20,000 nt of DNA from an uncultured virus (IMG/VR IMGVR_UViG_3300037467_001324). Taxonomy: Duplodnaviria > Heunggongvirae > Uroviricota > Caudoviricetes. The translations under genes were made by a program, and so were the position numbers. Below the pieces are notes generated by a model. It searched no databases. It saw only the letters and a program-made list of their open reading frames with translations, and had not been told where the DNA came from. Of the stretch, positions 1 to 20,000 are shown in pieces. Where the stretch lies: IMG/VR virus record IMGVR_UViG_3300037467_001324; one strand, 5' to 3'. How positions within the stretch are numbered: the stretch's first letter is position 1; each line of letters starts with the position of its first letter.

Positions 1-419
1 GAAACGAGCGTACACGCGCCAGCGTAGCGGTTGACCAGCTCGACGGCTTCCTCGAGCGACGGCCCGCCATAGGCGAGCGACACCGGCCAGGCGTAATTCA
101 TCATCGGCTGAAAGGAGTCGGCCCATTCGTGAAAAGCGTCGGTGTTCCAGAATGACTCGGCGTGTTCGTCGCTGAGCTGCGCTTCATCGTTGAATCGCTC
201 GAACTCGGACAATGGGCGCCCTTCGGCGTGGCAGCGCTCCTCCTCCCAATCGTTCAACAGGTCGGGGGCGCGTTCTCTGACATCGCCGTAAGTCGGTTTC
301 GGCAACGCGACATCATATTCGTCGCCGTCTTGATAGAGGTCCGACCAGTCAATCCAAGCGGCATCGGCAGTTAGAAATTGCAGGCTTAAGCCGTGCTGCG
401 GTGCTTTCAACTGTGTCAT
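1..419 (-). CDS. Hypothetical phage early protein (partial, runs off the window start)
   Basis: Manual translation from ATG 419 (MTQLKAPQHG...FQPMMNYAWPV...) is open to position 1; preceded by AAGGGG SD and the AATCACTAA leader repeat; absent from the ORF track because it is truncated. Confidence 0.8.
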   Translation of the reverse strand, partial: MTQLKAPQHGLSLQFLTADAAWIDWSDLYQDGDEYDVALPKPTYGDVRERAPDLLNDWEEERCHAEGRPLSEFERFNDEAQLSDEHAESFWNTDAFHEWADSFQPMMNYAWPVSLAYGGPSLEEAVELVNRYAGACTLV

Positions 420-446
420 CGTCAATTCCCCTTTTTAGTGATTCGT

Positions 447-722
447 TTAGTTGTCGGTGCCTACATAGGAATAGACAGACTCGTCCTCGGCTCGTGCCGC
501 GATCGCCGCGCGTAGCGCATCCTCGAAATGGTCGCCGCGCCAGCGATTCAGCGGGTTGTCCGGCTGAACGACAGCACAGACTCCGCTTTCCTCGAATACC
601 GTTGCCAGGAAGCGGCGGTCGCGCCGGTCACCTTTGACACGCGCCCGGAACTCGACCAGGTGAAACGGTGCGCCGCAACAGCCGTTGCGGTGAAAGCGGA
701 TTCGGTCGATTTTCAGTTTCAT
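447..722 (-). CDS. Hypothetical phage protein (MKLKIDRIRFHRNGCCGAPFHLVEF...), 91 aa
   Basis: Start reassigned to ATG 722 (GGAG SD at 731-734, ATGA overlap with the upstream gene). Confidence 0.75.
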   Translation of the reverse strand: MKLKIDRIRFHRNGCCGAPFHLVEFRARVKGDRRDRRFLATVFEESGVCAVVQPDNPLNRWRGDHFEDALRAAIAARAEDESVYSYVGTDN

Positions 723-868
723 TTCAACAGCTCCATTTGCGCGCGGACTAGGTGAAACGCCGCAGCTGTGACGGGCGGAACCTGCGTGATCAGGCCGACG
801 ACGATTCCGCCTAGCGCGTACATCGCCAAGCCCAAGCCGAGCCGCTTCACGGCGCGCCCGAGGCTCAC
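719..868 (-). CDS. Small membrane protein, 49 aa (MSLGRAVKRLGLGLAMYALGGIVVGLITQV...)
   Basis: Manual translation; GTG start overlaps the upstream TGA and its stop overlaps the downstream ATG; one hydrophobic segment. Confidence 0.6.
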   Translation of the reverse strand: MSLGRAVKRLGLGLAMYALGGIVVGLITQVPPVTAAAFHLVRAQMELLK

Positions 869-1155
869 TGTCTCGCTTTCGGATTGTGGCGAGGATCGCC
901 GTGCAACCGATCATGGGCGTCGCGGGCGGCAATCCAACGGTCAACCGCAGCATCGCCGACGCGGCGGCGCAATTCGCCTTCCTTACCGTCGACGATGAAC
1001 ACCCGAATCAGGCTGCTGCCGTGCAAGTCGATAAGGCGAGACCGCAGCAAATCGTCCGGCCCGAACAAAACCTTTTCGGTAACGATGTCCGATTCGGCTC
1101 GGCTGTATTCGAGTTGCGCTGCGCGCATCTGGCGACTGAAACCGGCGCGGCGCAT
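865..1155 (-). CDS. Hypothetical protein, 96 aa
   Basis: TAATG coupling to the upstream gene; fills the operon. Confidence 0.65.
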   Translation of the reverse strand: MRRAGFSRQMRAAQLEYSRAESDIVTEKVLFGPDDLLRSRLIDLHGSSLIRVFIVDGKEGELRRRVGDAAVDRWIAARDAHDRLHGDPRHNPKARQ

Positions 1156-1943
1156 TATGCTGCCTCCGTCACCGCGCCAGCGCGCAGCTCGGCTAGGTAT
1201 TCGCCGATGAACGGGAAGCGCGATTCAATCTCCGCCCATGTAGGCTTCGTGTCGCCGCGGAAGCTGTCCAGGTAGCCATTGAAGCCCTGATACAATTCCT
1301 TGTAATCGCGGCGCAGATCCATGATGCGCTGAAAGAAAGCGTCGGTCTCAGGTGGCAGCGCGTTCGCCTCGAGCTCGTCAAAATACCGCTCGTTATTGGC
1401 GCAGATTTCCTCCCATTTCCCCTCAGCCTTGTGCCTAGCCTGCCACTCCGGAGAGACTCCGTATGGCGCCGATTTGCGCGCGGCACGGGCGTTAGCGGTG
1501 AGCTCCGAACGGCTGCCGAAGCCTCCAGAGCCTGCGACGCGAACGGATCGCGCCGGTTCGACTCCTACGCCCTCCCAATTGTCCGAATGCGGGTTGTAGG
1601 CTCGCACGTTGATTTTGCGCAGTTTCCCTGTCGGCACCTCGCGACGCTCGCCCGTGTGCAAGCCGGTCTCAGGGTTGCGGAGATATTCAGTTTCAGTCTC
1701 CGGTTTTCCCTCGACATGGGTCAGCCCGTACCGCTCAAGCACGTCCATGTCGGCAACCGGAAAGCGGCGCTCGAGCTCGGTTGAAACAATTTCGCCGATG
1801 CGCTTGCGCTCATCCTCGGGAAACTGGCGCTCCTGGTGGCGCTGCCAGGCAGCGTCCAGGATGCGCCTAGCCAAGTTGCCTTGCTTCTTCGGCATGTAGC
1901 GCGACTGCGGCGCTGGAATCTCGTGCGGGTAAATAGTGGTCAT
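1155..1943 (-). CDS. Hypothetical phage protein, 262 aa
   Basis: Long ORF with AAGGGG SD and AATCACTAA leader repeat; promoter/operator upstream. Confidence 0.85.
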   Translation of the reverse strand: MTTIYPHEIPAPQSRYMPKKQGNLARRILDAAWQRHQERQFPEDERKRIGEIVSTELERRFPVADMDVLERYGLTHVEGKPETETEYLRNPETGLHTGERREVPTGKLRKINVRAYNPHSDNWEGVGVEPARSVRVAGSGGFGSRSELTANARAARKSAPYGVSPEWQARHKAEGKWEEICANNERYFDELEANALPPETDAFFQRIMDLRRDYKELYQGFNGYLDSFRGDTKPTWAEIESRFPFIGEYLAELRAGAVTEAA

Positions 1944-1969
1944 CTCAAATCCCCTTTTTAGTGATTCGT

Positions 1970-2013
1970 TTTCTAGTCAACTCTGCGGTTGTAAGTCAAC
2001 TAAGAGTTGACTT
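1970..2013 (-). promoter_or_regulatory. Leftward sigma70-like promoter overlapped by the operator palindrome AGTCAACT-AAG-AGTTGACT
   Basis: Perfect inverted repeat 1993-2013; TTGACT-18-TAGAAA on the minus strand. Confidence 0.6.
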
Positions 2014-2016
2014 GCG

Positions 2017-2547
2017 TCATTCGCTTTCGATCTGCCACTTGCCCTTGACCTGGTCGCCGGGTGGATTGGCGCGCCATTGTTCCTCCGTCTGCATTTTGTT
2101 GAACAGCTTAACCACGGTTGCGCCCTCAGACCCATCAGCCTTTATGCGTTGGATATACGCTTCGCCGATGTCAGGGCGTTGCCATGCTTTCAATTCGAGT
2201 GGGAGCCGAGTGTTGGCTCGCCTCACGCGGATTATTCCGCGCTCAGTGATTTTCCGGCGCTTCCAAGAATAGCCTGTTTCATAGGTACGGAACACACGTC
2301 TACCCTCGAGCGGATGCTTCACAATTGAATCGAGATAGGCCACGCGCGCCGCTTCAGCTTCACGCCAGTTATCGGTTAATTTGCGCATTTCATCAGCGTG
2401 TCGGCGCCGCACATCCTGTTCGGCAGCGCGCGCCGCTTCCCGTGCTTCGGCGTCAATCTTATCTTGACGCATCCGCATCGCAGCGCGCGCCGCTTCCTGT
2501 GCTTCGGTCAATCGCTCTAATTCGTTCATGTCTGTGACTCCTGTCAT
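2017..2547 (-). CDS. Hypothetical protein with N-terminal coiled coil, 176 aa (possible start at 2529)
   Basis: ORF track; ATGA overlap with the upstream gene; Ala/Glu/Arg-rich N-terminus. Confidence 0.8.
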   Translation of the reverse strand: MTGVTDMNELERLTEAQEAARAAMRMRQDKIDAEAREAARAAEQDVRRRHADEMRKLTDNWREAEAARVAYLDSIVKHPLEGRRVFRTYETGYSWKRRKITERGIIRVRRANTRLPLELKAWQRPDIGEAYIQRIKADGSEGATVVKLFNKMQTEEQWRANPPGDQVKGKWQIESE

Positions 2548-3041
2548 TCCGGCGTGCTTTCTCTGAGTCGGGCGATCGCGGCCAGGACGGCGTTGCGCTG
2601 GAACTCCTGCAACTCCGCCCCTTCGCTGAGAAACCGCTCCGCCAGCTCGAGCACGCGCTCGAGGTCGCTAGGTTGCTCGGGACCTTCGTGAAACCGAATC
2701 AACTCATAGAGGTCGACTTTCACAGCCGGAGACGCGGCAAGCATGTCGTCTATTGCTCGCACATCGCGAGGCGTCGCAAAGTCGCGCTCCTTTAGACGAT
2801 AGAGAACGCCTTCGACAACCTCGAGCTTGCGCTCGTCATCGGTAAGCGTTTCTTCGTTCGGCTCGAGCTCAATGTGGACGCGCGTCAACCGGTAATGCTC
2901 AGCGCAATCGCGCATCTCGCCGGCAAGCCGCTGCCTATCAGTGATCGGCAACAGGTCGCCGTGCGATTCCGCTATAGGTAGGCCTTCGATCCCGTTGGCG
3001 AGGTCTCGCAACCCCTGCGGATCCAGCGTTAGAATTGTCAT
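2544..3041 (-). CDS. Hypothetical protein, 165 aa
   Basis: ORF track; GGAGG SD; coupled to neighbours. Confidence 0.8.
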   Translation of the reverse strand: MTILTLDPQGLRDLANGIEGLPIAESHGDLLPITDRQRLAGEMRDCAEHYRLTRVHIELEPNEETLTDDERKLEVVEGVLYRLKERDFATPRDVRAIDDMLAASPAVKVDLYELIRFHEGPEQPSDLERVLELAERFLSEGAELQEFQRNAVLAAIARLRESTPE

Positions 3042-3044
3042 GGC

Positions 3045-3311
3045 TCAGCCCTCCATTGCATCGTTAAACTCGCCAACCGCATCCGCGCTCAGCGTGTCCA
3101 GGTCGCGCGCCTCGATTGCTATGGCATCGCAGTGACAGCCGAGATTGCACGGCGCGCCCCATGCAAGCCAACGCTGGCCGCGCGAGTCGCATATGATGCG
3201 AACCCATTTTCCGCGACTAGGTATCGGGTCGGAGGTCGGCGACAGATCGAGCTGCAACCGTTCGTCCGTTTTGGCGTGGCGTGGCGTGAAGAGTCGACTG
3301 TTGTCCATCAT
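3045..3311 (-). CDS. Hypothetical protein with CxxGCxC motif, 88 aa
   Basis: ORF track; AAGGGG SD; APCNLGCHCDA. Confidence 0.75.
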   Translation of the reverse strand: MMDNSRLFTPRHAKTDERLQLDLSPTSDPIPSRGKWVRIICDSRGQRWLAWGAPCNLGCHCDAIAIEARDLDTLSADAVGEFNDAMEG

Positions 3312-3501
3312 GCTTCATCCCCTTCCCGCTTGTCGCCGCGCTCCCATGTGACCTGATCGCGGCGGTTCACGATTGCGACGCGCCGGAACGCGCCCGTTTT
3401 CCAAAGCAGTTTCGCAAAGGCCTTCGCATCGCTGGCGAAATGGAACCGCGGAGCAAAAAGCCGTCCTGGTCGACCGGATAGCAATAGACGTTGTTTTTCA
3501 C
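3308..3501 (-). pseudogene. Small gene apparently split by a 1-nt frameshift (or a sequencing error) in a T5 run
   Basis: GTG 3501 gives MKNNVYCYPVDQDGF; adding one T in the run at 3455-3459 joins it to FAPRFHFASDAKAFAKLLWKTG...DEA*, whose stop overlaps the next ATG. Confidence 0.45.
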
Positions 3502-3502
3502 G

Positions 3503-3922
3503 TCAGGCCTCACATTCGATCTGGTGACGGATAATCGCGGCGGCGCGCCGATGCGCTTTCGCGCTGCGGACTAGGGCGCCGTCCGCAGCGCCTTCAATGC
3601 CTTCGCTCACATAGCGGGCGGCAGTGCCTTCATAGATTCCGGCGCGGCGCTCTAGGTCACTGGCGATGGACTCGAGCGTTTCGCTTTCCGACAGATCCGT
3701 GGGCCGCTCGTCGACCGCGCCGCAATGCGGACAATGGTCGGAGTCGTGCGGCACCTCCTGTTTGCAGCTCGAGCACAGATAGCCGTCGCGCGCTGCGAGC
3801 GTGGCAATTTCCTCGTCGATTTCCTCAAGCAACGGCTCGAGACCGTCGCGCGCGAACTTGTCCAGGCGCTGCCCTGCCTCATAGCGGAGGTGGCACAGTA
3901 GATCGATCGTCGGGCGCTTCAT
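3503..3922 (-). CDS. Zinc-ribbon domain protein, 139 aa
   Basis: CSSC-x10-CPHCG; AAGGGG SD. Confidence 0.8.
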   Translation of the reverse strand: MKRPTIDLLCHLRYEAGQRLDKFARDGLEPLLEEIDEEIATLAARDGYLCSSCKQEVPHDSDHCPHCGAVDERPTDLSESETLESIASDLERRAGIYEGTAARYVSEGIEGAADGALVRSAKAHRRAAAIIRHQIECEA

Positions 3923-4035
3923 CTCATTTCCCCTTCCATCCTCAGCGACATCGCCAACACCTCACGCAACCGCTGCCGCGCGGCTTCCCGTGCGCGCTCG
4001 GTAGCCCGATTGTCGTTTGCGGCGCTGCGCATCAT
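3919..4035 (-). CDS. Small protein, 38 aa (MMRSAANDNRATERAREAARQRLREVL...)
   Basis: Manual translation; coupled at both ends; AANDN peptide of the kind frequent in alphaproteobacterial phage ORFs. Confidence 0.55.
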   Translation of the reverse strand: MMRSAANDNRATERAREAARQRLREVLAMSLRMEGEMR

Positions 4036-4265
4036 CAAAGCCAAATCGCGGCGCTGCCATCGCGGCGCACGGTTACCTCGGGACGCGGTTGCAGCTCCAG
4101 GTTTTCAGCTTGGGTGGCGACAATCGGCGAATCCCAATCCTGGTCGAGCAGGCTCAGAGAAATCGAGCCGCATATCGTGCGACCAACGACTAGGGCTGAG
4201 CGCCCCTTCCAGCGACCGCCAATTATCTGGACATGGTCACCCTTGCGGATGCGACGCGCGGTCAC
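4035..4265 (-). CDS. KOW-motif protein, 76 aa
   Basis: GTG start overlapping the upstream stop; IRKGDHVQIIGGRWKGRSALVV fits the KOW consensus. Confidence 0.7.
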   Translation of the reverse strand: MTARRIRKGDHVQIIGGRWKGRSALVVGRTICGSISLSLLDQDWDSPIVATQAENLELQPRPEVTVRRDGSAAIWL

Positions 4266-4555
4266 AGTCCGATCCCCATGATTGCGTTGCCGTGAGCGAA
4301 GCCGCGCGTTAGCCGATAACCCAACTCGCGAGCTGCGGCGGCGCTTGGCGGATAGCCGCATCCGATCAGGTGAGCGAGGCGGCGCGCGTCTGTGGCGTCA
4401 GTTGCCCTGCCCGTCCATTCGGAGAACAGCCTTACTGCCTCCGCTACTCGTTCGGGCTGAGTGTCGACCGCTCGAGCGATGCGGCCCCACACGTTGTTGA
4501 TGTAGGATCCGTCCGCGCGGACGCCGGGCCGATAGTCGAATGCGGCGGCGCTCAC
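4262..4555 (-). CDS. Hypothetical protein, 97 aa
   Basis: GTG 4555 overlaps the upstream TGA (GTGA coupling). Confidence 0.65.
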   Translation of the reverse strand: MSAAAFDYRPGVRADGSYINNVWGRIARAVDTQPERVAEAVRLFSEWTGRATDATDARRLAHLIGCGYPPSAAAARELGYRLTRGFAHGNAIMGIGL

Positions 4556-4866
4556 TTGCCGGACTCCAGCCGCTCGAGCAGCGAATCGACGTGGGCGCAT
4601 ATCTCGTTCAGGCTTGGCCGTTCGTCGCCAAGCGCCTCCTGCCAATCGCGGCACTCCTCGCGAAGCGTCCGCAGATCGTCGCGCATCTCAGGCGCGGCTG
4701 CGATAAGCCTTCCGTTGGCCGCGATCTCTGCCTCTGGCAGCGCGAACGCTGGATCGACGTGACCGCCGTCTAGCAGCAACGCTAGGCAGGCGTCGGACGC
4801 TTCTTCGCGAATGTAGCGGCGGTCATCCTCACCGGTGATGTACCAAGGGCCGGGTGTGTGCGGCAT
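4552..4866 (-). CDS. Phage protein of the HTPGPW...ANxRLIAAAP family
   Basis: MPHTPGPW N-terminus and ANGRLIAAAPEM motif, a widespread uncharacterised phage family; AGGGG SD. Confidence 0.85.
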   Translation of the reverse strand: MPHTPGPWYITGEDDRRYIREEASDACLALLLDGGHVDPAFALPEAEIAANGRLIAAAPEMRDDLRTLREECRDWQEALGDERPSLNEICAHVDSLLERLESGK

Positions 4867-4880
4867 CTCAATTCCCCTAT

Positions 4881-4961
4881 TTAGTGATTGCTGACGAAAT
4901 CCGCCGCGTAGTAAATCGCGGCTAGGATCAGCCCGATTATCAAAGCGACTGCGCCCATCAT
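4881..4961 (-). CDS. Micro membrane peptide, 26 aa (MMGAVALIIGLILAAIYYAADFVSNH)
   Basis: Manual translation; fills the gap between genes; its stop codon lies inside the AATCACTAA repeat. Confidence 0.5.
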   Translation of the reverse strand: MMGAVALIIGLILAAIYYAADFVSNH

Positions 4962-4962
4962 C

Positions 4963-5190
4963 TCAGCGCCTGCCTTCCAGCAGCACGGCTGCCAGCGTCA
5001 CGAACAGAACGGAGCCGAGGAACGGCACTGCTAGAACCGCATCCCATGCCTGCCGTTGCGCTTCCTCCAGCGCGCCAACGGGATAGGCTGAGAATGCGGA
5101 CACTGCGACTGCGGCACATCCGATTGCGATGAGACCACACACCGCAGCTGCGGTCATGCGTTCGACATAGGCGACACGGCGGCGCTTCAT
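4963..5190 (-). CDS. Small two-TM membrane protein
   Basis: ATG 5190 directly after the upstream stop; two hydrophobic segments. Confidence 0.65.
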   Translation of the reverse strand: MKRRRVAYVERMTAAAVCGLIAIGCAAVAVSAFSAYPVGALEEAQRQAWDAVLAVPFLGSVLFVTLAAVLLEGRR

Positions 5191-5191
5191 C

Positions 5192-5428
5192 TCAGAAGCC
5201 TTCCGTTTCAACTGCGGTTAGCATGGGAAATCGATCCGCCGTGTGGTCCGCATTGAACAGACGGAACGTGCGCCCGATCTTCCCGCGATAGCGCTCGGCT
5301 AGGCGCTCGGCCATCTGGCGGCGCGGCTGCGCTATGCTCTCAACCGTGCCATCGCTGAATCGAAGCACAGTGACGAACGGCTTAGGCGCTTTAGCAAGGC
5401 GCTCTAGCAAGGCTACTGCGTCTGACAT
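5192..5428 (-). CDS. Hypothetical protein, first gene of the leftward early operon
   Basis: ORF track; GGGAG SD; promoter directly upstream. Confidence 0.75.
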   Translation of the reverse strand: MSDAVALLERLAKAPKPFVTVLRFSDGTVESIAQPRRQMAERLAERYRGKIGRTFRLFNADHTADRFPMLTAVETEGF

Positions 5429-5456
5429 TGCGACTCACTCCCTAGTGGTTGATTCG

Positions 5457-5497
5457 ACACTAGAGATTCCTGCGCTCTAGTCAACTCTTAGTTGACT
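5457..5497 (-). promoter_or_regulatory. Leftward early promoter with operator palindrome AGTCAACT-CTT-AGTTGACT
   Basis: TTGACT (5484-5479)-16-TAGTGT (5462-5457); 5479-5497 is the exact reverse complement of 1994-2012. Confidence 0.7.
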
Positions 5498-5574
5498 GCA
5501 TCAACCTCGGTTCGTCGCATCCGATTGCCCTGGCGACAGCTGCTCGAGGCTGCTGTTGTTACGCCGGCAATACG

Positions 5575-5856
5575 GAGACAGCATGGGACAGCATGGCACG
5601 GCTGCCCTGCTACGCTGCGACCTGTGGCACAGCATGAGACGCTATGGGACAACATGAGACAGTGCATCGATCCGCTCGAACAGTCGCGCTGGCACTCCGC
5701 TGCCTGGCCGACGCGCATCCCCGTAACCCTTTGAATTGCGGGTCCTTTCTAGGCGCAACCGGGCGGGCGGGAGGCGCTGAGCCCCGAAAAAACAGCGTTT
5801 TCGGAGGACCTATTAGGCCATAGTGAGCCTGAGACAGCATGGGACGCCTGGGGACG
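5575..5856 (+). repeat. Clusters of 10-bp tandem repeats, consensus G(G/A)GACAGCAT, flanking the putative cos
   Basis: Clusters at 5575-5602, 5626-5663 and 5831-5856. Confidence 0.8.
5739..5786 (+). other. Putative cos site (cosQ plus 12-nt cosN), lambda/Chi-like
   Basis: CGGGTCCTTTC contains lambda cosQ GGGTCCT; 23-24 nt later lies GAGGCGCTGAGC, 9/12 identical to the phage Chi cohesive end as I recall it (GGTGCGCAGAGC). Confidence 0.6.
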
Positions 5857-5881
5857 GTGACCTCGAGGCGATTGAGCGCAC

Positions 5882-6197
5882 CGTCACACCCTCCGAGCCT
5901 GTGACGCACCTGTGACGGTAGCCTGTGACGGTCATTTTCCGCAGAAATCCGCCGCAAAAGGGGCAATCGTCACAGGATCACAGGTGTTTCCCTAAGAAAC
6001 ATTATGAATCCAGGGACTCAAGCCTGACGGCATTGAAATGGACGAGCTCGAGCGCGCAAAATCACCCCTGCTACGATAAGTTATACAAGGAGGAGCCTGT
6101 GATCCTGTGACGATGCGACCTAAAGCTCTGAAATTGCTCGGAAAAAGGCGGCACAGGTAGCCTGTGACGACCGTCACAGGTAAACAGGGGTGTGACG
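5882..6197. repeat. Iteron-like CCTGTGAC(G) array in both orientations; putative replication origin or cosB
   Basis: About 12 copies; perfect inverted pair TCGTCACAGGATCACAGG (5967-5984) / CCTGTGATCCTGTGACGA (6096-6113). Confidence 0.8.
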
Positions 6198-6198
6198 A

Positions 6199-6714
6199 TT
6201 AGCGGCCTAAGCCAGCAATGACGCTCCAACCGTTGCATTCGGTTACGCGGTCGCGCCGCCGCGGCGTTTTCGAGCCTCGCGACCGGCGATCGTCCAAGAA
6301 CATCCAGCAGATTTCGGGTCGACCATTGACCTCCGGAGTGCGTGACCAGAGCTCGGGGTCGAGCCAGAAAGCGGGGTCGCCAGGCTGCCACGGGGCGCTC
6401 AGTTCGAGTCCCGATTTGACCGCAGGGAGTGGCTTCGGCTCAGCTCGAGCGGCCCAACCGAGCTTCCATCCATATTGCTCGGTCCAGATGCGATAGCAGC
6501 CGCCGAAGCAGTCGTTGATGTTCTCCTCGCACCAGAACCGCTGACAGGTCTCGCAGCCCATCACGCTGAGGCCGCAGTTGTACAGCTTCGTGCCGCACGC
6601 CGGGCAGCGCATCATGTCGAGGATCTGGTCGAACGCATCGTAGTTCATGGGGAAGCCGCGGCGCGCGACCCATTGCCGGCGACGTCGCTCGAGGGAGGAC
6701 AGAAGGCTCAACAT
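6199..6714 (-). CDS. Cys/Trp-rich putative zinc-binding protein (start uncertain: 6714 leaderless, or 6648)
   Basis: CPACG...CETC...C motifs; ATG 6714 lies at the predicted TSS of TTGACC-16-TATGCT. Confidence 0.6.
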   Translation of the reverse strand: MLSLLSSLERRRRQWVARRGFPMNYDAFDQILDMMRCPACGTKLYNCGLSVMGCETCQRFWCEENINDCFGGCYRIWTEQYGWKLGWAARAEPKPLPAVKSGLELSAPWQPGDPAFWLDPELWSRTPEVNGRPEICWMFLDDRRSRGSKTPRRRDRVTECNGWSVIAGLGR

Positions 6715-6721
6715 GGACGCA

Positions 6722-6786
6722 AGCATAAGCGAAAAAGTGAGCCGGTCAATTCTTTGTTGACTGACGGTTGAGTCGGACATATACCG
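6722..6786. promoter_or_regulatory. Back-to-back divergent promoters sharing the GTCAA-N7-TTGAC palindrome
   Basis: Rightward TTGACT (6757-6762)-17-TATACC (6780-6785); leftward TTGACC (6749-6744)-16-TATGCT (6727-6722). Confidence 0.65.
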
Positions 6787-6790
6787 ATTC

Positions 6791-7583
6791 GCAGGTCATG
6801 GCACTGCTGCTTGAGCAGCTAGGTCGACACGGTACACCCGCCCGAGGCGGGGACTCCGGCATCTCCCCGAGGCCACAAGGGAGTTGCACAACAGCGCCGC
6901 TGCGGGGTCCTCCCCTTTGCCTTGCAGCGGCGCTTAGAGTTTCAGACTGCCCTGAGTTCCACGACGAAGCGGCGACGGCCAAATCGTGAGATGGAGCAGG
7001 AGCGGCTAGGGCGGCGGGAACCTTGTTCAAGCGAATCGCCGCCCTACGAGTTTGCCGGAGCGTCCTTTGCGTGTCCAACGGGACCGGGTCGTTAGGCGAA
7101 AGCGGGTTCCGACCGCGAAATCGGACGCCTTACCGGACCGCGAGACCCGGTATGACAGCCGGAAAGAACGGTGCTGCGGTTCCGGAGCCGTAGTCGAGGC
7201 GGGAGAGGCAAACCTTCGCGGTCTCGACCAGTTTCAGAGGTGAGCCTCCCCACGGCGCCGGAATCGAACCCCGCCGTTACCGGGCTTACCGCCTCCCACG
7301 GGGACAAGAGGCGGGCTGTGTTCGGCCAGTCAATCTATCGAGACCGCAGGAGCTCGATTAGACCGAACAACTCCTGCTCATTTGCAGGTCGCAGCGGACG
7401 AGGCTTAGGCGCGATTGCTTCGCAGCTGACGTGGAAACGCTCAGGGGCGGTGCAAACCGGAAACGGTCACAAAGCGGTGGGTAGCGTGCGGCTGACCAGA
7501 CTTGCGGTGACCCTGGTCCGCGAGGTTAAAGCTCGACTGGTCAGTCATCCCCTACGGAGAACGCAGTCCGCCAGGGTCACCTT
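6791..7583 (+). ncRNA. Candidate large (~800 nt) structured phage ncRNA with multiple pseudoknots; family not recognised
   Basis: No credible ORF; own promoter; nested long-range helices; G-U pairs consistent only with the + strand; GNRA tetraloops; 3'-terminal pseudoknot. Confidence 0.7.
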
Positions 7584-7678
7584 AAAAATTGGTCCCTGGG
7601 CCGCGTCGCTAACCCGCGAAAATTCGGAAATCTAACACCTTGAGTCGCAATCTTGCATACATTTTTGGGACAATCGGC

Positions 7679-10177
7679 TCACCCGATGAGATCGGCTTCC
7701 TCGAGCGGCGTCACCCTGACATAGGTGCGCTGCCGACCGTAAGCGCCGTGAACGACAGGACTCGCCTGCTGCCAACTGGACGCGATGGCAGCCTTTGACA
7801 TGGCGCGCGCGATCGCTTGCTGGTTGGCAGCTGTGTAGCTGCGTAGATCGCCGCGGAGACACTCGACCCAAATCTGCGGGAGGCACACCTTGTCGCGGTA
7901 GCGCGGCTTCTGGTCCTTATCGAGGTCGTCGAAGCCGCCATCATTGATCGGTGCTGCCAGCCAGGCAGCAATGACGCCGGCCATCCCATCGTCGCTCGTT
8001 TCCATGCGACGTGATTCTTGAAGCCCTGCGGCAATGGCGCGCGATTCATCGTCGCGCAGATGCAGCGGCAGCGTGCCAACGGGTTGAGCAGCCCGCATCT
8101 GCCGGTAGAACAGCACTGCCTCAGCCCATAACTGGTCGACATTGCGCTCCAGCTTCGCGGTATCGATCTCAGCGACGTGGCACGGCATCGGCCAGAAGCG
8201 GCGGCCGCCCGTGTCGTCCTTGAGATATTCGCGGTCGTTGGTCGAGCCGATGAAAATGCACTGCCGCGGGAACTCGCCGGCGCGACGGGCATAGGCGAGG
8301 CGCGCGCGGTCCTTCTTGCGGCTGATGAACGCCTTGATGGCGCGCACGTCCGACCGCTGGAAGCCGGTCAGCTCCGGCAGTTCGAGGATCCACGCGCCCT
8401 GCATTAGCTCGATCATCATTTTTGGGTCGTGGAAATCGCCGTCGAGCTCGGCGAACCACTTGCGGCCGAGTATCTCGATGAAGGTCGACTTGCGCTTGCC
8501 TTGGAGACCCTCGAGGATGACGGCAAAATCGAACTTGTGGCCGGGTTCGAAGATGCGTGTAACCGCGGCAGTCATCATCAATCGCGCGATGTCCAGTGTG
8601 TACGGGTTCGGCTCCGCGGCGAGATAGTCGACGAACAGGCGCTCGACGCGCCGCGTGCCGTCCCATTTGAGGCCGTTGAGGTACTCACGCACCGGATGAA
8701 AGGCGTGGTCGTTCGCCGCAATGACGATCGCCGCTTTGAGATCGCGGTCTGACACCTTGATGCCGTAACCGCCCTGGGTCCGCGGCGCTTCGATCAGCGC
8801 CCGCATTGCGAAATCACGGTCGTCGGACCACAGGCTGCCATTCAGCGGGTCGGCGACGTCCCAAATGCGGCCCTCGAGCTGCACAACAGGCTTCGCCTGG
8901 TTCTTGCGCCGCGGTTCCTTGTAGCCGGGCGAGATGCGCTGGACGGTCTCCTGTGTGAACTCATTGATTTGCGCGAGGCCGACGAACCGAGGGTCGTTGC
9001 GGACGATCAGTTTGACGTTGTGAAGGGTCGGCCGGAACGCGCCTTCCTCGTTCACCTCCATCAGCGAAATCCACCCGAGACCGGCCTCGGCGCCGGCAGC
9101 GAGCACGGACTCGAAATCGTTCCCGGTGGATGGTCCGCCGATCAACGCATCGATGTCGTCGTCGGCTTCCTCCTCATCCTCATCCTCGTCGGCACCTGGC
9201 TCATCGTCGTCGATGTCGTCGAAGGCCTGGAACATCCGGACCTGGTTGGCGACCGCCTTGAGCGTTGCCATGCGCACGGAGTTGGGTTTTTGACGGAAGC
9301 TGTTCCAGACGACTCGCTGGTCCTTCTCGTCGAATTTCGCCGACTGCTCCGAGAACTCCTTCCAGATGTCATAACCGATCTCGTCGCCGCCGAACTCGTG
9401 GTGCAGCGCCATGCCGACCGTCAGCCAACCGTCGCGATCCTCGCAGTATTCCTCGATTGGCAGATCATCGAGGATAGCTTGAGCCTCGTCCTCGGTGAGA
9501 CCGAGCGGCGGCTTTAGGTCGAGGCTGTCCGCGGATGCCGCGTTGTCGAGCATCCCCAATTCTTCAAGCCGTGCGGCCGGGATGCGTGGAAATAGCCCGA
9601 GCATGAGCTCGTCGAGATCGACAGCACGTTCCCAAAGATAAGGTTTGCCCGTGTCGGGGTGAATCGACGGCGGCATAGCAACTTGCTTGCCGGTGCCGAA
9701 CAGCTCGATTTCCCAATCGCGTTTCTTGACCTCACGCCCGAGCTTCTCATCATAGACCATCTTGAAGGTCTCGCTGCGGGCGAGCTTCTTCGACGGGAAC
9801 GCCTTCTCACAGGCAAAATAATAGTGGCGCGACGGTCCGCCTGATCCGGAGATGACGCTCGGAACGCTGTCGGCGATCGCCGGAAACAGCTCGTCGAGTT
9901 TTGCGCGAGCCTCGTCAGCGTAAGCAGGATCGCGGATGTCCAGGTCGATGGCATGGAGGTAGGAGCCATCCACCAACTGCGAGACCTCGCCGAGGCGCAC
10001 GCCGACATTAACGCCGGGCGAGTGCCGTCGCCGAAGCTGCTCGAGCGTGGCGACCGGCTTGGTTGACCAATCCTCGCCGATAGGGCGCTTCGATTTGGGA
10101 TGCAGCCAGTGAATCGCAAAGCCGGCCTCACGGAGAGGGCCGATTTCTGCCAACACCTGTTCGTCAAAGGCAGTCAT
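7679..10177 (-). CDS. Primase-helicase: bifunctional Prim-Pol (AEP) + PriCT-2 + VirE/VapE-like SF3 helicase
   Basis: NVGVRLG, AIDLD, RHYYF, QVAMPPSIHPDTGKPYLW (Prim-Pol); DRDGWLTVGMALHHEF...WKEFS (PriCT-2); LEGLQGKRKST Walker A, FIGSTN, DTGGRRFWP (VirE). Confidence 0.95.
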   Translation of the reverse strand: MTAFDEQVLAEIGPLREAGFAIHWLHPKSKRPIGEDWSTKPVATLEQLRRRHSPGVNVGVRLGEVSQLVDGSYLHAIDLDIRDPAYADEARAKLDELFPAIADSVPSVISGSGGPSRHYYFACEKAFPSKKLARSETFKMVYDEKLGREVKKRDWEIELFGTGKQVAMPPSIHPDTGKPYLWERAVDLDELMLGLFPRIPAARLEELGMLDNAASADSLDLKPPLGLTEDEAQAILDDLPIEEYCEDRDGWLTVGMALHHEFGGDEIGYDIWKEFSEQSAKFDEKDQRVVWNSFRQKPNSVRMATLKAVANQVRMFQAFDDIDDDEPGADEDEDEEEADDDIDALIGGPSTGNDFESVLAAGAEAGLGWISLMEVNEEGAFRPTLHNVKLIVRNDPRFVGLAQINEFTQETVQRISPGYKEPRRKNQAKPVVQLEGRIWDVADPLNGSLWSDDRDFAMRALIEAPRTQGGYGIKVSDRDLKAAIVIAANDHAFHPVREYLNGLKWDGTRRVERLFVDYLAAEPNPYTLDIARLMMTAAVTRIFEPGHKFDFAVILEGLQGKRKSTFIEILGRKWFAELDGDFHDPKMMIELMQGAWILELPELTGFQRSDVRAIKAFISRKKDRARLAYARRAGEFPRQCIFIGSTNDREYLKDDTGGRRFWPMPCHVAEIDTAKLERNVDQLWAEAVLFYRQMRAAQPVGTLPLHLRDDESRAIAAGLQESRRMETSDDGMAGVIAAWLAAPINDGGFDDLDKDQKPRYRDKVCLPQIWVECLRGDLRSYTAANQQAIARAMSKAAIASSWQQASPVVHGAYGRQRTYVRVTPLEEADLIG

Positions 10178-10222
10178 TCACGCTCCTGTCGACCCAAACC
10201 CAATCACTCTGCGGACGGGTCG

Positions 10223-10531
10223 TCAGGAGAGCAGGAAGCGTGCAAAATCCTGCTTGGTCGGAGGCGCGATTCCGCGTTCCGCGAGATGGTTGCTATATGG
10301 CTCCCTGTTCGCGAGCTCGATCAGACGCTCGACGCCCTTCTTCGACAGGATGCGGCCGTCGCGGAGCCACTTATAGAGGCCCTCCTTGGTCATGCCGATT
10401 TCCTTGGCGAGCTGCTCGACGTCGAGCACGTTCTGCTTCTTCGTGCGAAGCGTTGGAAAGACGTGACAGAGGGTCTTGTAGAGCTCCGTTCCAGTCCAGC
10501 TGAAACGCTGCGGTGCATCGGCTACTTGCAT
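10223..10531 (-). CDS. Cro-like HTH transcriptional regulator, 102 aa
   Basis: VEQLAKEIGMTKEGLYKWLRDG HTH; ATG 10531 with GGAGGG SD. Confidence 0.85.
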   Translation of the reverse strand: MQVADAPQRFSWTGTELYKTLCHVFPTLRTKKQNVLDVEQLAKEIGMTKEGLYKWLRDGRILSKKGVERLIELANREPYSNHLAERGIAPPTKQDFARFLLS

Positions 10532-10556
10532 TCGATTCGTCCCTCCGGTTGCCCCG

Positions 10557-10641
10557 ACATTAACGAACGGCGTTCGCCAAATCAACCGGCTATTGTTTAA
10601 ATCACTAAACAGTTGACTGAAACGGCGCACGAGGGCAAAAC
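10557..10641. promoter_or_regulatory. Divergent promoter region for the primase and replication operons
   Basis: Leftward TTGATT (10585-10580)-17-TAATGT (10562-10557); rightward TTGACT 10613-10618 within operator half-site AGTTGACT. Confidence 0.6.
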
Positions 10642-10683
10642 AAGCGCCGACTCGCCGGTGGGGTGAGGTTCAGAGGAGCGAAC

Positions 10684-11244
10684 ATGAGCATTGAAACAGC
10701 GTTGGCGGAACTGACCGCCGCCGTGGTTGCCAATACGGCGATCCTGGAGAAACTCGAAGCCGGACGCGAAGCAGCGCTTGCGCAGCTCGAGGCGAAGGGT
10801 GAAACCAAGACAACCCGAACTCGTAAGCCGAAGGCCTCCGACGATAGTGCAGGGGATGCGGCGGGAAACGCCAGCGGCGCCGAAGGTGCAAGCACGGGGT
10901 CTCAGGCGGGCGGTGCCACAGCTGCTGTTAAGAGCACCGCGCCGACCGCCGACGAGGCGCTCGTTCGCCAAGTCGCCACTGACTACATCAAGGGCGCCGG
11001 CGACAACGCCGAGGAACGCAAGGCGCGCGCAGGCAACATCAAACGCATCACCGATCATTTCGGAACCGCGGCGCTAGCCGGCGACAACGGCATCAAGGAC
11101 GCAGAGCAACGCGCCCAGGCGGTGTTCTACCTCAAGCGGTATGATGCTGGCCTCGAGGTCAATTTCAGCGCCGAATATGACTTCACCGGCGACCCCACCC
11201 AGGGCGCCGCGGAAGCGGAGGATTCGTTCGACGGAATCGGCTGA
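10684..11244 (+). CDS. Phage replication-module protein with N-terminal coiled coil and Ala/Gly-rich linker
   Basis: ATG 10684 with GAGGAG SD; MSIETALAELTAAV...; acidic C-terminus ending FDGIG. Confidence 0.85.
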   Translation: MSIETALAELTAAVVANTAILEKLEAGREAALAQLEAKGETKTTRTRKPKASDDSAGDAAGNASGAEGASTGSQAGGATAAVKSTAPTADEALVRQVATDYIKGAGDNAEERKARAGNIKRITDHFGTAALAGDNGIKDAEQRAQAVFYLKRYDAGLEVNFSAEYDFTGDPTQGAAEAEDSFDGIG

Positions 11245-11270
11245 CGAATCACTAACTTAGGGAGTCCAAG

Positions 11271-11462
11271 ATGGACCAGAACACGCTTACGAACAAAGAG
11301 AAGGCGATCATCTCCGCCATCAGTTCGGCAGTTACAGGTGGCGTTGGCTACGGTCTGCTGCCGCCCGGTACGCCAGAGGTCGTCAGTCTTATCGGCGCTG
11401 CCGTGCTCGCTGTGACGGCTGCGGTTTACGCCGTGAAGCATCTTCTCAATCCGACCGCGTAA
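11271..11462 (+). CDS. Small two-TM membrane protein (holin-like)
   Basis: GGGAG SD; two hydrophobic segments in 63 aa. Confidence 0.7.
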   Translation: MDQNTLTNKEKAIISAISSAVTGGVGYGLLPPGTPEVVSLIGAAVLAVTAAVYAVKHLLNPTA

Positions 11463-11466
11463 CTCG

Positions 11467-11622
11467 ATGGAACCGACCATCGAAATCACGCGCTCGAAGC
11501 TCATCGCTGCGCTGGCGCAGTGGGAGGCGGACAGCAAGGCTAACAACTGGCCTGAGCGCGCCGACGAGGAGCGTCACGCGGACAACGCGGACTACCTCCT
11601 CGAGCTGATGGGCGTGAATTGA
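11467..11622 (+). CDS. Hypothetical protein, 51 aa (MEPTIEITRSKLIAALAQWE...)
   Basis: Manual translation; packs between neighbours. Confidence 0.65.
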   Translation: MEPTIEITRSKLIAALAQWEADSKANNWPERADEERHADNADYLLELMGVN

Positions 11623-11623
11623 G

Positions 11624-11800
11624 ATGGGCGCCGCCATCTCCGCTGAGGTGGCCGAGCAGCGAGCTCGGGAGATGGCGACGCTCGACCCCGCCGACCGCGA
11701 TGTCCGCATCGTGTTCGGTATCCTCTCAGGCGTGGTGACTGACGGGCGCTCGCGGTTCGCCGCGGGACGGCCCGTCAGCATCGCCGCGAGGTGCGCATGA
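11624..11800 (+). CDS. Hypothetical protein, 58 aa
   Basis: Manual translation; ATGA overlap with the next gene. Confidence 0.55.
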   Translation: MGAAISAEVAEQRAREMATLDPADRDVRIVFGILSGVVTDGRSRFAAGRPVSIAARCA

Positions 11801-12033
11801 ACCGGGAACTTAATCCCTGCACAGATTGCCCGTTTCGGGCTGAACTGAATATCGAGCACGCAATGCTGCGTTCGCAGGTCGAAGCCGGTCAATGGGTTCC
11901 CTGCAAGAACACCCTTCGAGCTCCTGCTGACGGCAGCTTCCAGGCGAAGATCGAAGCCTGGCGACAGGAGGAAGAATGCGCTGGCGCTCGGATGTGGCGG
12001 CGTGATCGACAGCTGCCCGCTATCGCCGCGTGA
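11797..12033 (+). CDS. Small Cys-containing protein (PCTDCPFR...PC...CAG)
   Basis: ORF track with start at ATG 11797; GAGG SD; GTGA overlap with the DUF2800 gene. Confidence 0.7.
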   Translation: MNRELNPCTDCPFRAELNIEHAMLRSQVEAGQWVPCKNTLRAPADGSFQAKIEAWRQEEECAGARMWRRDRQLPAIAA

Positions 12034-13214
12034 TCGCACACGCGAAACTGTCGCCCTCCGGCGCTGACCGATGGATGGTCTGCCCCGGTAGCGTTGCCGC
12101 CGAGGAAGGCCTCCCCGACGAAACCAGCGAGGAAGCCGCCGAAGGCACCTTCGCGCACATGATTAGCGAGGACTGCCTCGCGCTAGGCTTGGACCCTTAC
12201 GATTTCATCGGTCACCGAGCTACCGTCGAAGGCCATTCATTCGAGTGGGACGAGGAGGACGCAGACAACCTCGCGTTCGGCATTTCGCAGATTCGCTCGT
12301 TCGGTGGGCAATTGTACGGCGAGCAGCGCGTCGATCTCACTCACTGGCTTGGCGACGATCAGTTTGGCACACTGGACCGCGCAATCATTCTGCCCGACCT
12401 CATCGTCATCGACGACCTGAAATGGGGTCGCGGGATCCCGGTCAGCCCGGTCGAGAACCGACAACTGTCGCTATATGGACTCGGCTTCTGGCGTGACATC
12501 GCCCGCCATCAGACCAACGCAACTGATTTCCTCATCATCATCGATCAGCCCCGATGCAGTGGCGGCGGAGGCGAATGGCGGACGACACTCGATCAGCTGC
12601 TCGCGTTCGGCGAGGAAGCGCGCGGTGCCGCTGAGCGTACCCGCGATCCCAACGCACCGCGCGTCGCGAGCGAGAAGGGGTGCCGCTTTTGCAAGCGCCG
12701 CGAAGCACCCGGTGGATGTTCGACGCTCGATATGTTCATGCTCGATTTGTTCGGAAAGCAGTTCGACGACCTGGACGACGAAATTATGGTTGGCGGACCA
12801 ATGGAGCTGCCGGTCGTCGTTACGCCCGAACGCAGGAGCTTCATTCTCGATAACCGCAAGCTGTGCGAATCGTGGTTCGACAAGCTCCATGCTCAGGCGC
12901 TCGATGATGCGCTCCACGGGCGCCCATGCGGCGGCAAGAAAGCAGTCGAGGGCCGCAAGTTGGCCGACAAATGGAAGAACCTAGACGACGCTGACATCGC
13001 GCTCCTGCTGATGCTCGGCGACGGCCGCCACAATCTCAAGCTCAAGACACCGACTCAGGTGACGAAAGAACTCAAGCTCAAGGACAACATTCCGCCTGAG
13101 CTGGAGCAGCTGATCGAACGCGGACAGCGAAAGCCGACGCTCGTCAGCGAGCAGGATGCTCGACCTGCAATGCTGATTAACCTCGAGCAGATGTTCGACG
13201 ACCTGGACACTTAG
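12030..13214 (+). CDS. DUF2800 family Cas4-like PD-(D/E)xK exonuclease
   Basis: HAKLSPSGADRWMVCPGS, AAEGTFAH, FGTLD, DLKWGRG, QLSLY, CRFC...C (four Cys, possible Fe-S ligands). Confidence 0.92.
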   Translation: MIAHAKLSPSGADRWMVCPGSVAAEEGLPDETSEEAAEGTFAHMISEDCLALGLDPYDFIGHRATVEGHSFEWDEEDADNLAFGISQIRSFGGQLYGEQRVDLTHWLGDDQFGTLDRAIILPDLIVIDDLKWGRGIPVSPVENRQLSLYGLGFWRDIARHQTNATDFLIIIDQPRCSGGGGEWRTTLDQLLAFGEEARGAAERTRDPNAPRVASEKGCRFCKRREAPGGCSTLDMFMLDLFGKQFDDLDDEIMVGGPMELPVVVTPERRSFILDNRKLCESWFDKLHAQALDDALHGRPCGGKKAVEGRKLADKWKNLDDADIALLLMLGDGRHNLKLKTPTQVTKELKLKDNIPPELEQLIERGQRKPTLVSEQDARPAMLINLEQMFDDLDT

Positions 13215-13267
13215 GCCAACGGACAACCGACGCAACCGACATCACCGAGAAAAACCAGGAGTTTGAA

Positions 13268-13966
13268 ATGAGTGAAGCACCGAAGCCCGCCGATCCGCGG
13301 ACAGTTCGCCTGAAAATGGTGAGGCTGTCCTTCACGGATTCGCTCAAGGACAAGAAGGCTACCGTCGAGAACGGCACGCCCAAGCACAGTTGTAACCTCA
13401 TCGTCGTGCAGACGCCCGGTGAGGACAAGTTGTCGCAACAGGCCGCAGCCCTGTATAAGGACAACCTCGCCAAGATTCAGTCGGCCATCAAAGCAGCCTG
13501 CATCGAGCAGTGGAGCAAAGAGGACACCTGGAAGGAAATCCAGGAGGATAGCCCGAAGCGGCTTTGCTTCCGCAAAGGCGAGCGGTTCAAGAACAGCGAT
13601 GGCGAGGTCTATAAGGGCTACGCCGGCAATTGGGGCATCAGCGCCAGCGGCCCGAAGGGTGGCGAGCACCGTCCGCTGCTGCTCGATCGCTACAAGCGCC
13701 AGGTCGAGGAGAAGGACATCCTCGAGGTGATGGCGGGCGGCTACTACGGCGATGTCGTCGTGTCGTTCTTTGGCACCGATAAGGGCGGCAAGGGCTTGTT
13801 CTGCTCGGTCGAAGCCATTCGATCGCGCCAGGAAGGCGAACGCCTTGGCGGCGGGCCGCGCGCGAGCGCCGACGATTTCGACGATCTCGACGACGACGAT
13901 TCGTTCAGCGGCACCGCTGCTGGCGGCAGCTCGTCGGGTGGCGACGATTTCGACGGCATCGGCTGA
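13268..13966 (+). CDS. DUF2815 family (gp2.5-like) single-stranded DNA-binding protein
   Basis: VRLSF, PKHSCNLI, GYYGDVVV, GERLGG and an acidic tail; sits between DUF2800 and the polymerase; AGGAG SD. Confidence 0.9.
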   Translation: MSEAPKPADPRTVRLKMVRLSFTDSLKDKKATVENGTPKHSCNLIVVQTPGEDKLSQQAAALYKDNLAKIQSAIKAACIEQWSKEDTWKEIQEDSPKRLCFRKGERFKNSDGEVYKGYAGNWGISASGPKGGEHRPLLLDRYKRQVEEKDILEVMAGGYYGDVVVSFFGTDKGGKGLFCSVEAIRSRQEGERLGGGPRASADDFDDLDDDDSFSGTAAGGSSSGGDDFDGIG

Positions 13967-13972
13967 GGAGGT

Positions 13973-14017
13973 TCGGCCACCGCGGGGTTCGGAGCCATCA
14001 TCTCCCGCGGTGGCCGA
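13973..14017 (+). promoter_or_regulatory. 14-bp stem hairpin between a GAGGAGG SD and the polymerase start codon
   Basis: TCGGCCACCGCGGG / CCCGCGGTGGCCGA perfect stem; no U-tract. Confidence 0.7.
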
Positions 14018-14026
14018 CACTGCTGA

Positions 14027-15946
14027 ATGACGAAGCAGCCCGTCGCTTGCGACATTGAATGCTATCGGAACTATTTCCTCGTCGGTCTCAAGCGGATCAG
14101 CGACGGCACGCTGCTGCAATTTGAGTTTTCCGAGCGGTCGCCGCTCGACAAGGAGCGGCTCAAGCGAATCCTGCTCAACCACCGAGTCATCACCTTCAAC
14201 GGTCTGACCTATGATGTCCCGCTGATTTACTACGCGCTCGAGGGCGCGACCAACGAGCAACTCAAGCGGGCGAGCGACCGCATCATTCAGGGCAATGTCA
14301 AGTATTGGGACGTCGAGGACCTGCTCGGCATCCGCATTCCGCGCGAGCTCGATCATATCGATCTTATCGAGCCTCAACCGAACGCCTTCGCGGCGTTGAA
14401 GCTGCTCGCCGGTCGACTGCACTCGCGCACGTTGCAGGACTTGCCTTACGAGCACGACACGATCCTGACGCACGAGCAAATGGACGATGTTGCCGATTAC
14501 AACGGCCACGATCTCGATGACACAATCGACCTGTTCCATGCGCTCAAGGACCGCCTTGAGCTGCGCGAGGCGCTCGGACGGCAATATCTCGAGAACAATC
14601 CTCGCGGCTTCATGTCGAAATCGGATGCGCAGATTGGCGAGGCCATCATCAAGCGCGAGGTCGAGAAGGTCACCGGGCAGAAGGTAAAGAAGGAGCAGAC
14701 GCGCAACGGGGAAACCTTCCCGTACCGCGCGCCGGAGTGGCTCAAGTTCGAGCATCCGGAATTGGTCGAGGTGATGCGCCGCCTGGCCGACACCGAGTTC
14801 GTCGTGAAGGCGAACGGCAAGGTGGATATGCCGCCGTTCCTGCACAATCGCGCCGTTCGTATCGGCGAGACCGAGTACGCGATGGGGATTGGTGGTCTGC
14901 ACTCGACCGAGAAGGAGCGAGCTGTCGTCGCCGACGATGAGCATGTCCTCATCGACTTTGACGTTGCGTCCTACTACCCGGCCATCATCATCGGCTCGGG
15001 CCTTTATCCGAAATCGCTCGGACGGCCATTCATCCAGGTGTTCGACAAGATCCGGCAGCAGCGCGTCGCAGCGAAGCGGGCCGGCGACACGACGACCGCC
15101 GAGGGTCTGAAAATCGCCCTGAACGGCTGCTTCGGCAAGCTCGGTAGCCCTTATTCCATCCTTTACGCGCCGCACCTGATGATCGCGGTGACACTGACGG
15201 GCCAGCTGGCGCTGCTTATGCTCATAGAGTGGGCGGAAGCAGCAGGCATCAAGGTCGTCTCAGGGAACACAGACGGTGTCGTGTTCCACTGTCCGGTCGA
15301 TCTCGAGCCGAAGCTCATGGAACTGACGAAGCGGTGGGAGGAGCAGACCGGTTTTGAACTCGAGTCCACGCGGTACTCGGGTCTCTATAGCCAAAGCGTC
15401 AACAGCTACATCGCCATCAAGGAGAACGGGAAGGCGAAGCGGAAAGGACCGCTCAGCAACCCGCTCAAAGAAACGCCTCCGGACCTGCGCACGCAGATGA
15501 TGACGTCGCCGAGCATGAACGTCTGCGCAGACGCAGTCGTCGACTGGCTGACGAAAGGGATTCCCGTCGAGCAAACCATCCGCGAGCGCGACGACATCCG
15601 CGATTTTGTGACGGTCGTGAAGGTCGATGGTGGTGGCACCTGGCGCGGGAAATATCTCGGCAAATACGTTCGGTTCATCTGGTCAAAGGATGGCGACCCG
15701 ATTCTGTCGAAGAAGGCCCATCCGACCACCGGCAATCATAAGAAGGTCAGCAAGAGCGACGGCTGCCGCCCGGTCATGGTGCTGCCTGACGAGCTGCCAA
15801 TCGACATCGATTATGACCGCTACATCGCCGAGGCGCGCGAAATCCTCATGGCAATCGGCGCCGACCGACGCCCGCCGCCGCAGGTGAAGGTGCGCGTGTA
15901 TGCGGCGCAGCGGTACGATTGGTTGGCGCTGGCGATCGCGGCATGA
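14027..15946 (+). CDS. Family B DNA polymerase with 3'-5' exonuclease domain
   Basis: ExoI CDIECY, ExoII FNGLTYD, ExoIII YNGHD; polymerase motifs DFDVASYYP, KIALNGCFGK, SGNTDG. Confidence 0.92.
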   Translation: MTKQPVACDIECYRNYFLVGLKRISDGTLLQFEFSERSPLDKERLKRILLNHRVITFNGLTYDVPLIYYALEGATNEQLKRASDRIIQGNVKYWDVEDLLGIRIPRELDHIDLIEPQPNAFAALKLLAGRLHSRTLQDLPYEHDTILTHEQMDDVADYNGHDLDDTIDLFHALKDRLELREALGRQYLENNPRGFMSKSDAQIGEAIIKREVEKVTGQKVKKEQTRNGETFPYRAPEWLKFEHPELVEVMRRLADTEFVVKANGKVDMPPFLHNRAVRIGETEYAMGIGGLHSTEKERAVVADDEHVLIDFDVASYYPAIIIGSGLYPKSLGRPFIQVFDKIRQQRVAAKRAGDTTTAEGLKIALNGCFGKLGSPYSILYAPHLMIAVTLTGQLALLMLIEWAEAAGIKVVSGNTDGVVFHCPVDLEPKLMELTKRWEEQTGFELESTRYSGLYSQSVNSYIAIKENGKAKRKGPLSNPLKETPPDLRTQMMTSPSMNVCADAVVDWLTKGIPVEQTIRERDDIRDFVTVVKVDGGGTWRGKYLGKYVRFIWSKDGDPILSKKAHPTTGNHKKVSKSDGCRPVMVLPDELPIDIDYDRYIAEAREILMAIGADRRPPPQVKVRVYAAQRYDWLALAIAA

Positions 15947-16296
15947 CGCGCGGCAATGCACAGCAGCGTCGCCAGCGATGGCTGCGATACGAATGGTTCC
16001 GCGACCCCGCCTGCCGATATTGTGGACGAATCACCAAATTGTTGGGTGACGATGAGCCTGTAAGCGACGACATGGCGACCTGCGACCACTACGTTCCGCA
16101 GGCTAAAGAGGGGCCTGACAAGCCGTTCAATTGGCGATTGAGTTGCCGAAAATGCAACGCCGACAAAGGTGACATGCTACCTGAAATGTGGCTGCTCGTC
16201 GGGGAGGTGGACTTCACACCGCCTGTCATCGAACCTGTCGAAGCAAGAACTCCAACTGCGCTCGAGATGGCATTCCGCCGCGCCGGCCTCGGCTGA
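15943..16296 (+). CDS. HNH endonuclease
   Basis: CRYCG...TCDHYVP...N...CRKCNADKGD; ATGA overlap with the polymerase. Confidence 0.9.
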   Translation: MTRGNAQQRRQRWLRYEWFRDPACRYCGRITKLLGDDEPVSDDMATCDHYVPQAKEGPDKPFNWRLSCRKCNADKGDMLPEMWLLVGEVDFTPPVIEPVEARTPTALEMAFRRAGLG

Positions 16297-17792
16297 TGGA
16301 CACACAGACCGCCGTCGATTTCCTCCGGCTATCGGTACTCGGCGGACTCAACGCGCCGATAGGGCCGATTCCATTCGACCCTTACCACATCCGTAAGCGC
16401 CGGCTCCGTGACTATCAGGAGGAGATGATCCTCGAGGGCATCAGTTACATGCGCCTCGGAGTCCGGCGTATCCTGTTCCAGCTGCCGACCGGAGGCGGCA
16501 AGACCGTCATGGCGGCAGCGATGCACGGCAGCGCAATGGACCTAGCCCTGACATCGGAGTTCATCGTCCACCGCAAGGAACTCGTCGACCAGACGAGCCA
16601 CACGTTCACTCAGTTCGGGATCCCGCACGGTTTCATCGCGGCCGGACATCCGTTGCTCACTGACGAGCTCGTGTCGATCGCTGGCGTCGGAACCTTGGTC
16701 AATCGGCTCGAGCAAATGCTCCCGCCGAAGCTCGCCGTGGTCGACGAATGCCACCACGCGACGGCAGCCTCATGGCAGCGCGTCCTAGAGGCTTATGGCG
16801 AGTCCTTCGTCATCGGTCTCACCGCCACGCCGGAGCGGCTCGATGGTAAGGGCCTCGATGACCAGTTCGACGTGATGATTAAGGGTCCACCCGTCGCCGA
16901 ACTCATCGCTCGCGGCTACCTAGCGGATTTCGACTATTATGCGCCGGGGCAACCCGACCTCACCGGTATCCATACCACCGCAGGCGATTTCAACCGCGGC
17001 GAGATTGCCGAGCTGATGGATAAGCCGAAGCTCATCGGCGATGTCGTCGAGCATTATCTTCGGCTCGCTCCAGGTCAGGCGGGCATCGTGTTCGCAGCGA
17101 GCCGTGAGCACAGCCGCCACATGGCGGAGGCGTTCAACAGCCACGGGATTCGCGCGGCGCATGTCGACGGCACCATGCCGGACAAGGAGCGCGATCGCGT
17201 CGTCGCTGCCTTCCGTGCCGGCGAAATCAGCGTGATGACGAACGTGGACCTGTTCGGCGAAGGCTTTGACGTTCCTGGCATCGTTTATTGCGGTCTCGCG
17301 CGCCCGACGAAATCCCTGTCGCTGTTCATGCAGCAATGCGGCCGCGCGCTAAGGATGTTCGACGGTAAGCCTAACGCCATCCTCGCCGATCACGCCGGAA
17401 ACGTGCTGCGGCACGGTCTCCCCGACGACGAACGCGAATGGAGCCTCAAGGGTCGCGTCGTGCGGCAGCGCGGCCCAGGCGAGAATGACGCGCTCCCGGT
17501 TCGGCAGTGCAAGGTCTGCTTCCGCGTATCGCCGTCGACCGTGACTCAGTGTCCCGGCTGCGGCGAGGAGTTCCCCGTCCAGGCGCGCAAGCTCGAGCAA
17601 GAGGACGGCCAATTGACGAAGGTCGAGCGTGAGGCACTCAAGCGGCGACGTGCGATCGACCGTAAAATCGAGGAGCGCGCCTGCAAGAGTCCGGACGATT
17701 TCATCGCTCTAGCGAAGGCCCGCGGTTACGCCAACCCTCGAGGGTGGGCGAAGGTGCAATGGAAGCTGCGTAAAGGCGGGAAAATCCGATGA
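16296..17792 (+). CDS. Superfamily 2 DExH helicase with C-terminal zinc finger
   Basis: LRDYQ, LPTGGGKT, VDECHH, GLTATP, EGFDVP, QQCGRALR, CKVC...CPGC; TGATG coupling. Confidence 0.93.
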   Translation: MDTQTAVDFLRLSVLGGLNAPIGPIPFDPYHIRKRRLRDYQEEMILEGISYMRLGVRRILFQLPTGGGKTVMAAAMHGSAMDLALTSEFIVHRKELVDQTSHTFTQFGIPHGFIAAGHPLLTDELVSIAGVGTLVNRLEQMLPPKLAVVDECHHATAASWQRVLEAYGESFVIGLTATPERLDGKGLDDQFDVMIKGPPVAELIARGYLADFDYYAPGQPDLTGIHTTAGDFNRGEIAELMDKPKLIGDVVEHYLRLAPGQAGIVFAASREHSRHMAEAFNSHGIRAAHVDGTMPDKERDRVVAAFRAGEISVMTNVDLFGEGFDVPGIVYCGLARPTKSLSLFMQQCGRALRMFDGKPNAILADHAGNVLRHGLPDDEREWSLKGRVVRQRGPGENDALPVRQCKVCFRVSPSTVTQCPGCGEEFPVQARKLEQEDGQLTKVEREALKRRRAIDRKIEERACKSPDDFIALAKARGYANPRGWAKVQWKLRKGGKIR

Positions 17793-18175
17793 CCTCCGAG
17801 AAGCGTGTTCTCGCCGAAACCCTCTGTGCCGTCACCGCCATGCCCGAAACGATGGCCTGGCGGAACAATACGGGCATGGCATGGCAGGGACGCAGGGTCG
17901 AAGGTCGCGTGGGGTTGGCTGTGCGTATCGAACCCGGCATGGTCATCCTTCGCAACGCTCGCCCCGTCAGGTTCGGTCTCGAGGGTTCGGGCGACATCAT
18001 CGGAGCGACCCATCGGCGCCCACTGGCAGTTGAGACAAAGACCGAAAGTGGAGCGCAACGTCGAGCTCAGATCATGTTCGAGCGCGCTTGGGTGAAGGCT
18101 GGAGGTATCTATATTCTCGCTCGTTCCGCTGACGAAGCCCGAGAGAAAATCGAGCAAGCCCTTCTAATCGGCTGA
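17789..18175 (+). CDS. VRR-NUC family nuclease
   Basis: WRNNTG, FGLEGSGDIIG, AVETKT, GGIYILARS. Confidence 0.88.
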   Translation: MTSEKRVLAETLCAVTAMPETMAWRNNTGMAWQGRRVEGRVGLAVRIEPGMVILRNARPVRFGLEGSGDIIGATHRRPLAVETKTESGAQRRAQIMFERAWVKAGGIYILARSADEAREKIEQALLIG

Positions 18176-18211
18176 CCTTTCCGGCTGCGACATTAATTTC
18201 ACATGAACCTA

Positions 18212-18257
18212 TTGACACTCTTGTCCTCACAACTTATTAGTCAACTTTCAGTTGAGT
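18212..18257 (+). promoter_or_regulatory. Repressor promoter with downstream operator
   Basis: TTGACA (18212)-17-TATTAG (18235); AGTCAACT-TTC-AGTTGAGT at 18239-18257. Confidence 0.7.
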
Positions 18258-18284
18258 AACACAACTCACAGAGGGAACGGAAAG

Positions 18285-19019
18285 TTGAACGCTGAACGCA
18301 GATTGTGGGATCGTCACGGTGAGAAGCCCGAGCGCCAAAACTGGAAGGTCATCCGGAGTCCGGAGTTCGCCGAACGGCTGACTCGGACTGCCGACATGAA
18401 CCCGAACGTGCCGCCGATGCGGAGTGGTCGTCTGACATATATCCGCGACGAACTCAGCAAGCGGAACCCTGGTCAGGCACCGATCTCGCTCGAGTCTGTC
18501 CGCAAGTGGTTCAGCGGCGAGGCGATGCCTCACAAGGATCGAGTTGAGCATCTTGCCGAGATCCTCCGTGTTGATGCAGCATGGCTCATGCTCGGTGAGG
18601 AAGGCCAGGACACGCCGCAACAGCGTCGCGCCCGAAACGCGATGGTGGACGGCGCCGTGAATGTCGTCGCCGGCCTCGCGCAGATGGACGGCGCTGTTGT
18701 GGCGTTCCCCGAGGATGATGACCGCTTCGCGCTCGCGCAGCACATCGATCTTTATGCGATCATCCGCGGCGCCAACTACCCGCTGCACGTCATCGTCGCC
18801 GAGGAGCAGGAGAACGGGCAGCTCGTTTTCTCTGTCCCGACCGACCTGCGCAACACGGTGCCGATTGGCGTAGTGCGCCTCGAGGCGTTCAATTTCTCTG
18901 TGTTCGAGATCACCGATGAGGCGATCGAGCTCGGCACGCCAGGCCAGCGCGGAAAGATTGAGGTCAATGCGCGTTCTCAGGGCGTGCGTGAAATCACCTC
19001 GTTCAAGGAGCGGTTTTGA
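18285..19019 (+). CDS. XRE-family HTH phage repressor (start uncertain; TTG 18285 favoured)
   Basis: ISLESVRKWFSGEAMPHKDRVEHLAEILRVDAAWLMLGE; adjacent to attP and the integrase. Confidence 0.85.
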   Translation: MNAERRLWDRHGEKPERQNWKVIRSPEFAERLTRTADMNPNVPPMRSGRLTYIRDELSKRNPGQAPISLESVRKWFSGEAMPHKDRVEHLAEILRVDAAWLMLGEEGQDTPQQRRARNAMVDGAVNVVAGLAQMDGAVVAFPEDDDRFALAQHIDLYAIIRGANYPLHVIVAEEQENGQLVFSVPTDLRNTVPIGVVRLEAFNFSVFEITDEAIELGTPGQRGKIEVNARSQGVREITSFKERF

Positions 19020-19022
19020 GGA

Positions 19023-19223
19023 ATGCGTTGCGCTCGCTTTATCGTGGCCGAAGGTGAGAACATCAAACCGCTCGATGTCGTTTGCATCGATCCGACGAGC
19101 GGCAAAATACGAAAGGCGTCGGAACAGGACAAGAACTGGTTTACCGTGCCGGAGGATGCCTACCAGGATGGCGGTGAACTCTGCATTCCGAATGTCAACG
19201 ACCGCCGCGCAATGGCCCATTGA
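19023..19223 (+). CDS. Hypothetical protein, 66 aa
   Basis: ORF track; AGGAG and GAGG upstream; co-oriented with the repressor. Confidence 0.6.
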   Translation: MRCARFIVAEGENIKPLDVVCIDPTSGKIRKASEQDKNWFTVPEDAYQDGGELCIPNVNDRRAMAH

Positions 19224-19227
19224 CCGA

Positions 19228-19534
19228 GTCTCACGGCGTCCCATGCTGTGCCATGCTGTTTCGGTGCCTGTGCAGTAAGAATTACAGTAACTGCCGAATG
19301 AGTTAAGCCAAAAAACTTAATACATTCAAGTGATTAGGCAGTTTAAGTCGAGTCCCGTTGGGGTCACCAGACGCTTTCGTCCCATAGCGTCCCATGCCAT
19401 CCCAAGCGTGAAAATACCACCTGAAAAACCGAGTTGTTTCAGAGTGTCATGGCGTCCCATGCCGTCCCATGCCTTCCGGATTGCCACGCAGTAAGAAGCG
19501 CAGTAAGTGAGTCCCACGGCTCGGAGTTACTGTA
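19228..19534 (+). mobile_element. attP region: tRNA 3'-end core (19348-19369), CAGTAA arm-type repeats and 10-bp GTCCCATGC repeats
   Basis: TCGAGTCCCGTTGGGGTCACCA is a T-loop/acceptor/CCA end without a 5' half (likely tRNA-Glu); CAGTAA pairs at 19271-19290 and 19488-19507, TTACTGTA at 19527. Confidence 0.85.
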
Positions 19535-20000
19535 TGGCGCTTTCAGATATGGCGGTGCGCAAAGCGAAGCCTCGAGAGAAGGCTTATCGACTCACCGATG
19601 AACGCGGCCTCTACCTTCTCGTGCAGCCTGACGGCGCGCGGTGGTGGCGGCTCGATTTCACGTTCAATAATAAGCGTCGGACGATGAGCCTCGGCGTCTA
19701 TCCGGATGTCGAACTCGGCGATGCGCGCGACGGGCGGGACCGCGCCCGCAAGCTAATTGCCGCTGGTATCGATCCCGTCCAAGAGCGTCGCACGGGCGCC
19801 GGCCAGGTTGACGCGAGCTTCAAGGCCGTGGCGTTGCTATGGTTCGAGGCCAACCGCGATCAATGGTCGCAGCGCACCTACGATGTGAAAATGCGTCGCT
19901 TCGAGCAGCACATCTTTCCGGAGATCGGTCGAAAAGACATTCGCACCATCGAACCGACCGAGATGCTCAAGGTCATCCGGAAAATCGAAGAAAGAGGTGC
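19534..20000 (+). CDS. int: P4-family tyrosine integrase, N-terminal arm-binding domain (partial)
   Basis: MALSDMAVRKAKPREKAYRLTDERGLYLLVQPDGARWWRLDF...SLGVYPDV...AR...GIDP; open to the window end. Confidence 0.95.
   Translation, partial: MALSDMAVRKAKPREKAYRLTDERGLYLLVQPDGARWWRLDFTFNNKRRTMSLGVYPDVELGDARDGRDRARKLIAAGIDPVQERRTGAGQVDASFKAVALLWFEANRDQWSQRTYDVKMRRFEQHIFPEIGRKDIRTIEPTEMLKVIRKIEERG

Follow-up and report, generated by a model that had tools for sequence, protein, structure and literature searches.

What does a phage genome hold in the roughly 890 nt of non-coding DNA that lie beside its primase gene? The window analysed here, 20,000 nt from an uncultured virus (IMGVR_UViG_3300037467_001324), is a phage replication region of high GC content (~61%), and a sequence-only reading of it had taken 6791-7583 on the + strand for an ORF-free, ~800-nt giant structured RNA located between a cos/ori region and the primase, closed by nested long-range helices and belonging either to a divergent branch of GOLLD or ROOL or to a new class. 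We examined this interval for coding potential, known RNA families, relatives, covariation and transcription signals.

Genomic setting and relatives of the interval

The genes around the interval were identified as follows:
6199-6714 (−), gene for a 171-aa protein, left of the RNA interval; the ORF as listed extends to 6780
7679-10177 (−), PrimPol/PriCT-2/VapE primase-helicase, by family match
12030-13214, Cas4-like exonuclease, by family match
13268-13966, Gp2.5-like SSB, by family match
14027-15946, DNA polymerase, by family match
16188-17792, helicase, by family match

Judged by the primase, the nearest named phages are ~68-kb Casjensviridae of Rhodobacter capsulatus (46% identity), in which the primase is gene 1 and adjoins the genome end; similarity between the terminal non-coding DNA of those phages and the window's gap was not found. 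Family searches found no integrase in the 20-kb window. The true start of the 171-aa gene appears to be the ATG at 6714, as judged from alignment with its homologue in a second viral contig (L007, IMGVR_UViG_3300037418_002260). The 171-aa protein has six relatives in a collection of 5.8 billion proteins, plus one viral locus, and no match in Pfam or PHROG; its AlphaFold model (mean pLDDT 52.7) was too poor for a structure search. It has a Cys-rich N-terminal part and the invariant motif AFWLDPELWSRTP.V.GRP.ICWM.

Further left, 5430-6198 (~770 nt) is packed with repeats and lacks convincing genes. Units of the GAGACAGCATGGGACAGCATGG type occupy 5575-5857 and recur in inverted form at 19226-19472, many CCTGTGACG units are present, and a 50-nt inverted repeat is formed by 5935-5984/6096-6145. 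This region looks like an origin, a partition site or a regulator-binding region, and is probably what had been called the cos/ori region. Another repeated unit of ~34 nt (TCAATTCCCCTTTTTAGTGATTCG...) stands just before gene starts, on the coding strand, at 422-455, 1945-1978 and 4868-4901, with an inverted copy at 11244-11273, and may serve this phage as a common leader or ribosome-binding region.

The interval is not free of ORFs in the literal sense, as two overlap it (7171-7635, +, 154 aa; 6746-7078, −, 110 aa), but neither matches Pfam or PHROG and no reading frame is common to the window and L007. Translated in any frame, the two align over 33 aa at most; indels of 25, 4, 1, 3 and 1 nt shift every frame, and a conserved ORF thus does not explain the interval. 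A cmscan of the whole window against Rfam 15 (4227 models), a check proposed with the original claim, gave 0 matches at the gathering thresholds, and 6600-7800 at E up to 10 gave only four chance matches (miRNA, MRP, scaRNA). The loci of the relatives described below had no match in either the gathering or the E-value mode. Models of GOLLD, ROOL, group I/II introns, RNase P, tmRNA, 6S, ribozymes and riboswitches in Rfam 15 are all among those that did not match. ARAGORN called 0 tRNA genes and no tmRNA in the window, the G001 and G002 loci and L007; a tRNA-like T arm at 7259-7269 on the − strand was dropped because it is not conserved in L007. By blastn, 50,697 phage records contained no match at 1e-5, the cores of the window and of one relative (G004) gave only chance matches there (E about 5-6), and no isolate of the phage collection carries the core. 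Searching the literature for the motif strings returned nothing except one unrelated primer match, and a description of such an RNA was not found at the level of listings.

Relatives were sought among viral contigs with a 14-mer of the loop of hairpin Pc (see below) as bait, which returned at least 120 loci. Three flanking signatures accompany the 14-mer in 4 of 120 loci and in no other among the matches listed: these are L007's contig and three further records (G001, G002 and G004), so that four relatives of the window RNA, all in uncultured viral contigs, were obtained among the matches listed. Four other motifs, scanned as exact words against viral contigs, turned up only L007's contig or chance matches in coding sequence, and a 16-mer scan of metagenomes gave at least 119 loci, all of them chance among the matches listed. 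Scanning one genome per species (185,579 species) for a loop pattern that would fit just two of the five known members gave five chance matches, none with flanking similarity. Two covariance models built from two sequences (R1 and R2) found nothing in the relatives' loci. A third, R3, built on all five members, scores these at 65-108 bits and had no match in the complete records of four phages with related primases, RcMcDreamy among them, or in 154 bacterial genomes (3 + 151 of one class), results that mean not found in the genomes searched rather than absent. The sequencing runs listed as carrying the window sequence are 11 DNA runs from soil and rhizosphere; there was no RNA run among them, and no transcript was seen.

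The five members have different neighbours. L007 has the gene order of the window (primase, gap, 171-aa homologue), with the homologue 54% identical to the window protein; the 171-aa gene adjoins the RNA in these two only, and not in G001, G002 or G004. G001 (68,589 nt) has a primase 69% identical to the window's, convergent with the RNA, with an MmcB-like gene in between. This gene (PF06319; 4253-4783, +, in that record) overlaps the primase stop and is absent from the window. In G002 (47,651 nt) the RNA is convergent with a tyrosine integrase gene, and terminase gpA and a C5 methylase are encoded upstream of it. The element of G004 (42,558 nt) has the gene of a 304-aa protein without family matches on one side and a Phage_capsid_2 gene on the other. 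The location next to the primase therefore holds for three members (window, L007, G001), with an integrase or a 304-aa gene and a capsid gene taking its place in the other two. The non-coding spans able to hold the RNA measure ~280 (G004), 420 (G002), 440 (L007), 890 (window) and 975 nt (G001), so a size of ~800 nt is not a property of the class. Judged by sequence, then, the predicted RNA family spans five viral contigs, which represent three or more distinct types of genome, and its differing neighbours suggest a stand-alone accessory RNA gene.

A conserved core with movable modules

The features of the predicted RNA, all on the + strand, are, from 5' to 3':
6787-6892 (+), 5' domain of three hairpins, common to the window, L007 and G001
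6893-6934 (+), hairpin P4, in the window and L007; other sequence stands there in G001
6938-6946 (+), linker AGTTTCAGA, the 5' member of the pair of 9-nt direct repeats bordering the 292-nt module
6947-7238 (+), 292-nt module, absent from L007, ending with the second AGTTTCAGA (7230-7238)
7241-7246/7283-7288 (+), stem Pa; a G7240-C7289 pair is possible, giving a hairpin over 7240-7289
7247-7253 (+), UCCCCAC in the Pa loop, invariant in all five members
7253-7257/7272-7276 (+), Pb, a variable hairpin inside the Pa loop
7289-7295/7308-7314 (+), Pc, 7 bp, closing the invariant 12-nt loop CCACGGGGACAA
7319-7325/7363-7369 (+), outer stem of Pd, 1 compensatory pair
7324-7331 (+), conserved GGCCAGUC, after Pc
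7337-7342/7353-7358 (+), inner hairpin of Pd, 3 compensatory pairs
7346-7352/7371-7377 (+), pseudoknot of the inner-hairpin loop with a downstream strand, 3 compensatory pairs
7392-7410 and 7457-7499 (+), post-core blocks, the former GCGGACGAGGCTTAGGC, conserved with G001
7500-7678 (+), variable 3' tail, reaching the primase stop codon

A core of ~140 nt (7240-7377) is common to all five members. Stem Pa (consensus GUGAGCY/RGCUUAC), which had been proposed as 7239-7246/7283-7290, is kept in five of five sequences, with 30/30 cells paired and one compensatory pair (C-G to U-A in G004). In Pc, 35/35 cells are paired and 5 of the 7 pairs covary over the five sequences; the invariance of its CCACGGGGACAA loop is partly by construction, as this loop served as the search bait. 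The outer stem of Pd (proposed as 7320-7325/7363-7368, and likewise borne out by its compensatory pair), the inner hairpin and the pseudoknot contain no broken pair in the window, L007 and G001. The pseudoknot has 7 pairs, and its downstream strand starts 2 nt after the outer stem. Pd differs in G002 and G004, yet an outer stem, an inner hairpin and a loop-to-downstream complement follow in the same order in both, by eye, again with a 2-nt spacer before the complement; in G002 simultaneous pairing of the pseudoknot is doubtful, as the loop has only 5 nt. The UCCCC of the Pa loop could pair with GGGGA, which would lock Pa onto Pc.

Covariation carries the case for structure. Across the window, L007 and G001, all 99 of 99 cells in 33 pairs are paired and 11 pairs are changed on both sides, a number reached by 0 of 500 shuffles (slid controls gave at most 2); these shuffle statistics are inflated by the relatedness of the members, of which there are only five, three of them close kin, too few for statistics of the R-scape type. 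For Pa and Pc over all five sequences, 65/65 cells of 13 pairs are paired and 6 pairs are compensatory. When the core of the window is compared with that of L007, the 62 paired columns contain 13 substitutions, every one of them compensated, and the 71 unpaired columns contain 8. Folding energy, the other yardstick suggested by the sequence-only reading, gave a mixed result. The whole 793 nt folds better than its shuffles (z = −3.93 on the + strand and −2.28 on the − strand, 20 shuffles each), but the L007 RNA does not stand out (z = −0.85 and −0.73, respectively), and the five cores on the + strand (z = −2.25, 0.32, 0.04, 0.40 and −1.32) are ordinary in four of five cases. By energy the case for an RNA would be weak; as most members are not above chance, it rests on covariation.

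The structured modules around the core are specific to lineages, and support differs from one to the next. The 5' domain includes a CCCG/CGGG hairpin, GCAA-capped in G001, and a CUCC/GGAG hairpin with the conserved loop GAGGCCACA. None of its 25 consensus pairs is compensatory, and the alignment of the window with L007 has 34 gap columns, each of them in a loop, so that this domain would be supported by the placement of indels, without compensatory pairs. P4, proposed earlier as 6893-6907/6920-6934, is upheld by the comparison with L007 (13 pairs, 1 compensatory pair and 2 GU/GC changes). Part of the 292-nt module, 7050-7240, is homologous to a segment that lies downstream of the core in G001 (74.6% over 114 nt, E 1e-14), and 11 of 51 consensus pairs are compensatory between the two; the module is thus genuinely structured and has been relocated. 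The linker AGTTTCAGA (AGTTTAAGA or AGTTTAG in G001) was observed at module borders in several members and may be a recombination point for the gain, loss and movement of modules. The post-core blocks are 95% (over 19 nt) and 81% (over 48 nt) identical to G001, from which we conclude that the window element spans at least 6793-7500. In the window, then, the RNA is long because of its movable 292-nt module and long tail.

All of the complementary segments and the three GNRA-capped hairpin sequences that had been pointed out are present as described, as is TTGACT-17-TATACC. The relatives nevertheless contradict the architecture in which nested long-range helices would close a 5' domain: none of the pairings 6795-6800/7151-7156, 6826-6831/7070-7075 and 6854-6861/7053-7060 is conserved. 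Their 5' strands are kept in L007 (two unchanged, 6826-6831 with one substitution), but their 3' strands lie in 6947-7238, which is missing from L007 and has its counterpart downstream of the core in G001, leaving these helices unsupported.

Two further observations concern variation between members. In contigs from soil and rhizosphere runs, other sequence connects the 5' part with 7240 (6908-7240 replaced): 197 other letters in the middle part in run X8, and a short different stretch in run X10. Several variants of the middle part thus coexist in such samples, and G001 confirms such variants. In G002, the 3' part of the RNA (~6300-6395, +) contains a tRNA-like T arm GGGGTTCAATTCCCC (CCGGGG-TTCAATT-CCCCGG) that adjoins the 3' strand of a closing 15-bp helix, ~80 nt from the tyrosine integrase stop. 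ARAGORN called no tRNA at this T arm; the arm may serve as an attP core, or else represent a tRNA-like module within the RNA.

Strand and putative promoter

RNAalifold scored the two strands nearly equally (−52.5 versus −52.95 and −54.45 versus −51.85). Several other features favour the + strand, in agreement with the original assignment. The G7242-U7287 wobble in Pa is invariant in all five members and would be an A-C mismatch on the opposite strand; wobbles that arise by a single change (U-G in the inner Pd stem and in Pb of L007, G-U in Pc of G002) point the same way. In G004 the element is co-oriented with both flanking genes, and in G002 a 13-bp terminator and TTGACA-17-CATAAA precede the RNA on the same strand. 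Finally, TTGAC(T/A) is found upstream in five of five members: in G001 at a window-like distance before the conserved start, and in G002 and G004 before the core region (TTGACT 29 nt before the element in G004). Over 6600-7600 there is also a purine excess on the + strand, as on sense strands elsewhere in the window.

The sites upstream of the RNA in the window are:
6722-6749 (−), promoter-like site TTGACC-16-TATGCT of the leftward 171-aa gene, from a consensus scan
6744-6763 (palindromic), GGTCAATTCTTTGTTGACT, conserved in L007, made of two back-to-back −35-like hexamers
6757-6785 (+), putative RNA promoter TTGACT-17-TATACC (TTGACT 6757-6762, TATACC 6780-6785), identical in L007 except at two spacer positions

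Transcription from the putative promoter would start near 6792, and the block from −35 to ~+30 is nearly identical in L007 even though the neighbouring protein is 54% identical. Its −10 appears weak: the consensus scan misses it because it has no T at the last −10 position. The same scan called none of the upstream sites of the five members, and the leftward TTGACC-16-TATGCT is the only consensus promoter in 6500-7900. The TTGACT hexamer is weak evidence for a rightward promoter when taken alone, as it is one half of the palindrome, the other half being the −35 of the leftward site. GGTCAATTCTTTGTTGACT is a third copy (16/19, by eye) of a 19-bp palindrome, AGTCAAC-N5-GTTGACT, of which two perfect copies (1994-2012 and 5479-5497) lie upstream of leftward genes; each of the three copies stands 30-50 nt upstream of a leftward gene start. 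The palindrome is probably the operator of a single regulator, overlapping the −35 of early promoters and shared with the leftward promoters, and its presence here suggests common control with early genes. The other two copies have no −10-like hexamer 17 nt downstream (by eye), and the + strand TTGACT could accordingly be an operator half-site only. Neither strand showed an intrinsic terminator at the 3' end of the window RNA, and none was found at the 3' ends of the other members either.

Possible roles and comparison with known RNAs

We think it somewhat better than an even bet that the interval encodes a stand-alone non-coding RNA on the + strand, of a phage family that would be previously undescribed and would act in trans as a folded particle. 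It would be transcribed from its own promoter, TTGACT-17-TATACC, and, since this promoter sits on a palindrome that also marks two leftward early promoters, it would be an early RNA under the same regulator. Its binding or active surface would consist of the invariant loops, and the most likely target would be a host or phage protein (with the RNA as scaffold or decoy) or other copies of the RNA itself. Such an RNA would behave as an accessory, 'moron'-like gene moving between phages: changing neighbourhoods, a promoter-like site of its own and patchy presence argue for a self-contained trans-acting accessory RNA and against a role within the machinery of the primase or the origin. A more far-reaching proposal, which we regard as rather unlikely, is a third kind of 'giant ornate' phage RNA with a catalytic or self-assembling core, forming an early RNA-only or RNA-protein particle whose peripheral modules would be exchanged among phages through recombination at the linker AGUUUCAGA; the palindromic GGCC in the loops GAGGCCACA and GGCCAGUC, together with UCCCC/GGGGA, could then give kissing contacts.

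Next to the trans-acting folded RNA, which we rank first, we place a cis-acting element of the riboswitch or attenuator kind, in which the pseudoknotted core senses a ligand or protein and decides read-through into the gene downstream (the capsid gene in sense in G004, the primase or integrase in antisense in the other four). We give it a small chance. Its invariant loop and junction nucleotides amid freely covarying stems do look like an aptamer, in G004 the capsid gene starts ~130 nt downstream of the element, in the same orientation, and each of the other four members is directed towards the 3' end of a convergent gene without an intervening terminator. What speaks against such a switch is the lack of a conserved terminator/anti-terminator alternative or of a helix sequestering a ribosome-binding site after the core, the 90 to ~600 nt of variable sequence before the downstream gene, the extra conserved modules (5' domain, 7050-7240), which would be unexpected, and the lack of an Rfam riboswitch match. 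Three readings rank below it. A transcript belonging to a nearby origin of replication (as R-loop, primer or activator, beside the primase-helicase gene) would fit the three of five members that are adjacent and convergent to a PrimPol/PriCT-2/VapE primase, the iteron-rich non-coding stretch 5430-6198, 600 nt away, and the genome ends with repeats that the Rhodobacter phages (46% primase identity) have at the equivalent position. We consider it improbable, as G002 (integrase) and G004 (304-aa gene/capsid) have no primase nearby, R3 did not find the RNA in the four primase-related phages searched, and covariation in the pseudoknot indicates a folded RNA, not an RNA-DNA hybrid.

Another possibility is that the phages carry, as or near an attachment site, a partial copy of a non-coding RNA gene of the host, in which case the covariation would record the evolution of that gene. 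The G002 element ends ~90 nt from the 3' end of the tyrosine integrase gene, a frequent place for attP, it is followed by the tRNA-like T arm with its 15-bp helix, and IMG/VR labels G001, G002 and G004 as provirus. Set against this are the scan of 185,579 species, whose five matches lacked flanking similarity (with a pattern fitting two of five members), the failure of R3 to find anything in 154 bacterial genomes, the promoter-like site and full 5' part of each copy, which are normally missing from att copies, and the window itself, in which no integrase was found; a host origin thus seems very unlikely to us. About equally remote is a self-processing RNA, either a new self-cleaving ribozyme or a precursor cut into smaller RNAs. 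A compact pseudoknotted core with invariant unpaired nucleotides would be typical of small ribozymes, the modules appear shuffled around the repeated linker AGUUUCAGA, and the tRNA-like element of G002 could recruit RNase P; there is, however, no Rfam ribozyme match and no sequence feature that indicates a cleavage site. We give least credence of all to the interval not acting as RNA, that is, to a fast-evolving small protein gene or to binding sites or cruciforms at the DNA level. ORFs of 110-154 aa do overlap it and RNAalifold energies do not separate the strands, but the indels break every frame, the ORFs have no family match, and a pseudoknot with three compensatory pairs and wobbles confined to one strand would be unexpected of sites in duplex DNA.

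For the trans-acting folded RNA that we favour, the nearest known kind appears to be the large ornate phage RNAs GOLLD and ROOL, which we take to be Rfam RF01998 and RF03087; the Rfam 15 models place the window RNA in neither, so of the two alternatives offered by the sequence-only reading it is the new class, with covarying relatives, that is favoured. As described in PMC12286853, GOLLD is phage-encoded, often above 800 nt and ornate with pseudoknots, and combines a region conserved in all members with a less conserved one; its linker shows little similarity between homologues and sometimes holds tRNAs, and it is frequently located beside phage tRNA genes. The same account presents ROOL as a large RNA of phages and prophages with multiple pseudoknots and no known protein partner, and gives the function of both RNAs as unknown (PMC12286853). 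Measured against this description, the window RNA resembles GOLLD in combining a conserved core with variable modules, and in the tRNA-like element of G002. It differs in having no sequence or structure match to the Rfam model, in lacking tRNA genes nearby (ARAGORN), and in hosts and habitat, its family being found in high-GC viral contigs and in soil and rhizosphere DNA runs. As described there, ROOL is likewise large, phage-encoded and pseudoknotted, whereas the window RNA has no Rfam match, other core motifs and a location away from tRNA islands.

Two smaller kinds of RNA invite comparison. The pRNA of phi29 is a stand-alone structured RNA of ~170 nt, made from an early promoter near the genome end in protein-primed podoviruses, and works as a multimer through loop-loop pairing. 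The window RNA is similarly a stand-alone structured phage RNA with what we infer to be an early promoter near a genome end, but its family appears to have no similarity to pRNA, and the capsid neighbourhood in G004 is its one link to packaging genes. With pseudoknotted riboswitch aptamers it shares invariant loop and junction nucleotides, covarying stems and an H-type pseudoknot; unlike them, it has no conserved expression platform, and four of five copies have no co-oriented gene downstream.

Large structured RNAs without a protein-coding role are, to our knowledge, rare in bacteria and phages. The handful of classes known, GOLLD, ROOL, OLE and raiA, were recently found to form unexpected assemblies, and their functions are still open. 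The family described here would add a further class of large RNA, with a small, sharply defined and strongly covarying core around which modules are gained, lost and moved. The small size of this core suits both structure probing and cryo-EM, which makes it a tractable object, and the jumps of the RNA from one neighbourhood to another (primase, integrase, capsid) suggest an accessory function that is self-contained.

Follow-up and report, generated by a model that had tools for sequence, protein, structure and literature searches.

The locus described here raises the question of whether a gap between two genes of an uncultured virus of the Caudoviricetes specifies a structured RNA and, if so, what constitutes the 3′ boundary of this RNA, an earlier note having proposed that a pseudoknot at 7490-7583 ends it. 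The window, which is the whole stretch of 20,000 nucleotides that was analysed (from IMG/VR record IMGVR_UViG_3300037467_001324), represents a phage replication module as judged from its gene content by Pfam and PHROG matches, and encodes a primase-helicase with Prim-Pol, PriCT-2 and VapE-like domains on the minus strand (7679-10177), an exonuclease (12030-13214), a DNA polymerase (14027-15946) and a helicase (16188-17792). DNA nearly identical to that of the window is present in soil and rhizosphere metagenome runs. The proposed RNA lies on the plus strand, convergent with the primase-helicase gene and divergent from a minus-strand gene (6199-6714) for a 171-residue protein of unassigned family, which carries CxxC...CxxC motifs and has no Pfam or PHROG match. 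The start of this gene was set at 6714 and not at 6780 because the homologue in a close relative, L012, begins at the aligned ATG, and the gap free of open reading frames therefore extends from 6715 to 7678. Elsewhere in the window, a 14-bp perfect inverted repeat at 13973-14017, located just upstream of the start codon of the DNA polymerase gene (14027), represents the longest perfect short-range helix.

The relative L012 was found via its DNA polymerase (92% protein identity); its record, 68 kb in length, is that of a complete linear phage. Comparison with this phage established that the segment 6744-6808 is nearly identical in the two, whereas the flanking genes are only approximately 75% identical. 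Within this segment a promoter-like site, TTGACT-17 nt-TATACC, was read from the sequence at 6757-6785 on the plus strand, directed into the RNA; it was not listed by the promoter scan because position 6 of its -10 box is not a T. A promoter-like site is also present on the minus strand at 6749-6722, which would leave the mRNA of the 171-residue gene nearly leaderless, and the -35 boxes of the two divergent promoters stand back to back at 6744-6762. The premise that the gap specifies a structured plus-strand RNA was supported by conservation and covariation for 6790-7410, this being the core that is common to the window and L012 and in part to two proviruses, L083 and L084. The conserved 5′ domain (6790-6946, plus strand) includes a 16-bp hairpin (6893-6908/6919-6934) and, as compared to L012, exhibits one pair changed on both sides and two changes from G-U to G-C; its insertions and deletions relative to L012 are 25, 4, 1, 3 and 1 nt in length and the domain is therefore non-coding. 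A coding reading of the gap was rejected on the basis of these insertions and deletions, and frames of 154 and 110 residues were without a Pfam match. Folding of the whole gap (6781-7678) gave -404.8 kcal/mol for the plus strand (z -4.66, with none of 20 shuffles as good) and a z-score of -1.88 for the minus strand; the gap of L012, folded as a whole, was no better than its shuffles (z -0.54).

The 5′ domain is followed in the window by a specific domain of 292 nt on the plus strand (6947-7238), which is flanked by two copies of AGTTTCAGA (6938-6946 and 7230-7238) and which the alignment shows to be missing from L012, while a soil contig from run X8 carries 197 unlike letters in place of window positions 6909-7239. 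The segment 6938-7238 thus has the appearance of an RNA insert that can be exchanged, with a length of 0, 197 or 292 nt, as far as can be judged from these alignments. From 7230 to approximately 7410 the window can be aligned with L012 once more, with 84% identity over 7230-7371. The soil contigs contain one variant that resembles L012 and a third variant with a different sequence after 7377. An exact-word scan also showed that part of the core is shared by the proviruses L083 and L084, which are otherwise unrelated to the window; there the core is flanked by an AlpA gene and an integrase gene, and, as in the window, it is preceded by a promoter-like site and is convergent with the gene that follows. 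The L083 record contains no relative of the primase. The window, L012 and L083 each harbour a single copy of the core per record. The RNA family is thereby sampled by three distinct sequences (window, L012 and L083) plus fragments.

The best conserved portion of the core (7230-7410, plus strand) comprises a junction, AGUUUCAGAGGUGAGCCUCCCCAC, together with nested helices and a pseudoknot. Both AGUUUCAGAGGUGAGCCUCCCCAC and GGGCUUAC are common to the window, L012 and L083, and the junction is an invariant stretch of 24 nt. The helices are formed by 7241-7246 with 7283-7288, by 7289-7295 with 7308-7314, by 7319-7325 with 7363-7369 as an outer helix, and by 7337-7342 with 7353-7358, all on the plus strand. 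The second of these is a hairpin with the invariant loop CCCACGGGGACAA, the sequences of its 7-bp stem being CCGCCUC/GAGGCGG (window), CUGCCGC/GCGGCAG (L012) and CGGCACC/GGUGUCG (L083). A covariance model derived solely from the sequences of the window and L012, containing three nested helices and leaving out the pseudoknot, aligned L083 end to end with a score of 32.3 bits, as compared to 11.4 bits for the best background match. When the four-helix module was examined across the three sequences, 94.9% of cells were paired and 10 pairs were changed on both sides, a result that none of 500 shuffles equalled. The soil variants add further paired changes, 7290C>T being accompanied by 7313G>A and 7294T>G by 7309A>C, and the G-U pairs of the core all occur on the plus strand. 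The invariant stretch UGAGCC(U) at 7241-7247 may pair either locally, with GGCUUA at 7283-7288, or with a distant AGGCUUA at 7400-7406, the latter involving a G-U pair in the window and a G-C pair in L012. A search for trans targets of the invariant stretches yielded no site common to the window and L012, and a T-arm-like GGAATCGAACC on the minus strand (7260-7270) was rejected, being neither conserved in L012 nor called by ARAGORN.

The earlier note had also claimed a second pseudoknot within this core, in which the loop GCAGGAG (7346-7352) of the hairpin TCGAG/CTCGA (7338-7342/7353-7357) pairs with CTCCTGC (CUCCUGC in the RNA, 7371-7377), and it had named covariation in homologs as a check. 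The strings are placed correctly, and the claim was supported by base changes in both L012 and L083 that compensate one another. In L012 the pairing is GCACGGG with CCCGU(U)GC, where a change of G to C and one of A to G in the loop are both matched in the 3′ strand, and in L083 the corresponding columns pair as GCCCGG/CCGGGC even though the model used for the alignment was without the pseudoknot helix. Overall 18 of the 21 cells pair and three pairs are changed on both sides, values reached by 23 of 500 shuffles, and controls in which the helix was slid along the alignment were 30-57% paired. These comparisons support the second pseudoknot as real, within a small sample of three distinct sequences. 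It has the same topology as the classical H-type pseudoknot, with a spacer of 12-13 nt in the window and L083, and like the classical form it covaries.

Searches of wider scope returned little beyond these relatives. Scans with the primase protein reached only distant phages without similar DNA, the acidic word DEDEDEEE having dominated the first of these scans; in the loci so collected (L001-L011 and L067-L080) no similar DNA was present downstream of the primase and the core model R1 scored at most 10.5 bits. Scans of genome contigs for primase relatives found nothing, neither the gap nor the core had a BLAST match among isolated phages, plasmids or E. coli genomes, and an exact-word scan with a 20-mer from the 3′ candidate (helix 2, below) returned no match. 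The corresponding scan with TTCGGCCAGTCAATC returned 52 loci, of which the L012 contig was the sole real one. L081 (a 25-nt match) and L086 (a 20-nt match within a coding region) were rejected as chance matches, and records 18 and 20 of X9, which matched 7384-7521, were set aside as other organisms owing to short, low-identity matches and unlike flanks. Rfam 15 (4227 models, among them GOLLD, ROOL, HEARO, RNase P, tmRNA and introns) gave no match at gathering score over the whole window, only four chance-level matches for 6600-7800 at E values up to 10, and none in L081, L083 or L084 at E values up to 1. ARAGORN detected no tRNA or tmRNA. The motif word CCCACGGGGACAAG was not found in a literature search, and there was no match in six supplement files of a catalogue of structured phage RNAs (PMC10690425), whose further files 1, 2 and 4 may list the motif.

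As regards the 3′ end, the earlier note described two crossing helices and inferred that they form a terminal pseudoknot, by which the mature 3′ end would be both defined and protected. Its reading of the sequence was accurate in each particular. Helix 1 pairs GCTGACCAG (7491-7499) with CTGGTCAGT (7537-7545) over 9 bp, with a wobble between G7491 and T7545, and extends to 10 bp through G7490-C7546 (7490-7499/7537-7546, plus strand, one G-U); helix 2 pairs GGTGACCCTGG (7506-7516) with CCAGGGTCACC (7571-7581) over a perfect 11 bp and reaches 12 bp through T7517-G7570 (7506-7517/7570-7581, plus strand); and TTAAAAATT follows helix 2 directly at 7582-7590. The four arms stand in the order helix 1, helix 2, helix 1, helix 2 (7490-7499, 7506-7517, 7537-7546 and 7570-7581), so that the two helices do cross. 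That they form an H-type pseudoknot capping a mature 3′ end near 7583 gains from the rarity of such an arrangement, the crossing pair occurring in one of 400 dinucleotide shuffles of 6715-7678. In a further test the loop and 66-nt flanks were shuffled 2000 times with helix 2 held fixed, and a crossing helix of at least 10 bp with at most one G-U was obtained in 2.6% of the shuffles (8.9% for at least 9 bp). The word TGGTC, however, occurs three times in 7485-7605 (at 7514, 7538 and 7590) as compared to 0.18 expected, so that GACCA at 7494 could pair with any of three copies; these compete with one another, the shuffles understate the chance of helix 1 and its apparent rarity is inflated. For the 5′ arm of helix 1, the segments 7513-7518 and 7589-7594 are the competing partners.

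The predicted folds treat the two helices very differently. Helix 2 had a mean pair probability of 0.96-0.999 in every folded context, while that of helix 1 was at most 0.04 in the nested ensembles; in RNAs that extend beyond 7602 its 5′ arm is paired with 7589-7602, and its 3′ arm is unpaired to approximately 44%, which would leave the latter available to a pseudoknot. The span proposed for the terminal structure, taken alone (7486-7585), gave a z-score of -1.63, with 12 of 200 shuffles as good. Instead, helix 2 forms the tip stem of an irregular hairpin of 141 nt on the plus strand (7477-7617), which contains the 7490-7583 feature and extends 36 nt past the proposed 3′ end. Proceeding inward, its paired segments are GUGGGU/ACCCGC, AGCG/CGCU, UGCGGCU/GGCCGCG, GACCAG/UUGGUC and UUG/UAA, and then helix 2. 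The plus strand of 7470-7625 has a minimum free energy of -71.6 kcal/mol (z -4.78, with none of 200 shuffles as good) and the minus strand one of -64.0 kcal/mol (z -2.83, three of 200 as good), and five G-U pairs of the hairpin occur on the plus strand. The hairpin is present both in the minimum free energy fold and in the centroid of the whole gap, folds which are to be read with the caveat that such models are unreliable for long RNAs. Since nested folding models cannot score a pseudoknot, its energy was roughly estimated by taking the most stable fold in which helix 2 was imposed and the arms of helix 1 were left free, and by adding approximately -19.5 kcal/mol of stacking (the computed stack of the 10-bp helix 1 being -20.3) and a rough penalty of our own of 7-15 kcal/mol. 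By this rough estimate an RNA spanning 7477-7617 has about -57 to -65 kcal/mol with the pseudoknot as compared to -70.0 kcal/mol for the nested fold, and an RNA ending at 7585 has about -36 to -44 as compared to -38.3 kcal/mol. The viability of the 3′ pseudoknot thus depends on an RNA that stops short of approximately 7589. With an end at 7583-7590 the estimate can favour the pseudoknot, values of -41 to -44 kcal/mol being more stable than the nested -38.3 kcal/mol, and a pseudoknot is demonstrably used elsewhere in the same RNA (7346-7377). Against it stand the pairing beyond the proposed end and the greater stability of the nested fold there (-70.0 as compared to about -62 kcal/mol), and also the nature of the tail, which has no homologue among the relatives found and hence offers no covariation. 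Moreover, the UUAAAAAUU that follows the stem is not a terminator tail, and the candidate differs from a classical H-type pseudoknot in its long loops (6, 20 and 25 nt), the middle one of which may hold an additional hairpin, and in its competition with a more stable nested fold. Helix 1 is accordingly listed by us as an unproven alternative pairing, a terminal pseudoknot defining or protecting the mature end found no support, and we regard such a cap as quite improbable.

The tail in which the long hairpin lies is of a different character from the core. From approximately 7411 none of the relatives found has a matching segment, the divergence of L012 and the soil variants setting in at about 7377-7411, and nothing aligns between approximately 7410 and the primase stop codon, a distance of 268 nt in the window as against approximately 105 nt in L012; just one soil contig covers 7460-7610, where it is identical to the window. 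In all three sequences, nevertheless, a strong hairpin of unrelated sequence is located between the core and the convergent gene: in L012 it is CGCCGAC/GTCGGCG, and in L083 it is a perfect 15-bp stem (1625-1639/1705-1719) before the integrase gene. Because the RNA and the primase gene converge and all three sequences possess such a hairpin at this place, the explanation we tentatively favour, at somewhat less than an even chance, is that 7490-7583 represents the upper part of a 141-nt plus-strand hairpin that acts as the 3′ boundary of the transcript. The RNA would be transcribed from the conserved promoter-like site toward the 3′ end of the primase-helicase gene, and the long hairpin would halt or stall transcription and block 3′ exonucleases between the two convergent transcription units; helix 2 forms, and helix 1 is one among several competing pairings, which would require an RNA that ends before approximately 7589. 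We infer both the transcription of the tail and the boundary role of the hairpin, and the core RNA may alternatively end near 7410, with the tail lying outside it.

A boundary hairpin of this kind would resemble the terminal stem-loops of 3′ ends and factor-independent terminators in being a long, G+C-rich hairpin between converging units whose position is kept and whose sequence is not, but it differs from factor-independent terminators in its lack of a U-tract and, with 141 nt and internal loops, in its far greater length. A Rho-independent terminator was rejected on this ground, as UUAAAAAUU follows the stem at 7582 and GAAAAUUC follows the long hairpin at 7618, and a terminator scan of 6500-7900 listed no terminator-like site. 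Hairpins without a U-tail are nonetheless known to terminate transcription in some high-G+C bacteria. A dispersed repeat of the REP or BIME type was also considered, and 7460-7640 has no second copy in the 20-kb window or in the other loci examined. The tail could, on the other hand, be functionless filler between convergent genes, the helices being by-products of repeated self-complementary words, in keeping with its wholesale replacement among the three variants, with the single sequence available for the tail of the window and with the redundancy of the partners of helix 1. Such an origin is unlikely in our view, as a perfect 11-bp helix spanning at most 100 nt is rare (found in 2.75% of 400 shuffles of 6715-7678 that preserve dinucleotides), the 141-nt hairpin has a z-score of -4.78, and the three RNAs all carry a strong hairpin at the equivalent position.

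Two elements of the L083 provirus deserve separate description. The 15-bp stem at 1625-1719 encloses a tRNA T-arm-like CCGGGGTTCAATTCCCCGG approximately 75 nt from the end of the integrase gene and may represent a tRNA-derived remnant of an attachment site or a tRNA-like RNA module; neither ARAGORN nor Rfam makes a call in 1625-1719. Upstream of the RNA promoter, a short unit at 1236-1320 starts with GATTCGCG, resembling the 5′ end of the window RNA (GATTCGCAGG), and has a canonical terminator at its end (GGCCACCAGAGC...GCTCTGGTGGCC and then TTTCTTTTTT), and this unit may specify a separate small RNA.

The position of the tail beside a primase-helicase gene also invites an explanation at the level of DNA, namely a replication origin or operator in which repeated words would be bound and the A+T-rich stretch unwound in the service of that gene. 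The iteron origin of P4 (ori/crr) is of the type that lies beside a primase-helicase gene. A relative of the primase, L001 (48% identity), has at the same place, directly downstream of the primase in 6560-6990, at least six copies of GGTGGAAC(G/A)GG, which occur in either orientation, together with A+T-rich stretches, an arrangement that looks like a textbook iteron origin; its 7-mers reach up to six copies, and none of 300 shuffles was as repetitive. In the window, candidate binding sites are the inverted words GGTGACCCTGG (two copies), CTGACCAG (two copies) and TGGTC (three copies), repeated words in 7477-7617 exceed the shuffles (for 8-mers, 1% of 300 reach the observed number), and a 61-nt spacer that separates the long hairpin from the primase stop codon (7618-7678) has a GC content of 0.41 as compared to 0.61-0.64 around it, a feature that abuts the stop codon and is not specific by itself. 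The GC content of the genome is 0.61. The location directly downstream of the primase-helicase gene and the A+T-rich stretch are thus shared with L001, but the window is without a direct-repeat array, no 7-mer in 7411-7678 exceeding two copies and all of these being inverted pairs. Furthermore, the five G-U pairs and the difference in z-score between the strands favour an RNA fold of the plus strand, the repeats of the L012 tail are not above chance, and the core of L083 is situated beside an integrase gene in a record where no primase relative was found. An origin or operator accordingly appears to us about as doubtful as the terminal pseudoknot. The tail and the last approximately 130 residues of the primase-helicase are the parts least conserved as compared to L012 (approximately 50% identity for these residues and 76% for the rest), a pattern that would also suit a DNA element serving the primase, and because both are least conserved the C-terminal part of the protein may have been exchanged together with the non-coding tail. 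The similarity of the DNA of window and L012 stops at 7848, inside the segment encoding the primase C-terminus (7679-8070).

In the core four helices covary, the pseudoknot included, and the RNA occurs in two unrelated phage backgrounds; on the strength of these comparisons we consider it a candidate structured phage non-coding RNA, one for which there is no Rfam model and for which our searches found no published description. Its nearest counterparts may be sought among GOLLD and ROOL, which are large ornate phage-borne RNAs and which it resembles in being hundreds of nucleotides in length, phage-encoded and non-coding, with variable inserts, conserved unpaired stretches and a pseudoknot (drawn in part from PMC12286853). 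The RNA of the window differs from these in matching no Rfam model and in being represented by three distinct sequences, and for it no oligomer is recorded. A pseudoknot that caps the 3′ end would, if true, be a novel means by which RNAs of bacteria or phages set their ends, and the evidence falls short of it. A still more far-reaching scenario, which we hold to be very improbable, is that of a new class of large modular pseudoknotted RNAs, carried by virulent-type soil phages and by proviruses with integrase and AlpA genes, with a two-state switch at the 3′ end that controls replication. GACCA at 7494 would then choose among its three TGGTC partners to give either a compact pseudoknot cap, with an end at approximately 7583, or an extended hairpin, in which case transcription would read through antisense to the primase-helicase gene, and the folding of the RNA would be coupled to the control of replication. 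To our knowledge, large structured phage RNAs without an assigned function are few, and each new one therefore represents a useful test case.
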